Shown here: positions 1 through 64,000 of the stretch, piece after piece
Position numbering within the stretch: the stretch's first letter is position 1
How the letters are laid out: the number at the start of each line of letters is the position of its first letter
Sequence record: LC727695.1
Direction: 5' to 3' (one strand)
Length of the DNA stretch: 64,000 nucleotides
The notes under the pieces: generated by a model
What the model was told of the DNA's origin: nothing
The model's database searches: none
The model's input: the letters and a program-made list of their open reading frames with translations, nothing else
Position numbers and translations under genes: made by a program

Positions 1-2
1 TT

Positions 3-587
<585 letters not shown>

Positions 588-595
588 GGTGTGTA

Positions 596-1039
596 ATGGC
601 TGATACAAGAGCTGAATTAGTAGCTGCTTGGAATGTGGCTAATAAACCTAAAGATAATAATGGTAAGCCTAGGGATTTAACTGTTGATGATGTTGAATTT
701 ATAGGGACTGATACATTCTTAGCAACTGGTACAAATGCCAAAACAACAATGAGAGCGAAGACCAGTTCACTTTATTTTAAAGGTGAGACAGTTATTTACT
801 TTAATAGACGCTCTTTACCAGAGTACTGTCTTGGTATAAAAGTACCGGGTAAACCAACTGACTATACTGATAATTTAGAAGTAGCTGAAAAATTAAGAGA
901 TGTTTACGGTATTCCATTTATTATAGATGAGATACAACCGCAACCTATTACTGGGAATACGGTTACGATACATCCATACTTTAATAACTTGTCGTGGATA
1001 CCAACAATACCAGTAACTCTTGAATTTGAAAGTAGTTAA
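596..1039 (+). CDS. Putative virion/tail-associated structural protein (gp126-like)
   Basis: 147 aa ORF with a GAGG RBS upstream, followed by a terminator. Function is inferred from synteny. Confidence 0.6.
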   Translation: MADTRAELVAAWNVANKPKDNNGKPRDLTVDDVEFIGTDTFLATGTNAKTTMRAKTSSLYFKGETVIYFNRRSLPEYCLGIKVPGKPTDYTDNLEVAEKLRDVYGIPFIIDEIQPQPITGNTVTIHPYFNNLSWIPTIPVTLEFESS

Positions 1040-1060
1040 ATAAAAAAAATAAAGACATAG

Positions 1061-1082
1061 CCCCTCTCCATGCGGAGAGGGG
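1061..1082. terminator. Bidirectional intrinsic terminator
   Basis: Stem CCCCTCTCC-atgc-GGAGAGGGG between convergent genes, with an A-run on its left. Confidence 0.85.
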
Positions 1083-1102
1083 TTTATGCCATTACTTAAT
1101 TA

Positions 1103-1735
1103 TTACCATTCAACCTTAAATTCACCGCATTTAAATGACAGTTTATTAGATCGATGATCTCGCCCAAACCAACATCCTTCCTTGGTAACTGCATCTGCGA
1201 TTTGTGGTTTAACCATATTGTTTTTGTATGATTCACGAAGTGCAGTATATAGGGCTTTATGACATGTTTCGAAGAATACCTTATTAATAGGATTCTTATC
1301 ATTAACTCGTGCTAGTGAATGTTTATCAAGAAGAGTGTGCATTCCAATTGAATACTTCTGGATAGTTTCTAGATCTTTCTTAAGCGCCCAGATACCATAA
1401 GTTACTTTTAGAGAAGTATTAGCTTTGGTTGATGGAATAAATGCTGATGGGTCATCAATCATTGGTGCTAATTGCTCAGTGGAATATGGATTATAAGAAA
1501 GATATTGTTGGCCATCCCAAATATACATATCCATTGTATCTTGAACGACATATAGAACTAGAACTTTACCATTTGCCGGTAGATCACATTTTGTATTTAC
1601 TTCTACAGTGTCATTAAAATCTGGTTTATAGTTACTATAACTATTCATCAATACCACATCATCGAATAGTCCTGCCATATTCACCGTATTTTTGTTTAGT
1701 AATTCTTTAAAGAATTTATTCATTTTAGCTAGCAT
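1103..1735 (-). CDS. Hypothetical protein (gp125-like)
   Basis: 210 aa ORF with a GGAG RBS. Confidence 0.75.
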   Translation of the reverse strand: MLAKMNKFFKELLNKNTVNMAGLFDDVVLMNSYSNYKPDFNDTVEVNTKCDLPANGKVLVLYVVQDTMDMYIWDGQQYLSYNPYSTEQLAPMIDDPSAFIPSTKANTSLKVTYGIWALKKDLETIQKYSIGMHTLLDKHSLARVNDKNPINKVFFETCHKALYTALRESYKNNMVKPQIADAVTKEGCWFGRDHRSNKLSFKCGEFKVEW

Positions 1736-1788
1736 TGTATTACTCCTTTTTTACAATATTTGATTAAACTATACATTACTCATAAATA

Positions 1789-1808
1789 AGCCCCTCCGAA
1801 GAGGGGCT
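1789..1808 (-). terminator. Intrinsic terminator with c(UUCG)g loop
   Basis: AGCCCCTC-TTCG-GAGGGGCT on the minus strand, just after the 721 aa gene. Confidence 0.85.
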
Positions 1809-1815
1809 TTCATGC

Positions 1816-3981
1816 TTATTTGATAAGCTTAAGTAGAACAGCATTATCAACAAGAGCGCCACGAATAACTTGTAGATAAGATCCATCAGCAGTGATAATG
1901 TACATTTTGTGGGTACGTGCATCATCTGAATCTTTAGAGCTATTTAGACGCTTTGCCATTCCCATGATTACTTGAGTAATCTTAGGTTCAGTAAGTTTAC
2001 TGATAAGCACTGCTTTCTCGGTATAAATATTTAGGCAGGATAGTTCCTCAAGGCGCCAGCCAGTTTGGAAACGCACTGATAGATCTAGAATAGAATTACC
2101 TTCTTCTGGATCAATATTAACACACATACTCCGTCCAACAATAAACGGAATACTAGCGGTAAATTTATCAGCTACTGACTTACCCTTCTTACCGACCAGA
2201 TATGCGATAAGGTCACCGATATCTTCACAGAAGTCATCAATGGTTACCTTCTGACTCATTGAATCAGCCAGGAACTCATTAACTGCACTGGTGAGCCTTT
2301 CAACTAGGAACCGATAGTAGCGTTGAGCCAGCTTACCATCTAGCATTAGTTGCTTAAGGCGCTTTGCAATTAGATGCGGATCGGGTTCTTTTCGAATATC
2401 CTCGATCTCATACATGACTTCAGTTGAAGCATCAAATGGATGGGATGATGCTGCGCGATACTCATGTGCTGGAACTACATCATCTTCGCTTAGCTCAAGT
2501 GCTTCACGAACTGCATTGAGTGCACCAGCTTCTGCTTCAAGATTATTTGCACAAGCAATATAACCTTCTAGGATAACTGGATCATGTTCACGATTATCAG
2601 TTAACCCAGCATCATTTGGTGAAAACTCTTCGGCTACTTCTTTAACCGGTTTGGCATCACCCATAATGGTAGATAGCTTATAACTGGTTGCAGTACGCGC
2701 ACCACCACCACGATGTGCTTGACGACGGAGATCATCTTGAAGCTCATGCTTTAGATAATCCATTTCCATGTGATTCTCCCACTTACGATATACTTCATGT
2801 ACAGTGTTATCAGGCCATTTAGCAAGGAAGCGACAATATACTGCCGGATCCATTAGGATGCTGTATGGATTAGCTGAACTAGCAGTACGTACCCAATCAG
2901 GTTTATCTGCAACTAGATGAGCAGGTCGGATTTCAATGCCACCTGGATTATAGATAACATCCATCGGACGATCTTTATTAATTACAAATCCATTGGGTAC
3001 ATAATAGTTCGGATCGAATACGAGTTCTTTCACATCTTGAGGGATGGGTAGATCCGTATTATCATTAGTTACAGTATTTGCATTTTGTTGTAGTTCAGGT
3101 AGAATCATTACATCACCTCCACCAGGGATTGTATCATAACTACTATTTGGAGATACTTCAACAGTGGCACCCCAAGAGTCTTTAGGTTGCATGACTGGTT
3201 TGTTTTCCAGGAAAGGAGAAGAACCAGGTACGTCATATGCAGCATTTGCAATTGATGGACCAGTGTCATGATTAGTTGTTGGTGTATATGCCCCTGGAAT
3301 GTTCAGCTGCGGATTAGCCATGGTAGCCGGTTGACCATAGGTCTGTTGGATACCTGCGTTAATTGGAGGTAGTTGTGAACTCATGCCAGGACGACCCATT
3401 GCTGCACCCATTCCAGGGAAACTTCCAGGCTGTACACCAGGTTGTTGATATCCACCCTGCATCATGGTGTTACCACCCATACGCATCTTTTGGATATCTG
3501 ATTCAATCTGCCCGATTACACCAAGTGCCTGTTGGATATTCGGCATTAGATGTTGAACTAGACTTTGTAGCTGCGGGAAGGTTTGAGCACATTTACCAAC
3601 AAAACCAGACCATACTAGAGATGCAGCTTGCTGCATTGCCTGCTGTGGGTTATTCACCATTTGACGATGAATAAATAGAAACTCTAGAAAGTCAATAACT
3701 TTCTGAGCCCACTGCTGATAATAGTTATTCTGAAAACCATTACTAGATAGCAGATTATACGCAAATGCATGAAGCTGGGTGGTAGTAGCAGCATTTTGAG
3801 CATTCAGCCGGAACAGCCCAATTACACCATTGAAATATGGTTGTAGTTGAGGATGTTGTTGATGTGGTGATAACTGTAGCGGTAGGCTAAACAGATAATT
3901 CCCATTAGGTAGGTTAGGATCGAAAGTACTGGTATCTACACTCTCAAAATCGACAGGTAGATTGTACTGTGCATAGTTCAT
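1816..3981 (-). CDS. Conserved phiKZ-like protein with a Q/G/P/M-rich low-complexity linker (gp124-like)
   Basis: 721 aa ORF located downstream of the nvRNAP subunit gene. Confidence 0.75.
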   Translation of the reverse strand: MNYAQYNLPVDFESVDTSTFDPNLPNGNYLFSLPLQLSPHQQHPQLQPYFNGVIGLFRLNAQNAATTTQLHAFAYNLLSSNGFQNNYYQQWAQKVIDFLEFLFIHRQMVNNPQQAMQQAASLVWSGFVGKCAQTFPQLQSLVQHLMPNIQQALGVIGQIESDIQKMRMGGNTMMQGGYQQPGVQPGSFPGMGAAMGRPGMSSQLPPINAGIQQTYGQPATMANPQLNIPGAYTPTTNHDTGPSIANAAYDVPGSSPFLENKPVMQPKDSWGATVEVSPNSSYDTIPGGGDVMILPELQQNANTVTNDNTDLPIPQDVKELVFDPNYYVPNGFVINKDRPMDVIYNPGGIEIRPAHLVADKPDWVRTASSANPYSILMDPAVYCRFLAKWPDNTVHEVYRKWENHMEMDYLKHELQDDLRRQAHRGGGARTATSYKLSTIMGDAKPVKEVAEEFSPNDAGLTDNREHDPVILEGYIACANNLEAEAGALNAVREALELSEDDVVPAHEYRAASSHPFDASTEVMYEIEDIRKEPDPHLIAKRLKQLMLDGKLAQRYYRFLVERLTSAVNEFLADSMSQKVTIDDFCEDIGDLIAYLVGKKGKSVADKFTASIPFIVGRSMCVNIDPEEGNSILDLSVRFQTGWRLEELSCLNIYTEKAVLISKLTEPKITQVIMGMAKRLNSSKDSDDARTHKMYIITADGSYLQVIRGALVDNAVLLKLIK

Positions 3982-4016
3982 GTGAATAATACCTATTAAG
4001 TAGTTAAAGATTTAAT

Positions 4017-5648
4017 TTATTTTGCACGGAACATTAATTGAGCGTTGTCAATTATTTCACGCACTTCTTCACGACGTTCAACTAGTCCAGTTGGACCCAC
4101 TTTGGTATACATATTAAGCCTACCTCGACCATCCGGGTTGTTCTTGGGTTGGTTTTTATATTGACCTACCTCAGCAATAGATGCGTGAATAATCCTAGAT
4201 GAGTCATTGATTAGAGACTTATTATGCGCCTTAGCTGTTTTAGCGCGATCCTGTGTAACTAGGATAGATGTCCCTTTAATCAGCATACTAGAGTTTGGAT
4301 TACTCATTGTATCGAGTTCACCATGATCCACTGTTAATCGTTTAATAGCTGTCTGTAGTTTAAAGGAACGCTTTAAACCTTCATTTAGCTCTTGTACAGT
4401 CCATTCACGATCACGCCTAGACTGGAACATATAGCCAAACATACTTACAGCATAGTTAAACTCTGACATCAAGTAATGCAGTACTGTTAACCTTTTACCA
4501 TACATACTAGTTTCATCAATATCAGTAGCATAAAGATGGTGAGCCAAACTAGTCATGATCTCGTAAAGAAGTTCCCAAATAGTACTTACATTGACACCAA
4601 CTGTTTTAAGTTCTTCAATAGTCATTTCGTCTAGTGAATTACAGAAACTGTGTAGGTGTGAATCAATGTTTTCCTCTACCTTACCTTGGTGTTCAAAATC
4701 ACCAAACACCATGTGACCTAGGATAACACGCCATAAGTTGGTACTATCTACATATTCAGGTCGAGTGAATCGCATTGGAAATGCATCGACTACATACCAG
4801 AAACCAGCGATAAGTCGTGTGGCAAAAATAGATTCTTGGTGACGAGGCATAACAAGAACCATTTCGCCGGTTGGGTGTTTGCCTTTTAATGTTGCACTGG
4901 AATAAATATTCCACTTTTCACGTGGATATTCTTCTTCAGGAAAATCAGACAGTAGTCCACACTTAACATCTACATTAGCCCATTGTTTGAAAGTTTGAGT
5001 TACTCCAAACTGACAGAAGAAATAATGAGCTAAACATGACTCAATATGTGGTCTATTATCCAGATCTCGTTTAGTACGCTTAGCCATTTCATTGTGAATC
5101 TGTGACCAGATTACATACATGATTTTACGCTGACCATTGCACATGTAATGGTGGTCAGTTTGTTTAAAGGTCAGCTTAGTACGACGAAACGGGATGAAAA
5201 TACTATCATTAAGTACAGAGAACCCAACATCAGTTAATACTGGTGAACCGATATATTTCGCACCATTGATAGTTACCATATTGCCTCTCTTAAAAGCTGG
5301 TAACAGCATTGGGCGAGGATAAAGCATTTCCCCTTTATAACTAAACATTAGGTCAATCATGTACATATCAGTTGGAGCAATATTGGCAATACGCTTAGCA
5401 TTATATTCCCGAGTAATCTCTTCAAAATGCTTAAGCGGTGTACATGCACGATTGCCTTCATATTTGAAGCCATCGGGAAATAGAACTGAACTGATATCAA
5501 ATAAAGAATCAATATAACGCCTGGTCATATTAACACCAGTATTTGGATCACGAGTCATGGTGTGTTCGACTGTGATACCATTTGCTAGTGTTGGATTCAT
5601 GCAAGGCGTATTTTCACGAATCTTTTCAATTAGAAATGGATCCGGCAT
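4017..5648 (-). CDS. Non-virion RNA polymerase beta-like subunit (gp123-like)
   Basis: 543 aa. C-terminal H.S..G.....(P)..NP.GRGRLN segment resembles the RNAP beta fork region. Size and position match the phiKZ nvRNAP subunit as I recall it. Confidence 0.85.
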   Translation of the reverse strand: MPDPFLIEKIRENTPCMNPTLANGITVEHTMTRDPNTGVNMTRRYIDSLFDISSVLFPDGFKYEGNRACTPLKHFEEITREYNAKRIANIAPTDMYMIDLMFSYKGEMLYPRPMLLPAFKRGNMVTINGAKYIGSPVLTDVGFSVLNDSIFIPFRRTKLTFKQTDHHYMCNGQRKIMYVIWSQIHNEMAKRTKRDLDNRPHIESCLAHYFFCQFGVTQTFKQWANVDVKCGLLSDFPEEEYPREKWNIYSSATLKGKHPTGEMVLVMPRHQESIFATRLIAGFWYVVDAFPMRFTRPEYVDSTNLWRVILGHMVFGDFEHQGKVEENIDSHLHSFCNSLDEMTIEELKTVGVNVSTIWELLYEIMTSLAHHLYATDIDETSMYGKRLTVLHYLMSEFNYAVSMFGYMFQSRRDREWTVQELNEGLKRSFKLQTAIKRLTVDHGELDTMSNPNSSMLIKGTSILVTQDRAKTAKAHNKSLINDSSRIIHASIAEVGQYKNQPKNNPDGRGRLNMYTKVGPTGLVERREEVREIIDNAQLMFRAK

Positions 5649-5657
5649 TATAAACTC

Positions 5658-6740
5658 CTAAACTTTTGGCAAAATTAAATCCATCAGTGAACCTACAATT
5701 TTAATGGATGATACTAGATCAGAGGCAATGGAGTTTAGATCACCCCATTTTAGACCATGAATCAATACAACATCTTTTGGTTTGAATTCTTTATCAAACG
5801 TACCAGCTGCTTTTTCCTGGGCTTCCCTTTCCTTAATATCAGCCGCTGTTAAGAGTGCAGTCTTAAGACGTTCAATAACTTTCTTATCTTTAATTCCAAC
5901 CATTGCAGCAGCTTCTTCATGTGTTCTAAAGAAACCATTTTCATGGAACTGTTCAGGAGGTATTACATATCTCTTTTCGCCATTATGACTAATACATCCA
6001 TGCTTACCACGGATATTAACAATAAGACCAGGATCTAATGATGGATTGTAGATTGACTCAATGGCCATAATTCTGCCAGCCATTACATAAAACAATTTAT
6101 CTGGTTTATTGATGTCAGTATTATACGTTAAAGAATATGTTTCATTCCATACTTGATTAGAAAGTGCTTCTTCTTCTGGACTAAGTCCGCTGTAACCAGG
6201 AGGACTAATATTTCTATTTGGATAAAATTCAAAATACTGACTATACTCAGTTTTAAATACTTGGATACCTAAACTCTGAATCCAACCACCATGATACTGA
6301 TCTACTAGTTTTGATAAGTCAATTGAATACCAAATAGTAATCTCAGATAGCTGGTTATTAAACTGATCGAATGTCTGTCGACTAAATGACTGAATATATT
6401 CTAACATTTCCTCAGGTGTAAAACCTGGAATAGATTTAGCCATAACTTCATAGTTAAAACTATCATCACCACTCCATCGGTAAATGACCTTAACTACTAG
6501 TCTATTAGACATTACATACTTACGGGATGTCCCAATATTGATAGCGTGACCAGATGAATCGACTACAGTAATACGATGAAATGATTCATTCCGATACTCA
6601 ACAAAACGTGAGACAGGGAGATTCCAATTAGCGTATGGATCACCCTTAGTGTATGCAGTTCCCGATTTCTTATCATACGGGTGATCGATAGTAGGCTTAA
6701 CTGATACTTGAGTAAGCCCCGCAATTTTTAGTGTTACCAT
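5658..6740 (-). CDS. Hypothetical protein (gp122-like)
   Basis: 360 aa ORF in an operon with the nvRNAP subunit gene. Confidence 0.75.
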   Translation of the reverse strand: MVTLKIAGLTQVSVKPTIDHPYDKKSGTAYTKGDPYANWNLPVSRFVEYRNESFHRITVVDSSGHAINIGTSRKYVMSNRLVVKVIYRWSGDDSFNYEVMAKSIPGFTPEEMLEYIQSFSRQTFDQFNNQLSEITIWYSIDLSKLVDQYHGGWIQSLGIQVFKTEYSQYFEFYPNRNISPPGYSGLSPEEEALSNQVWNETYSLTYNTDINKPDKLFYVMAGRIMAIESIYNPSLDPGLIVNIRGKHGCISHNGEKRYVIPPEQFHENGFFRTHEEAAAMVGIKDKKVIERLKTALLTAADIKEREAQEKAAGTFDKEFKPKDVVLIHGLKWGDLNSIASDLVSSIKIVGSLMDLILPKV

Positions 6741-7149
6741 TGAAATCTACCTTAATCACAACGGCCTCCAAATCTACAATGTTGGGGAGCCTCTTTTTAG
6801 TTTGATGTACGGACCTTCCCTTAAAGGATTCACTCTTTTCCTTATTACTTGATTTCTGCCATTTATGCGGGTCACTCGAACAATATAACTTTTCGGTGGC
6901 CCGCTTAAACTGTTTTTCTTGAAGGATCTCCTCAATGTTTTTCTTGGCATAATCAGTAATAAAGTCCTCTAGCCCTTTGGGCATAAAGGCATCCTGAACA
7001 GGATGGAATTCTTCAAAGAAAGTATTAATGTATTTATCATCATCTACGGTAGACATCTTATTATCTACCATGGTATTTTTTTCTATAAGAGATACCCTTA
7101 GGGCATCTTGCCATCTTTCGATGACTTCTGGAAATAATTGAACGTTCAT
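6697..7149 (-). CDS. Hypothetical protein (gp121-like)
   Basis: 150 aa ORF directly downstream of an early-promoter motif. It overlaps the next gene by 44 nt. Confidence 0.7.
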   Translation of the reverse strand: MNVQLFPEVIERWQDALRVSLIEKNTMVDNKMSTVDDDKYINTFFEEFHPVQDAFMPKGLEDFITDYAKKNIEEILQEKQFKRATEKLYCSSDPHKWQKSSNKEKSESFKGRSVHQTKKRLPNIVDLEAVVIKVDFNGNTKNCGAYSSIS

Positions 7150-7192
7150 TTGGATTAACCTATTTTTAAATTAGAAGATCATGATCATTACT

Positions 7193-7209
7193 GTAATATA
7201 GATCTTAAA
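7193..7209 (-). promoter_or_regulatory. phiKZ-type early (virion RNAP) promoter
   Basis: Minus strand TTTAAgatcTATATTAC matches the TTTAA-N4-TATATTAC pattern seen at other sites in this window and the reported phiKZ early consensus. Confidence 0.8.
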
Positions 7210-7235
7210 CTTTTTTTAATGTAATACAACATAAA

Positions 7236-7255
7236 GCCCTCCCCGAAGGGAGGGC
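7236..7255 (-). terminator. Capsid operon terminator
   Basis: GCCCTCCC-TTCG-GGGAGGGC on the minus strand. Confidence 0.9.
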
Positions 7256-7264
7256 CTATGTCTG

Positions 7265-7345
7265 TTACTCTTCTAACTTCCGGGCATTGCCGTCTTCCAA
7301 ATAACGGATAGTCCCATTTTCTAGATAACGGTAACCCTTTCCAGC
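7265..7345 (-). other. In-frame 26-codon extension after the capsid TGA (candidate readthrough domain AGKGYRYLENGTIRYLEDGNARKLEE)
   Basis: Translated by hand from 7345 to the TAA at 7267-7265. It contains an internal RxLE(N/D)G repeat and has no start codon of its own. Confidence 0.6.
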
Positions 7346-9589
7346 TCACGGCTTAAGATCAGCAAGCTTACCGTTGAACTGAGTTTCGCCCATGACTTTC
7401 TGGAAGCCAGTGATCTTGAACTCTAGCGCGAACGGAATGTTGTTGACGTGTAGGTTGAACGGAATGGCCGCGATTTCGCGAGTAACCTGGTGACCACCAC
7501 GAGTGATCGGTAGGTCAGCGATAACAGTAGATACGTAGAAGAACTGGCCCCAGGAGAGGATGTCGTTTTCTTGTTGTACTGCGCGGGTCGGAATTACAAC
7601 TAGCTTACCATCAAATAGCTGGTTGTTGGTGGAAACGATATCGTACTTGAGATAAGCACCTAGAGTACGGTCGTCACCTTTAGTCATTAGATAGTTAGCA
7701 ATCTCTTTGTCGGAGCAGAAGAGATACATCGGAGTTTCATCCTGGTTACCGGAGATAACACGGAAGGCAGCTTCAATGTTGGAATCACGGTGAGCCGGGA
7801 ATAGCTCAGCTTTAACACAGTTTAGGATCGCAGCGCAAACGTCGTCCCAACGATCTTTAGACTTGATGGTGTCGATGACTTTCTCAAGATCTAGTTCTTT
7901 GTAACGATAGGTCGGACGCATTACAGCGGATAGTGCACCTTCGATGATACCAAACTTCGGACGGTTGTAACCATTGTGTACAACTTCACGTAGTTGAGCA
8001 AGGTAGTTAAGCATGCGCTTAACAGCGTTGTTGCTGTTACGGATGTTGGTGTTAACAGTTAGAGCTTTAACAACCTCACCCGGACCTTCATCGGTCATGG
8101 TGTCCATCGGTAGAGTTACAGGAGCGTGCATCGGGATCGGATGACGGAACTGTAGTGCACGGGTCTGTAGTAGGTGACCACGCTGACGACGGTTAGTGTT
8201 GGTGAAGCGAGTATCTAGTTCGAAACCGATAACAGCTAGGTCAGTTAGCTGATCTAGAATAGCTTTAACAGCCGGGTCAGCATTATCCATTACCTGGCCA
8301 TCTTCGTTTAGAACTTTATCGACGTAAGTGTCGGTAGCACCAAACTTAGAATCGCCTTTGGATAGGCTGATAGTACCACCAAAACCAACGCTTAGACGTA
8401 GGCTTAGTTTAGCAGTCTTAAGGTCGTTAATAACGCCATCAGCTGAACCGTCGATGAAAGTGGTATCGCCACTAACAACAAGGTCATCGCTATCGAAACG
8501 GATAACTGCGTTCCGGGTATCACCAACTAGATCGGGCTGGAACACAGCGCGAGGTAGACGGTCAACCTTGAACTTAACAACTTTACCGCCGAGTAGAACG
8601 AATAGGTTCTTTAGACGACCAGCCGGATCAATGGTGTCAGAAACTTCAAGCATGCCACGCTGAATGAGTAGGTTAGCATTGGAGTTACCCATTAGATCAA
8701 GACGTACGTTCGCTTTTAGCGGAGCAGTAGTGATAGTTAGGTTCTGCTCGTTCTTGATGGTGTACGGAGGAACAAGAGCCGGGTCTACGAAGAAGTCAGC
8801 ATTGGAACCAGCCGGATCTAGGGCAGGAATTAGTGCAATGCTTTCGTCGTCGAGGATGGAAGGATCACGATAGGCTTCTACCATGTTCACTTCTTCGTTA
8901 TCCATCTTAACGCCGGATACTTCGTGGTAAACGTCTTTCATTACAGCGATGTAAGGAAGAACCTGAACAACACCACCTTCAATCGGGTTGATAACGGTGG
9001 TCGGATAGATACGCTCAGCGAATTCATCCTGACGGCTAGCAGCTAGGTTATAACCAATAGTTACAACACGGAAATCACGCTGTGACTTCTCGTTATAGTT
9101 CTCTAGGCCAACACCATTTTCGAATACTTGAATGCCACCAGCAGGGCCATTGAACTGATGCTGTACAACCTTAACATGATCTTCATTAGAAGCTTTAGCT
9201 TTGGTAATACCACGTAGTGCACGGATATATTTAGTTTCATCAGCACAGGCGATAGCAGCCATGGTAGCAGCAGTGATTTGGTTCTCACGGACACGTTCTT
9301 CACGAGCACGTACTTGAGGATCACTGGAACTTACTCGTTCGAAACCATAGTCGTTAACGAGCATTTGCATTTTGTTATAAATTGCAGCGGCATCTTGAAT
9401 GTCGGTAGCTTGCACGGTACCGAAGTTTTCATGTGAAATGCTGCTAATAAGGGAACGACCTTGACTAACAACGCTGTCATTTAGACCAATTTCACTTTCT
9501 AGGCGGCCAATGAAATCTTCCATTGAGAAGACTTCGTAATTCTTTTCGCCTTTGTGTTTAAACAGTTCTCTTAGGGCATGTACGCTCAT
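7346..9589 (-). CDS. Major capsid protein precursor (gp120-like)
   Basis: 747 aa with high-expression codon bias. The propeptide ends at a G-L-E motif (NGVGLE|NYNEK), matching the S/A/G-X-E specificity of the phiKZ prohead protease. Confidence 0.92.
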   Translation of the reverse strand: MSVHALRELFKHKGEKNYEVFSMEDFIGRLESEIGLNDSVVSQGRSLISSISHENFGTVQATDIQDAAAIYNKMQMLVNDYGFERVSSSDPQVRAREERVRENQITAATMAAIACADETKYIRALRGITKAKASNEDHVKVVQHQFNGPAGGIQVFENGVGLENYNEKSQRDFRVVTIGYNLAASRQDEFAERIYPTTVINPIEGGVVQVLPYIAVMKDVYHEVSGVKMDNEEVNMVEAYRDPSILDDESIALIPALDPAGSNADFFVDPALVPPYTIKNEQNLTITTAPLKANVRLDLMGNSNANLLIQRGMLEVSDTIDPAGRLKNLFVLLGGKVVKFKVDRLPRAVFQPDLVGDTRNAVIRFDSDDLVVSGDTTFIDGSADGVINDLKTAKLSLRLSVGFGGTISLSKGDSKFGATDTYVDKVLNEDGQVMDNADPAVKAILDQLTDLAVIGFELDTRFTNTNRRQRGHLLQTRALQFRHPIPMHAPVTLPMDTMTDEGPGEVVKALTVNTNIRNSNNAVKRMLNYLAQLREVVHNGYNRPKFGIIEGALSAVMRPTYRYKELDLEKVIDTIKSKDRWDDVCAAILNCVKAELFPAHRDSNIEAAFRVISGNQDETPMYLFCSDKEIANYLMTKGDDRTLGAYLKYDIVSTNNQLFDGKLVVIPTRAVQQENDILSWGQFFYVSTVIADLPITRGGHQVTREIAAIPFNLHVNNIPFALEFKITGFQKVMGETQFNGKLADLKP

Positions 9590-9661
9590 TTTTTATTCCT
9601 ACGTAGGATGAGTTTTTGGTTTAAAAATTTGGGTCTACTAAGCATCTTTTCCGGAATCAAC

Positions 9662-10195
9662 CTAGCAGCTCTCCAAATAATAGGTAAAAATTTGTGTTGA
9701 CGCCACGGATTCACGTGGGCGGGTGTTCAACATTTCATTTATCATACTATCAAAGAAAGTATGGTTAAGTTGAATTGAGACACGTCTAGGATCGCTACTT
9801 GCAATGTGCGCACTCTGCTGCACCGCAACCCACAGATTCTCATCTACAGGATATAGGTAATAATCGTACACTAAATTACGGTTACCTGCATCCCTAAGTT
9901 CATTAGTCGCTAGGCGGCTCTCTAAACGATTGTGTAAATCCTTCATCTTAAATTGTTCAGGACCGTCTATTTCATCTAACTCAGCAACTTTGATTATCGG
10001 GCTTACTGCTAACTTAATATCTAGTTTTTCTGGTAATAGAAAGGGGAAAGCAGTTAAAGCCTGATGTATCTCCGCAAGATCATTTACGGAGGTTTCGGAA
10101 ACTATATAGTTGGTGTCTAACAATTTGTTAAATTGTACACCTGCTGTTTTATATGATTCAAAAACAGCTTTTGGCATAACCAGAACTTGGGTCAT
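9662..10195 (-). CDS. Head (minor capsid) protein (gp119-like)
   Basis: 177 aa, immediately upstream of and co-oriented with the capsid gene. Confidence 0.7.
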   Translation of the reverse strand: MTQVLVMPKAVFESYKTAGVQFNKLLDTNYIVSETSVNDLAEIHQALTAFPFLLPEKLDIKLAVSPIIKVAELDEIDGPEQFKMKDLHNRLESRLATNELRDAGNRNLVYDYYLYPVDENLWVAVQQSAHIASSDPRRVSIQLNHTFFDSMINEMLNTRPRESVASTQIFTYYLESC

Positions 10196-10268
10196 TGTGA
10201 AAGTACCTATATTGTAACTTTAGGCTTTTGGGAACTGTCTACATAGCAATATAGCAAATACATTCACT

Positions 10269-10276
10269 AAAATTAC
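10269..10276 (+). promoter_or_regulatory. Candidate middle-promoter motif AAAATTAC
   Basis: Matches the reported AAanntTAC middle motif and lies ~60 nt upstream of dnaB. The same motif occurs at ~53746 upstream of the 53847 gene. The motif is short, so support is weak. Confidence 0.45.
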
Positions 10277-10334
10277 TAGCTATCTAAATGATACACTGTA
10301 CATCTCTTAATTTCACAATTGGAAATCTATAAAA

Positions 10335-11882
10335 ATGTCAAGTCCAAAACAATTACTCGTTTCATGTATCACTCTATTATGTTTAGAAAATCGAGAAGAT
10401 TCTCCAGTGGAACCATCCAATGAATTGGTTACTGAGATTCTTGATACTCTAAATGATAAGGGTGGTACATTAGATGTAGATCATGGTCGACAAACATTTT
10501 TAGATCTTCGTAATCTACTAGTGGATCTAAATAAGAAACAGAAAGCATATTTCCCAGCTACCCAACAGGTATTACAATCACTACAAGTATGTTGTCGTGA
10601 AGAAAGTTATCTATACGATGCTGTTAAAAATGCAGTAGAAGAAGAATTTCCAAATGGCATGGCATTAGCCATGCGTGTAACTTCATATCGTCGTGATCTA
10701 AATAGCTACTTAGCTGATGAGAAGGTAAAAGCTATTGTAAAAGAATGTTCATCAAAAATTCTTTTCAATAGAGGCTCTGCTGATATTCCGGCAATCATTA
10801 ATGAAATGGCAACCAGAGCTGACCCATATATTCGCGCGCGTGCTGAAGAGAAACACCCAGCTGAAATGGGTGCACTTGATTTTGGTAATTTAGATTCTAT
10901 TGAAGGCTTCTTTGAGGAAGCTAAAACTATTCTTTCCCCAAATGGTGCTTTCCGTACTGGATGGAAAGGTTTTAACAGGATGCTTGGTGATCTGGGTGCA
11001 TTAAAACGTGGTGAATTTATTATCGGTGGTGGCCTACAACATCAATATAAATCTGGCGTTTCTATGAGTCTATTTTGCCATGTGTGTCTATTTAATAAAC
11101 CATACATGCGTGATATCAATAAGAAACCATTAGTAATGTTTATTACTCTTGAGAATGAGATTCCGGATAACCTTATTTTCATTTATGAGTATATTTACGA
11201 AAATGAAACAGGTATCAAGGTAGATCGTAGTTCTATTAGTAAAGCTGAAGCAGCTGAATATGTATCAGCTCGTCTCCGTGAAAATGGTTTTGAACCAGTA
11301 ATGTATCGTTTTGACCCAACTGAATTTACGATTGCTGGTTTAGTTAACTACCTAGATACATATCAAGCACGTGGTTATGAACTACAATATCTCTGCGTAG
11401 ATTATCTAAACATGTTGCCTAAAACTGGATTAGTGACCAGTGTAGCAGGTGATGACGTTCGTCTCCTATTTAGGCGAATGCGTAACTATACTGCACCACG
11501 TGGTATCACATTCTTTAGTCCGCATCAGTTAAGTTCTCAGGCATTAGAACTAATCAGGGATAATATCCCACCAGAAGACTTTGTTAAACAAGTTGCTAAC
11601 AAAGGTTACTATGACGGTTGTCGCCGACTTGGACAAGAACCTGATCTGGAATTCTTCTTCCACATTGTTAAAGTAAGTGGTAAGTATTATCTAACCGTAC
11701 AACGTGGTAAACACCGTAACGTTGTAAGTGATAGTAAGCATCACTATTTTGTTATGCCGTTTGATCCAGACCGTATTGGTGGTATTAGATGGGATATCGA
11801 TAAAGAAGAAAACAATTACATGGACTTTGTACCAAGTCTTAGCAATATGCAAGCCACTGGTGGAGATGACTGGGGATATTAA
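10335..11882 (+). CDS. dnaB: DnaB-like replicative helicase (gp118-like)
   Basis: RTGWKGFNRMLG, GEFIIGG...YKS (variant Walker A), FITLEN, CVDYL (Walker B), PHQLS and RGKHR motifs of the DnaB/SF4 family. Confidence 0.9.
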   Translation: MSSPKQLLVSCITLLCLENREDSPVEPSNELVTEILDTLNDKGGTLDVDHGRQTFLDLRNLLVDLNKKQKAYFPATQQVLQSLQVCCREESYLYDAVKNAVEEEFPNGMALAMRVTSYRRDLNSYLADEKVKAIVKECSSKILFNRGSADIPAIINEMATRADPYIRARAEEKHPAEMGALDFGNLDSIEGFFEEAKTILSPNGAFRTGWKGFNRMLGDLGALKRGEFIIGGGLQHQYKSGVSMSLFCHVCLFNKPYMRDINKKPLVMFITLENEIPDNLIFIYEYIYENETGIKVDRSSISKAEAAEYVSARLRENGFEPVMYRFDPTEFTIAGLVNYLDTYQARGYELQYLCVDYLNMLPKTGLVTSVAGDDVRLLFRRMRNYTAPRGITFFSPHQLSSQALELIRDNIPPEDFVKQVANKGYYDGCRRLGQEPDLEFFFHIVKVSGKYYLTVQRGKHRNVVSDSKHHYFVMPFDPDRIGGIRWDIDKEENNYMDFVPSLSNMQATGGDDWGY

Positions 11883-11891
11883 CAACATAAA

Positions 11892-11911
11892 GCTCTCCCT
11901 TCGGGGAGAGC
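11892..11911 (+). terminator. Terminator after dnaB
   Basis: GCTCTCCC-TTCG-GGGAGAGC. Confidence 0.85.
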
Positions 11912-11936
11912 ACTATAATTTTAATAGGTAATCTAA

Positions 11937-12305
11937 ATGAGTGCAATTGATAATTTAGTAAATACTTTAAGAAAAAATATTAGTGAATGTAGAAAGTTTA
12001 ATCGCCCTCTATTTGCACGTGTATATGCCGCATCACAAAATTACGATAAAATCCGTTATGCTGTAGCAGAAGAAGCCCATTATTTTAAATATGGGAAATA
12101 TGCAGAGGGTAATAATTTAAACATTGATGAACTCATCAGTGATCTTTATTTATATTACACTATTTACGTTGATATTATCCGTAAACCATTACCCGATCCT
12201 AATGGGGATTTTATCAGTATCGTAAACCAAGATCACTATACACACATCTACTGGGATTTAGATCGGTGTGAATCTATTCCAGATGATGTAAAGGAGTTAA
12301 TGTAA
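11937..12305 (+). CDS. Hypothetical protein
   Basis: 122 aa ORF with an AGGT RBS. Confidence 0.7.
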   Translation: MSAIDNLVNTLRKNISECRKFNRPLFARVYAASQNYDKIRYAVAEEAHYFKYGKYAEGNNLNIDELISDLYLYYTIYVDIIRKPLPDPNGDFISIVNQDHYTHIYWDLDRCESIPDDVKELM

Positions 12306-12306
12306 T

Positions 12307-12543
12307 ATGTACTATGGTAATGTTTATATTATCTTTATTGGTGGTTTATTAATATTTATCCTAGGATTGGTATTTGGAGGAATACTGGGAGAAGAGAACA
12401 ATAACGTATATAAACTCAAATCCCAACAATTTGAATACTGCGTTAAAAATAAACAATCAAAAAATAATGACAGTGAAAATATCCAAGTTATTAAAGTATG
12501 CGCAGAGTCTATTGTACTCCTATATCCAACTAATGAAAAATAA
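12307..12543 (+). CDS. Small membrane protein
   Basis: 78 aa, N-terminal hydrophobic helix (YIIFIGGLLIFILGLVFGGIL), two Cys in the soluble part, AAGGAG RBS. Confidence 0.7.
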   Translation: MYYGNVYIIFIGGLLIFILGLVFGGILGEENNNVYKLKSQQFEYCVKNKQSKNNDSENIQVIKVCAESIVLLYPTNEK

Positions 12544-12551
12544 AGCATTTT

Positions 12552-12569
12552 AGCCCTCTTAGGAGGGCT
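12552..12569. terminator. Terminator at the end of the dnaB transcription unit
   Basis: AGCCCTC-ttag-GAGGGCT followed by TTTATG. Confidence 0.8.
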
Positions 12570-12649
12570 TTTATGTCGTATGGCTAATATGCTAGTGAAT
12601 AATGAATAAAATCGATTATAGAGCAAATTAGAAGGTATTAAAGGCATAA

Positions 12650-13130
12650 AGAAAGTCTATCTCTAGACTTATTATTTTTAATTAAAAAAATATAATCTAT
12701 ACTGTGTCTCCTTTTAGGGAGACAGTATGTTTTAGCTAACGCTATTAGAATAATGCTAATATTATTTATTATTAGAATAAGGATATACCTTCGGTATAGT
12801 TTATTATGAAATAAAAGCCCCTACGGGGCGATCCGATTCCTCAGTTCCACATTAGGTAATATTCATGAGTAATATTTAATTACCAGTATCATTGAGTAAT
12901 ACTGGTAATAATATACTAGATTATTAACAATATGTATTGATCATTCTGATTAAGTCAAATTAGCTAATAAACAAATCAATTATCAACGAGTGATAACTGG
13001 TATTGATTACTAGCTAAAGAGATTAATTAGGATATCTACATGAGGAGTCGCTACCCCATGTATTCTGGAGTTTCTCTTTAGCGGGAGACTTAACTCCACT
13101 TGGGAGCCGCTTTAGCGGGCGGCTCTCACT
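12650..13130. other. ORF-free array of about nine inverted repeats (possible origin or structured RNA)
   Basis: Stems at ~12653-12670, 12699-12728, 12784-12798, 12817-12829, 12879-12909, 12961-13016, 13037-13062, 13066-13098 and 13104-13125. Confidence 0.7.
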
Positions 13131-13156
13131 TAAACAAAAAAAAGAATTCAGATAAG

Positions 13157-13178
13157 TCCCTCTCCTTTAGGAGAGGGG
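13157..13178 (-). terminator. Terminator ending the minus-strand accessory block
   Basis: TCCCTCTCC-ttta-GGAGAGGGG. Confidence 0.8.
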
Positions 13179-13185
13179 TTGTTTA

Positions 13186-13491
13186 TCATAGGCTTCTCCT
13201 TTCGGTTACATAGAACTTCTTCTGATCCATGTCAGTGTATGTTACTATGAAATTGTCGAAGGGGTTGATGGATACGGCTAAACCTGCGTTGTTGACGTAT
13301 CCTATTGTAGGGCCAGCCCAATAACCAATGAAGTTACCTCTACGATCTCGACATTGGATAACATTATCGGCTTGCGTTTTCGCAACCGACATGCTATGGG
13401 TTGATCCATCGGGTCTCTTGAAAAAGAAACCTACTTCCTGCATTCTGTGCAGGTCAGGGCTAACATTGTTAGCGGTAACTGGAATTAACAT
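13186..13491 (-). CDS. Hypothetical protein
   Basis: 101 aa ORF with a GAGGA RBS. Confidence 0.75.
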   Translation of the reverse strand: MLIPVTANNVSPDLHRMQEVGFFFKRPDGSTHSMSVAKTQADNVIQCRDRRGNFIGYWAGPTIGYVNNAGLAVSINPFDNFIVTYTDMDQKKFYVTERRSL

Positions 13492-13621
13492 GATTGTTCC
13501 TCTTGTTAATCCAAGCCCACTTGGGCGAAAATGTTGAGTATTTTTTACTCAACGGCATATAGCCCTACTGTTACAGCAGTAGGGCTAATTCTTTTATTCT
13601 TAAAAGTTTAACTGAATAAAT

Positions 13622-13643
13622 GCCCTCTCCCGAAGGAGAGGGC
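13622..13643 (-). terminator. Intrinsic terminator with UUCG loop
   Basis: GCCCTCTCC-TTCG-GGAGAGGGC on the minus strand. Confidence 0.85.
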
Positions 13644-13656
13644 TTATGTCGTTAAT

Positions 13657-13932
13657 TTATTTAACCAGCGATGTTTCCCTAACACGAGAGATGCATAAAT
13701 AATTACTGTAATCGCTGGGGTCGTACTCATCATACCCTAGACAACTTGTATGAATATATTCAGTACTGATATTAATCATATCAAGAGTAATACCATCACC
13801 CCATTTCTTAGTTGCCATCTCGATAATATCGGCGATAGTATTGGCTACATAACAATCACCCAAGATATAAAAGGTATCTTCGGTATCATCCGGACGAAAA
13901 TGACGAATACCATTCTGTGTATATTCACCCAT
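13657..13932 (-). CDS. Hypothetical protein
   Basis: 91 aa ORF with a GAGGA RBS. Confidence 0.75.
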   Translation of the reverse strand: MGEYTQNGIRHFRPDDTEDTFYILGDCYVANTIADIIEMATKKWGDGITLDMINISTEYIHTSCLGYDEYDPSDYSNYLCISRVRETSLVK

Positions 13933-13933
13933 G

Positions 13934-14077
13934 TTAATTATCCTCTTTTCCTTCTTGAGTATGATGAGTGGGCTCTACCCAGTAAAAATCAATAAACAGA
14001 TCAACTGGTTTACAGCCAACCATCTCGCTGTCATCGGCCCATTTACTTTCATCTACGATAATTTCTTCATTAGTCAT
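13934..14077 (-). CDS. Small acidic protein, 47 aa (absent from the ORF track)
   Basis: MTNEEIIVDESKWADDSEMVGCKPVDLFIDFYWVEPTHHTQEGKEDN*, with an AAGGAG RBS. It fills the gap in the operon exactly. Confidence 0.7.
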   Translation of the reverse strand: MTNEEIIVDESKWADDSEMVGCKPVDLFIDFYWVEPTHHTQEGKEDN

Positions 14078-14116
14078 TTGTATTTCTCCTTATTTACTAT
14101 AGTAAATATTGTTTAG

Positions 14117-14329
14117 TTACATAGTCCAATTAGTGGCTTCATCAACCATATCAGCTGCTTCTTTATCAGAAGCATTCCAGAGTTTATCAGCCCATTCTTT
14201 ATCCATTTCATTTTGGATATTTTCAAGACGCATGTAATTATGCCATGCCTGACCCAGTCGAAGATTCTTATTATTTTTGTAATAAATTCCAAACTCACCA
14301 CGAACTGATGCAGGAATTGAAATAGTCAC
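14117..14329 (-). CDS. Hypothetical protein
   Basis: 70 aa, GTG start overlapping the upstream TGA, AAGGAG RBS. Confidence 0.7.
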   Translation of the reverse strand: MTISIPASVRGEFGIYYKNNKNLRLGQAWHNYMRLENIQNEMDKEWADKLWNASDKEAADMVDEATNWTM

Positions 14330-14487
14330 TTTATAATCTCCTTAGTTACTATCTGACGTGCTTCTTTATAAGAAATATTCGGATTATCATTGATGTATTT
14401 AAGAACTTTCTGATGTATAATGTTCTCTCGCTCAGTTAGTTCTTTTACTACTCTTTTAAAATAACCTGGTGATCGTTTCATAGTCAT
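14326..14487 (-). CDS. Small basic protein, 53 aa (absent from the ORF track)
   Basis: MTMKRSPGYFKRVVKELTERENIIHQKVLKYINDNPNISYKEARQIVTKEIIK*, with ATGA and GTGA overlaps to both neighbours. Confidence 0.7.
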   Translation of the reverse strand: MTMKRSPGYFKRVVKELTERENIIHQKVLKYINDNPNISYKEARQIVTKEIIK

Positions 14488-14771
14488 GGTTCTTCGATTA
14501 ACAAGTTATTTGCCTCGAAAAAGAATGGGGCTGACCAGCTATAATCTGGTTCATTTACCAGTTTTACACTGTTCTTGGTTTTGATAATCTTGCGATCATA
14601 CCGCCAGTTTTGTGGTCCATGTTTAGGAATAGTGTAGTATTCACCATCGGGTAGATTAGTGGCTTTTTCCCATCCGAGTTCTTTAATACTAAACTTTTTA
14701 TCAGTTGTCATTTTCTTTATTTCCTTGCTGTCATGAAACCACCCGGTGGCCGTATCAAGCTGCGTCCCCAT
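14484..14771 (-). CDS. Hypothetical protein, paralog of 15067..15330
   Basis: Shared NLPxGxYxTxPxHGP...DR motif. The true start may be the internal MTTDK codon, which has an AAGGA RBS. Confidence 0.7.
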   Translation of the reverse strand: MGTQLDTATGWFHDSKEIKKMTTDKKFSIKELGWEKATNLPDGEYYTIPKHGPQNWRYDRKIIKTKNSVKLVNEPDYSWSAPFFFEANNLLIEEP

Positions 14772-14774
14772 GGT

Positions 14775-15059
14775 TTATACTGCACGTGGGATCACTGATA
14801 TCTCAAGAGTCAGATCAGCCGCGTCCAGTAGGTTTACCAGGGCGTCCAGAGAGAACTTGTCAATCTTGCCTTTGAGAAGATCATTCAATCTCGGTTGCGT
14901 AACATGTAGGCGAGCAGCAGCGTCTTTTTGCGGAAGATCCCAGCCCTTTATAGTACGGGTGAGAGCCCGCATGAGTTGGGAACGGATACGTAGGTTTTCA
15001 GTTTCTTTTGTCGAGTCAACTAGTGTATCCCAGACACCGGGAGTGCATTCGTTTGCCAT
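14775..15059 (-). CDS. XRE-family HTH protein (HigA-like antitoxin type)
   Basis: VWD...ENLRIRSQLM...LPQKDAAARLHVTQPRLNDLLKGKIDKFSLDALVNLL is the typical pattern of HTH_37/HigA-like regulators. Confidence 0.85.
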   Translation of the reverse strand: MANECTPGVWDTLVDSTKETENLRIRSQLMRALTRTIKGWDLPQKDAAARLHVTQPRLNDLLKGKIDKFSLDALVNLLDAADLTLEISVIPRAV

Positions 15060-15066
15060 TTATTTA

Positions 15067-15330
15067 TTACCTCTTGAGGTAAATGCTCGGATAATAAACT
15101 ACATTATATTTAAAGAAATCACTTACCTTGAATTTTATGTTCGGTGCAGTGATTAGATAACAATAATCACCATCAACCATAACGCGTCGATCATGGCTAT
15201 ATACCCTAGGACCATGTAACGGAGAAGTTACATAAATCCCATTGGGAAGATTCCGTAAATCGTCTTTATTCAGAAACTTACCATTAGGATTTATAGTTAA
15301 TGGATAACAACCAGGATTAAGTTTATGCAT
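15067..15330 (-). CDS. Hypothetical protein, paralog of 14484..14771
   Basis: 87 aa, GAGGTG RBS, shared NLPNGIYVTSPLHGP motif. Confidence 0.7.
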   Translation of the reverse strand: MHKLNPGCYPLTINPNGKFLNKDDLRNLPNGIYVTSPLHGPRVYSHDRRVMVDGDYCYLITAPNIKFKVSDFFKYNVVYYPSIYLKR

Positions 15331-15347
15331 ATTTCACCTCTTTTATA

Positions 15348-15370
15348 AACCACCCTTATATAGGGTGGTT
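15348..15370 (-). terminator. Intrinsic terminator
   Basis: AACCACCCT-tatat-AGGGTGGTT with T-runs. Confidence 0.75.
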
Positions 15371-15375
15371 TTTTT

Positions 15376-15651
15376 CTATTGACCAATATACGTGCTGGTG
15401 TATAATTCAATGGTTGGTTTATGAATGGTCAGATTATATTTCTTAGCTAAATCATCAATATCCCTGGAACAATCAATGAATTTGCCAGTCTCTCGGTAGC
15501 GCATCACCCATGAACCCCGAAATGGTGCATCATCTAATGGATTAATACCATATTCACGACATACCACAATTGCTTCATGTCGTGGAGTAGCACCAGTAGT
15601 GACAAAGTGATTTTCATAAACTGGGATCATTGATACATCTTTATTGCTCAT
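15376..15651 (-). CDS. Hypothetical protein, paralog of 16645..16896
   Basis: Start re-called at MSNKDV (GAGG RBS). REYGINP...RGxWVxR motif. Confidence 0.7.
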   Translation of the reverse strand: MSNKDVSMIPVYENHFVTTGATPRHEAIVVCREYGINPLDDAPFRGSWVMRYRETGKFIDCSRDIDDLAKKYNLTIHKPTIELYTSTYIGQ

Positions 15652-15692
15652 AATAACCTCTCTAAAATTACCTGAAGGGATATGCATGATAT

Positions 15693-16190
15693 TTATTTTT
15701 GTTTTTGACTGATCATGGAGGCATTGGTGAAGTAATATAACGCATGTTTCCAATCTTGAGGGTCATATGTGCACTTATGAGCAACCACATAATCACCATC
15801 AATTTTTTTGAACAAGTTTACCATGATCACCTCATCCATATCAGTCCCGTTATGCACAGTTTGATAATTCAGTCTCACCAACATGTCATCTACATTGGTT
15901 TTCAACTGGAGACCATCTTTGAAGAAATCACGAACACCATCCATGATTTGTTCATTGCGAGACAGGATGTTTTCAGAGATCTGTTCGAACATACCCCTTG
16001 CACCGATCAAACGTAATTGATCGTAATTGGGTTCACCCATGCAGATGGCCTCATCATCACGATTACACATCTTCTCCAGCAGAACGATAGGGTTATAATC
16101 CCAAGCAACCCCACCAGTTACAACAGAGGTCAAATAGCCATAGAGACTGAGTTCACTGTCACGCTCATTTGCAGGAATCATGCGGTTCAT
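15693..16190 (-). CDS. Hypothetical protein
   Basis: Start re-called at MNRMIP (GAGGA RBS), ~165 aa. Confidence 0.7.
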   Translation of the reverse strand: MNRMIPANERDSELSLYGYLTSVVTGGVAWDYNPIVLLEKMCNRDDEAICMGEPNYDQLRLIGARGMFEQISENILSRNEQIMDGVRDFFKDGLQLKTNVDDMLVRLNYQTVHNGTDMDEVIMVNLFKKIDGDYVVAHKCTYDPQDWKHALYYFTNASMISQKQK

Positions 16191-16225
16191 AATTAACGAT
16201 CCTCGTATTGGTGTTGCAGCATAGC

Positions 16226-16609
16226 TCAGCAAGTCTCTTGAGCTTTCTCAAAACTAGCCATCGAGCGGGTGCGCGCACGCTGTAGAATAGACAAGCCGTA
16301 TTTTTTGAACTTCTTCTTGTGGATGAAACCAAGGCGTTCGTAGATGAAGTCTTTACGGTCGGCGCGAGGTTTACCATCAGCTACGATACCACGGTCGAAA
16401 AGAGCCCAGAACAGAGCGCTTTCATCATGCAGGTAGTTGGCCATTTCCTGAGGCCACTGAACTGCGCATAGAGCAACGATTTGTTCAAGTAAACCACTAT
16501 CTGAGATGGCATAGTACTCACGACCCTGAACATAGTTCATTTTGTCGAAGTTGCACATAGCCAGTCTGCCAGTACCCTGGTTGATTTTCTTTTGAATGTG
16601 TTCGTTCAT
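16226..16609 (-). CDS. Hypothetical protein with GC-richer codon usage
   Basis: 127 aa ORF with an AGGT RBS. Confidence 0.75.
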   Translation of the reverse strand: MNEHIQKKINQGTGRLAMCNFDKMNYVQGREYYAISDSGLLEQIVALCAVQWPQEMANYLHDESALFWALFDRGIVADGKPRADRKDFIYERLGFIHKKKFKKYGLSILQRARTRSMASFEKAQETC

Positions 16610-16644
16610 GGTTTGACCTATTTTCAGATTTGGATTAATTATAG

Positions 16645-16896
16645 CTAGACGAAGGTATTGCGTTCGAATTGGATGGAATTACGTTCAACAATATCGTTGA
16701 GGTATTTATTATTGTCGATAAATTCCCCAGTGAGCATGTTACGCAGAACCCAGTTCCCCCGAAGTGGTATACCGCTGTTAGGGTTGATCCCGTATTCACG
16801 CATCAAAATCCGACGATTGTGGTCAACACCTGGCTCCATGTAAGATTCACTGATAAAACATTCCACCATGTTGATAACTTCTTTAGATTCGCTCAT
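16645..16896 (-). CDS. Hypothetical protein, paralog of 15376..15651
   Basis: 83 aa, AAGGA RBS, REYGINP...RGNWVLR motif. Confidence 0.75.
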   Translation of the reverse strand: MSESKEVINMVECFISESYMEPGVDHNRRILMREYGINPNSGIPLRGNWVLRNMLTGEFIDNNKYLNDIVERNSIQFERNTFV

Positions 16897-16967
16897 TGAC
16901 TTATTCCTTCTTTTGCAGGTATTATGTAATACGATAATGGATTATGGCTTTAACCATCAGATCCTTT

Positions 16968-17390
16968 TCACGCAGTTGGTTTGAATGGATTTGCACTACG
17001 ACTACGTTTTTGATATGAAATTAGTGCACCCCATACATTATCGGCTGATACATATTCAGGCATAGCTTTTTCATCATTGTAACTGACACGGTATGCCTTA
17101 GCCACACCTGTGCTATCTACAATGTGAACTTTTTCAATGACAAATGCTTTTCCAGAAGGCCCAGGGATATGTAATCCTCTTTTAAAAAGTTCTTCAAGAA
17201 TGCGTTCTAATGCAATTTTAGCATTAGGGTAATCATTATCAAGTGACTTAATACCACCTTTAATTTTATTATCTAGGACACTGAGTGCCTTTTTAAAAAC
17301 ACTAACATCATGATCAAAACATTCGAGAGTGTGATCGAAGTTTTGCATGAGCGCTATTAGTAGACCATTAGGAAATACTACTTTTGACAT
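16968..17390 (-). CDS. Hypothetical protein
   Basis: 140 aa ORF with an AGGTG RBS. Confidence 0.7.
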   Translation of the reverse strand: MSKVVFPNGLLIALMQNFDHTLECFDHDVSVFKKALSVLDNKIKGGIKSLDNDYPNAKIALERILEELFKRGLHIPGPSGKAFVIEKVHIVDSTGVAKAYRVSYNDEKAMPEYVSADNVWGALISYQKRSRSANPFKPTA

Positions 17391-17400
17391 ATATCACCTA

Positions 17401-17757
17401 TTAGTAAACAGTTGGGAACGTTTGTAGGAACCAATCATTAATACGTGTATTAACACTAGCCCCGTGTTCAGGTGCTACTTTAAAACCAGCGACGATGTCC
17501 TGTAACTCTTCAGTGAGTTTGTTGTGTACTTTACCTTCACAATCGATAAAGTCTTCTGCGGTTGGCATAACCTCAGCGCGAATAACAGAGGCACGCTTAG
17601 AAAGCATTGTAAGAATTTCATTAGACACTGAAGCAGCATTACGCAACTTATTGATTTTTACATCAATAACAGTTTTATGATAGATTTTACCAACTGCACA
17701 CATTGTAACTGAACCAACAAAAATACCAAGACAGAGTGATACTTTATCAATATTCAT
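17401..17757 (-). CDS. Putative membrane-anchored protein
   Basis: 118 aa, N-terminal hydrophobic helix SLCLGIFVGSVTMCAVG. Confidence 0.7.
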   Translation of the reverse strand: MNIDKVSLCLGIFVGSVTMCAVGKIYHKTVIDVKINKLRNAASVSNEILTMLSKRASVIRAEVMPTAEDFIDCEGKVHNKLTEELQDIVAGFKVAPEHGASVNTRINDWFLQTFPTVY

Positions 17758-17818
17758 TTTGTATACCTATTTACGTTTATTGAAGTGATTAAAAAATAAT
17801 ACGATGTAGAAAATAAAA

Positions 17819-17836
17819 GGGAGTCCGAAGACTCCC
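17819..17836 (-). terminator. Intrinsic terminator with UUCG loop
   Basis: GGGAGTC-TTCG-GACTCCC followed by TTTT on the minus strand. Confidence 0.85.
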
Positions 17837-17844
17837 ATTATCAG

Positions 17845-18285
17845 TTACACATCTGACACATCATCGAACAGATCAAGTTGTTTCCGATTACGTCGTTCTT
17901 CTTCTTCGATACGACGATTCTCTTCTTCAATCTCTTTCTGCCGTTTGACAAGCCTCCTGTGCAGACTCATTTGCCATGCAGTATCATAACGGCATCGCAC
18001 TGATTCAATATATTTAAGCCCTACTTCATTAATGCTCTCAAGAAGATCCAGTGACACAAGTGTCTCCTTGGATGCATTAATGCTAGCCTTAAGATAATGG
18101 GCCATTGCTGTTGCTGGATGGAACGGTAGTTTATCGACATCCATGGTCTTTTGATAAGCTTTCAGTTTATGGATAATAATTCGTCCATAATAGAATTCAT
18201 AGAGTTTTTCTCTAGAATCCCAAGCAAGCTTACCGAGTACGGCTCCACTTACCATCCCTAATGTAAGAGATAGCTTAGAGTTCAT
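17845..18285 (-). CDS. Putative membrane-anchored protein with a charged C-terminal coiled coil
   Basis: Start re-called at MNSKLSLTLGMVSGAVLG (AAGGA RBS). Confidence 0.7.
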   Translation of the reverse strand: MNSKLSLTLGMVSGAVLGKLAWDSREKLYEFYYGRIIIHKLKAYQKTMDVDKLPFHPATAMAHYLKASINASKETLVSLDLLESINEVGLKYIESVRCRYDTAWQMSLHRRLVKRQKEIEEENRRIEEEERRNRKQLDLFDDVSDV

Positions 18286-18592
18286 TGTTAATTGCATCCT
18301 TAATCCAGTTACGGATTTTTGATTTAATTCGATGTTTATCACTGATGGTGTTAAACATATCCAATCCATCATTAATAACGTATATAAGCTCTACTTCAAT
18401 AAAGTCCGTCATTACTTCCACGGTGGTATTATCTGAATTAGATTTGATATAATCGGAATAGTCCTTTACTTTTTCACGGATATTCTTTTCTAATTTAATC
18501 TCATTATAAACAGTCACACTGACTTCGAACACATAGATGGTACCAGCCAGCATGAGACCAGTTTTTACAACATTACCGATAATGGAAAGCAT
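18275..18592 (-). CDS. Putative membrane-anchored protein
   Basis: 105 aa with an N-terminal hydrophobic/amphipathic segment. Confidence 0.7.
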   Translation of the reverse strand: MLSIIGNVVKTGLMLAGTIYVFEVSVTVYNEIKLEKNIREKVKDYSDYIKSNSDNTTVEVMTDFIEVELIYVINDGLDMFNTISDKHRIKSKIRNWIKDAINNEL

Positions 18593-18637
18593 GATAATAT
18601 CCTATTAGTTAATGAATGTAGATTTATTTTGATTATA

Positions 18638-18799
18638 TTAAAACTTGATATTTAGAACACGTTTAGCTATTATAATACCAACATATACTCCTAGTGCTAT
18701 CTCCGCATATTTGGTGATGACGTTTTTAATCTTCTTATGTTTAGGTGCCTCGGGCACATCCGCGATAAGTTTTTGAAGTTTAACTTTATCAATATTCAT
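18638..18799 (-). CDS. Small protein with a C-terminal hydrophobic helix
   Basis: Start re-called at MNIDKV (AAGGA RBS), 53 aa. Confidence 0.6.
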   Translation of the reverse strand: MNIDKVKLQKLIADVPEAPKHKKIKNVITKYAEIALGVYVGIIIAKRVLNIKF

Positions 18800-18907
18800 T
18801 TGTATTTTCCTTTTTACGATTAATTGAAGGTTTAACAAACTCATTCAAATATAATTTTATTATCGTAATTATATTTGAATGGGGCCTCAGTGAGGCCCTA
18901 TCCATTT

Positions 18908-19246
18908 TTACATCTTACGAACTGTATCGAATACTTGATTCGTATAGTCATCGCCATAAATGATCGACAGCTTATTACGAATTACATCCAGTCGATGTTT
19001 TTCAATATTGCTCTCAGCAACAGCACTATCCATTGTCTCAGTCATTGCAGCATTGACGAACATCATGAACTCATCTGATTCACCATACTCTTTTGAAATA
19101 CTTTTAAACTGATCCCTGAAACCCATGAGTTTGTCAAAGTTGGCTTTAGTCTCTTTAGCCTTCTTGTAGATAACATACCCAGTTCCAGCCAGTGATGCAG
19201 TGGCCAGAAGAAAAGATACACCTTTTGCAATCGTATTGAATTTCAT
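18908..19246 (-). CDS. Putative membrane-anchored protein
   Basis: 112 aa, N-terminal GVSFLLATASLAGTGYVIYKK. Confidence 0.75.
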   Translation of the reverse strand: MKFNTIAKGVSFLLATASLAGTGYVIYKKAKETKANFDKLMGFRDQFKSISKEYGESDEFMMFVNAAMTETMDSAVAESNIEKHRLDVIRNKLSIIYGDDYTNQVFDTVRKM

Positions 19247-19280
19247 AATAAATATTCCTATTTACTAATATTAAAACTAT

Positions 19281-19727
19281 TTAATAGTTTCTGAAATGTT
19301 CACAAGTCGTTACTTCTTTCAGTCGTTTGATGATGTAATCTCGACTTTTATTGAATTGAAGTTTCTTTGCGTCATCCAGTTCATCCCATTGTGTAATTCT
19401 GGCCAGTTCAGGAACATTGTCATATTTTGCTTTGTTAAGTTTTTTAATCATGTCCCATACATAGCAACCTTCGATAAACCACAAAAGACTCGTGTATGTA
19501 TCCTTGTCAATTAAATTTACTCCATAAAGACTAAGGTCAACCTTGGCTTCTTCTGCCATTTTAATGGTTTTCTTATAATTATCAAATACATTGTGGAGGT
19601 TATGCTCTTCGCCACTGCTATCACAGTTTTCAATAGCTTTCATCAACTCCGGAAATGTATCACTATAGAACTTGATCAATTTACGAGTAATCGCCTCTTG
19701 CACTTTCTGCTTTTTAGTCTTTGCCAT
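19281..19727 (-). CDS. Hypothetical early protein
   Basis: 148 aa, first gene behind the early promoter at 19786, AGGTGGA RBS. Confidence 0.75.
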   Translation of the reverse strand: MAKTKKQKVQEAITRKLIKFYSDTFPELMKAIENCDSSGEEHNLHNVFDNYKKTIKMAEEAKVDLSLYGVNLIDKDTYTSLLWFIEGCYVWDMIKKLNKAKYDNVPELARITQWDELDDAKKLQFNKSRDYIIKRLKEVTTCEHFRNY

Positions 19728-19785
19728 TTTATTTCCACCTATTTACATTAAGTTGTATGATAATGTTTACAGTATTGTCACAAAT

Positions 19786-19802
19786 GTAATATACTGTTTA
19801 AA
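19786..19802 (-). promoter_or_regulatory. phiKZ-type early promoter
   Basis: Minus strand TTTAAacagTATATTAC. Confidence 0.8.
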
Positions 19803-19825
19803 ATGGTTTGAATATACGACATAAA

Positions 19826-19845
19826 GCCTTCCCCTGAGGGAAGGC
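19826..19845 (-). terminator. Intrinsic terminator
   Basis: GCCTTCCC-ctga-GGGAAGGC just after the macrodomain gene. Confidence 0.85.
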
Positions 19846-19850
19846 CAATG

Positions 19851-20339
19851 TTAAACCGATGAATCTATCCACGGTGGATAAACAACCACAATCTGGTTAG
19901 GCATGTGATTAGACCAATCTTCAATGATAGTTCTAACATCAGAGAAATCTAATCCACCATTAGCACACCCTAGAGGTGGTATGATAATTTTCCAATCTGG
20001 ATGAATACAGTCTTCTTCATTTTCCGCAGAATCCGATACGTTCTCCATCATCCACTCTAGACCACGTTCAATGAAACTAATTTGAGATGGGTTCCGCCAG
20101 TTATCCTTAGTAGGAAACATCATGAAACGTTTACCATCGGATGCTTTGTAAATAACCGGATTACCAATAGTAATAATTCTCTTTTTGCAATCGTGTTTGT
20201 ATCTTTCAAAAAGTTCAGGATACTTTTCTTTAAACGATTTGGCTAAACCAGCGCCCATGACGCCAACAACATTAACAGTGATTAGATAAAGATCACCAGG
20301 TACATTGAATATATCTTTACCTATAATAAATTCAGCCAT
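19851..20339 (-). CDS. Stand-alone macrodomain ADP-ribosylhydrolase, DarG/Poa1p-like (gp104-like)
   Basis: TVNVVGVMGAGLAKSFKEKYP, FPTKDNWRNPS and IPPLGCANGGL are hallmark DarG-type macrodomain motifs. Confidence 0.88.
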   Translation of the reverse strand: MAEFIIGKDIFNVPGDLYLITVNVVGVMGAGLAKSFKEKYPELFERYKHDCKKRIITIGNPVIYKASDGKRFMMFPTKDNWRNPSQISFIERGLEWMMENVSDSAENEEDCIHPDWKIIIPPLGCANGGLDFSDVRTIIEDWSNHMPNQIVVVYPPWIDSSV

Positions 20340-20419
20340 GATAATGGCTCCTTCTACAAGAGTACTAATGAGAAGATCAAAACATAGACCTTCTCATTAG
20401 ATTGGGTGCATTTCCAGGC

Positions 20420-20812
20420 TTATTGGATTTCTGGATTAGCGTTGTAGAAGCCAATATAAGCCTTATTAAATTTCAAGTAATAATTATACTCTGAAGGCTC
20501 ACCAGTTATTTCCCTAAATACCTTAGCAGTTATAACTTCGAACTTAGAACGCCGTAGCATTGGGAATAATTTCTTACTGCGCGATAGCTCACACAATCTA
20601 ATCGAGATAGCTTGATCTTTAAATAAACCTGATTTAGTAAAGAAAGCACCTTCATGAAGCCATTGAATTACTTCATTGAAGTCTGCGCGCCATTTCTTAT
20701 GCTCATTTAAAGTTTTACCATTTATAAGATACCATAAAGCTCTAACTTTAGATCCAATAGTAAAAATACCTATTACCATTACTGCTAGACATATAGCAAT
20801 TATAAATGACAT
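20420..20812 (-). CDS. Membrane-anchored hypothetical protein
   Basis: Start re-called at MSFIIAICLAVMVIGIF (GGAGG RBS). Confidence 0.7.
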   Translation of the reverse strand: MSFIIAICLAVMVIGIFTIGSKVRALWYLINGKTLNEHKKWRADFNEVIQWLHEGAFFTKSGLFKDQAISIRLCELSRSKKLFPMLRRSKFEVITAKVFREITGEPSEYNYYLKFNKAYIGFYNANPEIQ

Positions 20813-20820
20813 ATGTCCTC

Positions 20821-20946
20821 CTAAATACCATTGAAGATTAAAGTTCCTATTAGTGAGAGAATGAATAACACGACCACATGATGAAGTTTTATCCATGTTT
20901 CAGGTACTACCGGTTGTTTAGGTTTATTTAAAGGGATGTTTTCCAT
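20821..20946 (-). CDS. Small membrane peptide, 41 aa (absent from the ORF track)
   Basis: MENIPLNKPKQPVVPETWIKLHHVVVLFILSLIGTLIFNGI*, GGAG RBS, first ORF after an early promoter. Confidence 0.7.
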   Translation of the reverse strand: MENIPLNKPKQPVVPETWIKLHHVVVLFILSLIGTLIFNGI

Positions 20947-20973
20947 GTATATACTCCACATTAGTTCATATGT

Positions 20974-20990
20974 GTAATATACTGTTTAAG
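20974..20990 (-). promoter_or_regulatory. phiKZ-type early promoter overlapping the upstream stop codon
   Basis: Minus strand CTTAAacagTATATTAC. Confidence 0.75.
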
Positions 20991-21408
20991 ATCTTTCAAA
21001 TACACCTTTCCAATTAGTAGGTCTTGGATAGGACCTAGGTAGTGATTCAGAATGTATAATGAATCCCTCGATATCCCCTTCTTTTGTTTTAACAGCAACT
21101 ATATCTTTGATAATACCTTTTATTTGTAATAAGCTATTCATAATCTCACGATAGAGTTGATCAAATCTATTTGCAATGATATTAGGATTTATTGGATAAC
21201 CACAAATTGATTTATAGAAACTACACATTACATCATTGTATCTATCTGGAACACATGTCCAAAAGAAATTATGTCGTTCTTTAATATAAAGAATGATCAA
21301 GTAGTTAAGATCATCTTCATCTTTTGCGGTATAATTAAAGTATTGTTTTAATTCAGAAAAGAATTGTTGTGACCACCTCACATCAACTCGTATAAATAGT
21401 TGTTCCAT
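20986..21408 (-). CDS. Hypothetical protein (gp102-like)
   Basis: Start re-called at MEQLFI (AGGTG RBS) because the upstream GTG lies inside a terminator stem. Confidence 0.65.
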   Translation of the reverse strand: MEQLFIRVDVRWSQQFFSELKQYFNYTAKDEDDLNYLIILYIKERHNFFWTCVPDRYNDVMCSFYKSICGYPINPNIIANRFDQLYREIMNSLLQIKGIIKDIVAVKTKEGDIEGFIIHSESLPRSYPRPTNWKGVFERS

Positions 21409-21424
21409 AATACACCTAAATAAA

Positions 21425-23398
<1,974 letters not shown>

Positions 23399-23402
23399 GG
23401 TA

Positions 23403-26458
<3,056 letters not shown>

Positions 26459-26493
26459 TTAAGATCATAAGATCATGGTCTAACAGCATAAAA

Positions 26494-26512
26494 GGGAGCC
26501 ATGAAGGCTCCC
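26494..26512 (-). terminator. Intrinsic terminator
   Basis: GGGAGCC-atgaa-GGCTCCC with CATAA/TTATG flanks. Confidence 0.8.
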
Positions 26513-26523
26513 CGTTATGTTTG

Positions 26524-28974
26524 TTACTTAATGGCACGATTCACAGCAGTGTTAATTGCATTGGTAAGAGCTACAATGTAATCAACTAGAACGGTGTGGT
26601 TTTCAGCCGATTGGCCAACAACTTCCCATACTGCACTAGCTAGTTGCCGGACTTTCTTTTTACCGGCTTTACTATCCATGCTAGCCACTTTAGAGATATC
26701 ACGGTTAGCTTGGTCAAGACGACGTACACCGCGGTTACCGCTAACTTTTAGAGAGGCATTACCAAGACCAATTAGAACTTTAGAAAGTTTCATTAGTTCA
26801 GTAACGTCCTTACGGCTAACTTTAGCAGTAGCAGTACCGGTAGCACCCCATTCACCAGTTGGAAGTGCAATAGCAGCTAATCGTTCAATATCTTTACTAG
26901 TGCGACCAGTTACATCACGGCCAGACTTCTCGAAGGTAAAACTACCTTCTAGTTTTCCACTGATAAATGAACTCTCAGGATATTTCTTAACAGGTACTTC
27001 TAATTTAGTTGCTTCTTCTAGAGCCTTATCAATAGCTTCTTCACTATCAGCTTCAATAGCAGTTGATAGGTGACCAACTAAACGTTCGATGTATTCACCA
27101 TCGATTTTGAAGCATTTGTTAATAATATCGCTAATACGACGAACTTCTCCAGCAACACCGCGTACTAGATTATCATCACCTTTTAGAATACCATTAATTT
27201 TGATTTCTTTATTTTCAAAATTATCAGTATCTTTAAGCTTAACTAGAAGTTGGTCAGCTTTAGTATTAGCTGCGGCTAGTTCTTTTTGGTTAGCTTTAAC
27301 ATGGATGGATGCATTTGCACCTTCAGCAATGTTGTCGATAATATTTCGAACAAACTTACCAATAGTGCTATTAAATGATTCTAGCGAAGTAACCATCGCC
27401 TTATAGTAATCTTCTAGATTACCATAACCATAATCTTCCATTGCTGGAACACCAGGTGAATAGACATCAAAGGCGTTATGCAGGCGTTCTAAACAGCTAT
27501 TAGCATGTACGATGAACTGAGGACTATATTGCTTATGTTCTAGGCCATAATGTAGAATCTCAAGCATGGATTCATTTGATGCCTGCTCTTCAAGTAATTG
27601 ACCAATGGTTTTCTTACCATCTTCAATGTCATCTTCAAGCTTATCGGCTTCTTCAACTGCCTCATCAGCAGTCTCGTCAGCTTCTTCAACATCATCTTCA
27701 GTTACTTCTACGTCAACATCCGGGATGTCAATTTCACCTTCAGCTAACTTTTCTTCGATGTCATCTTCTGAAACGTCATCATCTGTTTCTGCAACAATTG
27801 TTTCACTGTCGTCTTCAACAGCACCTTCTTCAATTGTTGGTTCGGAAATAGTAGATGCCGTTTCGGTTTCAGCAACTGTTTCTTCAGTTTCAGCTTCATT
27901 GATTAATACATCAGTAGAATCACTGTCATCATTAGTTAATTCTTCTTCAGCTTCATCCCGAACTTCTTCCAATTCGCTTAAGCCTTCTTCAGCTACTTCT
28001 GCTGTTTCGGCAGCTTCTTCTACAATTGGATCAGTTACAGCTACTTCTTCATCAACTGCTACGATTTCATCTGGTTCAGCTTCAGCAGGAACACTTTCAG
28101 ATTCCGCCTCTACTACTTCAGCTACTTCACTATCAGTTGTATCCGGCGTATCTTCTACGGTTTCAACAACTTCTGTTTCAGCATCAGCTACAGCTGGTTC
28201 AGTAATTTCGACTTCTTCTGTTTCAGTGATCTCTGTCTCAGGTTCATCATTGGAACTTTCATCAGCAGTTGTTTGCTCAGCACCGGCTTCTTCAGGAGTT
28301 ACATCGTCATCAATACCAGGGACTGCTTCACTTACAACTTCACCAGCATCTAACACTTCATCTGGTAGTGTATCCATGGTTGATGAAACAGGTTCATCAC
28401 CAGCTGGAAGTTCCTCAGATAGTGGTGCAGGCGGTGGAGTTTCGTCACCAAGTGGGGTTTCTTCAGTGGGGGTTAATTCCACTGCTGTTTCACCAGGTGC
28501 TTCTGCAACAGGTACTAGTTCAGTATCATCAGCCGCATCTTGTGCAGCTTCAATAATTTCAGTGGTTGAATCTAAAACCTCTTTACCGCCTTCAGAAATT
28601 GTACCGATTTCTTCAGCGATTTCAGCTTCAGCAACTTTAACTGCTTCTTCGCCTTCTTCGACACTAGTGGTAGCTAGCGGTTCAGGAATACTTTCCTCAA
28701 CAACAGTTTCTTCTGGTACAACTTCTTCAACAATTACTGCTGACTTATCAGCAGCATGTGCTGTTTCTTCATGTTCTTCAGCAGAGATAATATCAGTATC
28801 TGTTTTAACAGTTTCATTCTCAATAGTTGCAGATGCATCATTATCTTTCTTTAAATCTTGAACTAGTTCATGATCATCTTTAACAGATGTCTCGACTTTG
28901 GATACATCCTGTTCCACAGCCGTACCATCTTGGTTCTCAAGGCTGGCTACATATTTGTGAATATTTACCATCAT
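26524..28974 (-). CDS. Internal head (inner body) protein with a very long acidic propeptide (gp97-like)
   Basis: 816 aa. About 500 N-terminal residues are E/D/A/T/V-rich and end at TSLE|SFN, followed by a phiKZ internal-head-type domain. Confidence 0.8.
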   Translation of the reverse strand: MMVNIHKYVASLENQDGTAVEQDVSKVETSVKDDHELVQDLKKDNDASATIENETVKTDTDIISAEEHEETAHAADKSAVIVEEVVPEETVVEESIPEPLATTSVEEGEEAVKVAEAEIAEEIGTISEGGKEVLDSTTEIIEAAQDAADDTELVPVAEAPGETAVELTPTEETPLGDETPPPAPLSEELPAGDEPVSSTMDTLPDEVLDAGEVVSEAVPGIDDDVTPEEAGAEQTTADESSNDEPETEITETEEVEITEPAVADAETEVVETVEDTPDTTDSEVAEVVEAESESVPAEAEPDEIVAVDEEVAVTDPIVEEAAETAEVAEEGLSELEEVRDEAEEELTNDDSDSTDVLINEAETEETVAETETASTISEPTIEEGAVEDDSETIVAETDDDVSEDDIEEKLAEGEIDIPDVDVEVTEDDVEEADETADEAVEEADKLEDDIEDGKKTIGQLLEEQASNESMLEILHYGLEHKQYSPQFIVHANSCLERLHNAFDVYSPGVPAMEDYGYGNLEDYYKAMVTSLESFNSTIGKFVRNIIDNIAEGANASIHVKANQKELAAANTKADQLLVKLKDTDNFENKEIKINGILKGDDNLVRGVAGEVRRISDIINKCFKIDGEYIERLVGHLSTAIEADSEEAIDKALEEATKLEVPVKKYPESSFISGKLEGSFTFEKSGRDVTGRTSKDIERLAAIALPTGEWGATGTATAKVSRKDVTELMKLSKVLIGLGNASLKVSGNRGVRRLDQANRDISKVASMDSKAGKKKVRQLASAVWEVVGQSAENHTVLVDYIVALTNAINTAVNRAIK

Positions 28975-29073
28975 GTTAATATACCTTCTGTACAGAGTTT
29001 ATGAGTTATGCTATTCGTCTTAGTCATAACTCCAAGCGACGAACGTTAACATTCAAAATATTGCGCTGGAATC

Positions 29074-30189
29074 TTACTTTAGATTTTCATCGCATACATT
29101 GAGTATGGCAGTCAAATTACGACATGTTAATTTAAATAGGTCGTGATAAGGAATAGCCAACCAATCAACATATGTTTCTACCAATGAAACAAGTTCTTGT
29201 ATTTCTCTATCAGGTCGCCCTTCATTACGAGCACGTGTTAGTTCATCTCTAAACCTGATTAATGCACCTTTAAGAGTCCTTAACCGTTCATTTCGACGAG
29301 TACGCATTGATGCAGCATTTGCACGATTGATCTTATCAACTACCTTAACAACTCGATCAATAATACTTTCAGTAACTTGATGGTTGAAATGTTCAAATTC
29401 TATTTCGACTGGTAGTGGTCTAGGGGTTTCTTCAGATGGAACTAACCGTGAAGAAATATCCCTACACTGATCATAAGCACTTGCATTCTTATCGGGATTA
29501 TAGTTAATTACAATTTGATGATTACCTAGCAAATGCAATGATACAAATCGATTACCTTGATCGCGATAAACAGATGGTGTGGTTATTTTAGTTGGGGCAC
29601 TATTTAATAGTAGTTCTGCTAAAGCATCTGGACTAGCATTTGGATTCATATACGAAGGTATGATATTAGCTGGCCTTAGAATCACATTGTCTAATCCATT
29701 GATATACCCATCAACTACTGTCTCCAATACGCGTAAGTGAGATAACAAATTAGCACTATTGGTAATAGGTTTATATCTAACACTTAAGTTCTGAATACGA
29801 GTTGTAATTAGAAATGTAGGATTCTTATTTTTACGAGTTCTAGCACGACTGTTAACTCGTAAGTTTTCTGCTCGAATTGCAACATATTCAGCAGTAGCTG
29901 CTAGCACTACTCCACTATCCATCAGTTTCTCAATAGTGGTAACAAATAGTTTTATAACTCGATCAATAACATGTTTAATAGTATCACTAATATCTTCAGT
30001 AGATACAACATCCTCTAATTCTTTGATAACCCCTTGGATCTGATTATAATCTTCCATACCGCCTAATAGATCCATCACTCGCCTAGCTAACGCTTCATCG
30101 CCTGATAATAAATCTGCAAGTCTTTTAGGTTCATCAAGATCAATAATCATTTCATCTGGAGTATCTTTATAAATATCAATTAATTCCAT
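29074..30189 (-). CDS. Internal head protein (gp96-like)
   Basis: 371 aa, VSTE|DIS maturation-type motif, AGGAG RBS. Confidence 0.7.
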   Translation of the reverse strand: MELIDIYKDTPDEMIIDLDEPKRLADLLSGDEALARRVMDLLGGMEDYNQIQGVIKELEDVVSTEDISDTIKHVIDRVIKLFVTTIEKLMDSGVVLAATAEYVAIRAENLRVNSRARTRKNKNPTFLITTRIQNLSVRYKPITNSANLLSHLRVLETVVDGYINGLDNVILRPANIIPSYMNPNASPDALAELLLNSAPTKITTPSVYRDQGNRFVSLHLLGNHQIVINYNPDKNASAYDQCRDISSRLVPSEETPRPLPVEIEFEHFNHQVTESIIDRVVKVVDKINRANAASMRTRRNERLRTLKGALIRFRDELTRARNEGRPDREIQELVSLVETYVDWLAIPYHDLFKLTCRNLTAILNVCDENLK

Positions 30190-30207
30190 TGCTAACTCCT
30201 AACATAA

Positions 30208-30231
30208 GACGGGACTCTTCCGAGCCCCGTC
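30208..30231 (-). terminator. Intrinsic terminator
   Basis: GACGGGACTC-ttcc-GAGCCCCGTC with one mismatch. Confidence 0.7.
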
Positions 30232-30250
30232 GATATGTCGTCACTTATCA

Positions 30251-31894
30251 TTATTCTGCTTGGAATTTAGTGTTAATTACACTATTATAAAGTCCAGTTG
30301 CAGTATTTGCGTAACGCATTGCTTCACGAATAATGGAGTCATGTTTAGGTGCACTATCTGTAATAATAGATGCTACCTTACGTGATACTTCTTCGATCTG
30401 TTCTTTAGAAACATCGTCGATTTTATCACTCTCTAGTTTCCGTGAAAGTTGATCAACATCATCTTCAAGTTGCTTAATGGCTTTAACAATATTCCGACCG
30501 CCAGTGATAACATCAGCTGCATCATCAACCAGATTACGTAGAGCTACCGCTTCTTTCTTAGCTTGACTCTTATCAAAGTTCTTTAAAGTCACTTCAGTGC
30601 CAGGTTCTGCGGCTGTCTCATCATCCGTTAGATATACTTGAGTAGCAGTCGTAGTTACAAGCTTATTACCCGGTAAAGTGTTAGATGTACTAGCGTAGTG
30701 TTTGAGAGGTCCATCTTGAAGTTTGTCCATCTTCTCAACTAGTTCACTAGCATCATTACGCTCTGGATCCCAAGCTTTAAGCACAGTACCAATATTCGTT
30801 AGGTAGGTAGCATAGTCTTTTGCATATACAGATGCCATCCATTTAACGATAGGGCCATATCCAACGTTAGCTGAAGGCTGAATGAATTTACCATTAGCAA
30901 ATACGGGTCCACCATTTTTAACAGGAACCGTTAATTCACTGGGTATATTTTCAAACTTAGCATTTTGGATAGCTAAAATGAGTTCATCAACTTTTACACT
31001 CACACGCGGTACACTATTCTTAAGACTATCCCATACGTGGCTAATAATTTCACGTAGTTTAGCAATAGCTTTCTTGATATAAGCAAGCGCCTTACGACTT
31101 AACTCTTTAATATCCTCAGTTGAAATCTTAACTGGATATAAATGACTTTTACCACCAGTCGTATAGTTTTCTAATGAGCTAGTTAAAGTATTATCACCAA
31201 GTACATGACGATGTGGTAAGAGTGCAGAATGAATAAATGCAGCTGTACTTTGACTGATACCATTAATACCAGCTTGTCGAACAAGAGCTTTAATCGACTC
31301 TAGGGCATATGCGGTATTTAGACCTTGATTAATATCTTGCACTGCTGTAGTAACTACTTGTGCATTACCAATGTCCATGAAATCAGTAGGTTTATCCATA
31401 TCCACTGCAACAGCGATCTGTGGCACCACGCCATTATGCGCTAGTGGAATAGAACTATCTTTGGCAGCCTGATCAGCGATTTGCTGAGTTACTGTTTCAC
31501 CACCTTGTGGTTCCTCTCCTTCGGCACCTGCTGGAATAACTGTTTCAACAGCAATATTAGGTTGTTCAGGAATAGGGGGTACTTCTGTTACTACATCTGT
31601 TTCAACTACGGTAACTGGTACAGCTGGTTGTTCAACTAGAGTAGCAGCTGGAGTCTCAACAATAACGCCATTATTAGGAGTATTAACAATAGTGGTATCT
31701 GCATCCACTGGTGCAGTTGGTGTTACACCAACATTATTGTCAGTCACATCTTGAATAGTATTTTCAGGTACAGCGTCTTCAGAAATACAATCGCCACTAG
31801 TCATGGCTGCTACTTTATCAACTGCTGTTTCAGGAATAGGTACCTCAGTATAGTCTTCTAGACTATCTAGATACTCATTGAGTTTAAATGTCAT
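30251..31894 (-). CDS. Internal head protein (gp95-like)
   Basis: 547 aa. LESIKALVRQAG..GISQSTAAF and ISTE|DIK motifs are shared with its paralogs. Confidence 0.8.
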   Translation of the reverse strand: MTFKLNEYLDSLEDYTEVPIPETAVDKVAAMTSGDCISEDAVPENTIQDVTDNNVGVTPTAPVDADTTIVNTPNNGVIVETPAATLVEQPAVPVTVVETDVVTEVPPIPEQPNIAVETVIPAGAEGEEPQGGETVTQQIADQAAKDSSIPLAHNGVVPQIAVAVDMDKPTDFMDIGNAQVVTTAVQDINQGLNTAYALESIKALVRQAGINGISQSTAAFIHSALLPHRHVLGDNTLTSSLENYTTGGKSHLYPVKISTEDIKELSRKALAYIKKAIAKLREIISHVWDSLKNSVPRVSVKVDELILAIQNAKFENIPSELTVPVKNGGPVFANGKFIQPSANVGYGPIVKWMASVYAKDYATYLTNIGTVLKAWDPERNDASELVEKMDKLQDGPLKHYASTSNTLPGNKLVTTTATQVYLTDDETAAEPGTEVTLKNFDKSQAKKEAVALRNLVDDAADVITGGRNIVKAIKQLEDDVDQLSRKLESDKIDDVSKEQIEEVSRKVASIITDSAPKHDSIIREAMRYANTATGLYNSVINTKFQAE

Positions 31895-31981
31895 GTTATT
31901 TCCTCAAGGAATTTCTTTGCGCGCGTTTAACAATAAACCATAGAATTAGGTACTTAGATAAAAATGAACACTTAGATATAT

Positions 31982-33499
31982 TTATTGGCCATATCTTTCT
32001 AATTCCATATTACAAACAGCATTTCGTTGCTTTGCAATACGTAATAGGTAACTAATTAGTGTTGCGTATTCTGGTGACATATCGGTAATAAAGCCATTAA
32101 CTAAAGATATAATCTCATTTGCATCATCACGAGCACCTTTCCAAATAGCTTTAGACCTACGTAGCTCCATGTCCTCAATGCCCTGTGCAACCTTCTTCAG
32201 TTGTTCAAGGACATCTTTTTCAGCTTTAAATAGATCACCTAAACGACGAATAGCTTCTTTATTAACTTCTAATGTTTTACGCACTTCAACAGGCGGCCTT
32301 GGCTCGATCGTGATTGTATCTGGACCATCACCATGTTTATCTTCACCAAGTCGTGGAGCATATTTATCTTTCTGGAATATAAGTTTACTATTACCAGGTA
32401 GAGAAGTATCTTTTACTTTATCTAACTGATTAGCTTCACCAATAAATTCAAAAGCCTCTTTAAACTTATCTAGTTCATTATCTTCTAAGTCGTAGTCTTT
32501 AATTAATTTAACTACTTTATCAATGTTTGATCTAGCTATATTTGGCCATTCTTTAGCTAGAAATTGACTAACTTTTGTTTCATTAGTTAAATCGTCTAAA
32601 ACAAATTCATCACCAATGAATAACATTTTAGGATTGTCAATTTTAATTGACATATCAAAATCAGGTGTTACCCTTTCATTTGATACAGTTGGCTTATTGA
32701 TTAAACTTTTCGCTTTTTCAATTAACTCATCAGTTTTATCTTCAACTGATTTGATTCCAGTTAGTACACGCTGTGCCGCTACTTTAGCTTGTTCAATAAC
32801 ATGGACTATTAAAGCAAGTATCTTTTTACCTATACTTTCAATACGTTCTTTTATTTCTTCTTGAGAAATATTTACAAAACGCATAGCGCTGCTAGGGGTT
32901 GCATTAAAATCTTCAATACTAATCTTTTCAAAGCCGATAAGCTTATCAATTGATTCTAATGTAACGTGCATAAAAGCAGCTGATTGTTTAGTAATACCTC
33001 TATCACCAGCGGTATTTAATAAATCTATAAAACATTCTAAACTAGTACGCGCATGCAGTAATTGATTTAGCTGATATGTCATGTTTTGAGATGGAGGTGT
33101 ATCATACGCAAAGATATTTAAATGATCATCATCACTATCTAAATCTTTACCATCCACTGGTGTAGGTCTATTATCAGGACTTTCTCGGGTATCATGGGGT
33201 GATGCTGGATATTCTTCTGATGCGACGTATGTTTTACCAAATGAATCAACTTCAGTAACTAAACCACGATCTGATTTCCAATGGATATTAGGTTTATGTG
33301 CTTCTTCAACATCTAACCCATTATTAGTTGCTTTTACATCATTTGGTAATTCATCAATTAATTTGGCAGCTTCTTCTGGTTCTTTAGATATTTGCTTGTC
33401 GTCTGTAGCAGCGTGCTTTAGTTTGGCTTTCGCGACTTTTTCTTTTACTTCGACAACACCATAACCTTCTAAACTATCAAGTAACTTATTTAAGTTCAT
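31982..33499 (-). CDS. Internal head protein (gp94-like)
   Basis: 505 aa, AG.RGITKQSAAFMHV and ISQE|EIK motifs. Confidence 0.8.
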   Translation of the reverse strand: MNLNKLLDSLEGYGVVEVKEKVAKAKLKHAATDDKQISKEPEEAAKLIDELPNDVKATNNGLDVEEAHKPNIHWKSDRGLVTEVDSFGKTYVASEEYPASPHDTRESPDNRPTPVDGKDLDSDDDHLNIFAYDTPPSQNMTYQLNQLLHARTSLECFIDLLNTAGDRGITKQSAAFMHVTLESIDKLIGFEKISIEDFNATPSSAMRFVNISQEEIKERIESIGKKILALIVHVIEQAKVAAQRVLTGIKSVEDKTDELIEKAKSLINKPTVSNERVTPDFDMSIKIDNPKMLFIGDEFVLDDLTNETKVSQFLAKEWPNIARSNIDKVVKLIKDYDLEDNELDKFKEAFEFIGEANQLDKVKDTSLPGNSKLIFQKDKYAPRLGEDKHGDGPDTITIEPRPPVEVRKTLEVNKEAIRRLGDLFKAEKDVLEQLKKVAQGIEDMELRRSKAIWKGARDDANEIISLVNGFITDMSPEYATLISYLLRIAKQRNAVCNMELERYGQ

Positions 33500-33536
33500 T
33501 TACAATTCCTCAAGAATACTTAATTACATAGCATAA

Positions 33537-33558
33537 GAGGAACCCCGAAGGGTTCCTC
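33537..33558 (-). terminator. Intrinsic terminator with UUCG loop
   Basis: GAGGAACCC-TTCG-GGGTTCCTC on the minus strand. Confidence 0.85.
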
Positions 33559-33568
33559 ATTATGTTTG

Positions 33569-34876
33569 TTACTTCTCATCATTCTCAGGTGCTTTAGAAG
33601 TTTCTTTGCCGTACGCAGCTAATTCATGTTTAACAATAAATGTATACTGCGCAGCGATGCATTTAGCAATATAGTTAACTAGTGCACTATTATCAATACC
33701 ACCAATATTCAGTGCATCACGCGCTGTTTCTTTTGACATGCCTGCTTCGTCAGGATTCCAATCAGCTAGGGCCTTTTCAAGATTCTCAGCAATCTTGTAA
33801 TCAATCTTATTAAAGTCCTGTAGTTTAATAACAAGACCTTTAAGAATATTAAGATGTGCTAAGATTTTACTCGGTGCACGGACATCAACTTCAACTTCAT
33901 GTAGATCCGTTTCCCCATCACCCTCAACAACTTCCCACTTATTCACACCTGACTTAGAAGAAGTAACTTCTAACTTAACATTACCAGGAGCTTTCTCAAC
34001 GGCTTTATTAATATCTTCAGCCATCTTAGCTTGTAAATCACTGGTGACTTGATCAATATCAATAGACTTGTCACCTTTGAGATAACGTACTCCAAGTTCG
34101 CCATATTTCCTAAGAGCAGATACATACTGAGTTGAGAATACAGTCATGAAGTCTGCAATAGTCTTCGGATTATTTGCAATAAAGCCACTACTAGATACCA
34201 TATACTCAGAAGGAGTGAACTTAATCTCTTCTTTCTTTAGATCACCGGCTTTGAGTGATTTAATAGCATCAATAGTTTTAGTAATACGCATATCGAGTGC
34301 AATCAGCTTAGGATTAAAATCTTTAATCTTCTGCTTTATCATTGCAACAATTTTCTTGATAATCTCTAAAGCTTTCTTACCTGCTTCTTTTAGTTTCTCT
34401 TTGAGATCCTCAAGAGAGATAACAGCTGCTTTCTGAATAGCGCTGCGTGGAGAAGCATCGTAATTCTCAAGCGCGGCAGTGAGTCCAGATTTTTCAATAC
34501 CTAGGATACGATCGATTGATTCCATGCCAACATGCATGAAGGCAGCTGCTTGTCGAGAGATACCATCTTCACCAGCTTGAAGTAAAAGACCTTGGAACTT
34601 TTCAAGTGCTTCTTTAGCATCTTCAATTAGCCCTAATTCATCTTCAGCTTGAACAATAGTTACTTCAGTATCTAATGCAGTTGGTTGAATAGCATCATCT
34701 GCATCAAGAACTTCTTCTACGGGATTATTTTCAATCTGATCTACTTCTGCTAAAACGGATGATACATCAGCAGAAGTTTTATTTTCAACGACTAATTCAA
34801 CATCACCATGAATCGTAGTGCCTTGATCTTCAATTGATTCAAGTGATAGTTTGTCTAGCATTTTAAGTAGAGACAT
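33569..34876 (-). CDS. Internal head protein (gp93-like)
   Basis: 435 aa, AGEDGISRQAAAFMHV and ISLE|DLK motifs. Confidence 0.8.
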   Translation of the reverse strand: MSLLKMLDKLSLESIEDQGTTIHGDVELVVENKTSADVSSVLAEVDQIENNPVEEVLDADDAIQPTALDTEVTIVQAEDELGLIEDAKEALEKFQGLLLQAGEDGISRQAAAFMHVGMESIDRILGIEKSGLTAALENYDASPRSAIQKAAVISLEDLKEKLKEAGKKALEIIKKIVAMIKQKIKDFNPKLIALDMRITKTIDAIKSLKAGDLKKEEIKFTPSEYMVSSSGFIANNPKTIADFMTVFSTQYVSALRKYGELGVRYLKGDKSIDIDQVTSDLQAKMAEDINKAVEKAPGNVKLEVTSSKSGVNKWEVVEGDGETDLHEVEVDVRAPSKILAHLNILKGLVIKLQDFNKIDYKIAENLEKALADWNPDEAGMSKETARDALNIGGIDNSALVNYIAKCIAAQYTFIVKHELAAYGKETSKAPENDEK

Positions 34877-34881
34877 GTTAA

Positions 34882-36204
34882 TTACCTTACCTGGGAGGGA
34901 TTATTTACTTGTTCTTGCGTAGGTCTTTGAATTGGACGCTGGTAAGCTTTTAATTCTAACTCGGTCACGAATACTAGTCGACCCATTACTCTGACTAAAC
35001 CAGCAAGAGCATTACTAAAATCTGTTACAACGCGACTTACATTATTGATCATTAATGTAATTGAATTAATGATATTTGAGATAGCAGGGATGCCATCAGG
35101 TGCATCAGGATCTTGAACTTTTGCTTGACGATTTCGCATATTAGATTGTTGTGCCCGAATCCTACCAGCTTGTTGACGATTAGTCTCGGCTAACTGCATT
35201 AACCTACCAAATTCAAAATCTAGTTTAGTTGCATAATCTTTTCTAGCATCTATACGTTTAGCCATTTCGCTTAATAATACTAACCGTCTTCCAATTGAAC
35301 TCGTATCATTAACCTTAAAGGTATTGTTACCTTCAGGTGCATCCTTCATAGTAGGAATAGTATAAAACTTAAAGGCAAAATCACGGACAGTATTTACTAA
35401 AAAATCCCAATCCCTGATCTCTTCAGTCTGTGTTTCAGTTGGCCCTGCGCCAAATAAAGTCTTATTACCTTGAACTGGCATACTACGATAAACTGTAGAA
35501 CTTACTCTAAATCTATCATCTTTCTTAATAGGTACTGCACCCTTCATCCAGTTCTTAACATTAAACTTACTAAAGTCTTGTGCAGCTCTATCAGTCCATT
35601 TTTCATCAAATGATAATTTCCTAAGGATATCCGCTACAGATTGGATATACAAGAGTAGGGATTTATCATAGAAAGCTATCAAGTTGTTAACTTGCATGAG
35701 TATCGGATCAACTGTAGTCGGTTCGAATTTACCATCAATACTAAATCGTTTAGTATTTTTAAATTTTAATTCTTGCTTAAATGGCTCATGCTTAATATTT
35801 TCAGCTCTTTCTAAAAGCATGTTTATTCGTTCAAGAGTACGTTGATTACCTTGTGTAATAACACGTGCATACTCTTTTAACTCATCTCGATGCTTTGCTT
35901 GGGATTTTTTCATTTCATCCCAGGTATTTCGTGCTGTCTTAGATAGGTCTTCTAATGACACATTCTCAGTTTTTAGAATGTGTTCACTAACAACATCTTG
36001 GTTATCTGCATATTTTTGAAATAAGCCATCGGTATAGGTTTTAACTAAAATGTCTTTTTCAGTGCATTCTAATCTACTTTGAATATCTTCAATTGATGGC
36101 AATAATTCTTTTAGATATCCATCGCATGTAGCGATCATATCGACGGGGCTGTCCCCGTCGATTGATTCAAGTAAGACCGAATGACTAAGTGAATTATTAG
36201 TCAT
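34882..36204 (-). CDS. Head protein (gp92-like)
   Basis: 440 aa, VSLE|DLS motif. Confidence 0.7.
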   Translation of the reverse strand: MTNNSLSHSVLLESIDGDSPVDMIATCDGYLKELLPSIEDIQSRLECTEKDILVKTYTDGLFQKYADNQDVVSEHILKTENVSLEDLSKTARNTWDEMKKSQAKHRDELKEYARVITQGNQRTLERINMLLERAENIKHEPFKQELKFKNTKRFSIDGKFEPTTVDPILMQVNNLIAFYDKSLLLYIQSVADILRKLSFDEKWTDRAAQDFSKFNVKNWMKGAVPIKKDDRFRVSSTVYRSMPVQGNKTLFGAGPTETQTEEIRDWDFLVNTVRDFAFKFYTIPTMKDAPEGNNTFKVNDTSSIGRRLVLLSEMAKRIDARKDYATKLDFEFGRLMQLAETNRQQAGRIRAQQSNMRNRQAKVQDPDAPDGIPAISNIINSITLMINNVSRVVTDFSNALAGLVRVMGRLVFVTELELKAYQRPIQRPTQEQVNNPSQVR

Positions 36205-36213
36205 AGATAGTCC

Positions 36214-36759
36214 TCAGTCCTTATCTATTACTTCTACAGATCCAAATAGTAGATGTAGGGTATACATTAGATCATTCATACCGTTTTTGTGTTTAACCCA
36301 ATTCTGGATCATTGAAACAGTATCTAGATCTAATTTTAACTCATTAAAGAGAGTAGCAATTTCAGCGCGCGGTTCAATGAGTTGTGCACCAGCATCTGGT
36401 TCAGTAGCTAGTAACATTGGCCATTGGGTAATTGAAATACGTCGATGACCCGTAGCAATGTATCGAACAGTATCTAATAGGAATTGATAATTATAACTAT
36501 CAATATTACTATTATTGTCCTGTAGAATAAACCAATTATAGTTTCCGCTAAAAAGACGAATAGCACAAGCTAGAACTTTCTTATGGAATTCCCAATATGC
36601 AGTTTGTGCAGGAAAGTTGGTAAAGATAAGATATAGTTCTTCAACTTGAGGATCACCGGGACGAGCAGTGAACCGTGAAATGGCCTGTTGTTGACCACCT
36701 GAGTAATTACGACCAAATGGGCGTACAGCATTAGTTGCTGGCATATCAATGCCCTCCAT
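36214..36759 (-). CDS. Head protein (gp91-like)
   Basis: 181 aa with overlapping start/stop. The true start may be the internal MPATN codon (GGAGG RBS). Confidence 0.65.
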   Translation of the reverse strand: MEGIDMPATNAVRPFGRNYSGGQQQAISRFTARPGDPQVEELYLIFTNFPAQTAYWEFHKKVLACAIRLFSGNYNWFILQDNNSNIDSYNYQFLLDTVRYIATGHRRISITQWPMLLATEPDAGAQLIEPRAEIATLFNELKLDLDTVSMIQNWVKHKNGMNDLMYTLHLLFGSVEVIDKD

Positions 36760-37691
36760 TAGTGACCAAGAGATAGTAGATCACGATGGTTAGCAAAGAA
36801 CTCAGATGCGCGATCTTGGATCATACCTAGGCGATAGTTATAATCAGAGATACGAATTTCATACTCTTTAATAAGCTTCTGTAGGCGTGCATCCACTTTA
36901 CCATTACTTTGCATTTCCCGCATTTCTTGTAAACGTAGTTGAAGTGCAAGGAATTCTTGCTCAGCTTCTTTAAAACGTTCAACCTGATACTCAGCTAAGA
37001 ACTTGCCAAATAGCACGAACGGGTTCTGACGAGGTGAGAAGCCATCCATGTTAAGTGGATCACGTTGAGCTATAGAGAGAGCACTCACAGCTACATCATA
37101 AGTACCTTCATTGACTTCAGCACTAGATGCACGACTTAAGCGTTGTTTCAGTTCATTAGTCTTAAGACTCATTGCTGGATACAGAGTAATGAATTGCGCC
37201 ATATTAGTGTATAGCCATTCTTTCTCAGCACGAGATGATTTTAATTCTGTAGCCTTACCTAATTTCATTGCTTCTTGTGCAATTAGATTTAGTAGTAGTT
37301 TACGGCCATAACGAATATAGAAACTAAGACCATCAACAAAACGTAACATGTTTGCACGGTCAAAGGTTAGATTAGAGTTAGTAAACTGAATAGCAAATAA
37401 ACGCCGGATTTCGCTTTCGATCATATCAAAGCTACCACGAATATTTGAAAGAGTATCCAGTACTAGTTTAATCGGTTCAGTATTAAAACTAATCGCTCGC
37501 CGTAGTTCAGTAGATAACCGCATACCTAAATCTGATTTAAGTTGCATATTACCAAATACTTCACCTACATCGTCAATAATTGGTGCGAGAGTTGCATCAT
37601 ATTCTTCACGTAATGAACGGATTTGATTTAATAGTTCACGACGTTCAGTAACTGGTGCGAGTTCACGTACATAATCAATAATTCTCATCAC
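36759..37691 (-). CDS. Abundant inner head protein (gp90-like)
   Basis: 310 aa with a C-terminal coiled coil. Assigned by synteny. Confidence 0.7.
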   Translation of the reverse strand: MMRIIDYVRELAPVTERRELLNQIRSLREEYDATLAPIIDDVGEVFGNMQLKSDLGMRLSTELRRAISFNTEPIKLVLDTLSNIRGSFDMIESEIRRLFAIQFTNSNLTFDRANMLRFVDGLSFYIRYGRKLLLNLIAQEAMKLGKATELKSSRAEKEWLYTNMAQFITLYPAMSLKTNELKQRLSRASSAEVNEGTYDVAVSALSIAQRDPLNMDGFSPRQNPFVLFGKFLAEYQVERFKEAEQEFLALQLRLQEMREMQSNGKVDARLQKLIKEYEIRISDYNYRLGMIQDRASEFFANHRDLLSLGH

Positions 37692-37698
37692 TCAGTCC

Positions 37699-38862
37699 TT
37701 AAATATTGGTAGACATGGTTTTATTCATCATTTTAAAGATCTCAGTGATATCCGGACCTTTATTCTTTTCAGCCATTTTAATTTCATCAAGTCGGTGAGA
37801 TGTAGATAGATCAACCCCACGATGATAAATAGTTACTCGCTCATAACGGTCATCAATAACAACAAGCATCATTAGATAGCTATTGTCAAAGATCTTTTGC
37901 CGAGTGGCGAAATCATCAATACGACCATAAAGAGAATTAGAAGCAGCTTTAAGAGTTGAAGTTGATACAATCGCGATATTTGATGCATCTGCTAATGAAA
38001 CCGTACCACTGCGAACTGATTGTTTCCAGTTGTTACGGCGACGATCGGTGATTTGTTTATAAACACCTGATTTATCATTCATTAGAATGCGATAATGTTC
38101 ATCGATCATATCTTGACCTAGAACGAAGTCACGCCAGAATTTAATTTGACCAGTTTTTACTAGAAATAGGCGATGTAGCCAAGTATCTCGTCCACCAGCA
38201 CTAAAGATGTGCGCAATAATCTGAGGACTAACAGCGGCTGGAATTAAACGGATCATAACAGGAATTTTAGCTTTCTGCTTTCCTGATTTAACATCAACGT
38301 TAACCAGCTTACCAACGGCAAGGTTTTCAACTTCATAAATCTTTTGTGTATCACCACTAGAAATACTTTGTGCACTTGTACTTTCGTCATTCGCTTCCAT
38401 TGAAGCTACCCAACGCTCATGTGAGTGTTCAGCGACGATATTTGGTAAATGCACAGGCTTCTCAAAAGACTCTAATGAAGGAAGACCATCAGAATACTCT
38501 TCGGCAGAGAATACACTAGTGCGAGTTACACCTGTACGGTTAGGATTAATAGTATCGAATACTTTTAAAGTATCAATCTTATCCACACCTAGAAGCATAT
38601 TAACAGCTTGTAGATAATAACCAGTAAAAGACGATGAAACAAATTTCATAACGTCTTTCATGTAAGGTTGATCAACTAAGGTTTGGTCTACGATGACCAA
38701 TGGTTCAACACGAGTTGGACGTGCTAGATCGGTTAGAGAAGAAATCTCTACACCATTTTTAGTGGCTTGTAGGACAGTCTGCATTAGACCACGTACACCT
38801 TGATCAGCAGCAACAGTCATCAGAGCAGAACTTACTGCTCCGGCGATTACAGGTAATGGCAT
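37699..38862 (-). CDS. Abundant inner head protein (gp89-like)
   Basis: 387 aa, ASME|AND cleavage-type motif, synteny. Confidence 0.75.
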   Translation of the reverse strand: MPLPVIAGAVSSALMTVAADQGVRGLMQTVLQATKNGVEISSLTDLARPTRVEPLVIVDQTLVDQPYMKDVMKFVSSSFTGYYLQAVNMLLGVDKIDTLKVFDTINPNRTGVTRTSVFSAEEYSDGLPSLESFEKPVHLPNIVAEHSHERWVASMEANDESTSAQSISSGDTQKIYEVENLAVGKLVNVDVKSGKQKAKIPVMIRLIPAAVSPQIIAHIFSAGGRDTWLHRLFLVKTGQIKFWRDFVLGQDMIDEHYRILMNDKSGVYKQITDRRRNNWKQSVRSGTVSLADASNIAIVSTSTLKAASNSLYGRIDDFATRQKIFDNSYLMMLVVIDDRYERVTIYHRGVDLSTSHRLDEIKMAEKNKGPDITEIFKMMNKTMSTNI

Positions 38863-38898
38863 TTTTCTCTTCCTATATGGGTTTGCAGAGAGTTATAA

Positions 38899-42870
<3,972 letters not shown>

Positions 42871-42878
42871 GGTCATAA

Positions 42879-42898
42879 GCCCTCCCCTAGGGGAGGGC
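42879..42898. terminator. Bidirectional terminator
   Basis: GCCCTCCC-ctag-GGGAGGGC between convergent genes, with CATAA/TTATG flanks. Confidence 0.9.
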
Positions 42899-42911
42899 AT
42901 TATGTTGTATT

Positions 42912-44201
42912 TTACATTGCATAACCACGTTTAAAGTCATCGATGACTTTATCAAATCGACGCTGCCATTCGCGAATAGCATCATTGAAGCCATGGATCT
43001 TATAATCTTCACTAACTACTTGTGCACACTTACCATAATAGTTAAGTACGCAACTAGCTGCTAGATATTGTGCTTGAGAATATTCAAACATCGTATCAGT
43101 AATACGACGCATACCTTCAAGGGAAGTGTTGATTAATTGAACAGACTCACCAATAGCATCAATAGTTTCTTGACTATAATTACGTGATAGTTGCTTTAAC
43201 TTACGTAGAGCATCACTGCTATTGCGATATGCTTTTAACAAATCATCAAGTGGTGCGACAAAACGATCTTTTAACAGATGTGAGTTTTTCCAGAAATTCT
43301 TATCAGGGAAATCTGGAATGCTTGAACGATCAGGATACACTGTAGATAGTTCATTGCACCGGGTAGCTAGTTTACCAATCTCACGGATATTAGCGATAGG
43401 CATAAGTGCACGATAATCATCACCATTGTAATTAACATATTCAATGATAGTGCCAACTAGCTTTTCCATTGTACCTAGTTCAGTACGTGCTTCATTATTA
43501 ATATTAATGATTTCTTTCTGGTAGTATACACTACCAAATGCAGCAGCATATACACGACTAGCTAGGATTTTAGGATCATCAATGATTGATTGTGCAATTG
43601 CATCAAACTTTTCTAGTAATGCATCCTTTCGATTACCTAATCGATTTTTAACTAGTAACTCTTGAAAGAGAGTACGTGCTTGATCAACTGCCCGGACAAT
43701 CTTTCCATAACGAGTTGCTACAACAACATCACGCTTCTTAAAATCACTAATCCAACGCATCAGCTTAGCAAATAGTTCCATTAGTTTCTCAAACCAAGTC
43801 TTAAGAGTATTAATGATGGTAGCCATCACTGCCTCTTGAGAAATAGTCACATTAAGAGTACTACGGGTTGGTGTAAACATAGAAGCATATTGCTCAAGTG
43901 AAGCTACTGCTTTCTTAGGAGCTTCAAACCCTTCAGTGCTCATGCGCTTAACTAATGCTCGAATACCATCAACATCTGGTTTTGATACGCCTTCAAGTTT
44001 AGTGATTGCATAAATATCAGATAGCTGATGAATCGCTTCGACAGCTACACACATCTTAGCTAAAATTTCAGGAGCCGAGGCACTTGAAACAGTCTCTTCT
44101 TCGCCTTCAACCATCTCTGGTTGGTTCTCATCAAAGAAAAGTTTTTCCTCTTCGACATCTACTTCTTTAACATGAGACATGGGTTTAACCTCACTCATCA
44201 A
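42912..44201 (-). CDS. Head protein (gp86-like)
   Basis: 429 aa, ASLE and ISQE|AV motifs similar to the inner-head paralogs. Confidence 0.7.
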   Translation of the reverse strand: MMSEVKPMSHVKEVDVEEEKLFFDENQPEMVEGEEETVSSASAPEILAKMCVAVEAIHQLSDIYAITKLEGVSKPDVDGIRALVKRMSTEGFEAPKKAVASLEQYASMFTPTRSTLNVTISQEAVMATIINTLKTWFEKLMELFAKLMRWISDFKKRDVVVATRYGKIVRAVDQARTLFQELLVKNRLGNRKDALLEKFDAIAQSIIDDPKILASRVYAAAFGSVYYQKEIININNEARTELGTMEKLVGTIIEYVNYNGDDYRALMPIANIREIGKLATRCNELSTVYPDRSSIPDFPDKNFWKNSHLLKDRFVAPLDDLLKAYRNSSDALRKLKQLSRNYSQETIDAIGESVQLINTSLEGMRRITDTMFEYSQAQYLAASCVLNYYGKCAQVVSEDYKIHGFNDAIREWQRRFDKVIDDFKRGYAM

Positions 44202-44640
44202 TACTACCGATTAATTGATTTAATGCATTACCCATGTCTGCTTGGATACGGTTATAATCTGGGCCATTAACAACGGCAGAGACAATATTGATATCATCGA
44301 CAGTTAGATAATCATTAGCGGTATCAGATGTCAGTACAGCTTTGACAAGACATGGATCAGTAATACCGTTGATAAGACTTTGGCGAATGCGAAGAATATT
44401 GTTAAAATATGTTACGGCTAGTTTAGTATCAACTGCAATATTCTCATTAACTTTACTTAAGATTTTCTTAAATTTAGCAACAGCTTTATCCTGTTGTTCA
44501 TTGAAATCAAGTAAAATCTCAAATGGAATCTGTAATGCCACCGCATTAGCTAGGAGCATTGCGCGGGTTTTACGATCAGAACCACCTAAGTTAGGCAGTT
44601 GCTTTAGAATACGGGAAAGTTCAAAACCTAATTGTTGCAT
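44191..44640 (-). CDS. Head protein (gp85-like)
   Basis: 149 aa in the late operon. Confidence 0.65.
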   Translation of the reverse strand: MQQLGFELSRILKQLPNLGGSDRKTRAMLLANAVALQIPFEILLDFNEQQDKAVAKFKKILSKVNENIAVDTKLAVTYFNNILRIRQSLINGITDPCLVKAVLTSDTANDYLTVDDINIVSAVVNGPDYNRIQADMGNALNQLIGSIDE

Positions 44641-44651
44641 GATTTTTCTCT

Positions 44652-45893
44652 CTATTTAGTTAAGCGGTAGGCTCTTACAAATAAGTCATTATTTAATAGA
44701 CTTTCTAAAGTATCTTCTAATTCAGTAGCCCGTTTATCTTTACGACGCTGGGGACTAAGGAAATCTAAAATTTTATCAAAAATGGTCCACTCATTAGCTA
44801 AATCATTTATCAATGAATCAATTACTTTAATGTCATCATCAATTCCTGGTTTTAGTGATGAGTCCTTTACCCATTTAAGTTGTGCTACTAGATCTTGTTT
44901 AATTTTCATTAAACGTTGTCGTTGTTTGTCATAACGTGAACTAATTGGATCATATCCAACTTTTAAATTACCGGCAATGATACCTAGTGTAACAGGTAAA
45001 CCAATGATCATAAATAGACCTTTGAATACCTCAGCAGTAATATGGCTAGAAACAGATTTATATTCACGGTCATTATAATACCGACCTGATTTAGTTAATG
45101 CCGTTGCCAGTGGCCTTCCATAACCTAATCGAGTGGCGAATAAATCAGCTAATTGTTCATCGCGTTTACGTGATTGAACATCACCAGTTAAATGCGGACG
45201 TTGCGCTTTCTTAAATGATGATAGAATGACTTTACGAATATTTCCTTCAGTCCTATCATTAGCAAACTTCTCATAATCGGCTGGATCAACGTTTTTCTTT
45301 AACCATGTTTCATCCAATAATTGAATCTTATACTTATTAGCTTTCCTACCCTGTAAGATAAGTATACCTTCAGTAAGTGCATAGTTAAGATAGACGTAGT
45401 CACCCATTGTAGCCAGTGTTTCCCAACAATGCCCAATTTCATGTAATGTAATGGCAGTAGCTTCTGCTATACTAACACGGTTAATAGCCGATAATAAACC
45501 AATAGATAAACCGACCTTGTATTTAAAAGTTGAAACAGCCTCACCCGTAACTTTTAAATTTGTTAAATCAATATTAATGAATGTATTGACACCTTGCTCA
45601 GTTGCTAAAGTAACTCGATTAATATTGTCAAATTTACTACCAGTATGTCCAACTGTAAAGGATGTGTATGCACCACCCATTATACCCTGATCATCCAGGT
45701 GTGTAAACTCTATATTCATATTGAGGATCTTAGAAACATCATCACTCAGTGACCTAAAATCATTAATATCTATTCTCTGTTGATTATCTAATTTATCACG
45801 AATCTTGGTTAGATGTTCTTCGATCAATGGACCTAAGTCACGCTTAACATTCACATCTAACACTTCATTAGAGATTTCTATCGTATGTAGCAT
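44652..45893 (-). CDS. Virion protein with a zincin metallopeptidase motif (gp84-like)
   Basis: ITLHEIGH (HExxH) plus downstream DEQLADLFATRLGYG (ExxAD), as in M48/M56-like peptidases. Confidence 0.75.
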   Translation of the reverse strand: MLHTIEISNEVLDVNVKRDLGPLIEEHLTKIRDKLDNQQRIDINDFRSLSDDVSKILNMNIEFTHLDDQGIMGGAYTSFTVGHTGSKFDNINRVTLATEQGVNTFINIDLTNLKVTGEAVSTFKYKVGLSIGLLSAINRVSIAEATAITLHEIGHCWETLATMGDYVYLNYALTEGILILQGRKANKYKIQLLDETWLKKNVDPADYEKFANDRTEGNIRKVILSSFKKAQRPHLTGDVQSRKRDEQLADLFATRLGYGRPLATALTKSGRYYNDREYKSVSSHITAEVFKGLFMIIGLPVTLGIIAGNLKVGYDPISSRYDKQRQRLMKIKQDLVAQLKWVKDSSLKPGIDDDIKVIDSLINDLANEWTIFDKILDFLSPQRRKDKRATELEDTLESLLNNDLFVRAYRLTK

Positions 45894-45994
45894 TTTATAT
45901 CTCTACCAGTATTAATTTATAATCATAAAGATAAGGCTGCGTTGTATAGAATTCAATCTTATGCACTACGTATTATAAAAGAGGCGCACACAAA

Positions 45995-47509
45995 ATGTTT
46001 GAGTTATTGTTGTCTTCTGGACTAACAAATACGCCTATATATTCCGATCCTTATCCAGGTCCTAAAACACTGATAGCTGGGACAAGGGAATTAGGTTTGT
46101 ATGGTGAAACAACATCTTCAGAATTATTTGGTTATGATGATGCAGCTAAATTAGTTAATATGACATTTGGAACAGTAATCAATGATGGACAACCATGGTT
46201 AAAGTTCTCTAATAAAAATGTTACTTGTTACATACCAAAGAAACCAGCTCGTAAATCAATACAAAAATCACGGCTTAATAATGCCGGACTCCGTAATGGT
46301 GACTATGAAGTTAGATTTATGGGGAACATTTATAAATTTGGTTTATTAACAATGGCTGGTGCCACATCAGAATGGCAAAGGTTACTTTATAATGTTCACG
46401 TATCTAATTTAAATGGTGCTAACTGGCCTTATAAATTTACAGATAATGACTTAGGTATTAACCAAGCGGTCGCTGGTGGTATTAGCACTGATGGTACTAC
46501 TAACTGGGGAAGAGACCCAGGTAGTGATCCAGTTAATGACCAGCTCTATCGTGGCTACTATGCGATTGATATAACTAGCTCGTCAAGTAGTGAAACGGGT
46601 GCTGCAACCCAAGGTTGGCGTCCAGTGGTTTATGCTAGTGGTACATATCCATTCGTTAAAGATAATGTTATTAAACTTACTGATTTTGAAACTGATAACG
46701 AAATGGCAGCAGGTGCCCAAATAGGTAACTTAGTCTATTATTACGGTGGTAAGAATAATGCTAATACTGCTCTACGTACACTGAATTTAGTCACGGGTAA
46801 GTTAACAACATTACAACCAACTGGTACGCCTATAGCAGTTAAACAATGCTCGGCTGTTGCATTTAATGGTAAAGTATATTTCTATGGTGGTGAAAGTGCC
46901 ACAGATGGTGTACTTACTAAAGATATGCAGTGTTATGATCCTGCAACTAATACATGGGAAATAAAATCACCAGGCACGATAGCTTGCCGGTATGCACGTG
47001 GAACTAGTCTTAATGGGTTAATCTACATATTAGGTGCAGCTGATACAACTGCGACAAATAATCGTGGATTTACATTAATGTACAATCCAACTACAGATAC
47101 ATATACCAGTGGTGCAGCATTTAATGATACTGGGGAATATACCCAAGATTATTCAGTGAGTATTTATAATAATAGCGTATGCGTTATTGGTGGTACGGTT
47201 GGTGCTGGTGTTAATACTGGAATCATATCGTACAATCAAACCAACAATAATTGGTCCAAACCAATAACTACAGGTATACCTCTTGGTGCAGCTATTAATA
47301 TACGCCCATCTGGTGAACTTTATGTAATCGCTGGTGAAAATCAAAATAACGCACCAATTAAGTATTATGAACCACGATTAGCACGATGGATAAATTTAGG
47401 TAATTTAGAAACTGGTTTAGTGGATGCAGGTTTTGCCAATACGTTTAATAATGACGGTAAGATTTATGTTCTAAACGGTAATCAGAATTTAAAATACCAA
47501 ATTAGTTAA
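45995..47509 (+). CDS. Virion-type protein with a C-terminal six-blade Kelch beta-propeller (gp83-like)
   Basis: Repeats LVYYYGG, KVYFYGG, LIYILGA, VCVIGG, LYVIAG and IYVLNG with Kelch spacing. Confidence 0.8.
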   Translation: MFELLLSSGLTNTPIYSDPYPGPKTLIAGTRELGLYGETTSSELFGYDDAAKLVNMTFGTVINDGQPWLKFSNKNVTCYIPKKPARKSIQKSRLNNAGLRNGDYEVRFMGNIYKFGLLTMAGATSEWQRLLYNVHVSNLNGANWPYKFTDNDLGINQAVAGGISTDGTTNWGRDPGSDPVNDQLYRGYYAIDITSSSSSETGAATQGWRPVVYASGTYPFVKDNVIKLTDFETDNEMAAGAQIGNLVYYYGGKNNANTALRTLNLVTGKLTTLQPTGTPIAVKQCSAVAFNGKVYFYGGESATDGVLTKDMQCYDPATNTWEIKSPGTIACRYARGTSLNGLIYILGAADTTATNNRGFTLMYNPTTDTYTSGAAFNDTGEYTQDYSVSIYNNSVCVIGGTVGAGVNTGIISYNQTNNNWSKPITTGIPLGAAINIRPSGELYVIAGENQNNAPIKYYEPRLARWINLGNLETGLVDAGFANTFNNDGKIYVLNGNQNLKYQIS

Positions 47510-47515
47510 CGAAAT

Positions 47516-47540
47516 AAACCCTCCCGTAATGGGAGGGTTT
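47516..47540. terminator. Bidirectional terminator
   Basis: AAACCCTCCC-gtaat-GGGAGGGTTT. Confidence 0.85.
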
Positions 47541-47612
47541 TATGATGTGTCGAAGTTTATGTTAGCAGTAATGATCAATTGATAATATTTAATTAGGAAT
47601 ACCTTCCATTTT

Positions 47613-47981
47613 TTAATATCCTTCATTAAGTAGTTCTGCTAGAGCACGTGCCTGTGAAATATCAGTAGAAGCAAAAACATCAGAAAGATAGTTATCATGT
47701 TCTTTTGCATTCTGACGCAATTCATCCATTAGATGTTTATTAGATACCGCCCATACTTTCCACAGATTTTTATAATCATCATATTTGGGATTATACCCGT
47801 CTAGTGGTGGTTTTCCTTTACCAGCTTTCCAATGGTTGGAGTATATGCGATATCCTTTACAATCTAACTGCCAAGCTTCCTCAATTGTTCTGCCATCAGG
47901 AAGCCTTGCGTAAAGAGCCGAGAATCTTTTGTCACCAACAGATGAACATTCATATCCTCCTCGGCGCTTCCACTGATATAT
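47613..47981 (-). CDS. Unannotated 122 aa protein, possibly NADAR-like, with ATA at the expected start (non-canonical start or recent pseudogene)
   Basis: Open frame (M)YQWKRRGGYECSSVGDKRFSALYARLPDGRTIEEAWQLDCKGY...SQARALAELLNEGY*. The first codon overlaps the upstream TAA as TAATA instead of the usual TAATG. Confidence 0.65.
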   Translation of the reverse strand: MYQWKRRGGYECSSVGDKRFSALYARLPDGRTIEEAWQLDCKGYRIYSNHWKAGKGKPPLDGYNPKYDDYKNLWKVWAVSNKHLMDELRQNAKEHDNYLSDVFASTDISQARALAELLNEGY

Positions 47982-49897
47982 TACTTTGGGTTCTTATAGG
48001 TATTAATAAACTTCTCTAGCAGGGTGTCCATTTTAGGAGCACCCATGATCTTCTGTGTGATTTCAATAGCATTAACCCTACCACCTGTTAAGTTTACGCC
48101 AACTTCACGGCGATGGTGTTCACTAATTCCTTCCATCATTGAGAATTCCATCACACATGTTTCACGTGCAATATTTAGAATCTGACTAACGTTAGGATAT
48201 GTCGACACGATGTCAAGGTCGGCGATATGACAGAAGATTAAGGTTTTATAATTCGGTAAATCTTTAACACACTGCAATCCATTTGGACCTGCCATGTATG
48301 ATGGTAGTGTAACAATCCAATCATTATGGCCAATAACATATTGATCAAGTTCATGCACCATCTGATCTGAACTTGAACCAATGACACATGGCTCTGGTCT
48401 ATTCAAATACCAGAAGTGCATATCGTCACATAGTCGTTTTGGGTTAGAACTAAAGTTCTTATAGTCAGATGCCTTAGAGAATAGACTTATAGAGCGACCA
48501 AGGTCATTTACTTGTTCATCAAGTTGTTCTAGTCGAATGGAGTCGATGATGTTATAAAGACCATATTTGATTTTATGCTTAGTCTGCATCTCACGGTGCC
48601 AATCGATACCACCAAGATGTGCAGTTTCTTTAAAGGTTAACTTACCAAATTCCATTACATATCTAATAGAATCACCATAGGTAAAGTTATCATTTAATAT
48701 AAAATCATCCACCGGTACCCATTCATTACTACCTACATTTTTAATATATTTAGTAATAACGCCGCCTGGTCGGTCAACTAGTTGTTTATTAAAACCTTCA
48801 ATAAAATCTTCTAAGTCCTTATCATTTTTAATGGTCGTGGATTTATCGATGTTTAGTTCTTTTCTAAGAATAGACTCTAACCGATAGTTAGGATCACGTC
48901 CTTTAGCTAATCGAGTTACTCGATAAGTTGACATAGAATCGATACATTGAAAACTAGAGGGTGCTGTAATCCAATGCCATTGATCCTCCGGTCCTTTAGA
49001 TTTAGTGACCCCAGATGCAGTGGTGGTCATAGGTTCATCAATCTTAAAATGGAAATACCTATAATTCTTAGGTACCGATGGATCAGAAAAAACATCAGCT
49101 GGATTAACACCATAGTGTTCTAATGTTTTTAAGATTCTACCAATGTCGAAGCTAATATTCCAGAATGCGAAGAAATCTGGTTTCCAGGTATGTAGTCGTT
49201 TAAAACATTCAATAATAATATCTACTGGTGTTTCAACAACCATTACTTCAATATCTAGACCACGTTCTTTAATTAGATGTGATAATACCTCTTCTTTTTG
49301 TGCTTGTTCTAATGTCTCTTTCACTGGATCTTCAATATCACTAACCCATCGTTTTAAATAGGCTAAGAAAGCTTTGTTCTTATGTGTAACTGACATACAG
49401 ATAATCTGACCATCGTTCTCAGCTTCATAAACGTTGGTTTCGATGTCACCGCCAGCAACAGTGTTTAGAGAGATTAGACCAGGATAACGTTCTTGATAAT
49501 CATGCTTCAGATAACAGGTTGAACTAACATCACTGCCATATAGGTAAGGACTACGCGCTAGTTGACGAAGAGATCTAGCCGAATAGTCACCTAGGATTTT
49601 ACTAATCTTACGTTTCATATCAATTTGAGTTGACATGTATTTAACTAAGTTACGCTCATATTCGTAATCTTTCTTTTCTTTATGGTTACGCATTCCTTTT
49701 GAGGTAATCCAAAAAGGACGCTGGTAGTTTTCCCACATCCTTAAATTATTTGCAGTTGTACCATCTTCAAAATGAATTCGTTCTTTAACGAAATGCGCAT
49801 CTGTAAACTTACCAAATTGATCAGTACAATAAGTAATATGTTTGGCTTCAATGCCCTTAATCTTTTTCTTATTTGTAACCTGTTGTTCATTAGACAT
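47981..49897 (-). CDS. Split family B DNA polymerase subunit: 3'-5' exonuclease plus motif A (gp82-like)
   Basis: ExoI GDIET, ExoII FWNISFDI, ExoIII YNIIDS and polymerase motif A DIVSTYP are present. Motifs B and C are absent. Confidence 0.85.
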   Translation of the reverse strand: MSNEQQVTNKKKIKGIEAKHITYCTDQFGKFTDAHFVKERIHFEDGTTANNLRMWENYQRPFWITSKGMRNHKEKKDYEYERNLVKYMSTQIDMKRKISKILGDYSARSLRQLARSPYLYGSDVSSTCYLKHDYQERYPGLISLNTVAGGDIETNVYEAENDGQIICMSVTHKNKAFLAYLKRWVSDIEDPVKETLEQAQKEEVLSHLIKERGLDIEVMVVETPVDIIIECFKRLHTWKPDFFAFWNISFDIGRILKTLEHYGVNPADVFSDPSVPKNYRYFHFKIDEPMTTTASGVTKSKGPEDQWHWITAPSSFQCIDSMSTYRVTRLAKGRDPNYRLESILRKELNIDKSTTIKNDKDLEDFIEGFNKQLVDRPGGVITKYIKNVGSNEWVPVDDFILNDNFTYGDSIRYVMEFGKLTFKETAHLGGIDWHREMQTKHKIKYGLYNIIDSIRLEQLDEQVNDLGRSISLFSKASDYKNFSSNPKRLCDDMHFWYLNRPEPCVIGSSSDQMVHELDQYVIGHNDWIVTLPSYMAGPNGLQCVKDLPNYKTLIFCHIADLDIVSTYPNVSQILNIARETCVMEFSMMEGISEHHRREVGVNLTGGRVNAIEITQKIMGAPKMDTLLEKFINTYKNPK

Positions 49898-49973
49898 TGC
49901 TATAACCTCAGCACATATTGATATTTATCTACGTACTATATTAGTGCCTAGTAAAAGTAATAATCAGCATAAA

Positions 49974-49991
49974 GCCTCCCCTAGGGGAGGC
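49974..49991 (-). terminator. Intrinsic terminator
   Basis: GCCTCCC-ctag-GGGAGGC. Confidence 0.8.
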
Positions 49992-49998
49992 GATATGT

Positions 49999-51420
49999 TT
50001 ACATACCAGCTTTCTGCCGGAAGAAGTGTAGAACGAGTTGCCGTTTACCTTCAGGGATGAAACGTGCAAGATAGTTAATATCTACCTGATAAAGCGCATC
50101 TGATACATCACTAGTAAATAGGCAGAATAGAGTAAGAAGATTAATGTGTGCTTCTTGACGGTTATTCTGAGTAGGTAGAGTAGCAACAAAGCGAAGTGCG
50201 TTAGATTCACTAAATAGAGTATTACGATTTTTCTTAACGAAATCAAAGATAATATCCATGCCTGATTTAAAGCCTTCAATATCTTCGATTGTCATTACGT
50301 AGTTGAATACATCATCTAGTTTCTTTTGTGCATCGCCACCACGTTCGATAGTGATATAGTCACCAGGTTTAGCACCAGTGGCAAACTGCTCTAGACGAGA
50401 TTCGATAAATACTTGGTTCATTTTGGTCATACCTTTACGAAGTACAGGTTCATTAGATGTTGATTCACTATTCAAGATTTTAACTTCCCCGGTTGGTTTA
50501 ATATCATCTTTACCAGAGAATACTTTCCATTGTTCAACAATAGTTTCAATATCTTGACTAGTGGTAGGTAAGAATAAACGATCGCGTAACTCAATAGCAA
50601 TTTTAAAATCTTTTATCAGATTACTATTTTTAATAAGTCCTTCAGCCCAGTCTTCAAGCTCTGCTGTCGTCCAATCGGTAGGTGGAGCATTATCACGAAT
50701 AACACTATTAACCCAACTACCACGTAGTGTTTTTGGTGGAGTAATACCTTGTTTAACAAAATCAACCACTTCTTGGGTAGACCAATCTAGTGGAATATCA
50801 CTAGTGTGAATACGCAGTTGCTTGACTAATTCTTCAAGCTTGATACTGTCTTCAGTATTGCGAATATCTTGTTTCAGAGTATCTTCATTAACTACCGGTA
50901 CAATTACTTCCTCAGTAGTCTCATTCTCTTTAGCCCTTTTAGTTAAAATATCATCAGCAATATCGGCAATATCATTAACTACACCAGTTAGACGATGGTT
51001 AGCAGCATCGATTAGTTCATCATCTGACCATTCATCATAAGGACGATATTTACGGGTTGGGTCAAATACAAAGCTACCGAGTTCAGTTTTACCTTTAGCA
51101 ATGCCATCATTGGTAAACCATTCAATGACATTTTCATCTGTCCATGTTTCAGGAATATCATAGCCAGTACGCAGTGCATCTACGTTAACTTTAGCTAATT
51201 CTGAAGTATCGTTAACTGCATTAACTGATGAATTAATATCATCTGCTGTAGCATATACTTCCTCAGGAGATACTAATTCAATATTTGTTAATCCTCGACC
51301 AATTTCAGAAGTTGGCTTTTCTTCAGTTTCTTCTGATAAAACTTCGTCTTTGACAATGGGTTTTTCAGGTAAACGATTGAGTTGAGGAAACTTTCCAAAT
51401 CGTTGATTCTTTTTAGACAT
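49999..51420 (-). CDS. Hypothetical protein with an internal tandem Trp-containing repeat (gp81-like)
   Basis: 473 aa with two ~63 aa repeats, DIPxxW(T/S)xxxV...KTxxGSxV...WxxxELxD. Confidence 0.75.
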   Translation of the reverse strand: MSKKNQRFGKFPQLNRLPEKPIVKDEVLSEETEEKPTSEIGRGLTNIELVSPEEVYATADDINSSVNAVNDTSELAKVNVDALRTGYDIPETWTDENVIEWFTNDGIAKGKTELGSFVFDPTRKYRPYDEWSDDELIDAANHRLTGVVNDIADIADDILTKRAKENETTEEVIVPVVNEDTLKQDIRNTEDSIKLEELVKQLRIHTSDIPLDWSTQEVVDFVKQGITPPKTLRGSWVNSVIRDNAPPTDWTTAELEDWAEGLIKNSNLIKDFKIAIELRDRLFLPTTSQDIETIVEQWKVFSGKDDIKPTGEVKILNSESTSNEPVLRKGMTKMNQVFIESRLEQFATGAKPGDYITIERGGDAQKKLDDVFNYVMTIEDIEGFKSGMDIIFDFVKKNRNTLFSESNALRFVATLPTQNNRQEAHINLLTLFCLFTSDVSDALYQVDINYLARFIPEGKRQLVLHFFRQKAGM

Positions 51421-51482
51421 TACTAGTTCCTTTCTGGTTATAATCTAAATAATGGAGAAGCTGAGTAACTTCTCCATCTATT

Positions 51483-52841
51483 TTAACTGATGCGATCGCG
51501 ATAAGACCATTTAACAGTCTTAAGAACAGCACTGTGCATTTTAGACATGAAGATGGATAGGAATCGACCACCAACACCTGCCGCTGCTGCTGGGATGCCA
51601 TTAGGGTTCTCTGACATTTGTTTACCCATACAGACAGCGCATACGTTCTTACCTCTACCTATTACACCATTAGCTGGATCACCACCGGCCTTACATGTCA
51701 TTGGACCACGTAGTTCAATCTCAGTGCCAACTAGTTCATCAATGTTAGTTTCTTCAATAAGGATAGATTTCCCATTCTTAACATAAGACAAGCCAATGAA
51801 ATCTTTCTTATTAAATTGGTGAACAGTAGTTGGAATACCTATCCATGTGTTGCAGTCTTCCATAATAATCCTGACTGTACCAACCATTCGATAAATCGTT
51901 TTAGTTGACTCACCGCCAAGGGCTGTTTGTGCACCACGGTTATATGAGCCATAACGTAATGAGTTATTCATTACTGGCATATGGTCAGTGTCAATGCCTT
52001 CTTCCAATGATTTACCGATATATTCAACTGACGTACCATCTTGGAATGGCGCTTCCCCACCAAACATACCAAATACTTTCTTACGCACGCCACCAAATAA
52101 TTTACTATGTTTAGTGTCATAGAACTCATAAGAAGGATCGTCTTTTAGATAGTCCTCATCTAGCTTGATTAATGCATTACCCATCTCTGCAATAACAGCC
52201 GGATCATCTAACCGATCTTTATATTTCTCTTCTAGTTCTTTGCGTAACTTATCTCTGTCTGGTGCAGAGGTCATTGATTTCTCAGTAATGGATGTTACCA
52301 AGGTACTAGCATATGCTGGCAATGCTAAACAATGATCTGCAAACATCCGATATTGCCATACATATAACTTACCATCAGTTGCACGCGGTGGATTATCATC
52401 ATCAATTGGATCATCGATCATGCGGTTAAGAATTTCTTTCTCAACTTTACCAATATCGAAATAACCAGATTGGAATGGGAACAGATCACCGAAAGGTAAA
52501 CATAATACTAAATGGTTAACAAAAACGTTACCATAAGTTGTTCTTAATGCACCTGGTCCTTTATAGTTTTCAATTTCACCAGGTTGTAAAATGAATTCAT
52601 CTCGAAATGCTAATGGTTGTTTACCTTCAATATAATCGTCGATATAAACAACTTCATCATTAGAATCGCCTTCTTTATAGAAGAACATTTTACCATCTTT
52701 GAAATATGGCTTGTATAGATATTCACCACCATCATTTGGGTTATAAACGATATTAAATAAAACGTTAACCCATGCTCGTTTCTTATCTAATCCAGCATTG
52801 ATACCCATTAGAAAATAATCACGTAATTTCATTAGTATCAC
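51483..52841 (-). CDS. Virion RNA polymerase beta'-like subunit (gp80-like)
   Basis: SYNRGAQTALGGESTKTIYR, EDC, RGPMTC and VCAVCMG are beta' Zn-site and bridge-region-like motifs. Confidence 0.85.
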   Translation of the reverse strand: MILMKLRDYFLMGINAGLDKKRAWVNVLFNIVYNPNDGGEYLYKPYFKDGKMFFYKEGDSNDEVVYIDDYIEGKQPLAFRDEFILQPGEIENYKGPGALRTTYGNVFVNHLVLCLPFGDLFPFQSGYFDIGKVEKEILNRMIDDPIDDDNPPRATDGKLYVWQYRMFADHCLALPAYASTLVTSITEKSMTSAPDRDKLRKELEEKYKDRLDDPAVIAEMGNALIKLDEDYLKDDPSYEFYDTKHSKLFGGVRKKVFGMFGGEAPFQDGTSVEYIGKSLEEGIDTDHMPVMNNSLRYGSYNRGAQTALGGESTKTIYRMVGTVRIIMEDCNTWIGIPTTVHQFNKKDFIGLSYVKNGKSILIEETNIDELVGTEIELRGPMTCKAGGDPANGVIGRGKNVCAVCMGKQMSENPNGIPAAAAGVGGRFLSIFMSKMHSAVLKTVKWSYRDRIS

Positions 52842-53709
52842 CTATGCTATTTAAAATCTTTTTAGCTTCATTTTCCATAATAGATCGTTCAATATTGTTA
52901 GATGTGAAATCATCTATAATACCCATTACCGTTCTACTAATTTCATTCTGTTCAGTATTTGAAATTAATACCAATCCGACAATTTCTTTAGCAACTTCAA
53001 TAGGCGTCATAGCATCTAATGGGCCAAATGAAATTTGTAATAGGTCATCAATATTCCTTTTACCAACACGTAATCCTGCATTAACTAGTTCCATAGCTAA
53101 CTTAAATGATGCGCGCGTATGAATACGAATAAGGCGATTAATTAAATTAATCCGTTCAACATTACTTACATTGCCATATGCTTGACCACGGGTAGTAAGT
53201 ACTGACTGAATAAATGATGTAATATTACTAATAAGTGTTGGCGATACACTTTCAATTAAGTCAATGATATTTAAGAAATCTACACTTGTATCAATAAGTT
53301 CTACCAGATGCGCTAATGTCTCTTCGGGTGAATATTCAGCTAACAGAATATCATTCACTTCATCTGGAATAATGTAATCTTCTAAACTAAGGAGTGTATT
53401 AACAACAGCTTGCCGCTCAGCCTGAGTTGCTTCATCACTAATTTTAATAAGATGCTCATTTAGAATTTCATCTTGTGCAATGCGAATGATATCATCAATG
53501 CGAGAAAGAAGCATTGCATTATCTGAGATACCTGATTGAATCTGACATACTGTATTTAGTTCATCTAGAGCTGCAACATAATTAATCTTTTCAAAAGATG
53601 CTACGCAGTCTAGGATAACTTCTTTACGCTCTTCATGTATAAGAGGCGTAAGATAACTATCAATGAAATCTTTCATGACGATATCCTTTTTATACGGAAT
53701 TATTAACAT
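52819..53709 (-). CDS. Conserved protein (gp79-like)
   Basis: 296 aa, helical, overlaps the vRNAP subunit start. The true start is probably MKDFI. Confidence 0.7.
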   Translation of the reverse strand: MLIIPYKKDIVMKDFIDSYLTPLIHEERKEVILDCVASFEKINYVAALDELNTVCQIQSGISDNAMLLSRIDDIIRIAQDEILNEHLIKISDEATQAERQAVVNTLLSLEDYIIPDEVNDILLAEYSPEETLAHLVELIDTSVDFLNIIDLIESVSPTLISNITSFIQSVLTTRGQAYGNVSNVERINLINRLIRIHTRASFKLAMELVNAGLRVGKRNIDDLLQISFGPLDAMTPIEVAKEIVGLVLISNTEQNEISRTVMGIIDDFTSNNIERSIMENEAKKILNSIGDTNEIT

Positions 53710-53846
53710 AGGGTTGGACAGATAGTTATTCTTTAATATAGTGTAAAATTACCAAATGTGTTAAATATATGTTGAACTAATCATTTTTTCATTTGTCAAT
53801 TTATATTGGCAAATATTAAATTAAGCCTCTATCGGAGTATAACAAG

Positions 53847-54341
53847 ATGTCAAATAAAGCTAAAGAACCAACTCTAACTAAAGAACAGGAAAAGACTCTA
53901 CGTCTATTTGAACGTGCAGTTGGAGCATCAGCTGCCGCAGCTGATCATATTCTTAACCGTGATGGTTGGGATGTTGTCAATGTACTAGCAGGTTCCGTAG
54001 GTAAACGTATTCTACAAACTGAAGTATTCATTAATCCAGTTATCAATAAGATCAATGAAATCATTCCGACGTTATCTGATCCTACTGGATTCCAAAAGAA
54101 CCTACAAACAGTTATTGCTGACCTTAATCGACTAACTAAAATTATCAGTGTCCTATATGCACAACATCAAGGTAAGGCTGGTCCAGCAAATAATGAAGAT
54201 GAACTAAAACTCATCAGTGAACTTGTTACTAAATACACTGGTATTGAAGGTGCTATTGAACGCGGTATTGATGGTGTAATCCTAGCGATGATCGGCACTC
54301 TTCGAGAAGCTGGTTGGGACGAAAAACTAATTCAACAATAA
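53847..54341 (+). CDS. Hypothetical protein (gp78-like)
   Basis: 164 aa with a GGAG RBS. Confidence 0.75.
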   Translation: MSNKAKEPTLTKEQEKTLRLFERAVGASAAAADHILNRDGWDVVNVLAGSVGKRILQTEVFINPVINKINEIIPTLSDPTGFQKNLQTVIADLNRLTKIISVLYAQHQGKAGPANNEDELKLISELVTKYTGIEGAIERGIDGVILAMIGTLREAGWDEKLIQQ

Positions 54342-54352
54342 TGGAGTTTTAA

Positions 54353-55954
54353 ATGGCTACTGCTGACTTCGATAATGAGTACGATGATACTCCAGAAGAG
54401 AATTTACTAGATCAAATTGATGAGATCAATGCGCAACACGATCCTGACTCTAGTATTGAAAATAATGACGAGGTGGAAACTCCACCTTTCGTTCCTGATC
54501 AAAAAGAAATTAAACTACGTATTCCACGTAATGCTAAAACTGGAAATATCCGGGATGCTTCTGAACCGGCTATTAAAGATAGTGCTAGCATTCTTACTTT
54601 ACTACGTGAGAATCCCCAGACTGTTTATAATTTCCTGGATCACAATAAAGAACTATTTAAAGCATTTGCTGATAATAAAGTAGATGACACTAGTGACGGT
54701 GTAAAGTGGACAGCTGCTATTCTGGAAGGCTTAGCTCACTCTATTGTTGAAGATGCACCAATCGGTGCAACTGCCCGAGAAGGTTCTGAATGGTCTAGTG
54801 AAATTCCTTATGGTGAAAAGATCATTCGACCTGGCCGACCTGTATTTAATACCAATGGTCGTAAAATGACCGATGATGAAACTCTAGTTTTCCTAACACG
54901 TAAAGCTAACATCGGTACGCCATATGATACTTTCCTACCTCATTCAGGTATTTGGGTAAAACTACGTGCACCTACTGGTACTGAAGTAGCTGCCCTACAA
55001 GCACGTCTAGCACAATTAAAGATCCGGCTAGGCGCTGAATCAAAAGGTATGCTGTTCTCAAACATGGCAGCTGTGTTACTTAACATGGTTAGTAGTTTAG
55101 CACTTGCATGTGTTATTCAATCCAACTATAAGTTCAACACCCCAACTGATCTAGAGCATGTTATCTCAGTAGCTGATGAGCCGTTCTTGCATCACGCACT
55201 AGCGGCGACTATGTATCCAGATGGATTTAATTATAGTTATCCATGCATTGCAGATGCCAATACATGTAACCATATTGAAACAGCGAAACTTAATATGTCA
55301 ACGCTTGTTCAATATGATCTACTGGCATTCTCAGAAGAACAAAAGAAATATATTGCACGTAAGTTTAATGCATGTACTGAATCTGATCTTAAGACTTATA
55401 AAGAAGGATTCCGTATTGAAACTCAAGTAACTGAAATGTTTGGTGACGTTGGTGTTGTTCTTGAGATGTGTACAATTGCTGATCGCCGAGAGTCTGGTGA
55501 TAGTTGGATTAACTCAATTATCGATATGACTCAAGGTAGTTTTAATGAACCAGTCGATGGTCCGCAACGTTCTCAGTATATTGCACGTTTACAAAAGATC
55601 TCTATTGCCCGTCAGTTCTCACATTTTGTTAAAGAAATTAAAGTACGTGAAGATGACGATGGTGAAAGTTCTGAAGACAATATTCGTACTGCAACCACTA
55701 ATCGTGAAACTATTGAAAAGTTCTTAACTAATATTCTATCCACACCGGAATATAATGACCGCTTTATTAATGCGGTGAGTAACTTCATTGATTCACAACT
55801 AATTGGAATGATTGCAATTACAAGTTGGAATTGTCCAGTATGTGAGTCACCTGCTGCTACTAAATTTAAAGAACGTTTCCCACACTTAATCCCTATTGAC
55901 ATGCTGTCAACTTTTTTTACTTTGGCGGCCTCGAAGTCAAACCGGATGGTGTAG
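54353..55954 (+). CDS. Putative tail/baseplate assembly chaperone (gp77-like) with a C-terminal CPxC motif
   Basis: 533 aa with YPC...C and WNCPVCESP motifs, reminiscent of T4 gp26-type hub chaperones. It ends over a T7 slippery run. Confidence 0.6.
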   Translation: MATADFDNEYDDTPEENLLDQIDEINAQHDPDSSIENNDEVETPPFVPDQKEIKLRIPRNAKTGNIRDASEPAIKDSASILTLLRENPQTVYNFLDHNKELFKAFADNKVDDTSDGVKWTAAILEGLAHSIVEDAPIGATAREGSEWSSEIPYGEKIIRPGRPVFNTNGRKMTDDETLVFLTRKANIGTPYDTFLPHSGIWVKLRAPTGTEVAALQARLAQLKIRLGAESKGMLFSNMAAVLLNMVSSLALACVIQSNYKFNTPTDLEHVISVADEPFLHHALAATMYPDGFNYSYPCIADANTCNHIETAKLNMSTLVQYDLLAFSEEQKKYIARKFNACTESDLKTYKEGFRIETQVTEMFGDVGVVLEMCTIADRRESGDSWINSIIDMTQGSFNEPVDGPQRSQYIARLQKISIARQFSHFVKEIKVREDDDGESSEDNIRTATTNRETIEKFLTNILSTPEYNDRFINAVSNFIDSQLIGMIAITSWNCPVCESPAATKFKERFPHLIPIDMLSTFFTLAASKSNRMV

Positions 55955-55986
55955 TTAATGATCTGAGATATAGTCGTCTTGAGGCC
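55912..55986 (+). promoter_or_regulatory. Candidate -1 programmed ribosomal frameshift signal
   Basis: T TTT TTT at 55912-55918 in the X XXY YYZ register of the gp77-like frame. GGCCTCGA (55927-55934) can pair with TTGAGGCC (55979-55986), starting 8 nt downstream. Confidence 0.6.
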
Positions 55987-56415
55987 ACTTTCAAGGAAGA
56001 TAGTGGTCACATCCTACATCCAAACTTTGGTTATGATAAGTTAACTGAAGATGATACACACTTAGATAGACTATTATCGACAGTAGGGGCAGTAAGACCG
56101 TCTACAGCAGCACGTTTAACAAGAGAAGCATATCTACTTGATTACGATATCGGTTCACCAGAAAACGGACCCATGTGGTTAAATAAGGTAAATCCTAAAG
56201 AGGACTTTATCGAAGGTGGGTTGAGAAGGAGACTGACTAGAGATTTCTTCAAGTATAAAGTAGGTAGCTTATCTAATATGTCATTAACTGAATTCTTTGA
56301 ATTAGCTTATTCTGAGGTAGAATACATAATTGAATTATGTAGAAATATTACCCATAATGAAGCTGTTAATAACAATAACCAGTTAAATGAATTAAACAAG
56401 CCGTTAACTAAATAA
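55912..56415 (+). CDS. -1 frame ORF continuing the gp77-like gene (includes the 80 aa ORF 56173..56415)
   Basis: The frame is open from 55901 to the TAA at 56415 with no ATG before 56173. Its C-terminus (SLTEFFELAYSEVEYIIEL) resembles tail-chaperone T / T4 gp51-like peptides. Confidence 0.65.
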   Translation, partial: FFYFGGLEVKPDGVVNDLRYSRLEATFKEDSGHILHPNFGYDKLTEDDTHLDRLLSTVGAVRPSTAARLTREAYLLDYDIGSPENGPMWLNKVNPKEDFIEGGLRRRLTRDFFKYKVGSLSNMSLTEFFELAYSEVEYIIELCRNITHNEAVNNNNQLNELNKPLTK

Positions 56416-56432
56416 AAAAAAATAAAGACAGG

Positions 56433-56454
56433 CCCCTCTCCATGTGGAGAGGGG
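56433..56454. terminator. Bidirectional terminator, near-copy of 1037-1088
   Basis: CCCCTCTCCA-tg-TGGAGAGGGG. Confidence 0.85.
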
Positions 56455-56465
56455 TTTATGTCGCC

Positions 56466-56609
56466 TTACTTACGTGCAAAGCTAGCTACAAGACCTTTGA
56501 TAGCTAGAGCGACCATCCAGGCCGTTAACCCCTTCATTGGGCGGATATCAACCCGTTCTTCGATATCCAGATTGCCCTCACTATTGATTACCTCAATTCG
56601 TACTTGCAT
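56466..56609 (-). CDS. Small protein, 47 aa (absent from the ORF track)
   Basis: MQVRIEVINSEGNLDIEERVDIRPMKGLTAWMVALAIKGLVASFARK*, AAGGAG RBS. Confidence 0.7.
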   Translation of the reverse strand: MQVRIEVINSEGNLDIEERVDIRPMKGLTAWMVALAIKGLVASFARK

Positions 56610-56671
56610 GGTCTACTCCTTATCAGGGTGGGATATGATATTCAAAAGTCTTTTGATATAAAGATGGCATA

Positions 56672-56700
56672 TTACCCCACCAATAAAAGGCGGGGTAATA
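56672..56700 (-). terminator. Probable terminator
   Basis: ATTACCCCACC-aataaaa-GGCGGGGTAAT overlapping the end of the 64 aa gene. Confidence 0.6.
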
Positions 56701-56704
56701 TTTA

Positions 56705-56899
56705 TTAAACCATCAGATATCCTAATGGGAATAAAGCAAAGAAGCCATATAAAACAACAAGCAGTGTCTTTTGGCGAACATACCGGGATTTAATACTATC
56801 TTTATCTAAGTCAAACTTGACATAAAGATAAATCTGATAACTTTTATATCCCATACTAGCCACAAGGGCTATTACTATAAGTTGACACAAAAAGACCAT
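56705..56899 (-). CDS. Small two-TM membrane protein
   Basis: 64 aa with two hydrophobic segments. Confidence 0.6.
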   Translation of the reverse strand: MVFLCQLIVIALVASMGYKSYQIYLYVKFDLDKDSIKSRYVRQKTLLVVLYGFFALFPLGYLMV

Positions 56900-56954
56900 A
56901 GTGGGATGCTCTTATTATTAGAGAACAATGATCAATTGTTCTTACATAGCATGT

Positions 56955-57146
56955 CTATTTAATATGCATGATTATCATATTAAATAACCACAACCCTAAC
57001 ATAAGGGTAAACATACTGCAAATCAAGCCACTTACAATCATTGCTTTTTGTTTGATTGTTTTAGCAGCAGCAAGAAATATAATTGAAGTTATTAATCCAC
57101 TAAATGCAATTAATAGTGGTACTAAAAATAACAATACCCGAGCCAT
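56955..57146 (-). CDS. Small two-TM membrane protein
   Basis: 63 aa, almost entirely hydrophobic, GAGGTG RBS. Confidence 0.7.
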   Translation of the reverse strand: MARVLLFLVPLLIAFSGLITSIIFLAAAKTIKQKAMIVSGLICSMFTLMLGLWLFNMIIMHIK

Positions 57147-57158
57147 ATAGACACCTCA

Positions 57159-57416
57159 TCAAAATAGATAAGTTGTACATGTCAGTGAATAGTTAGTCCA
57201 GCAACTAACAATAGTACTTACCCATATGGTAACTAATACAATGCTTACGGAGAGAAAAAGCATAGCGTACTGGCATGCACTTTTATTAAAGATATCTTTA
57301 AACTCAAGATATGTTTTAATAATAAATATCAGCATGCATGTTAGAAGAATATCAACTAAGATCAAAGTACTGACTAGAAGCCATGTTGCACCAAAGATCT
57401 GATCAACTGTATACAT
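57159..57416 (-). CDS. Small two-TM membrane protein
   Basis: Start re-called at MYTVDQ through a TAATG overlap with the 21 aa ORF. Confidence 0.7.
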   Translation of the reverse strand: MYTVDQIFGATWLLVSTLILVDILLTCMLIFIIKTYLEFKDIFNKSACQYAMLFLSVSIVLVTIWVSTIVSCWTNYSLTCTTYLF

Positions 57417-57481
57417 TATTTCCACTCCCATAGTTTATAAGCTATAACTACAATTGTAATCATAATCAATTTTTTCTTCAT
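57416..57481 (-). CDS. 21 aa membrane peptide (absent from the ORF track)
   Basis: MKKKLIMITIVVIAYKLWEWK*, AGGGT RBS, first ORF after an early promoter. Confidence 0.55.
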   Translation of the reverse strand: MKKKLIMITIVVIAYKLWEWK

Positions 57482-57510
57482 TGTAAATACCCTATAGTTT
57501 TATCACATTT

Positions 57511-57527
57511 GTGATATACTGTTTAAA
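57511..57527 (-). promoter_or_regulatory. phiKZ-type early promoter (variant)
   Basis: Minus strand TTTAAacagTATATCAC. Confidence 0.75.
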
Positions 57528-57559
57528 ATGCTTTAAATACAAAAAATAAAAAAAGCATA

Positions 57560-57583
57560 ATCCCTCCCAACTAAGGGAGGGAT
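57560..57583 (-). terminator. Terminator after the helicase gene
   Basis: ATCCCTCCC-aactaa-GGGAGGGAT. Confidence 0.85.
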
Positions 57584-57598
57584 CATTTATGCCATTTA

Positions 57599-59212
57599 CT
57601 ATAAACGCATCATGCGCATACTTTTAGTTTTACCCATGAAATGATTTTCTTTATTTCTAGCGTATCTGCAATGATGAGGTATGTTATTACAAACCATGAA
57701 TGTTAACCTTGGTATTACATCAGGCCAGTTCTTCAATGGTCTTAGTCGTCCAAGAATTTGGATGCTGTCCTTTTTAGAGTCAGTTGCTTGTAATAGAATA
57801 ACTTCCCTTAAATTCCTAATATCAACACCAGTACCAGATGATTTAATAGTTGATACAGTGATATCATTAGTCATTAATCTATCATACGGACTACCCGAAA
57901 CATGTCTATTAATCTGAAGATCTGGATATTGTTTCTTAAGATAAGCTGTCAGTACATCGATAAAGTTTACAGTCGCGCATAATAGCAAACATTTCTGACC
58001 TTCAATACGATCCTTTATATAAACGCCATCTACAATACGTTTAACCATCTTTAAATAGAAGTCTAGTCGCCTAGGATTCTTCATCATTACTGTTTCATAA
58101 CGAGCATGGTTATATGTATTTTTAAATGGAGTTAAATAGTCCTTAGGTTTAATAGTTGGTTCACTATATAACAAGCCAATAACATTGATGTATGAGTCAT
58201 ATGCAGGTAACCTACACTTTGTAGTGGCAGGTAGCATGACATCAATCATTTTAGTAACAAACTGATTACCAGTGTATGGAGTAGCTGATAAATAGATTTG
58301 TTTATTGACATTGGTATATAGATCAGTACGAAATACTAATCCTGGATCTTCTTGAATCTCATCATTGATCTGCCAACCTGCTCCAATAACCTCATGGAAT
58401 CTAGGTGGTGGTACATTAAATCCAACTACATCGATTTTTTCACCTAATCGTTCAAAAGTATCGATATATGCACGGTATGTTGTAGAACTAATGAGAATAA
58501 TTTCAACACCCTCTAAATCATTCTCTAGTCCGCGATTAATTAGATTCTGTAACTCAGCAGATCCAGATACTTTTAAATATTTTATACCTAGCTGATCTTC
58601 ATAACCAACAAATGTTTCTTTTAATGCTTTCTCCCAAATACCGAAATATTTAGGTGGAATCATAACAACACCACGTTCTTTCATTACTGCAACTGAAGCT
58701 AAACTAGTTAAGGTTTTACCTTTACCAGTCTGTAAATCAACACGTGCTGAATGTAAATGTGGTCTTAGAATATCTTCGCGGATGGTTTCCTGATAATCCC
58801 TTAGAACATAATGTTCAAATAAAGTATAGTCTACTTTAACAGCTGTTGGTACAGGAATATCTACAATTTCAATTCTAGTAGATGGTATATTCTTATCGGC
58901 TAGATAATTAATAAGTTCTTGAAGACATTCACGATGGATGAATACAGATTTACCATCTTCTGTTTCACCATAATATTTTTTCTTTATTTCCATTATGGTG
59001 CGTTGACCAGGTATCTTCTTAGGTTCTTTTAAAACCAGTTTATTAAGATATCCAGTCATCTTTAAGTATGTTTCCCGATCGTAACCGGATAAACGAACAC
59101 CATGGGTGTATCGTTCTGCTGTAAGAATCGGTTTCATAAAAAAATCAACGATCGGTAAGGGGAGCAGTGCTCCCCAAACCTCACGTCCTCCACGTCTATC
59201 GCAGTTTACCAC
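57599..59212 (-). CDS. Superfamily 2 DNA/RNA helicase (gp75-like)
   Basis: LQTGKGKT Walker A, DEIQE Walker B, SATP motif III, STIKSSGTGVD motif V and QILGRLR motif VI. The true start may be MKPIL. Confidence 0.9.
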   Translation of the reverse strand: MVNCDRRGGREVWGALLPLPIVDFFMKPILTAERYTHGVRLSGYDRETYLKMTGYLNKLVLKEPKKIPGQRTIMEIKKKYYGETEDGKSVFIHRECLQELINYLADKNIPSTRIEIVDIPVPTAVKVDYTLFEHYVLRDYQETIREDILRPHLHSARVDLQTGKGKTLTSLASVAVMKERGVVMIPPKYFGIWEKALKETFVGYEDQLGIKYLKVSGSAELQNLINRGLENDLEGVEIILISSTTYRAYIDTFERLGEKIDVVGFNVPPPRFHEVIGAGWQINDEIQEDPGLVFRTDLYTNVNKQIYLSATPYTGNQFVTKMIDVMLPATTKCRLPAYDSYINVIGLLYSEPTIKPKDYLTPFKNTYNHARYETVMMKNPRRLDFYLKMVKRIVDGVYIKDRIEGQKCLLLCATVNFIDVLTAYLKKQYPDLQINRHVSGSPYDRLMTNDITVSTIKSSGTGVDIRNLREVILLQATDSKKDSIQILGRLRPLKNWPDVIPRLTFMVCNNIPHHCRYARNKENHFMGKTKSMRMMRL

Positions 59213-61229
59213 CTTTAACTAGTAAGTCATATGGATGGTCATTCCTCATCTTGTTAAGGAAACTGCCTGGGTTATTTAGTGGCTCATGCTGCTTTTCGAA
59301 AGCCATCGCACCACCTAAACTACGACATTGCATTAGCCTATTATATTTTTCAAATTGGCCATTAATACCGGGTTTAGGTAAGCGATAGTCTCGATATTGA
59401 GCTGAACGGATCATCATAGCGTATATCAAGATCTCACAATGGGAAATATTAAGGCTAATCTTTTCATTAGCCATTGTTGCAAATACAGGTAGTGCTTCAA
59501 TTGGTGACTTGTAGTTTTTAAGATACGTTTTAGACGTATATCCAACTTTCTCAGTGCTTAGTTTACCTGCCTCGGCTGAGTCACTACCGGAATGTAAGAA
59601 ACTTTGGAATCGTTTCATTACTTCATACATGTTTACGTGCTTATTTGGTAGCGTTAAGAATGGTAGGTTAAAATCAAAACCACGAAGACTAATGACGATA
59701 TTGTCTCGCTGATCTAGTTCCCAACGGACCATCTTAATATGCTTTAGCATTTCAATAGATAGACTAGCCCTACGGTTATACAGCGACACAGTCAGAACAT
59801 CACCACATTCACCATTCACCTCATCATCATAGACTAGGGCCAGGCTGGTTAGTTCAGTAGCTGAAGTAGCTGGATATGCAGTAAGGTCATCAATCATTAA
59901 AATGTCAGCAAGGTTTTCTGCCTCTGACCGTGCGATTACTAAACGATAATCCTTCTGAGTAAGTTCTTTCTTTAGATATAGTGTCTCTGGGATTTCACCT
60001 GTTCTTAAATAATTACTTTCAATTTTGCCAAGTTTATATTGTTCTACAGCAGAAGACGCATCGGTGTGTTTAGTAGACAATACTGCTGAAGTAATTTTGT
60101 CACCCATCGATACGGCAGCAACCTGACCGATATTAGTTCCTTTTGGAATATTGATACCTAGTCGGCCATAACAAGTCATACAGATACCCTGACTATCTGG
60201 ATGATTACATCCAAATACAGACCTGAATTTCTGTTTAGTTCCAATTAGGTGTGTTTCATTTCCATGGATCCAGTCTAGTTTACCATCTTCTTTTTGATAA
60301 TATTTTCCTTTGAATGCTTTTAAAGTTAACTTAGTTACAGGATACTCAGCTAAGATTGTGGTCTTACAATCACCAGGATGTAGCCTTTGGACATATTGTG
60401 CAATAAGCTGAGATTTCCGGTTAAAGTATTCAGTTACTCGCAGTAGTTCTTTGTTATATAGTAGCGCTTTAGTACCTGAACGAGATTCAATCATATTCTC
60501 ATACAGATTCCAAATACCATCAATATAACCAGTTGTTACCGGATATTTAAAGATATCTGAGTTAATGTCAGTTGGAAAGCCCCGCCAAGCAAATGCTTGT
60601 AGAAGCTGTTCAGTTTTCTGAGTACCAGAACGAAGACCTTCAATGATGCTGTTACCAATGAATTGGGTAGGATCATTAAATACTTCTTTGACTTTACCAT
60701 AACTAATTTTTTCGATACCATAAGTAGTTGGTTCGATATTATGGTTAGCCTCACGTACCTTGGGATGATTATATACTTCAGCAATATCAAACATCGACAA
60801 GGTTGCTAGATATTCAGACAGTTTCACAGTGGTCTGATTATACAGCCAGTTCTTACCTTCAATAGCCAGTTTAGATAGTACTTCAGGATCTACTGTTTCA
60901 CCTGACCAATCATAGATGTTCCAAATAGCCTTATTTAAATGCTTAACCATGGCCTTAGATGTTACTCGGCCACCTTCAACATTTAGATAATCTTTAGGGT
61001 TATCAGTTAAGATGCGATTGAAATCGATATGGTGATCAGATGGAATTGGGCAATCTTTATAATGTTTAAGAGGATACCAACACAGAACGGATAATTTGGT
61101 AATACGGTCAACTGACACAACCGTTTTACCATCATCAAATTCGATTAGATGCCATTCTGAAGGGAGTGACCATAAATCATCATAACTTAGATTTAGAAGA
61201 TCACGCGCTTTATAACGATTAAGATTCAT
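59196..61229 (-). CDS. Non-virion RNA polymerase beta'-like subunit (gp74-like)
   Basis: 677 aa with IESRSGTKAL (bridge helix-like), DC, C...ICMTCYG Zn site and LSTKH (trigger-loop-like) motifs. Confidence 0.88.
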   Translation of the reverse strand: MNLNRYKARDLLNLSYDDLWSLPSEWHLIEFDDGKTVVSVDRITKLSVLCWYPLKHYKDCPIPSDHHIDFNRILTDNPKDYLNVEGGRVTSKAMVKHLNKAIWNIYDWSGETVDPEVLSKLAIEGKNWLYNQTTVKLSEYLATLSMFDIAEVYNHPKVREANHNIEPTTYGIEKISYGKVKEVFNDPTQFIGNSIIEGLRSGTQKTEQLLQAFAWRGFPTDINSDIFKYPVTTGYIDGIWNLYENMIESRSGTKALLYNKELLRVTEYFNRKSQLIAQYVQRLHPGDCKTTILAEYPVTKLTLKAFKGKYYQKEDGKLDWIHGNETHLIGTKQKFRSVFGCNHPDSQGICMTCYGRLGINIPKGTNIGQVAAVSMGDKITSAVLSTKHTDASSAVEQYKLGKIESNYLRTGEIPETLYLKKELTQKDYRLVIARSEAENLADILMIDDLTAYPATSATELTSLALVYDDEVNGECGDVLTVSLYNRRASLSIEMLKHIKMVRWELDQRDNIVISLRGFDFNLPFLTLPNKHVNMYEVMKRFQSFLHSGSDSAEAGKLSTEKVGYTSKTYLKNYKSPIEALPVFATMANEKISLNISHCEILIYAMMIRSAQYRDYRLPKPGINGQFEKYNRLMQCRSLGGAMAFEKQHEPLNNPGSFLNKMRNDHPYDLLVKGGKLR

Positions 61230-61259
61230 TATTTACCTCTTGTATTATTAAACCCCTGA

Positions 61260-62183
61260 TCAATGATCAGGGGCATATTCTAATGCAATACCACTACATT
61301 CAAGCAGGTGATCAAACATAGCTACTGGGCGAGATCCACCAAATGGAATCTTTTCACGATCAACTGCAACTGGTACAGATGAAGGTTTTTCTGCTGTTAG
61401 CCAAGACTCGATAACCGCAGCATGCGCCAATGGGTTATTAGTTTGGTCTAAGATTTCAGCAGTCGGACCTGGACCAACTGTACAGTTATATGACCGAGTT
61501 TCAGATTCACCGAATGACCGGATAGCTGTTTCTCGACCAGGTGTGCTAGCCCTATCAGCATTGTTTAACTTAGAAGGTAGACCAAATGGTTGTGTTTTTA
61601 CAGATGCTGCTGCTGACCAGTCTTCACCAATCTTTTCTAGTAGCATCATGTAAAGTGGACCCATTAAGACATTATCTTTAGTTGTTACCCACTTACCAGC
61701 TTGATCTCGATAAGATACCTTCCCATAGTGTGGTCGATACTTATCGCTATTAATTAATTTGTTGACTGCTGCCATTAGATCCACTGGATCATCAACTGGT
61801 GCGTAGATATATGGGAATCCATCCATTAGTACTGTTTTAACATGTTCTGCTGGATTTGGGTGTTCCATCATTTTACTATGCATTGTTGGAGCAATGATCT
61901 CATAGAAACCTAATAGTTCTTTAAATGCATAATCAACCCATTGCGTATTACCCATTACACTATTTAGTTGTTGCTGGGTTGGTTTGGCATGTCGATCTAG
62001 TCCAGCTTCAACGCGTAGGCGTTGAGCTAGATCTCGTGCAGCTGCGCCAAAACCATGTTCATAAATTCGACCATAATTTGAACGACGCATGGTTGAACCA
62101 CCAAAGATAATTAGATCTGCCCTATTACCATTTTCGTCAATAGGCATATCTTCATCTTCCATTACCTTACAGATGACGCCCTT
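61260..62183 (-). CDS. nvRNAP beta-like subunit, exon 2 (gp73-like)
   Basis: The frame opens at KGVICKVMEDEDMPIDENGNRADLI (7 codons before the ATG at 62162), completing the beta H-G-x-K-G-V motif. GETAIRSFGESE occurs further downstream. Confidence 0.88.
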   Translation of the reverse strand, partial: KGVICKVMEDEDMPIDENGNRADLIIFGGSTMRRSNYGRIYEHGFGAAARDLAQRLRVEAGLDRHAKPTQQQLNSVMGNTQWVDYAFKELLGFYEIIAPTMHSKMMEHPNPAEHVKTVLMDGFPYIYAPVDDPVDLMAAVNKLINSDKYRPHYGKVSYRDQAGKWVTTKDNVLMGPLYMMLLEKIGEDWSAAASVKTQPFGLPSKLNNADRASTPGRETAIRSFGESETRSYNCTVGPGPTAEILDQTNNPLAHAAVIESWLTAEKPSSVPVAVDREKIPFGGSRPVAMFDHLLECSGIALEYAPDH

Positions 62184-62490
62184 CGTTATGTTCAGGTAAG
62201 TTCGCTACGCTTACCCCGCCTCTCGTATTGCAGGCAGCTGCATGTCACCATGCAGACCAGACTATATCTTAACCTTCACCCTAGGTGGTCAGGTCCCTCC
62301 CATTTCCACTCGCTTGAGTGTACTCCGCGTAACCGGATAGTCGTTGAACGTTCAATCCATTTCTGGAAAGCTTCGCTGCTGATTGTCTCATTGAGATGTC
62401 CCAGCAATTAGAGAGGATTTACTTGACTCTTTCGAGATCAAGCAGGCAATTTGACAATATCCATTCCTGAGAGATGGATGGATATTAATT
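62184..62490 (-). mobile_element. Group I intron (IA2-like), 307 nt, with no homing endonuclease ORF
   Basis: 5' exon ends in U and pairs with IGS AAUUGCC (U.G at the splice site). The intron ends in G. Core elements P AAUUGCUGGG, Q AAUCAGCAG, R UUCAACGACUA and S AAGAUAUAGUC are present, as are GAAA/GUGA tetraloops. Splicing restores FHGG|KGVI. Confidence 0.92.
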
Positions 62491-63669
62491 ACCACCATGA
62501 AAATCAGTCATCTTGAAAGCACCAGCAGGCATCTTTTGGGCTTTGTAAGTTACTTCGACTCGCCATTCATCTAGTGGGTCTAGTCGATAGAATCGAGATA
62601 GTTTACGGACATTATCAGGTTGAGGTAGGAACATCTGTGCAGTTACAATAAGACGTTCAAATTCCTCAGTGATATGTAGATCATCTTTACGACGTGCTAA
62701 TAGACCACGATAGATCTTTAATAGTTCTCGATAATAACTGCTAAGATGAGTATGATATTTAACTAGTTGTGCATCCATTCCTGTTGGAGTAGGGGATGGA
62801 TTTACACGCTCATCACGCCAAATATCAATATCAATAACCTTCGCACCAGGTGTGCCAATAACAGCTCTATCGAAAGTTCTATCTAGTGTACGAAGTGCCC
62901 TAGGAGTCATCTCGGCAGGAGCTAGATCATCATCATGGTCACGGATGGCGAAGATTACACCATCTGGTCGGATAACATCGCCAATGTCTGGGAATGGTTT
63001 ATAGACCTTATCATCGCCATACATGTTTAAGAAGAAAGCTTTCCTACCAGCATTAGCTACAGCCGTGCTATAACTAGTTGGCATCATCCTTTTAAGGAAA
63101 TTCTTATTAGCTACGAATCCATCTTCAATGGTACCAGCGGCAGATAGGAATACAACATTAGCATTAACACCCATCCCTAAAGTACCGTCTTTCTTAACTG
63201 CACCAGACTGTGCAATCACTGTGTCTTTAGAGAACATTTCATTTGGGGCAATGGTTTCCCACACTTCTCGATTCTTTACAAGTTCATAACCAAAGTCTTG
63301 GTGATGACTCATGTACTCGGGAACATGTAAGACACCAATGGTTTTATATTTGTCAAAATAGTTTTCGTAGATAATAGTTGTTACCGGGTTAGATCTAATA
63401 CTGTCTTTACCAATACCCGTTGGATATTTTCTAAGAACATGTAGTACACGACAATCCTCAGGAAAACGAACATCATGTGTATACTTGGCATACTCTAATT
63501 CAGCACCCGTTAGGAAATAACGCGATTCATTTCCATTTACTTCTGGTGCCTGGCCAATATGTGTTACAAACATAGCACCCCGTGCAGATGAGGTAGTGCC
63601 ATACCAAGGATCTAAACCAGTATGCCCTAATAGGGTTAGATCAATTTCACGTTTACCTAGTTCAGCCAT
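62491..63669 (-). CDS. nvRNAP beta-like subunit, exon 1 (gp71-like)
   Basis: SSARGAMF, TIEDGFVANK and FKMTDFHGG are beta motifs. Start re-called at MAELGK, which overlaps the upstream small ORF stop. Confidence 0.85.
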
Positions 63670-63781
63670 TTTGTTTATCACCATTAATTAGACAAGATGC
63701 AGTACTACTATATTTCTTATTTGCGCTGTTTTTAGATATAGCCTTTTGTAAGACTTCAATGTCTGGTATCACCAATCTCAT
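63662..63781 (-). CDS. 39 aa leader ORF (absent from the ORF track)
   Basis: MRLVIPDIEVLQKAISKNSANKKYSSTASCLINGDKQNG*, with AGGAGGT immediately upstream. Its stop overlaps the RNAP start. Confidence 0.55.
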   Translation of the reverse strand: MRLVIPDIEVLQKAISKNSANKKYSSTASCLINGDKQNG

Positions 63782-63807
63782 ACCTCCTGTTTACTAATTA
63801 CAAATCA

Positions 63808-63824
63808 ATGATATAGATCTTAAA
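63808..63824 (-). promoter_or_regulatory. Early-type promoter for the nvRNAP/helicase operon (variant)
   Basis: Minus strand TTTAAgatcTATATCAT. Confidence 0.7.
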
Positions 63825-63845
63825 TAAAATTTATTGGAATTTATT

Positions 63846-64000
63846 ATGGCATTCACACTGTTAGCTAATCAGCCAGATTCAGGTGAATCTGTTTATTATG
63901 AACCAGGGTTCAGATTAATTATTGAGACTCATTTGAATATCTTACGTAATGTCAGATCCACACGTATTCAGATTCCACCTGAACTGTATTACCAGTTCGA
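63846..64000 (+). CDS. Hypothetical protein, 3'-truncated by the window edge (gp70-like)
   Basis: MAFTLLANQPDSGESVYYEPGFRLIIETHLNILRN..., open to the end of the window. Confidence 0.65.
   Translation, partial: MAFTLLANQPDSGESVYYEPGFRLIIETHLNILRNVRSTRIQIPPELYYQF

Follow-up and report, generated by a model that had tools for sequence, protein, structure and literature searches.

The Ig-like protein Hoc of phage T4 decorates the capsid at capsomer centres and is a separate protein that binds the finished lattice. The poleroviruses and enamoviruses carry a readthrough extension on the coat protein itself (CP-RT), as described in PMC9553062. In phages, long capsid isoforms made by frameshifting are given for T7 (10B), T3, Lactobacillus phage A2 and Listeria phages A118, A500 and PSA in part of a recoding review (PMC5009743); the same part of that review holds frameshift cases only, with no readthrough case for the capsid gene of a tailed phage. 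Among nucleus-forming jumbo phages, phiKZ serves as the model; a high-resolution structure of its capsid and a catalogue of its virion proteins are available. Here we describe a phiKZ-type capsid locus whose sequence and relatives make it likely that selected, low-level UGA readthrough yields a minor isoform of gp120, the major capsid protein, that bears a gp143-like tail. A literature search found no earlier description of this capsid extension, and no reported peptide, band, ribosome footprint or cryo-EM density for it.

Organization of the capsid gene and its 3' end

The window, by which we mean the whole 64,000-nucleotide stretch of record LC727695.1 that was analysed, comes from a phiKZ-type genome (identity is 100% with phage Brmt and 99.8% with phiKZ across the 601 nt compared). 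The product of the capsid ORF is identical over 747 residues to chain a of PDB 8Y6V, which is gp120, and relatives of this product carry a precomputed Pfam PhiKZ_MCP match. The initial annotation held that this ORF ends in Pro-TGA, that 26 in-frame sense codons follow up to a TAA, and that this extension nearly fills the space before the terminator. Inspection of the sequence confirms each of these points (Table 1), with the terminator hairpin (7257-7234) beginning 7 nt after the TAA of the extension. The proposed eight-residue period is also present: arginine recurs at extension codons 6, 14 and 22, and the tail unit consists of three eight-residue copies with Arg at position 1, Glu at position 4 and Gly at position 6. 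As had been stated, the extension lacks a start codon of its own, its sole in-frame ATG, GTG or TTG being a TTG at codon 16.

Table 1 Features at the 3' end of the major capsid gene (window coordinates)
Feature	Position	Strand	Remarks
Major capsid protein gene, phiKZ gp120	7349..9589	minus	747 sense codons; from the ORF list
TGA stop of the capsid gene, proposed leaky (readthrough) codon	7346..7348	minus	preceded by a Pro codon
In-frame extension (proposed readthrough tail)	7268..7345	minus	26 sense codons; peptide AGKGYRYLENGTIRYLEDGNARKLEE
Tail repeat 1, RYLENGTI	7307..7330	minus	extension codons 6-13; Arg, Glu and Gly invariant (22/22)
Tail repeat 2, RYLEDGNA	7283..7306	minus	extension codons 14-21; Arg 21/22, Glu 21/22, Gly 22/22
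Tail repeat 3, truncated, RKLEE	7268..7282	minus	extension codons 22-26
Second stop TAA, end of the extension	7265..7267	minus	
Intrinsic terminator hairpin of the capsid transcript	7234..7257	minus	10 bp, G+C-rich, T-rich tail
Conserved TTTATG directly 3' of the hairpin	7230..7235	minus	T, A, T and G columns invariant in the flank alignment

TAA is, as claimed, the commonest stop in the window (36 of the 54 long ORFs, with 10 TGA and 8 TAG). Within a single genome a 26-codon open stretch is not beyond chance; open stretches of at least 26 codons follow the stop in about 9 of the 54 ORFs, some of them being the next gene in the same frame. What makes the extension significant is the comparison with relatives, together with its match to a profile of gp143 tails. 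The hairpin conserved downstream places the extension on the capsid mRNA. The TTTATG that follows, which may be a late-promoter element, is part of the neighbourhood and not of a recoding signal.

Conservation of the TGA and the extension among relatives

A TGA followed by an in-frame extension of 24 to 30 codons is kept in 25 distinct relatives, which span at least seven named genera (Phikzvirus, Pawinskivirus, Miltoncavirus, Phabiovirus, Serwervirus, Tepukevirus, and Noxifervirus) and include uncultured contigs. The first stop is TGA in every one of the 25 relatives with a short extension, whereas the second stop varies (TAA in 12, TGA in 5, and TAG in 5 of 22 aligned sequences). Relatives without the extension have TAA in 19 cases and TGA in one (L093), and the association between TGA and the presence of the extension across 39 loci has a Fisher p of 2.7e-11, with kinship ignored. 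Three losses fall within clades that bear the extension, and each is a deletion of it. Its repeated loss in several lineages indicates that the extension is dispensable there. The base after the stop, which also opens a codon, is A in 16, G in 6, C in 1, and T in none of the 23 extension carriers counted, versus G in 7, T in 5, C in 4, and A in none of the 16 relatives counted without an extension.

Frameshifts, in-frame stops or a TAA at the capsid stop had been named in the initial annotation as evidence against readthrough. This part of the comparison came out in favour of readthrough with one exception: the pattern is absent where the short peptide is kept, but L036 has a TAA in front of an intact, longer extension. 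Since the TAA relatives other than L036 lost the peptide by deletion, the pattern is not found where the peptide exists.

Selection on the encoded peptide

In 22 aligned extensions, six amino-acid columns are invariant or conserved in 21 of 22, and each of these columns is encoded by two to five synonymous codons. The arginine codons switch between CGN and AGR, and all four glycine codons are used at conserved columns. The mean pairwise nucleotide difference at the six columns is 0.10, 0.02, and 0.52 for codon positions 1, 2, and 3, respectively, and in 17 of 27 extension codons variation is highest at the third position (p = 0.0015). The ratio pN/pS is 0.61 in frame versus 0.86 and 1.07 in the shifted frames, with pS at 0.66, so that synonymous sites are near saturation, and length differences between the tail repeats preserve the frame. 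This pattern indicates that the extension is under purifying selection at the amino-acid level. An alignment of the 3' flanks of relatives thus has the form that had been expected of readthrough, namely TGA in 25 of 25 with an in-frame peptide whose conserved residues are changed almost only synonymously, and the original reading of UGA readthrough gains support from the invariant TGA, the open frame and the synonymous-biased change in the extension.

Two relatives, L036 and L091, have a 95-codon extension composed of a Big_2 Ig-like domain and the capsid-type repeat tail. Here too pN/pS is lower in frame (0.47) than out of frame (1.12 and 1.32), and differences at codon positions 1, 2, and 3 number 33, 29, and 62. 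Big_2 was matched in L031 (E 4e-9), L036 (E 5e-7) and L091 (E 1e-3, a match below the curated cut-off). A Pfam search with the 26-residue extension of the window gave no match, hence no Ig-like domain.

A repeat tail shared with gp143

Both the capsid tail and the extreme C-terminus of phiKZ gp143, a DUF7941 virion protein, consist of the same triple repeat of eight residues. A profile built from 45 tails of the gp143 family matches the extension with E = 4.4e-9, the sole significant match among 2251 six-frame pieces of the window (next best, 0.08), and PHROGs gave a weak match (E 0.08) of the short extension to phrog_2935, the gp143 family. The arginine of the third repeat is invariant in a joint alignment of 21 extensions and 14 gp143 tails. 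The DUF7941 globular module is absent from the capsid protein, which has an HK97 fold (PDB 8Y6V; PhiKZ_MCP in Pfam). The capsid protein and DUF7941 proteins share the tail alone, and the capsid protein is therefore not a member of the DUF7941 family. The repeat is also absent from the other two DUF7941 proteins of phiKZ, encoded in the window at 3-584 and 596-1036, and from the gp127 linker, likewise encoded in the window.

In a single-chain prediction of the gp143 monomer, the tail has a pLDDT of 74-85 and periodic beta-bridges. A PDB sequence search with the 26-residue peptide found no solved structure, and a profile of 35 sequences (extensions and gp143 tails) matched only a designed helical protein (E 0.07). 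Extensions are no more similar to the gp143 tail of their own genome than to those of other genomes (permutation p = 0.86), a result that lends no support to a co-evolving partner shared by both tails.

Proposed readthrough and its alternatives

In the mechanism that we propose, the capsid mRNA reaches as far as the terminator and includes the TGA with the 26 codons behind it. At the UGA most ribosomes would terminate and give the 747-residue gp120, and a minority would decode the UGA with a near-cognate host tRNA, presumably inserting tryptophan, and finish at the TAA. The product would be a longer capsid isoform with 27 residues added; a few subunits of each head would display this tail at the centres of capsomers, where it most likely serves as a short peptide for docking. 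Readthrough as the route, its frequency, the inserted residue, the outward orientation of the tail, and its binding target are what we infer. No stimulatory RNA element was found (see below), and so the readthrough rate may equal basal UGA leakiness.

The position of the tail would follow from the capsid structure, where residues 728-747, the C-terminal arm, sit at the capsomer centre and, in pentons, contact the outer protein gp244 (PMC11297242). The deposited capsid chain (PDB 8Y6V) stops at residue 747, and extra density beyond the C-terminus goes unmentioned in both structural papers on the phiKZ capsid; a flexible, sub-stoichiometric tail would be averaged out of the map. The isoform would also have gone unnoticed in searches and models, since these rest on the protein as annotated, with 747 residues.

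Were UGA decoded efficiently in infected cells, by a phage ribosome factor or an unseen suppressor, most or all subunits would bear the tail. PhiKZ-type phages do make ribosome-binding proteins, according to PMC11849849, and a disordered extension would be invisible in symmetrised maps. However, the 10 long ORFs of the window that end in TGA look like ordinary stops, and no suppressor is present among the seven annotated tRNA genes of phiKZ (Thr, two Asn, Asp, Met, Pro, and Leu; ARAGORN was run on 94 kb out of the 280-kb genome and the remainder was covered by the tag numbering t01-t07 of the record). Among the 120 capsid-protein clusters of the clade, the stop is never replaced by a sense codon and the repeat is never fused to the capsid protein without a stop, which argues that a full-stoichiometry fusion is selected against. 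Six C-terminal arms moreover form a tight bundle with a 9 Å pore. We regard decoding at this level as improbable.

It is quite improbable that the 26 codons constitute a separate small gene, translated by re-initiation after termination at the TGA into a free peptide of 2-3 kDa. Such coupling is common in phages, and the lineage of L031 and L088 has an ATG as the third codon behind the stop, where a gene caller places a separate 201-aa Big_2 protein. Nevertheless, none of the 22 extensions has an in-frame ATG, GTG or TTG before the first invariant arginine, 12 of the 22 have none at all, and the first seven codons vary freely with no conserved start. There is likewise no start codon before the Big_2 domain in the 95-codon extensions of L036 and L091; the first candidate in L091 is at codon 31, inside the Ig-like domain. 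These observations uphold for these relatives the statement that the extension lacks its own start ahead of the conserved part.

The stretch might instead be untranslated, as a conserved RNA or DNA element such as a spacer before the terminator or a regulatory structure, with an incidental open frame. The DNA of the flank is indeed conserved, since blastn alignments run past the capsid stop at about 72% identity, and the terminator, TTTATG and TCTATATTAC are conserved motifs just downstream of the extension. Against this, variation follows a three-base period and falls mainly on synonymous sites, and the other two frames carry stops at varying places. RNAalifold found no covarying helix within the extension, in contrast to the terminator hairpin, which covaries strongly (9-11 compensatory changes at three of six predicted pairs in 22 relatives). 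Rfam gave no match at threshold and, at E <= 10, only sub-threshold matches around the terminator. Further, lineages without the peptide have deleted the stretch yet retain the terminator. We consider an untranslated element highly improbable.

Equally little credence can be given to a decaying relic, in which an ancestral capsid C-terminus was cut off by a nonsense mutation and the remainder has yet to erode. L036, with its TAA before an intact extension, could be an intermediate, and the extension has been lost repeatedly. However, this explanation is already contradicted by the substitution pattern, in which synonymous sites are near saturation yet six residues are invariant or nearly so and the frame is open in 25 lineages. 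In addition, the TGA is fixed where TAA and TAG would be expected, as at the second stop. Bacterial selenocysteine genes likewise have coding sequence behind a UGA, but insertion of selenocysteine under the direction of a downstream SECIS hairpin has a negligible probability here, because no conserved hairpin follows the UGA, Rfam gave no SECIS-type match at E <= 10, and the bases following the capsid stop differ among clades.

Other candidates at this locus were rejected. A 53-codon GTG ORF at 7188-7349, in another frame, has a stop inside it in phiKZ itself, and in HPP-Temi and Viktualia the small genes that overlap the extension, annotated as 'hypothetical protein', use other frames. In-frame 'stop hopping' was rejected because the codons flanking the stop never match.

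Possible function and implications

Under low-level readthrough, the tail is probably a docking peptide, and because it is the repeat that ends the virion protein gp143, there is a concrete docking candidate. DUF7941 proteins have been proposed to assemble head-to-tail, with the C-terminal linker docking on the N-terminal domain of the next protomer (bioRxiv 10.64898/2026.04.21.720040), and another paper describes gp143 as a regulator, in the cytoplasm, of the holin gp142 (PMC12894885). We tentatively suggest, as a doubtful but specific possibility, that the readthrough tail lets a few capsid subunits imitate the gp143 C-terminus and plug into whatever binds that tail. The binder may be the N-terminal domain of a DUF7941 protein; the head would then anchor gp143 or filaments of DUF7941 proteins. 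Alternatively, it may be the partner of gp143 in holin tuning, in which case heads, as they accumulate, would titrate a lysis regulator and couple the timing of lysis to capsid production.

If correct, this would be a case of a tailed dsDNA phage whose major capsid gene undergoes stop-codon readthrough, extending over at least seven named genera. It would add a component to the capsid surface and link the head to gp143, for which two competing roles have been published (holin regulator and member of the DUF7941 filament family). For annotation of this clade, it would provide a rule by which a TGA together with the repeat denotes an extended isoform, and it tells groups working on structure or proteomics which peptides, and which place on the capsomer, to inspect. 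For phiKZ the extension peptides are YLENGTIR and YLEDGNAR, and neither coincides with a tryptic peptide of gp143.

Comparison with known systems

As in Qbeta A1 and the CP-RT of poleroviruses and enamoviruses, a putatively leaky stop ends the coat gene, the in-frame extension lacks its own start, and the particle would be expected to contain a minor, extended isoform of the coat protein. In contrast to RNA-virus coat readthrough, the genome is that of a 280-kb dsDNA jumbo phage, the tail has no more than 26 codons (95 in two relatives), the search for a stimulatory RNA structure was negative, and the extended product in phiKZ is predicted from sequence. The locus resembles T7 10B and similar isoforms in that two products of a major capsid gene would differ by a C-terminal addition, which in those isoforms is sometimes Ig-like according to PMC5009743; the relatives L036, L091, and L031 have Big_2 at the same position. 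However, the phiKZ extension lies in frame 0 behind a stop, and no slippery site is needed. The triple eight-residue repeat at the extreme C-terminus is common to the tail and the gp143 family (phrog_2935), the latter differing in its DUF7941 globular module, which the capsid protein lacks. Finally, as with T4 Hoc, the site concerned is the capsomer centre, where the phiKZ capsid C-terminal arm lies and where relatives append Big_2, but unlike Hoc, the phiKZ module would be a covalent part of a minority of capsid subunits.

The 3' end of the capsid gene

The 747-codon ORF at the centre of this analysis encodes gp120, the major capsid protein of a phiKZ-type phage, and its product is identical to chain a of PDB 8Y6V. 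Across 601 nt around the stop, blastn finds phage Brmt 100% and phiKZ 99.8% identical. The initial annotation described an eight-residue period and the lack of a start in the frame beyond the capsid TGA, and both were confirmed, the sole possible in-frame start being a TTG at codon 16. Its remark that most genes in the window stop with TAA also holds (36 TAA, 10 TGA, and 8 TAG among 54 long ORFs). In a single genome, a 26-codon open stretch past a stop is ordinary, similar stretches following about 9 of these 54 ORFs.

Features at the 3' end of the capsid gene (window coordinates) and the gp143 gene of phiKZ
Feature	Position	Strand	Remarks
Capsid ORF, 747 codons	7349-9589	minus	ORF listing
Capsid gene stop TGA	7348-7346	minus	sequence reading
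Extension, 26 sense codons, capsid frame	7345-7268	minus	sequence reading
Second stop TAA	7267-7265	minus	sequence reading
10-bp hairpin and T-rich tail (terminator)	7257-7234	minus	3' of TAA
gp143 gene, 177 residues	phiKZ NC_004629.1 145693-146226 (= L047:17694-18227)		annotated virion structural protein

Directly 3' of the terminator stem lies TTTATG (7230-7235, minus), the T, A, T, and G of which are invariant in 22 relatives, and about 30 nt further is TCTATATTAC (7193-7202, minus), which recurs in many of them. By their resemblance to phiKZ late and early promoter motifs, they may be promoter elements; the region containing them (7193-7235, minus) has its equivalent place in relatives' loci L002-L043. 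The downstream gene gp121 (6697-7146, minus) has a sub-threshold Pfam match to a surface-antigen glycosaminoglycan-binding domain (E 7e-4, below the curated cut-off). Elsewhere in the window, three pairs of neighbouring genes share a frame, with just one stop and several codons between the partners: TGA between 36214-36759 (-) and 34882-36204 (-), TAG between 5658-6740 (-) and 4017-5648 (-), and TAA between 38902-39951 (+) and 39955-42870 (+).

Conservation of the extension and its stop codon

The capsid 3' flanks of PS119XW, Phabio, 201phi2-1, PhiPA3, Psa21, Noxifer, and Viktualia were read together with 32 loci from an IMG/VR scan and 18 from a metagenome scan. The blastn alignment continues beyond the stop into other genera at about 72% identity. 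All seven named phages have TGA at the capsid stop and an open frame 0 for 26-30 codons past it, while the other two frames are closed at varying positions. Pooling all sources, TGA precedes every one of 25 distinct short extensions, whereas the second stop varies (TAA, TGA, or TAG). Relatives without an extension end in TAA (19) or TGA (one, L093). Among distant chimalliviruses, the capsid genes of LucasX, DT01, and RAY have low-complexity tails and then TAA, and that of RP31 has TGA followed by 15 codons unrelated to the extension. Past the TGA of L093, about 800 nt (L093:3819-4615) are devoid of called genes and of any recognisable extension, with a single long ORF (255 codons) of low-complexity appearance.

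Across the sequences compared, stop codon identity tracks the presence of the extension (Fisher test, 2.7e-11, over 39 non-redundant loci and ignoring shared ancestry). Since that test ignores ancestry, a better argument comes from three losses nested within extension-bearing clades, as judged by flank inspection and a neighbour-joining tree built from the C-terminal part of the capsid protein. L039 among Noxifer-like phages, L080/L081 adjoining L037, and L071 among Psa21-like phages each lack the stretch through deletion and have TAA as the capsid stop. Immediately 3' of the stop, A occurs at 16 of 23 loci with the extension and at 0 of 16 without it, and T at 0 of 23 and 5 of 16, respectively. 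No repeat fused without a stop was found among 120 capsid-protein clusters of the clade, which fits selection for a minority isoform.

The substitution pattern shows that the extension evolves like coding sequence read in the frame of the capsid gene. Aligning 22 distinct extensions gives three columns of Arg, two of Glu, and two of Gly that are invariant or conserved in 21 of 22; the first Arg column uses five codons of both CGN and AGR kinds, and all four Gly codons occur in each of the two invariant Gly columns. In conserved columns, codon positions 1, 2, and 3 have mean pairwise nucleotide differences of 0.10, 0.02, and 0.52, and 17 of 27 codons vary most at the third position (p = 0.0015). 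In frame, pooled pN/pS equals 0.61, as it does over the final 15 codons of the capsid gene, compared with 0.86 and 1.07 when the frame is shifted; because synonymous changes approach saturation, the constraint is stronger than this value suggests. Length differences between repeats are whole codons.

Longer extensions with an Ig-like domain

The capsid C-terminal parts of L036 and L091 are about 65% identical to that of the window and have acidic Gly-rich linkers preceding the stop. Past it, 95 in-frame codons encode a Big_2 Ig-like domain and then the same triple repeat. Aligned gap-free, the two extensions share 55% of their amino acids, with 33/29/62 differences by codon position and a pN/pS of 0.47 in the capsid frame against 1.12 and 1.32 in the other two. 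In L091 no start is possible before codon 31, which lies within the Big_2 domain. L091 has TGA, and its sister sequence L036 has TAA before an intact 95-codon extension (L036:2143-2433, on a 220-kb contig). In the L031/L088 lineage, TGA is followed by 203 in-frame codons opening with Big_2; because an ATG is codon 3, this lineage could just as well carry a separate gene under translational coupling.

The capsid C-terminus of many relatives (L030, L032-L034, L040, L082, L083, L090, L094, and L095) is a linker-like tail of 15-30 Gly/Asp/Thr/Pro-rich residues, then TAA without any addition; a linker of similar kind stands before TGA and the Ig-like domain in L031 and L091.

Probable route of translation

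Independent initiation of the short extension is unlikely, because in none of the 22 sequences is the conserved part preceded by an in-frame ATG, GTG, or TTG, and 12 lack these codons altogether. No frameshift is needed, since the extension shares the capsid frame; the case is neither one of frameshifting nor one of selenocysteine insertion. An in-frame hop over the stop is argued against, as the codons flanking it never match. With RNAalifold, no helix in the extension covaries, and the terminator is recovered with 9-11 compensatory changes in three of six predicted pairs, so the method can detect structure in this region. No Rfam family reaches threshold. The seven annotated tRNA genes of phiKZ include no suppressor, and the window holds no tRNA genes. 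UGA is the leakiest bacterial stop, and decoding by a near-cognate host tRNA would be the sole remaining route, probably giving a minor extended gp120 isoform by low-level readthrough.

A shared tail on gp143

In every phiKZ-type genome, the 26 residues have a second tblastn match at the extreme C-terminus of gp143, which contains a DUF7941 module. The triple repeat ends all 45 gp143-family members from metagenomes, and a 24-position profile of these tails has the capsid extension as its sole significant match in the window (E = 4.4e-9; next 0.08; 2251 six-frame pieces). Relatives of gp143 occur in 69 phage records, Pseudomonas phages throughout, and the capsid 3' flank likewise matches 69 Pseudomonas-phage records by blastn, an agreement in count only. 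Where the capsid extension is lost, the gp143 tail is retained (L064 and L039, on one contig). The AlphaFold2 model of gp143 has a mean pLDDT of 89, and 74-85 in the tail, where beta-bridges are predicted every eight residues.

DUF7941 proteins, including phiKZ gp126, gp127, and gp143, have been proposed in the Goslar structure preprint to form head-to-tail chains attached to the peripheral baseplate, each protomer's C-terminal linker docking on its neighbour's N-terminal domain (10.64898/2026.04.21.720040). The capsid protein does not belong to this family. In the phiKZ lysis cassette, gp143 has been reported as a non-essential cytoplasmic regulator whose first globular domain binds the N-terminal domain of holin gp142 (PMC12894885). 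These readings, holin-specific lysis regulator versus filament-forming family, differ, and neither paper discusses the C-terminal repeat. Some 6 kb away from the capsid gene, 3-584 (+; Pfam E 7e-21) and 596-1036 (+; 9e-10) encode two DUF7941 proteins, which by position correspond to gp127 (its C-terminal part) and gp126; the triple repeat is absent from both.

Possible role on the capsid

In the solved capsid, the hexamer centre is occupied by a helix bundle with a 9 Å pore, built from the C-terminal arms (residues 728-747) of six subunits, and the arms in pentons extend to the outer protein gp244 (PMC11297242). A chimallivirus capsid protein with C-terminal GFP still localises in a capsid-like manner. 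With about 1615 subunits per head, readthrough of 0.1-1% would yield 2-16 tails. Our best guess is that the tail is a docking peptide, displayed outwards by a small number of subunits in each head, which would share the binding partner of the gp143 tail, whichever this is. Same-genome co-variation between the extension and the gp143 tail is absent, which does not help the shared-partner step.

Comparison with known systems

Literature searches covering 8.4 million articles and preprints turned up no account of readthrough in the capsid gene of phiKZ-like phages, and two phiKZ structural papers and the Goslar structure preprint do not mention it; the readthrough proposed here is well supported by comparative evidence. 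The arrangement, with its predicted extended product, would work like the coat readthrough extensions of RNA phages and plant viruses. The long capsid isoforms of T7, T3, A2, A118, and PSA (PMC5009743) reach the same end by another mechanism, frameshifting.

Follow-up and report, generated by a model that had tools for sequence, protein, structure and literature searches.

Beside the gene for a DnaB-like helicase, in a stretch of 64,000 nucleotides from sequence record LC727695.1 (the window; position 1 is its first letter), lies a hairpin-rich gap between genes, and the question that it raises is whether such a region acts as DNA or is copied into a structured RNA. A preliminary description, made from the sequence alone, preferred a role at the DNA level, as a replication origin, a site of helicase loading or a packaging signal, and offered a small RNA (sRNA) as its fallback. 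The preferred reading finds no support from base skew, repeats, synteny or the starts of genome records, and the fallback is right for the right third of the gap, which corresponds to an experimentally detected non-coding RNA (ncRNA) of phage phiKZ. The explanation advanced here, with a probability of about 0.8, is that the gap is an ncRNA gene on the right beside a constrained spacer of terminator hairpins on the left.

Source genome and layout of the locus

By sequence identity, the stretch is assigned to a Phikzvirus genome, that of a phiKZ-type Pseudomonas phage. The 1.8 kb around the gap match Pseudomonas phages PA02, Brmt and KEN49 at 100% identity and phiKZ at 98.8%; positions 12000-13800 align at that same 98.8% with phiKZ 115857-114057, such that position x of the stretch is phiKZ 127857 - x on the opposite strand. 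In the phiKZ RefSeq annotation, the gap sits between PHIKZ117.3 and PHIKZ_p40 (117.2), and the ncRNA lies immediately upstream of p40 and on the same strand (Table 1).

The gap had been described as the largest non-coding one in the window, and this is borne out: the longest stretch without an ORF of at least 60 aa is 12648-13185 (538 nt, with a runner-up of 322 nt), and 12648-13009 contains no ORF of at least 20 aa. When 12545-13185 (641 nt) is folded and compared with dinucleotide shuffles, the z-score is -10.4 for the plus strand and -7.8 for the minus strand. The region is as rich in hairpins as was reported, with a count of ~12 local hairpins rather than about nine stems. A search of 12000-13800 against Rfam at E-values up to 10 gave sub-threshold matches only, the best with E of 0.08-0.23 and far below gathering scores, and no tRNA or tmRNA was found by ARAGORN.

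The claim that terminators close the gap on both sides, so that neither flanking operon reads into it, is half right. At the left edge, the tail of terminator T1, TTTATGTCGT, equals the phiKZ terminator consensus YTTATKYYGT, and contigs of RNA from the operon upstream stop at 12556-12588; a promoter within the gap, however, drives plus-strand transcription out of it to the right. At the right edge, hairpin T5 (13155-13180) scores as a terminator on the plus strand and has a TTAT-type tail on each strand, for which reason the picture of a gap sealed off from both neighbors is too simple. Hairpins like T5 are present elsewhere in the genome.

The annotation downstream of the ncRNA is itself in conflict, with p40 and p39 on the plus strand and an ORF of 101 aa on the minus strand. 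Neither p40 nor p39 has a recognizable ribosome-binding site, and p39 has gained stop codons in some strains. Matches to p39 and to the 101-aa ORF were confined to Phikzvirus in tblastn searches, which found no distant relatives. The plus-strand ORFs p40 and p39 are themselves doubtful. The read-through form of the ncRNA transcript could be mRNA for p40/p39 or, if the 101-aa ORF is a real gene, an RNA antisense to that ORF.

Table 1. Features of the gap and its surroundings (positions in the window; strand left empty where none is assigned)
Feature	Position	Strand	Remarks
DnaB-like helicase	10335-11882	+	phiKZ RefSeq annotation
PHIKZ117.4	11937-12305	+	phiKZ RefSeq annotation
PHIKZ117.3	12307-12543	+	phiKZ RefSeq annotation
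Terminator T1 of dnaB-117.4-117.3 operon	12552-12577	+	7-bp GC stem, TTAG loop, tail TTTATGTCGT
Hairpin A	12653-12670		7-bp stem, TTAT-type tails on both strands
AT-rich imperfect palindrome	12664-12699		A and T runs vary in length
Hairpin B	12699-12728		12 pairs; -14.6 (+) vs. -11.7 (-) kcal/mol; TTAT tail on minus strand
57-nt island	12765-12821		Hairpin C (12784-12798) and face-to-face TTAT tails
Hairpin C, cUUCGg	12784-12798		Within 57-nt island
Hairpin D, minus-strand terminator	12817-12829	-	5-bp GC stem, GTA loop, then TTTTATTT
Extended palindrome	12870-12918		Perfect 11-bp arms; center ~45 nt upstream of ncRNA 5' end
Putative ncRNA promoter region	12905-12938	+	A-rich run, TACT, late-type TATG
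ncRNA 5'UTR_p40	12939-13134	+	~180-196 nt, four stems
Stem S1	12939-13036	+	39 pairs, 28% GC
Stem S2	13037-13062	+	
Stem S3	13066-13098	+	
Stem S4	13101-13130	+	12 pairs, -19.8 kcal/mol
A7/A8 run, single-stranded linker	13136-13143	+	Poly(A) loose ends of Nanopore contigs
Terminator T5	13155-13180		9-11-bp GC stem, TTAT-type tails on both strands; loop flipped or altered between strains
101-aa ORF	13186-13491	-	GAGGA ribosome-binding site; intact in 15/15 genomes
PHIKZ_p40/117.2	13229-13324	+	phiKZ RefSeq annotation
PHIKZ_p39/117.1	13328-13537	+	phiKZ RefSeq annotation
Terminator at end of p40/p39 region	13560-13587	+	
Terminator of long minus-strand operon (PHIKZ116 downwards)	13643-13622	-	

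The right third encodes 5'UTR_p40

The right third of the gap, from about 12939 to 13130-13143 on the plus strand, is the published phiKZ ncRNA 5'UTR_p40 and is already known. Grad-seq in phiKZ yielded two ncRNA candidates (Gerovac et al. 2021, mBio, PMC8545117). In that work, a fragment of ~180 nt was identified as the first 180 nt of the p40 5'UTR and confirmed by Northern blot, on which a longer, mRNA-like species of ~880 nt was also seen; 5'UTR_p40 sediments with the RNAP and 30S fractions and is an abundant free species. The same RNA was found by ONT-cappable-seq, with a predicted length of 196 nt, as one of 17 phiKZ "5'UTR-derived" RNAs that result from premature termination (Putzeys et al. 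2024, microLife, PMC10914365).

The reverse complement of the Northern probe (JVO-18831, Table S2 of Gerovac et al. 2021) matches 12973-13001, inside stem S1, with one mismatch at 12998, a known strain polymorphism that is G in phiKZ and T here. Therefore, the ncRNA is on the plus strand and includes the long stem. The long interrupted stem and both hairpins that carry CTTTAGCGGG, to which the preliminary description had drawn attention, all fall within 5'UTR_p40.

Contigs from public RNA runs, which are phiKZ-type infections with a different strain, were aligned to 12300-13700. RNA coverage, proposed earlier as a check, is present over the right third and absent at the left in the 10-min Illumina and the Nanopore runs. 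The 2018 10-min Illumina run gives a contig from 12939 to 13658, with zero depth over 12582-12910. The Nanopore run has zero depth over 12629-12910, 12 thousand in the bin 12911-12957 and a peak of 36-40 thousand over 12958-13051, after which the depth per bin is 29, 13 (13099-13145) and 5 thousand, and then 3-8 thousand to ~13520; contig depth is a rough guide only and a poor measure of RNA level. A raw-read RIP-seq run contained no reads from the stretch, and strand and exact ends are taken from the published Northern and cappable-seq data. As far as such a guide allows, the reads agree with the papers on a 5' end near 12939 and a main 3' end just past the fourth hairpin (12939 + 196 = 13134), and they suggest read-through to an extent of roughly a tenth or more. 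The Northern species of ~880 nt counts against the explanation preferred here, as it is not matched by a transcript from 12939 to about 13600-13660 (~650-720 nt).

Fold, 3' end and promoter of the ncRNA

The interrupted stem reported at 12961-13016 is present but actually larger, extending over 12939-13036 (~98 nt). The identical 10-mer in two adjacent stems was confirmed, with exact copies of CTTTAGCGGG at 13076-13085 and 13110-13119. As a repeat, the pair is not beyond chance in 64 kb with one mismatch allowed (3 matches vs. 1.7 expected), and its meaning comes from the position of both copies at the tips of two adjacent hairpins. There the two 10-mers form a tip common to S3 and S4, CUU[UAGC]GGG, in which C-G, U.G and U.G pairs surround a UAGC loop, pairs that are possible only in plus-strand RNA. 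Because the U.G tip pairs exist only in that strand, S4 is 5.8 kcal/mol weaker on the minus strand (-14.0 vs. -19.8 kcal/mol). Folding energies in general give a mixed strand preference, with S3, S4 and hairpin B favoring the plus strand and S2 and a hairpin E favoring the minus strand; the z-scores for 12934-13190 are -7.2 (+) and -7.6 (-), and the overall energy hardly favors the plus strand.

Among 15 Phikzvirus genomes the ncRNA hardly varies (97.6-100% identity across the genus), and the changes fall in bulges, the internal loop and the linker between S2 and S3. A C/U polymorphism at 12964 keeps the pair with G, as C-G or U.G, and this works only in plus-strand RNA. The covariation check suggested across Phikzvirus found a compensatory change at none of 91 pairs in 15 near-identical genomes, because the genus is too uniform. 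The fold thus draws its support from thermodynamics and experiment and none from covariation. A covariance model of the ncRNA had no match in the whole genomes of PS119XW (Pawinskivirus), Psa21 and Noxifer, and hit only the ncRNA itself in PA7.

The repeat unit exceeds the 10-mer, in that each inner hairpin is followed by CTTAA. This is one base off the TTAT core of phiKZ terminators, and S3 and S4 can therefore be read as tandem weak terminators of the phiKZ type, backed by the stronger T5. The 3' end after the fourth hairpin lacks a U tract, and it may instead arise by processing or by trimming back to S4. Poly(A) loose ends of Nanopore contigs at 13143 could be the result of internal priming on the encoded A8 run. 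Positions 13013-13022 are a perfect 10-nt complement of 13073-13082, so that the 3' flank of S1 could pair alternatively with the tip of S3, an arrangement that would possibly suit a conditional terminator.

The 5' end of the ncRNA is preceded, at a distance of 22-24 nt, by an A-rich run with TACT at 12914-12917, and a late-type TATG is found at 12931-12934. Middle promoters of phiKZ with an A-rich run and this TACT geometry have been described (Wicke 2020, Yakunina 2015), and the match of motifs suggests that 12905-12938 is the promoter of the ncRNA. Neither strand of the gap contains a promoter of the strong family whose core is AACAGTATAT(T/C)AC (the best PWM score is 2.6, vs. >30 for the family). 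A plus-strand TATACT was considered as a promoter of this family and rejected, given that it is the reverse complement of the core and marks promoters on the other strand.

An apparently silent but constrained spacer

Neither the 10-min run nor the Nanopore run contains RNA from the left spacer (12575-12933). One RNA run from 2024 gives a contig across the entire gap, which may represent late read-through or late transcription, or else carried-over phage DNA. The preliminary description had named poor conservation as a sign against function, and the spacer is in fact well conserved. In 15 genomes its nucleotide diversity is 0.012. For the three flanking genes, the values are 0.035, 0.036 and 0.107 when third codon positions are taken and 0-0.02 when first and second positions are, such that the spacer evolves 3-9 times slower than the flanking third codon positions. 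Within 12604-12699, the 15 genomes have no substitutions, only changes in the length of homopolymers.

The spacer hairpins have a TTAT only a few bases from the stem, in many cases on each of the two strands. Nine such modules of hairpin plus TTAT fall in a 400-nt interval of the spacer, the maximum in 266.7 kb, where most intervals of that size have 0-1, by a count that is crude, inflated by AT-rich composition and inclusive of several stems that are weak AT hairpins. A scan with the terminator consensus gave 12 terminator-like sites in 11800-14000, vs. 1.1 expected. Two mini-hairpins had been read earlier as C-GNA-G triloops of a DNA type. The one at 12784-12798 is c-UUCG-g on the plus strand, the same tetraloop as in the RNA terminators of the LC727695.1 genome, and the other, at 12817-12829, is a terminator of the minus strand that has TTTTATTT as its tail. 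Since each of the two is an ordinary RNA terminator hairpin when read on the appropriate strand, the triloop argument fails. The hairpin promoters of N4, with stems of 5-7 bp and 3-nt loops, are recognized by a single-subunit virion RNA polymerase; the RNA polymerases of phiKZ are two in number and multisubunit.

One segment of the spacer, the 57-nt island, is conserved beyond the genus. It is invariant in the 15 Phikzvirus genomes and matches eight Pawinskivirus genomes at 89.5%, as against an identity of 66-77% between the two genera in the coding DNA around it. The match is syntenic, given that in PS119XW it lies in a 417-nt gap past the homologues of dnaB and 117.4; it is the only part of the gap with a match outside Phikzvirus and the sole short match of high identity at a syntenic position, the other short matches being scattered consensus terminator hairpins. 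In order, the island consists of an AU-rich stretch, the cUUCGg hairpin, the face-to-face tails and the first bases of the minus-strand terminator. A compensatory pair flanks the stem of hairpin C (T:A here, A:T in PS119XW), and at the site of hairpin D PS119XW has a different GC hairpin with the same tail. An exact-pattern scan for the core of the island had 0 matches in IMG/VR. Six matches in JGI metagenomes were set aside, as their unrelated flanks point to chance or to analogous terminators.

The palindrome upstream of the ncRNA has the perfect 11-bp arms that had been noticed, at 12879-12889 and 12899-12909, and its 9-nt loop (12890-12898) is exactly reverse-complemented in 11 of the 15 genomes. 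Loops flip in ordinary terminators as well, and flipping is not special to the gap: the loop of the 13560-13587 terminator flips with a different distribution among strains, and the loop of T5 varies as TTTA/TAAA and TGAA/TTCA. Such flips indicate that the inverted repeats recombine or template-switch as DNA.

Proposed explanation

In short, transcription from a phage promoter immediately to the right of the 11-bp palindrome would yield an RNA of ~196 nt that folds almost wholly into four hairpins. Most transcripts would stop after hairpin 4, with S3 and S4 acting as weak tandem terminators in which CTTAA replaces the consensus TTAT, and a minority would pass T5 into p40/p39, up to the plus-strand terminator at 13560-13587. 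In this scheme 5'UTR_p40 would be a leader-derived RNA made by premature termination. The spacer hairpins, facing both ways, would block mutual read-through of the helicase operon, the ncRNA unit and the minus-strand genes; the odds are roughly even that these stacked two-way terminators do serve to insulate the three. A role purely in termination leaves part of the data unexplained, given that two convergent terminators account for the core of the island but not for its extreme conservation, which is better than that of the capsid gene. One possibility is that the island constitutes the 3' module of a small RNA absent from the libraries; another is that it is a DNA site.

Alternative explanations

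The first of these possibilities for the island would make the left part a further small RNA gene, or more than one, missed by the available libraries. Candidates are a plus-strand RNA of ~80 nt that ends in the 3' module of the island (AU-rich stretch, cUUCGg hairpin and U-rich tail) and, alternatively, a short minus-strand RNA that ends at hairpin D. An identity of 89% in the island against 66-77% in coding DNA is as expected for an sRNA seed plus terminator, the one compensatory pair in hairpin C fits an RNA, and the motif AGAATAA(G/T)G occurs twice upstream of hairpin C in both genera. Reads under ~80 nt are missed according to Putzeys et al. 2024 (PMC10914365), and one RNA run does have its contig over the whole gap, but depth is zero over 12629-12910 in both the 10-min Illumina and the Nanopore runs. 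A TATG at 12726-12729 has a comparable position in PS119XW, but according to the literature TATG is by itself insufficient as a promoter, and no strong early-type promoter is found in the gap on either strand, by the same PWM scores (2.6 vs. >30). A second sRNA is accordingly rated unlikely, if still deserving of some weight. Rated somewhat lower, as quite doubtful, is the idea that the palindrome (11 bp, extended to 20 bp) serves as an operator through which a dimeric DNA-binding protein regulates the ncRNA promoter, a role that would be compatible with the explanation preferred here. The perfect arms, the 9-bp spacer and a center ~45 nt upstream of the 5' end suit an operator, as does an HTH protein gene, PHIKZ114, 2 kb off; moreover, since the arms are invariant while the spacer between them is flipped in 11 of 15 genomes, only the arms matter. 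The same pattern, however, fits a plain hairpin or a mutational curiosity, the arm sequence has no second copy in the genome, and the palindrome has no counterpart in Pawinskivirus.

The readings at the DNA level fare worse. The gap might be, or contain, a transcript-primed replication origin, in which a promoter at ~12905-12938 would start a highly structured transcript that is AT-rich and then GC-rich, an R-loop in the AT-rich DNA would prime synthesis and load the DnaB-like helicase, and the left part with the island would supply recognition elements. The gap does adjoin the operon of that helicase, the promoter is followed by a segment of 28% GC (S1), an AT-rich palindrome is present, and the untranscribed DNA is strongly constrained. 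A 2026 review of jumbo phages is silent on replication origins and on how replication is initiated, such that the origin of phiKZ is not described there, and mentions only that phiKZ expresses non-coding RNAs; transposon and antisense-oligomer screens in phiKZ report nothing on the gap locus. Against an origin, the proposed check of cumulative GC and AT skew shows no inflection at the locus in PA7 (266.7 kb, same orientation, gap at 191.8 kb), where both skews run straight through and the extremes are at 14-42 kb and at the record end, although the test is weak because skew in this phage mostly follows gene orientation. Iterons or repeated boxes are absent from the gap, the only direct repeat being the 10-mer within RNA hairpins, and a BLAST search with the gap as query found no second copies in the closest complete genome except for terminator hairpins. 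At the syntenic site, the dnaB operon is followed by a junction of just 54 nt in Psa21 and of 51 nt in Noxifer, and the 417 nt of Pawinskivirus share only 57 nt with the gap; given the short junctions of Psa21 and Noxifer, the family as a whole is not characterized by a large non-coding element next to dnaB. The failure of the ncRNA covariance model in PS119XW, Psa21 and Noxifer likewise speaks against an origin, as does an RNA that is an abundant free species sedimenting with RNAP and 30S fractions, and the origin is regarded as highly improbable. A packaging (pac) or genome-anchoring signal, in favor of which stands only that the gap is conserved, structured non-coding DNA, deserves hardly any credence, as none of 47 deposited genome records starts within 4 kb of the gap, the starts being scattered, and the element is missing in the syntenic relatives Psa21 and Noxifer.

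Significance and comparison with known systems

With the ncRNA gene and terminator spacer as the preferred reading, what remains of interest is the role of a very abundant and almost fully double-stranded RNA, a question worth answering; the function of a spacer in which ~360 nt of apparently silent DNA are kept constant; and an island of 57 nt common to two genera.

The gap resembles the transcript-primed origins of T4 (oriF/oriG), T7 (primary origin) and ColE1 (RNA II) in having a promoter followed by AT-rich DNA near replication genes. It differs from them in that no skew signal or syntenic conservation in sister genera accompanies it, and in that its RNA accumulates as a free and stable species. 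A closer likeness is to the intrinsic terminator family of phiKZ, a stem followed by YTTATKYYGT (Putzeys et al. 2024, PMC10914365). T1 is a full match to this family, whereas T5 and hairpins A, C and D have the TTAT core only, 0-4 nt from the stem, and the stems of A and C are weak and AT-rich or non-consensus, such that these two are candidate terminators.

Among phage ncRNAs, the 5'UTR-derived class that virulent Pseudomonas phages make by conditional premature termination (Putzeys et al. 2024) likewise pairs a short abundant RNA with a rarer long read-through form from one 5' end, and the end of the short form is likewise set by a hairpin upstream of the first ORF; the terminal hairpin here differs in that neither a consensus TTAT tail nor a U tract follows it. 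The nearest relative is phiKZ 5'UTR_p40 itself (PMC8545117, PMC10914365), which has the same locus, strand, size and sequence, the copy described here being a strain variant. Its published fold has two stems, and the present analysis draws a four-stem anatomy, adding approximate ends, the pair of terminator-like hairpins and the finding that Pawinskivirus, Psa21 and Noxifer lack the RNA. Given that the most striking features of the gap belong to an RNA found by two laboratories, the locus does not represent a new kind of system, but a further view of a known phiKZ ncRNA.

Reading frames around the gap

A 196-bp segment (12322-12517) is missing from SL2, OMKO1 and T2P, which removes most of gene 117.3, and despite this loss the entire adjacent non-coding gap is kept in these strains. 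Gene 117.3 is dispensable, whereas the gap is retained. Two minus-strand ORFs annotated in some deposited genomes, of 107 and 29 aa, look like gene-caller artefacts.

The annotation of 13186-13537 is in conflict, with plus-strand p40 and p39 in RefSeq phiKZ versus a minus-strand 101-aa ORF in most other records. Stop codons interrupt p39 in some strains; the 101-aa ORF is intact in 15 of 15 Phikzvirus genomes. All three frames are restricted to Phikzvirus. If the minus-strand ORF is real, a read-through transcript of the ncRNA (5'UTR_p40) would be antisense to it.

Reading frames and promoter-like sites in the window
Feature	Position	Strand	Remark
p40, p39	within 13186-13537	+	RefSeq phiKZ calls; without ribosome-binding sites
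101-aa ORF	13186-13491	-	GAGGA site; called in most records other than RefSeq phiKZ
107-aa ORF	12324-12647	-	antisense to gene 117.3; annotated in KEN49, AttikonH10
29-aa ORF	13010-13099	-	inside the ncRNA; annotated in KEN49, AttikonH10
Promoter-like site	19785-19801	-	motif read on minus strand
Promoter-like site	20973-20989	-	motif read on minus strand
Promoter-like site	57510-57526	-	motif read on minus strand

Loop inversions and a possible alternative pairing

Between close strains, exact reverse complements of hairpin loops, with unchanged stems, are found at 12890-12898 (the loop of an 11-bp palindrome), 13167-13168 (terminator T5) and 13571-13576 (a further terminator). The strain distribution of the flips differs from one of these three separate hairpins to the next, and therefore the flips are recurrent, as would be produced by inverted-repeat recombination or template switching.

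Within the ncRNA, the 3' flank of stem S1 (13013-13022) is perfectly complementary over 10 nt to hairpin S3 in its 5' arm and tip (13073-13082), and a shorter GCTAAAG in the same flank also matches the second copy of the tip 10-mer. Such complementarity may allow the RNA to pair differently, in a form in which the terminator-like hairpins would be opened.

Promoter-like family

Promoter-like sequences of about 40 nt form a family in which a T-rich stretch lies ahead of the core AACAGTATAT(T/C)AC; in the nearest genome, PA7, high-scoring members number at least 12. A consensus terminator lies just upstream of the motif at two or more of the three window sites viewed. The family probably represents the early promoter class of phiKZ.

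Comparison with Pawinskivirus

The plus strand of the syntenic gap in the Pawinskivirus PS119XW is structured too (z -4.5). At the start of that gap stands an imperfect hairpin about 85 nt long (L003:3298-3380), the sequence of which is unrelated to S1, and therefore the same slot may be occupied in Pawinskivirus by a different structured RNA. PS119XW also matches the window at another short syntenic stretch (13515-13595; 74% over 81 nt), which spans the two-way terminator (13560-13587) together with the leader, rich in hairpins, of the minus-strand 101-aa ORF.

Follow-up and report, generated by a model that had tools for sequence, protein, structure and literature searches.

The stretch of DNA analysed here (hereafter the window, 64,000 nucleotides of sequence record LC727695.1) belongs to a Pseudomonas jumbo phage of the phiKZ type. 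A segment of 801 bases is 100% identical to PA7, SL2 and many others, OMKO1 and other close relatives are among the records matching the window, and the proteins it encodes share about 99% identity with their phiKZ counterparts. phiKZ is the model nucleus-forming phage. The locus of interest contains the DNA polymerase gene and an overlapping frame at its 3′ end (Table 1). The polymerase ORF matches the phrog_3011 DNA polymerase profile in an HMM search (E 1.2e-241), is 99% identical to the annotated phiKZ PHIKZ082, and falls in the divergent family B polymerase clade typical of the phiKZ-like phage group (PMC7824862).

The polymerase gene ends with ...AAC CCA AAG TAA. In its −1 frame, 122 sense codons followed by a TAA (47615-47613) occupy positions 47981..47613 of the minus strand; from stop to stop this frame opens at 47993, and no ATG, GTG or TTG is encountered before codon 85, the ATG at 47729. 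An earlier note on this DNA had described such an open frame behind the polymerase, lacking a usual start codon near its beginning. The frame is indeed there and is a real gene, as judged by its match to phrog_9995 and by the selection acting on it. The surroundings described in that note are also correct: the frame overlaps the polymerase stop as TAATA (the ORF 49897..47981 has its TAA at 47983-47981), the quoted peptide motifs are found in its translation, TAATG overlaps exist at 24812, 36759 and 57416, all on the minus strand, and both a terminator-like hairpin after the frame (47540..47516) and a competing, out-of-frame ORF of 29 codons behind a GGAGG (47953..47864) are present. An RNA-derived contig extends from the polymerase gene to 47514.

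Table 1. Features of the polymerase locus, and the macrodomain gene, with positions in the 64,000-nucleotide window.
Feature	Coordinates	Strand	Remarks
DNA polymerase gene, phiKZ gp82 type, divergent family B	47981..49897	-	638 codons, zero frame
Slippery heptamer C_CCA_AAG	47984..47990	-	proposed −1 site; last polymerase codons and preceding base
Polymerase stop TAA	47981..47983	-	immediately 3′ of the heptamer; may stimulate the shift
−1 part of the proposed trans-frame protein	47613..47984	-	GTA (Val), ATA (Ile), 121 more codons, TAA
ATA codon	47979..47981	-	at the start-Met position of free-standing homologues; proposed to be read as internal Ile
Motif T-I-E-E-A-W-Q-L-D-C-K-G	47853..47888	-	residues 32-43; first helix; candidate active site
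Invariant Asp101	47679..47681	-	after strand 98-100; putative third catalytic acid
38-aa ORF, PHIKZ082.1 of phiKZ	47613..47729	-	C-terminal third of the domain only
29-codon ORF after GGAGG	47864..47953	-	out of frame; in the annotation of some records; judged spurious
Intrinsic-terminator-like hairpin	47516..47540	-	end of the polymerase transcription unit, from the hairpin and the RNA contig end
Macrodomain ORF, AdfM (phiKZ gp104) kind	19851..20339		

The start-less frame encodes a genuine enzyme-like domain that is strongly conserved. It matches phrog_9995, a phage family of 124 residues that has no assigned function and is absent from Pfam, with an E value of 1.8e-55 over its full length (profile positions 2-123 of 124). 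At least 500 homologues were recovered by a word-based search; most are free-standing proteins of 120-130 residues, and these have a Met exactly at the position that aligns with the ATA of the window. The window copy retains all 29 residues that are invariant in the family alignment. Its dN/dS relative to the PhiPA3 domain is 0.026, and all comparisons together give pN values of 0.06-0.34 per site against pS values of 0.5-0.89; for pairs of start-less lineages the values are 0.07-0.34 and 0.52-0.89, with pS saturated in most pairs. Lack of conservation of the frame in relatives had been named in the earlier note as a point that would refute the gene; what we find is a large family under strong purifying selection.

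The domain frame contains neither a stop nor a frameshift in 47 phiKZ-like genomes. A 61-base stretch across the junction is identical in 42 of the 47 phiKZ-like records, and the remaining five differ by one base each; the single difference of phiKZ itself lies elsewhere, and its codon is ATA too. Contigs derived from RNA in four studies run colinear with the DNA, with 47979-47990 unchanged. The identity of the records and the RNA contigs together indicate that the ATA is neither a sequencing error at 47979, which is ruled out, nor a lesion peculiar to one strain. The earlier suggestion of a strain-specific knock-down is likewise not borne out, as the junction is common to phiKZ-like records and the domain behind it is intact.

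Existing annotation captures this gene poorly. The annotated records that we inspected contain only the 38-aa fragment and, in several cases, also the spurious ORF of 29 aa. Such C-terminal fragments even make up a PHROG family of their own, phrog_33573 (38 aa), which corresponds to residues 89-126 of the stop-to-stop frame, that is, residues 85-122 of the domain. We rejected the 29-codon ORF as a gene: its ATG is missing in PhiPA3, selection acts on the domain frame, and the GGAGG that precedes it encodes a conserved Gly-Gly of the domain.

At the junction, the last polymerase codons and the base before them form the heptamer C_CCA_AAG (47990-47984), the sole in-frame X_XXA_AAG of the whole polymerase gene. 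The string CCCAAAG has just two copies in the 64-kb window, counting both strands. The heptamers C_CCA_AAG, G_GGA_AAG and A_AAA_AAG are all named as highly shift-prone in Escherichia coli in the review by Atkins (PMC5009743). As a separate observation on the composition of the window, A_AAA_AAG is depleted there (5 copies vs 23 expected).

The comparison covered about 30 polymerase-domain junctions, taken from GenBank phages, IMG/VR and metagenomes. Nearly all relatives without a start codon carry either one of these three heptamers in frame or a single in-frame TAG. The codon at the position of the ATA is ATG in PhiPA3 (in a TAATG overlap), GTG in 201phi2-1, Viktualia, RVTF4 and contig L098, TTG in Psa21, ATA in phiKZ and in PS119XW (which has an additional GTG one codon upstream), ACA in HPP-Temi and L012, ACT in L014, GTT in L015 and GTA in Phabio; in HPP-Temi, L012, L014, L015 and Phabio the open stretch offers no other start. 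Such a wide variety suggests that an ordinary sense codon occupies this position.

The heptamer itself behaves differently from the protein sequence around it. It is kept in at least nine divergent lineages despite a varying residue before the Pro: this residue can be Asn, Pro, Ser, Leu, Val or Ala, but its codon always ends in C. With the codon usage of the window, x-Pro-Lys would be encoded as NNC CCA AAG with a probability of about 0.02 per lineage. In L015, the Pro codon (CCA) has been replaced by a Gly codon (GGA) and the preceding wobble base has changed from C to G, giving G_GGA_AAG. The polymerase stop comes immediately after the heptamer in 10 of 12 C- or G-type junctions; in 201phi2-1 it follows one codon further on, and the other exception is L097, the in-frame variant. 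A second large clade (Noxifer, L019, L020, L022, L037, L055 and L124) has no start codon and uses A_AAA_AAG. Here the heptamer stands 10-33 codons ahead of the polymerase stop, and the −1 frame continues from it into the domain without interruption. Because the conserved N-terminus of the domain is encoded upstream of that stop, reinitiation after termination cannot produce the domain in this clade.

Across the 6,475 polymerase codons of eleven start-less loci, X_XXA_AAG occurs in frame 13 times, 11 times at the junction and twice elsewhere; each of the 11 loci has exactly one junction heptamer, from which the −1 frame is open into the domain, and for each locus the probability that a heptamer would lie in the junction window by chance is 0.1-2%. 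The locus presents three features of a programmed frameshift: a zero-frame X_XXY_YYZ heptamer at which the tRNAs could re-pair, a conserved, coding and start-less −1 ORF open from this site, and conservation of the heptamer across divergent relatives beyond what the protein needs. The presence of a heptamer at every start-less −1 junction, together with the codon variety at the ATA position, favours frameshifting over an ATA start.

No conserved stimulatory structure emerged from the alignment of eight C- and G-type junctions (RNAalifold; consensus of -8 kcal/mol, no covariation), and no Shine-Dalgarno-like element is conserved upstream of the junctions. The fold of the RNA downstream of the heptamer in the window is not significant (z -0.6 to -1.8). 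Five relatives share a GGAGGA/UCCUCC hairpin 17 nt downstream (-17.6 to -19.5 kcal/mol); in the window this hairpin is weak. The one candidate stimulator shared by the C- and G-type lineages is the stop codon next to the heptamer, and, with no conserved stimulator found, the efficiency of the shift may be low. The small Tepukevirus-like clade does not fit the −1 model, as its domain lies in the +1 frame without a heptamer. Transcriptional slippage was considered and rejected: the runs are just C3A3 or A6, and the RNA contigs, in which rare variants would be hidden, contain no indel.

Other genetic arrangements lead to the same joined protein. In three lineages (L067/L068, L084 and L149), the domain lies in frame behind a single TAG. 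These lineages are not sisters on the tree of the domain and are placed among the A_AAA_AAG lineages. No other TAG occurs in the 600-codon polymerase of L084; a recoded genetic code was dismissed for this contig, which has a single TAG in 726 codons. In contig L097, from a relative of 201phi2-1, an extra C in the C-run creates one polymerase-domain ORF of 836 codons, whose junction has the sequence of the predicted trans-frame product; this extra C may be a homopolymer assembly error. The AlphaFold model of this one-frame fusion (pTM 0.48, with pLDDT below 50 in the C-terminal half of the polymerase) is uninformative on docking. A length-tolerant search further revealed P0246, a single ORF of 885 aa in which the domain occupies residues 1-120 and is followed by a family A DNA polymerase in direct fusion (phrog_17, E 1.8e-87); P0243 is similar. 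The domain is thus found attached to replicative polymerases from two unrelated families, through several kinds of genetic arrangement.

Canonical starts at or next to the ATA position are found in PhiPA3 (ATG) and in 201phi2-1, Viktualia, PS119XW and L098 (GTG), and L101 and L168 have overlapping canonical starts for the domain. Chimallivirus lineages that also or only have a canonical start are PhiPA3, 201phi2-1, L101, L168 and the Tepukevirus-like clade. These starts imply that the domain can work as a free protein too. Evidently, the free domain is also functional, and fusion is the preferred rather than the obligatory arrangement. In phiKZ, the ATA could still yield a trickle of free domain.

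What could this domain do? Its AlphaFold model is of high confidence (pLDDT 96.5, pTM 0.89) and has the alpha+beta fold of NADAR proteins, in which core helices are flanked by small beta hairpins. When the model was compared exhaustively with 48,161 chains (VIA-align), the three solved NADAR representatives came first and were the only clear matches: 8bat from Geobacter lovleyi (Z 8.9, 112 of 122 residues aligned, rmsd 2.9), 2b3w, the E. coli YbiA (Z 7.3, 110 aligned, rmsd 3.3), and 8bau from Phytophthora (Z 6.9, 109 aligned, rmsd 3.1); the next best chain, an unrelated protein, reached Z 3.5. The same three were the only chains with Z of at least 2 among the 127 returned by Foldseek, whose top PDB match was 8bat (E 0.14, probability 0.89), and weak structural matches among viral models were enriched in NADAR and DUF4326 proteins.

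Sequence comparison does not place the domain in the NADAR family. Pfam NADAR (PF08719) was not matched at E ≤1 by the window protein or by 47 family members, nor was it found at E ≤10 in the nearest whole phage record (G001). NCBIfam gave no match for the domain, a profile search of PDB sequences with the domain family returned no NADAR, and a protein atlas search gave no usable match. The alignment of the domain family with the YbiA family by hhalign gave a probability of 0.13, both alignments being shallow (Neff ~2.3) and the global mode meaningless. A relation to DUF488-N3i was discarded, as weak matches occurred on two polyvalent-protein copies and were absent in 47 family members. The NADAR resemblance that the earlier note had drawn from a motif is therefore upheld by the fold (Z 8.9, 7.3 and 6.9 vs 3.5) and by the fusion partners of the domain, and not by sequence membership; similarly, of the structure and profile searches proposed there, Foldseek agreed, with 8bat on top, and hhalign did not.

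E34, Q38, D40 and K42 are invariant in the family alignment and, in the model, lie on or at the end of helix 33-41; E11, D17, R19 and Q110 are further invariant polar residues. NADAR catalysis relies on a Glu and a Lys seven residues apart, with a later acidic residue (PMC11543638); in the E. coli C7 NADAR, these are E88 and K95, with D171/E173 as the late acids (PMC11543638). The domain has the elements of the NADAR motif in the same order, with one extra residue between the Gln and the Lys. From the order of the secondary-structure elements, we infer that E34/K42 and D101 would be the equivalents of the NADAR catalytic residues. Copies of the domain in giant virion or polyvalent proteins and in smaller fusions are linked to cpYpsA, YAcAr and DprA-like SLOG domains, DUF4326, DUF7831 and an AlkB-like oxygenase, and both SLOG and DUF4326 are partners described for phage NADARs (PMC9503650). 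In our view, the domain is NADAR-like in fold and probably in chemistry, without being a demonstrated member of the Pfam family.

Taken together, these data suggest that programmed −1 frameshifting probably produces, on a fraction of the molecules, a phiKZ polymerase that carries a NADAR-like hydrolase domain. Most ribosomes would end at the TAA (47983-47981) and release the polymerase of 638 residues. A fraction would slip back by one base on C_CCA_AAG, the Pro-tRNA re-pairing with CCC instead of CCA and the Lys-tRNA with AAA instead of AAG, and would go on through GTA, ATA and a further 121 codons. The resulting polymerase would have 761 residues, the domain of 122 residues being tethered to the variable C-terminal tail. 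With its predicted NADAR-type fold and its Glu/Gln/Asp/Lys cluster, the appended domain would most likely hydrolyse an N-glycosidic ribosyl linkage, and ADP-ribose on a DNA base is the leading candidate substrate. Through its link to the replicase, it would be carried into the phage nucleus along with the polymerase and would act at the replication fork. The occurrence and the rate of the slip, the substrate and the entry into the phage nucleus are all things that we infer. Searches of database records and papers (on frameshifting in phiKZ or chimalliviruses, PHIKZ082.1 and Ribo-seq) found no description of a fused polymerase-domain product, and gp82 is not mentioned in the Grad-seq supplements.

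An alternative is that the domain is a separate protein made from the ATA (47981-47979), by weak non-canonical initiation or by reinitiation after the TAA, and that the heptamer is incidental. The Met of free-standing homologues at the same aligned position, the ATG of PhiPA3 in its TAATG overlap, the GTG or TTG at or beside this position in several relatives and the use of TAATG coupling elsewhere in the window would all fit this scenario. Nevertheless, we consider it unlikely. ATA is a very poor initiator in bacteria. Relatives with ACA, ACT, GTT or GTA and no other start maintain the domain under strong purifying selection, A_AAA_AAG lineages have the polymerase stop downstream of the N-terminus of the domain, and the heptamer is kept at synonymous positions and co-varies. 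The low-level non-canonical start contemplated in the earlier note thus loses ground to the heptamer, which is what relatives conserve instead. Even more improbable, to the point of being hardly credible, is that the frame is a decaying remnant in phiKZ which has lost its start and is unexpressed: the missing canonical start and the mere fragments found by annotators could be read in this way, but the 29 of 29 intact invariant residues, the absence of any stop or frameshift in the 47 phiKZ-like genomes, the dN/dS of 0.026 relative to PhiPA3 and a selection that is equally strong among start-less lineages all speak for a functional gene. Judging from sequence comparison, a conserved programmed −1 frameshift that extends the polymerase is a more likely source of the domain than a start at the ATA, and stop readthrough would do the same job in some relatives.

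It is quite possible that the frameshift fusion is made and that the domain is something other than a DNA de-ADP-ribosylase, acting on soluble ADP-ribose derivatives or another modified nucleotide, or serving as a non-catalytic accessory or DNA-binding module. This alternative concerns function only and shares its translation mechanism with the frameshift model. YbiA, for instance, acts on riboflavin intermediates. By sequence the domain does not group with NADARs, it is about 40 residues shorter than they are, its repeated fusion to two unrelated polymerase families could reflect a role in replication, in the view of Iyer et al. most phage NADARs act on soluble ADP-ribose derivatives (PMC9503650), and NADAR enzymes have several substrates (PMC12945103). 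On the other hand, the invariant E11, D17, R19, E34, Q38, D40, K42, D101 and Q110 suggest an enzyme, the fusions to SLOG, DUF4326 and an AlkB-like base-repair oxygenase suggest chemistry on nucleotides or bases, and a domain tethered to a polymerase would be better placed for a substrate on the template than for a soluble one.

The proposed frameshift has several parallels. The lambda-type tail chaperone G/GT frameshift uses G_GGA_AAG, a heptamer also present among the relatives studied here, and its signal is conserved between divergent phages while the flanking protein drifts, as at our junction. The E. coli copA frameshift uses C_CCA_AAG. Both concern other genes and other roles, and neither adds an enzyme domain to a polymerase. 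In retroviral Gag-Pol, related lineages swap −1 frameshifting and in-frame stop readthrough for the same extended product, which recalls the three TAG lineages found among A_AAA_AAG lineages here; however, these are viruses of eukaryotes, and their extension is the polymerase itself rather than an addition to it. Another parallel is E. coli dnaX, a replication gene in which a −1 slip on X_XXA_AAG yields two products, tau and gamma, in a set ratio (PMC5009743), on a heptamer, A_AAA_AAG, identical to that of our A-type relatives (PMC5009743). The dnaX slip yields a truncated protein and is driven by a Shine-Dalgarno-like element upstream and a hairpin downstream (PMC5009743), whereas at the polymerase junction it would occur at the very end of the gene and add a whole domain, with the adjacent stop as the only candidate stimulator.

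As for the domain itself, it shares with NADAR enzymes (DarG1-type antitoxins, YbiA and the T4-like AdfN) the alpha+beta fold (PMC11543638, PMC11825919), as well as SLOG and DUF4326 as phage fusion partners. Its Glu at the start of the first helix, followed by an aromatic-Gln pair and a Lys, and its acidic residue after a late strand are candidate counterparts of the NADAR residues. It differs from them by the lack of detectable sequence homology, by its size (about 122 vs 150-230 residues), by the spacing between Gln and Lys (4 vs 3) and by a conserved N-terminal block, Y-E-C-S-S-x-G-D-x-R-F-S-A, which is the own signature of the domain family. A domain of the ADP-ribose-processing type linked to a replicase is also known from RNA-virus polyproteins, in which NADAR or Macro domains stand beside the RNA polymerase (PMC9503650); these viruses are eukaryotic RNA viruses, whereas phiKZ is a DNA phage that would use recoding to this end.

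An ADP-ribose-removing enzyme of phiKZ is already known. AdfM (phiKZ gp104) removes thymine-linked ADP-ribose from phage DNA, for which it must be imported into the phage nucleus (PMC13309987). The macrodomain to which the earlier note had drawn attention at 19851 is present, is homologous to AdfM and is of the kind published under that name (Table 1). AdfM differs from the domain described here by its unrelated fold, its free-standing form with its own start, its proven activity on thymine-linked ADP-ribose and its own import. It is tempting, if somewhat doubtful, to suggest that a minority of the phiKZ replicase molecules bear a frameshift-made DNA de-ADP-ribosylase that passes the selective import into the phage nucleus together with the polymerase and that clears, at the fork, guanine-linked (DarT1-type) or similar base adducts which would stall replication, thereby complementing the free nuclear AdfM on thymine adducts.

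The replicative polymerase gene of phiKZ thus appears to encode a second, longer product. The junction behind this gene offers a view of how recoding evolves, with three heptamers, stop readthrough, direct fusion and plain starts interchanging at a single site. The present analysis also defines a large, uncharacterised family of NADAR-shaped phage domains, found on polymerases and in injected giant virion proteins. If the proposed frameshift fusion is true, it would provide a testable route for an enzyme to reach phage DNA inside the phage nucleus, and it would bear on how replication copes with ADP-ribosylated templates.

The most slippery heptamers appear to be avoided in the window, as suggested by counts over both strands of its whole length: against expectations from base composition, AAAAAAG (5 observed, about 23 expected) and CCCAAAG (2 and about 5) are under-represented, whereas TTTAAAG is not depleted (34 and about 22). 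One metagenome contig, from a relative of phage 201phi2-1 (L097), joins the polymerase and the NADAR-like domain in a single 836-codon ORF because the C-run at the slip site is longer by one C. The single frame reflects either a genuine fusion fixed in the genome or a mistake in assembling the homopolymer.

The Tepukevirus-like clade has another arrangement. At the polymerase-domain junctions inspected (L007 from RVTF4, L008 from Psa21, L106, L109, L118 and L128), the domain is encoded in the +1 frame relative to the polymerase, overlaps its end by 20 nt and is preceded by a conserved GAAAAGAAG. Most of these domains begin with GTG or TTG, the exceptions being CTG (L128) and TCG (L118/L119), with no start codon nearby. 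Ribosomes might enter the domain here by slipping on the A-run (-2 or +1), or else by weak initiation.

Several relatives have a polymerase gene split at the same position, after a conserved D-L-D motif, by an intervening sequence that looks like a mobile intron; the polymerase gene of the window is uninterrupted. At the 3' end of the polymerase-domain unit, which is convergent with a virion gene (45995..47509), a Nanopore cDNA contig has its + strand 3' end at position 47543, where a poly(A) run has been added, as would be expected if the unit and the virion gene shared a terminator working in both directions in the adjacent hairpin region.

Features of the window and of related loci
Feature	Location	Strand	Remarks
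Macro-domain ORF (Pfam)	19851-20339	-	162 aa; 30.1 bits
Terminator-like hairpin region	47516-47540		beside cDNA end 47543
Extra C in slip-site C-run	L097:2400-2560		metagenome contig, 201phi2-1 relative
Polymerase intervening sequence	L002:932-1290		PhiPA3
Polymerase intervening sequence	L067:about 1727-2150
Polymerase intervening sequence	L010:1-700		HPP-Temi; annotated HNH endonuclease gene

Since they were called from the first ATG inside the domain, the PHROG family phrog_33573 (38 residues) and the ORF PHIKZ082.1 of phiKZ are artefacts. A 29-codon ORF behind an in-frame GGAGG is also annotated in several of the phiKZ-like GenBank records compared (L001, L092, L093). The macrodomain ORF of the window corresponds to AdfM (phiKZ gp104), a published nuclear anti-DarTG2 factor (PMC13309987).

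The NADAR-like domain is also found within very long ORFs that extend more than 950 codons to either side of it (L030, L034, L040-L042, L044, L047, L048, L052, L053, L056, L062, L066, L073 and L086), next to SLOG, DUF7831 or AlkB-like domains. The families that these ORFs match are phrog_16227 (giant virion proteins, 4,401 aa) or phrog_2206 (virion RNA polymerase-like proteins), so in such phages the domain probably enters the host with the injected DNA.

What the first reader, a model, noticed from the sequence alone, without database searches (positions are those of the whole stretch)
55901..56415. Candidate programmed -1 frameshift joining the gp77-like gene to a start-less downstream ORF (tail-chaperone G/GT logic in a jumbo phage)
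Seen: 12 codons before its stop, the 533 aa ORF reads ACT TTT TTT ACT, giving T TTT TTT at 55912-55918. The -1 frame is closed by TGA just upstream (55898-55900), then stays open for ~170 codons to 56415. Its first ATG comes only at 56173, leaving ~85 protein-like codons without a start. A stem (GGCCTCGA/TTGAGGCC) begins 8 nt after the slippery site, the usual stimulator distance. A slip would give a fusion of roughly 687 aa. Established: long-tailed phages commonly make tail assembly chaperones G and GT by a -1 frameshift. Inference: the CPxC-containing ORF and the SLTEFFEL...EVEYIIEL tail resemble T4 gp26/gp51-type or G/T-type chaperones, so this would be a displaced, much larger version of that system, away from the tape-measure gene.
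Basis: partly seen in the sequence, partly recalled or inferred. Interest (0 to 1): 0.8.

Follow-up and report, generated by a model that had tools for sequence, protein, structure and literature searches.

The report
Conserved frameshift in phiKZ gene 77
Near the end of a core gene of unknown function in giant phiKZ-type phages, a run of T's that is kept in every relative lets part of the translation slide back one base into a start-less reading frame, so the gene most likely makes a short protein and a longer one, which no database record annotates.

Summary
The window is phiKZ-type phage DNA, 100% identical to KTN4. The 533-aa ORF is phiKZ gp77. It carries T7 in the phase T TTT TTT, 11 sense codons before its stop. 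The -1 frame is open from just upstream of the run for 171 codons and has no ATG, GTG or TTG for the first 85.

Comparison shows this is not chance and not a sequencing error. In 76 distinct relatives (22-100% protein identity, 18 clusters at 40%), and in five more checked apart:
- a T5-T8 run sits at the same Phe-Phe codons;
- the -1 frame is open across it for 150-191 codons;
- no start codon is conserved;
- no in-frame fusion exists.

The run is kept against codon bias. The start-less zone evolves under purifying selection like the rest of the -1 ORF.

Best reading: a family-wide programmed -1 ribosomal frameshift gives gp77 and a longer form of about 687 aa. Slippage during transcription is the main rival.

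The link to G/GT tail chaperones is not met. A likeness to T4 gp51/gp26 rests only on a weak match between predicted folds.

The parts
53847..54341 (+). gp78 homologue (164 aa), first gene of the operon. A gene in this position precedes the gp77 homologue in every annotated relative inspected.
   Evidence: phrog_14050. GGAG lies 9 nt before its ATG. Neighbours in relatives.
54353..55954 (+). 0-frame ORF, 533 aa: phiKZ gp77 (PHIKZ077, KTN4_103), core gene cg18 of Chimalliviridae, function unknown. It has four near-invariant Cys (C298, C305, C494, C497).
   Evidence: (phrog_4585, E 7e-196). GGAG precedes the ATG.
55912..55918 (+). T7 run in the phase T TTT TTT over the conserved Phe521-Phe522 codons: the candidate slippery site. 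I read it as a recoding signal of an intact gene, not as a break.
   Evidence: A homologous T5-T8 run is present in all 84 rows and in 5 further relatives. It is kept against codon bias. Heptamer classes.
55900..56415 (+). -1 frame open stretch of 171 sense codons plus stop. The part after the run (55918-56412, 165 codons) is the proposed C-terminal extension of the long product. It is predicted to be a low-confidence linker followed by a helical domain with a long C-terminal helix.
   Evidence: (similarity to relatives starts at residue 1).
55955..56172 (+). Start-less zone of the -1 frame: after the 0-frame stop and before the first ATG/GTG/TTG. No record annotates it as coding.
   Evidence: In relatives the equivalent zone has pN/pS 0.23, against 0.28 for the rest of the -1 ORF. 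Columns shared by at least 60% of 76 sequences lie at piece residues 31, 32, 37 and 38.
56173..56415 (+). The ORF as annotated in databases (PHIKZ076.4, KTN4_102, 80 aa). On my reading it is only the C-terminal end of the -1 reading frame.
   Evidence: No Shine-Dalgarno-like motif lies in the 15 nt before this ATG. Its peptides were detected by mass spectrometry in fractions 4-7 of a gradient.
55927..55986 (+). It is present in phiKZ and not conserved.
56433..56454 (.). GC-rich hairpin with T-rich tails on both strands, just after the -1 ORF stop: the likely end of the gp78-gp77 transcription unit.
   Evidence: The scan found no terminator-like site between 55954 and 56415.

Best explanation
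gp77 is a recoded gene. Most ribosomes read the 0 frame through the T-run and stop 11 codons later, giving the 533-aa protein. A fraction slip back one base on the U-run: the Phe-tRNAs re-pair on T TTT TTT. These ribosomes continue in the -1 frame for 165 more codons and give a product of about 687 aa, made of the gp77 body, a flexible linker and a helical domain. The annotated 80-aa gene PHIKZ076.4 is the tail of that frame and not a gene of its own. The arrangement is ancestral to the whole gp77 family of giant phages. Shown here: the site, the open frame, their conservation, selection on the run at synonymous positions, protein-level selection on the start-less zone, and the absence of any fused or separately started version. 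Inferred: that the shift happens on the ribosome, its efficiency, and what the two products do. From established knowledge of dual-product phage genes, a fixed ratio of a core protein and an extended form is the likely purpose. An assembly-factor role is only a lead.
For: Site and frames in the window. Similarity of the -1 peptide to relatives begins at its first residue, upstream of any start. In 84 rows (76 distinct, 18 clusters at 40% identity) there is a T5-T8 run at the homologous Phe-Phe codons. The -1 ORF runs 150-191 codons past it, the 0-frame stop lies 8-44 codons past it, and the first possible start lies anywhere from 8 to 455 nt past it. The same layout is found in SPN3US, Halocynthia phage JM-2012, Vibrio BONAISHI, Aeromonas LAh10 and the outgroup L093. 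The -1 frame is open through the overlap in 76/76, the +1 frame in 30/76. In the 22 loci with GC of at least 50%, other Phe codons of the gene are TTT in 54 of 342. The first site codon is TTT in 22/22 and the preceding codon ends in T in 19/22. A canonical heptamer, T TTT TTT or T TTT TTC, is in phase in 56 of 76; one more is T TTT TTA, one codon off in the alignment. pN/pS is 0.23 in the start-less zone and 0.28 in the rest. Among 1.84 billion representative proteins, all 39 relatives of the -1 piece are 45-175 aa long and their called starts scatter. GGAG precedes the gp78 and gp77 starts but not the ATG at 56173. Published gradient proteomics detects PHIKZ076.4 peptides in fractions 4-7, deeper than the 164-aa gp78 (fractions 2-3), at about 40-fold lower summed abundance than gp77.
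Against: No trans-frame product has been shown directly. The gradient data would also fit a small protein held in a complex. No conserved downstream hairpin or upstream Shine-Dalgarno-like stimulator was found. Seventeen of 76 relatives have G or A instead of T at the first heptamer position, and six of the 84 rows have only T5, so P-site re-pairing would be imperfect there. Nothing here separates slippage on the ribosome from slippage by the polymerase. The loci share ancestry, so the counts overstate the number of independent observations.
Confidence: 0.63

Rival explanations
1. Transcriptional slippage. The phage or host RNA polymerase stutters on the T-run, so a share of the mRNAs has a changed run length and carries both parts in one frame. 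The same two proteins would result, with the decision taken at transcription.
For: The signal is a pure homopolymer. Runs of T7-T8 occur in 53 of 84 rows. No conserved RNA structure or Shine-Dalgarno stimulator accompanies the site. These phages transcribe with their own unusual multisubunit polymerases (annotation), whose slippage behaviour I could not assess.
Against: 31 of 84 rows have only T5 or T6. To my knowledge that is short for efficient slippage by bacterial polymerases. When the run is shortened it loses its 5' T or gains a 3' C, and the U UUY core that tRNA re-pairing needs is kept. Selection acts on the codon-phased heptamer: the third base of the preceding codon is T in 19 of 22 GC-rich loci. 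That last point fits both models.
Confidence: 0.22
2. Two separate genes. The downstream frame is started on its own, either at a non-canonical codon or by re-initiation after the gp77 stop, and the T-run is only a consequence of the conserved Phe-Phe.
For: 201phi2-1 gp135 is annotated with a TTG that overlaps the gp136 stop. Some relatives have an early ATG, for example 8 or 23 nt after the site.
Against: No start position is conserved: the range is 8-455 nt after the site. The -1 frame is open back to the run in 76/76, which a downstream start would not require, while the +1 frame is open in 30/76. Phe-Phe alone does not explain TTT against codon bias, nor the T before it. The window has no ATG, GTG or TTG for 85 codons, and no Shine-Dalgarno motif at 56173.
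Confidence: 0.08
3. An artefact or decay: a homopolymer miscall in one in-frame gene, or a pseudogene.
For: Homopolymers are error-prone in some sequencing chemistries.
Against: All 47 phiKZ-type records, from many laboratories and platforms, have the same junction length. Runs of 5 to 8 T in 76 distinct relatives all keep the same -1 relation. No in-frame version exists among 1.84 billion proteins. Both parts are under purifying selection, and peptides of both were detected.
Confidence: 0.01

Closest known systems
Tail assembly chaperones G and GT of lambda-like and other long-tailed phages (conserved -1 frameshift)
   Same: Two products share an N-terminal body, the longer one made by a -1 shift near the end of the first ORF. 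The downstream frame has no start of its own. The arrangement is kept across relatives whose sequences have diverged greatly. No fused version occurs.
   Different: The first ORF is 533 aa rather than about 100-150 aa. It does not lie next to a tape-measure gene: the neighbours are gp78, gp79, a helicase and polymerase subunits. There is no sequence or fold match to chaperone families.
T7 capsid gene 10 (products 10A and 10B), from my own knowledge
   Same: The shift is placed a few codons before the 0-frame stop. A minor, C-terminally extended form is made alongside the major form.
   Different: That is a capsid protein with a much shorter extension. Here the gene is a non-virion core gene and the extension is a 165-residue domain.
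T4 gp51 and gp26, baseplate hub assembly chaperones (Pfam PF12322)
   Same: Foldseek places predicted models named 'baseplate hub assembly protein, T4-like' just after the gp77 family itself (E 1.5e-4 to 2.5e-3, target TM 0.52-0.59). T4 gp51 is required for assembly but absent from the particle (PMC3004832). gp77 is likewise not mentioned in the phiKZ virion atlas. Both have a CxxC knuckle. The T4 record carries a second product, 26', inside gene 26.
   Different: No Pfam hit. The profile-profile match covers only 14 columns at the CxxC, with probability 22%. gp77 is twice as long. No frameshift is annotated in T4 genes 51 or 26.
dnaX tau/gamma of E. coli and the orfA/orfAB transposases of IS elements, from my own knowledge
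   Same: A fixed ratio of two proteins comes from one gene through a -1 shift on a homopolymer-like heptamer.
   Different: Those sites have well-defined stimulators, and in dnaX the shifted product is the shorter one. Here no conserved stimulator was found and the shifted product is the longer one.

Membership tests
Programmed -1 ribosomal frameshift site | Slippery heptamer X XXY YYZ in the phase of the 0 frame | tested here: met
   The window has T TTT TTT. Of 76 relatives, 56 have T TTT TTT or T TTT TTC, and one more has T TTT TTA. Seventeen have G or A at the first position.
Programmed -1 ribosomal frameshift site | A -1 ORF that overlaps the site, is open across it, and lacks its own conserved start | tested here: met
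   76/76 open, with first starts scattered from 8 to 455 nt after the site.
Programmed -1 ribosomal frameshift site | The site is conserved beyond what the protein requires (synonymous positions) | tested here: met
   TTT in 22/22 at the site against 16% elsewhere in GC-rich relatives. The preceding codon ends in T in 19/22.
Programmed -1 ribosomal frameshift site | A stimulatory element: a downstream hairpin or pseudoknot 5-9 nt away, or an upstream Shine-Dalgarno-like motif | tested here: not met
   The phiKZ stem is not conserved. The family-wide mean z of the downstream fold is -0.53. A Shine-Dalgarno-like motif occurs in 3/76 against 7.7 expected. Some lineages have hairpins of their own. 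To my knowledge a stimulator is usual but not obligatory.
Programmed -1 ribosomal frameshift site | A trans-frame protein is observed | not testable with these tools
   Only indirect evidence: PHIKZ076.4 peptides sediment in fractions 4-7.
Tail assembly chaperone G/GT | The gene pair lies directly upstream of the tape-measure gene | tested here: not met
   Annotation of 14 kb around the locus in KTN4 and of relatives shows no tape-measure gene.
Tail assembly chaperone G/GT | Sequence or fold similarity to known chaperone families | tested here: not met
   Pfam, NCBIfam and PHROGs give no such family. PDB sequence and fold searches return nothing.
Tail assembly chaperone G/GT | Short and long products share an N-terminus through a conserved -1 shift | tested here: met
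   Shown at the level of the sequence only.
T4 gp51/gp26 hub assembly proteins (PF12322) | A match to the family profile | tested here: not met
   T4 gp51 and gp26 score E 4e-52 and 9e-64 against PF12322. gp77 and nine relatives give no hit at E up to 10. hhalign of A6 against A5 gives probability 22% over 14 columns.
T4 gp51/gp26 hub assembly proteins (PF12322) | Shared fold | tested here: inconclusive
   Foldseek against BFVD predicted models: E 1.5e-4 to 2.5e-3, target TM 0.52-0.59, query TM about 0.3. No solved structure is available for comparison.
Transcriptional slippage site | A homopolymer long enough for polymerase stuttering | tested here: inconclusive
   T7-T8 in 53 of 84 rows and T5-T6 in 31. 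The slippage threshold of the phage polymerases is unknown.

The most novel reading that the evidence does not exclude
The gp77 short and long pair would be the giant-phage counterpart of the frameshift-made tail assembly chaperones, and a distant relative of T4 gp51/gp26. Fixed-ratio, frameshift-encoded assembly factors would then reach into hub assembly of contractile-tailed giant phages, and a core gene of the nucleus-forming phages would gain a function.
Probability: 0.2. Interest if true: 0.75.

Novelty: new member of a known kind. Interest (0 to 1): 0.62.

Why it matters
gp77 is one of the 68 core genes of the nucleus-forming phage family and has no assigned function. If the reading is right, every genome of this family and of its wider relatives is mis-annotated here. 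tblastn with gp77 hit 226 GenBank phage records, and every relative I inspected shows the layout. Each is annotated with a small downstream gene whose start is arbitrary. In fact the gene would make two proteins in a set ratio, the longer one carrying an extra helical domain. That gives a concrete handle on an uncharacterised core gene. It adds a deeply conserved recoding event to phages in which none is annotated. It also offers a natural case of frameshifting on a plain U-run without a conserved stimulator, in cells whose ribosomes and transcription are remodelled by the phage.

Tried and rejected
- **Sequencing error:** rejected.
- **Independent start:** no conserved start, and no Shine-Dalgarno motif at 56173.
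- **Conserved hairpin:** none.
- **Upstream Shine-Dalgarno-like stimulator:** absent.
- **Rfam:** nothing relevant.
- **Function by sequence:** Pfam, NCBIfam and PDB sequence searches were empty. PHROGs gave only families of unknown function.
- **Function by fold:** the PDB fold search was empty.
- **T4 gp51/gp26:** comparison with single sequences and with profiles gave no support beyond the CxxC.
- **Second homologue search with a profile:** nothing new.
- **First selection test:** it used saturated, poorly aligned pairs and was uninformative. I repeated it on close pairs.
- **Literature:** searches for a reported frameshift in this gene found none in the held library. Papers in subscription journals are not covered.

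Full report
**What the window is.** The 2,063 nt from 54353 to 56415 are 100% identical to Pseudomonas phage KTN4 and 95-100% identical to 47 phiKZ-type records. The 533-aa ORF at 54353-55954 is phiKZ gp77 (PHIKZ077, KTN4_103). The small annotated ORF at 56173-56415 is PHIKZ076.4 (KTN4_102). Upstream lies gp78 at 53847-54341. On the other strand lie gp79, a virion polymerase subunit, a helicase and non-virion polymerase subunits.

**The observation.**
- T7 lies at 55912-55918, read as ACT TTT TTT ACT in the 0 frame. Eleven sense codons and a TAG follow.
It then runs open to the TAA at 56413-56415.
- The first ATG, GTG or TTG in that frame is at 56173, so 85 codons after the run have no start.
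- GGAG precedes the ATGs of gp78 and gp77. Nothing like it precedes 56173.
- A GC-rich hairpin with T tails follows the -1 stop at 56433-56454. The scan found no terminator-like site between the two ORFs.

**Not an error.** The 111-nt junction has the same length in all 47 phiKZ-type records.

**Relatives.**
- tblastn with the 165-residue -1 piece finds 21 distant Pseudomonas phages at 32-41% identity. In most of them the similarity starts at residue 1, which is at the run. It overlaps the end of the upstream gene and lies ahead of the annotated start of the downstream gene.
- I read the junctions in PhiPA3, PA1C, Psa21 and 201phi2-1. I then read them in Xanthomonas, Ralstonia, Serratia, Erwinia and Bacillus phages. 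All have a T-run at the aligned Phe-Phe codons and a downstream ORF in the -1 frame.
- A scan of IMG/VR added 76 loci. I mapped the column of Phe522 to the DNA through a profile alignment.
- All 84 rows (76 distinct junctions) have a run of T5 (6 rows), T6 (25), T7 (37) or T8 (16).
- The -1 frame is open across the run and continues for 150-191 codons. The 0-frame stop follows after 8-44 codons. The first possible start in the -1 frame lies anywhere from 8 to 455 nt after the site.
- The +1 frame serves as a control. It is open through the overlap in 30 of 76, against 76 of 76 for the -1 frame.
- The sample falls into 18 clusters at 40% identity and 39 clusters at 50%.
- Four more distant phages show the same layout: SPN3US, Halocynthia JM-2012, Vibrio BONAISHI and Aeromonas LAh10. 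So does the nearest outgroup of phiKZ, L093.

**Selection on the nucleotides.** The first site codon is TTT in 75 of 76 distinct loci. In the 22 loci with GC of at least 50%, the same genes use TTT for only 54 of 342 other Phe codons. At the site, TTT is used in 22 of 22, and the preceding codon ends in T in 19 of 22. Heptamers in phase are T TTT TTT (36), T TTT TTC (20) and G or A followed by TTT TTY (17).

**Selection on the protein.** In 16 close pairs I took the zone after the 0-frame stop and before any start codon in either member. It has pS 0.56 and pN 0.13, a ratio of 0.23. The rest of the -1 ORF gives 0.28. Columns shared by at least 60% of 76 sequences occur at piece residues 31, 32, 37 and 38. 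These lie upstream of the median first start, which is at residue 44.5.

**No fused or free-standing version.** A phmmer search of the -1 piece against 1.84 billion representative proteins gives 39 relatives. All are 45-175 aa long, and their called starts are scattered over the alignment, some inside conserved segments. Relatives of gp77 itself are 485-633 aa.

**Stimulators.**
- Across 15 Pseudomonas-group relatives RNAalifold predicts no consensus pair.
- The stem pairs in 52.5% of cells, against 50% for a slid control.
- It is absent from L093.
- Family-wide, the 75 nt after the run have a mean z of -0.53. Some lineages have strong hairpins of their own.
- Shine-Dalgarno-like motifs upstream are not enriched. 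Rfam has nothing relevant.

**Expression data from the literature.**
- gp77 is core gene cg18, listed as 'hypothetical protein' (supplement of PMC10299810).
- In the gradient proteomics of PMC10914614, PHIKZ076.4 peptides were detected. They peak in fractions 4-7, like the polymerase complexes and gp79.
- The 164-aa gp78 peaks in fractions 2-3. gp77 is found in fractions 3-5 and in the pellet.
- Summed log10 abundances are 10.7 for gp77 and 9.08 for PHIKZ076.4.
- This fits a minor long form, but a small protein bound in a complex would look the same.
- The phiKZ virion atlas does not mention gp77 or gp78.

**Function.**
- No Pfam, NCBIfam or PDB sequence match was found.
- The AlphaFold model of gp77 has pLDDT 78 and pTM 0.80. 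It has no fold match in the PDB.
- In BFVD it matches its own family and then models named T4-like baseplate hub assembly proteins (E 1.5e-4 to 2.5e-3).
- T4 gp51 and gp26 both belong to PF12322 and are hub assembly chaperones (PMC3004832).
- Profile-profile comparison aligns only the CxxC knuckle, with probability 22%.
- The -1 piece is predicted as a low-confidence linker, a helical domain and a long C-terminal helix. It matches only its own family.
- The assembly-factor idea therefore remains a lead.

**Verdict.** This is a deeply conserved, unannotated recoding site in a core gene.
- A ribosomal -1 shift is the most likely mechanism (0.63).
- Polymerase slippage is the main rival (0.22).
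- A separately started gene is unlikely (0.08).
- An artefact is excluded for practical purposes (0.01).

I found no report of this frameshift in the held literature. That library does not cover subscription journals.

Noticed in passing
window 56433-56454: A GC-rich hairpin with T-rich tails on both strands sits between the end of the gp78-gp77 unit and the converging minus-strand genes. It looks like a two-way terminator.
   Followed up: partly
L009 2239-2380; also L071, L073, L075, L079: In Serratia phage PCH45 and a Klebsiella/Serratia-phage group the 0 frame runs 37-44 codons past the T-run. About 110-150 nt are therefore open in two frames, a much longer dual-coding overlap than in phiKZ.
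   Followed up: partly
window 56173-56415 (PHIKZ076.4) and the gp79 gene on the minus strand: In the published gradient proteomics (PMC10914614, supplementary table 1), PHIKZ076.4 peptides and gp79 have nearly the same sedimentation profile (fractions 4-6), close to the phage RNA polymerase complexes.
   Followed up: no
L088 7803-8429 (phage T4): The T4 record annotates a second, internal product 26' within hub gene 26. This is a member of the same Pfam family as gp51 and another two-product arrangement.
   Followed up: no
window 54353-55954, residues C298, C305, C494, C497: Four cysteines are invariant or nearly so across the gp77 family, which suggests a structural zinc site formed by two distant pairs.
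   Followed up: no
window 53847-54341 and relatives: A small gp78-like gene lies directly upstream of the gp77 homologue in every annotated relative examined, often touching or overlapping its start. The three reading frames appear to form one conserved unit.
   Followed up: partly
L040, L041, L044, L046, L054 and L057, L063, L064 (about 10 nt after the run): Some lineages have strong local hairpins of 8-11 pairs that start 9-11 nt after the T-run, for example z = -3.4 in L046. Stimulators may be lineage-specific rather than absent.
   Followed up: partly
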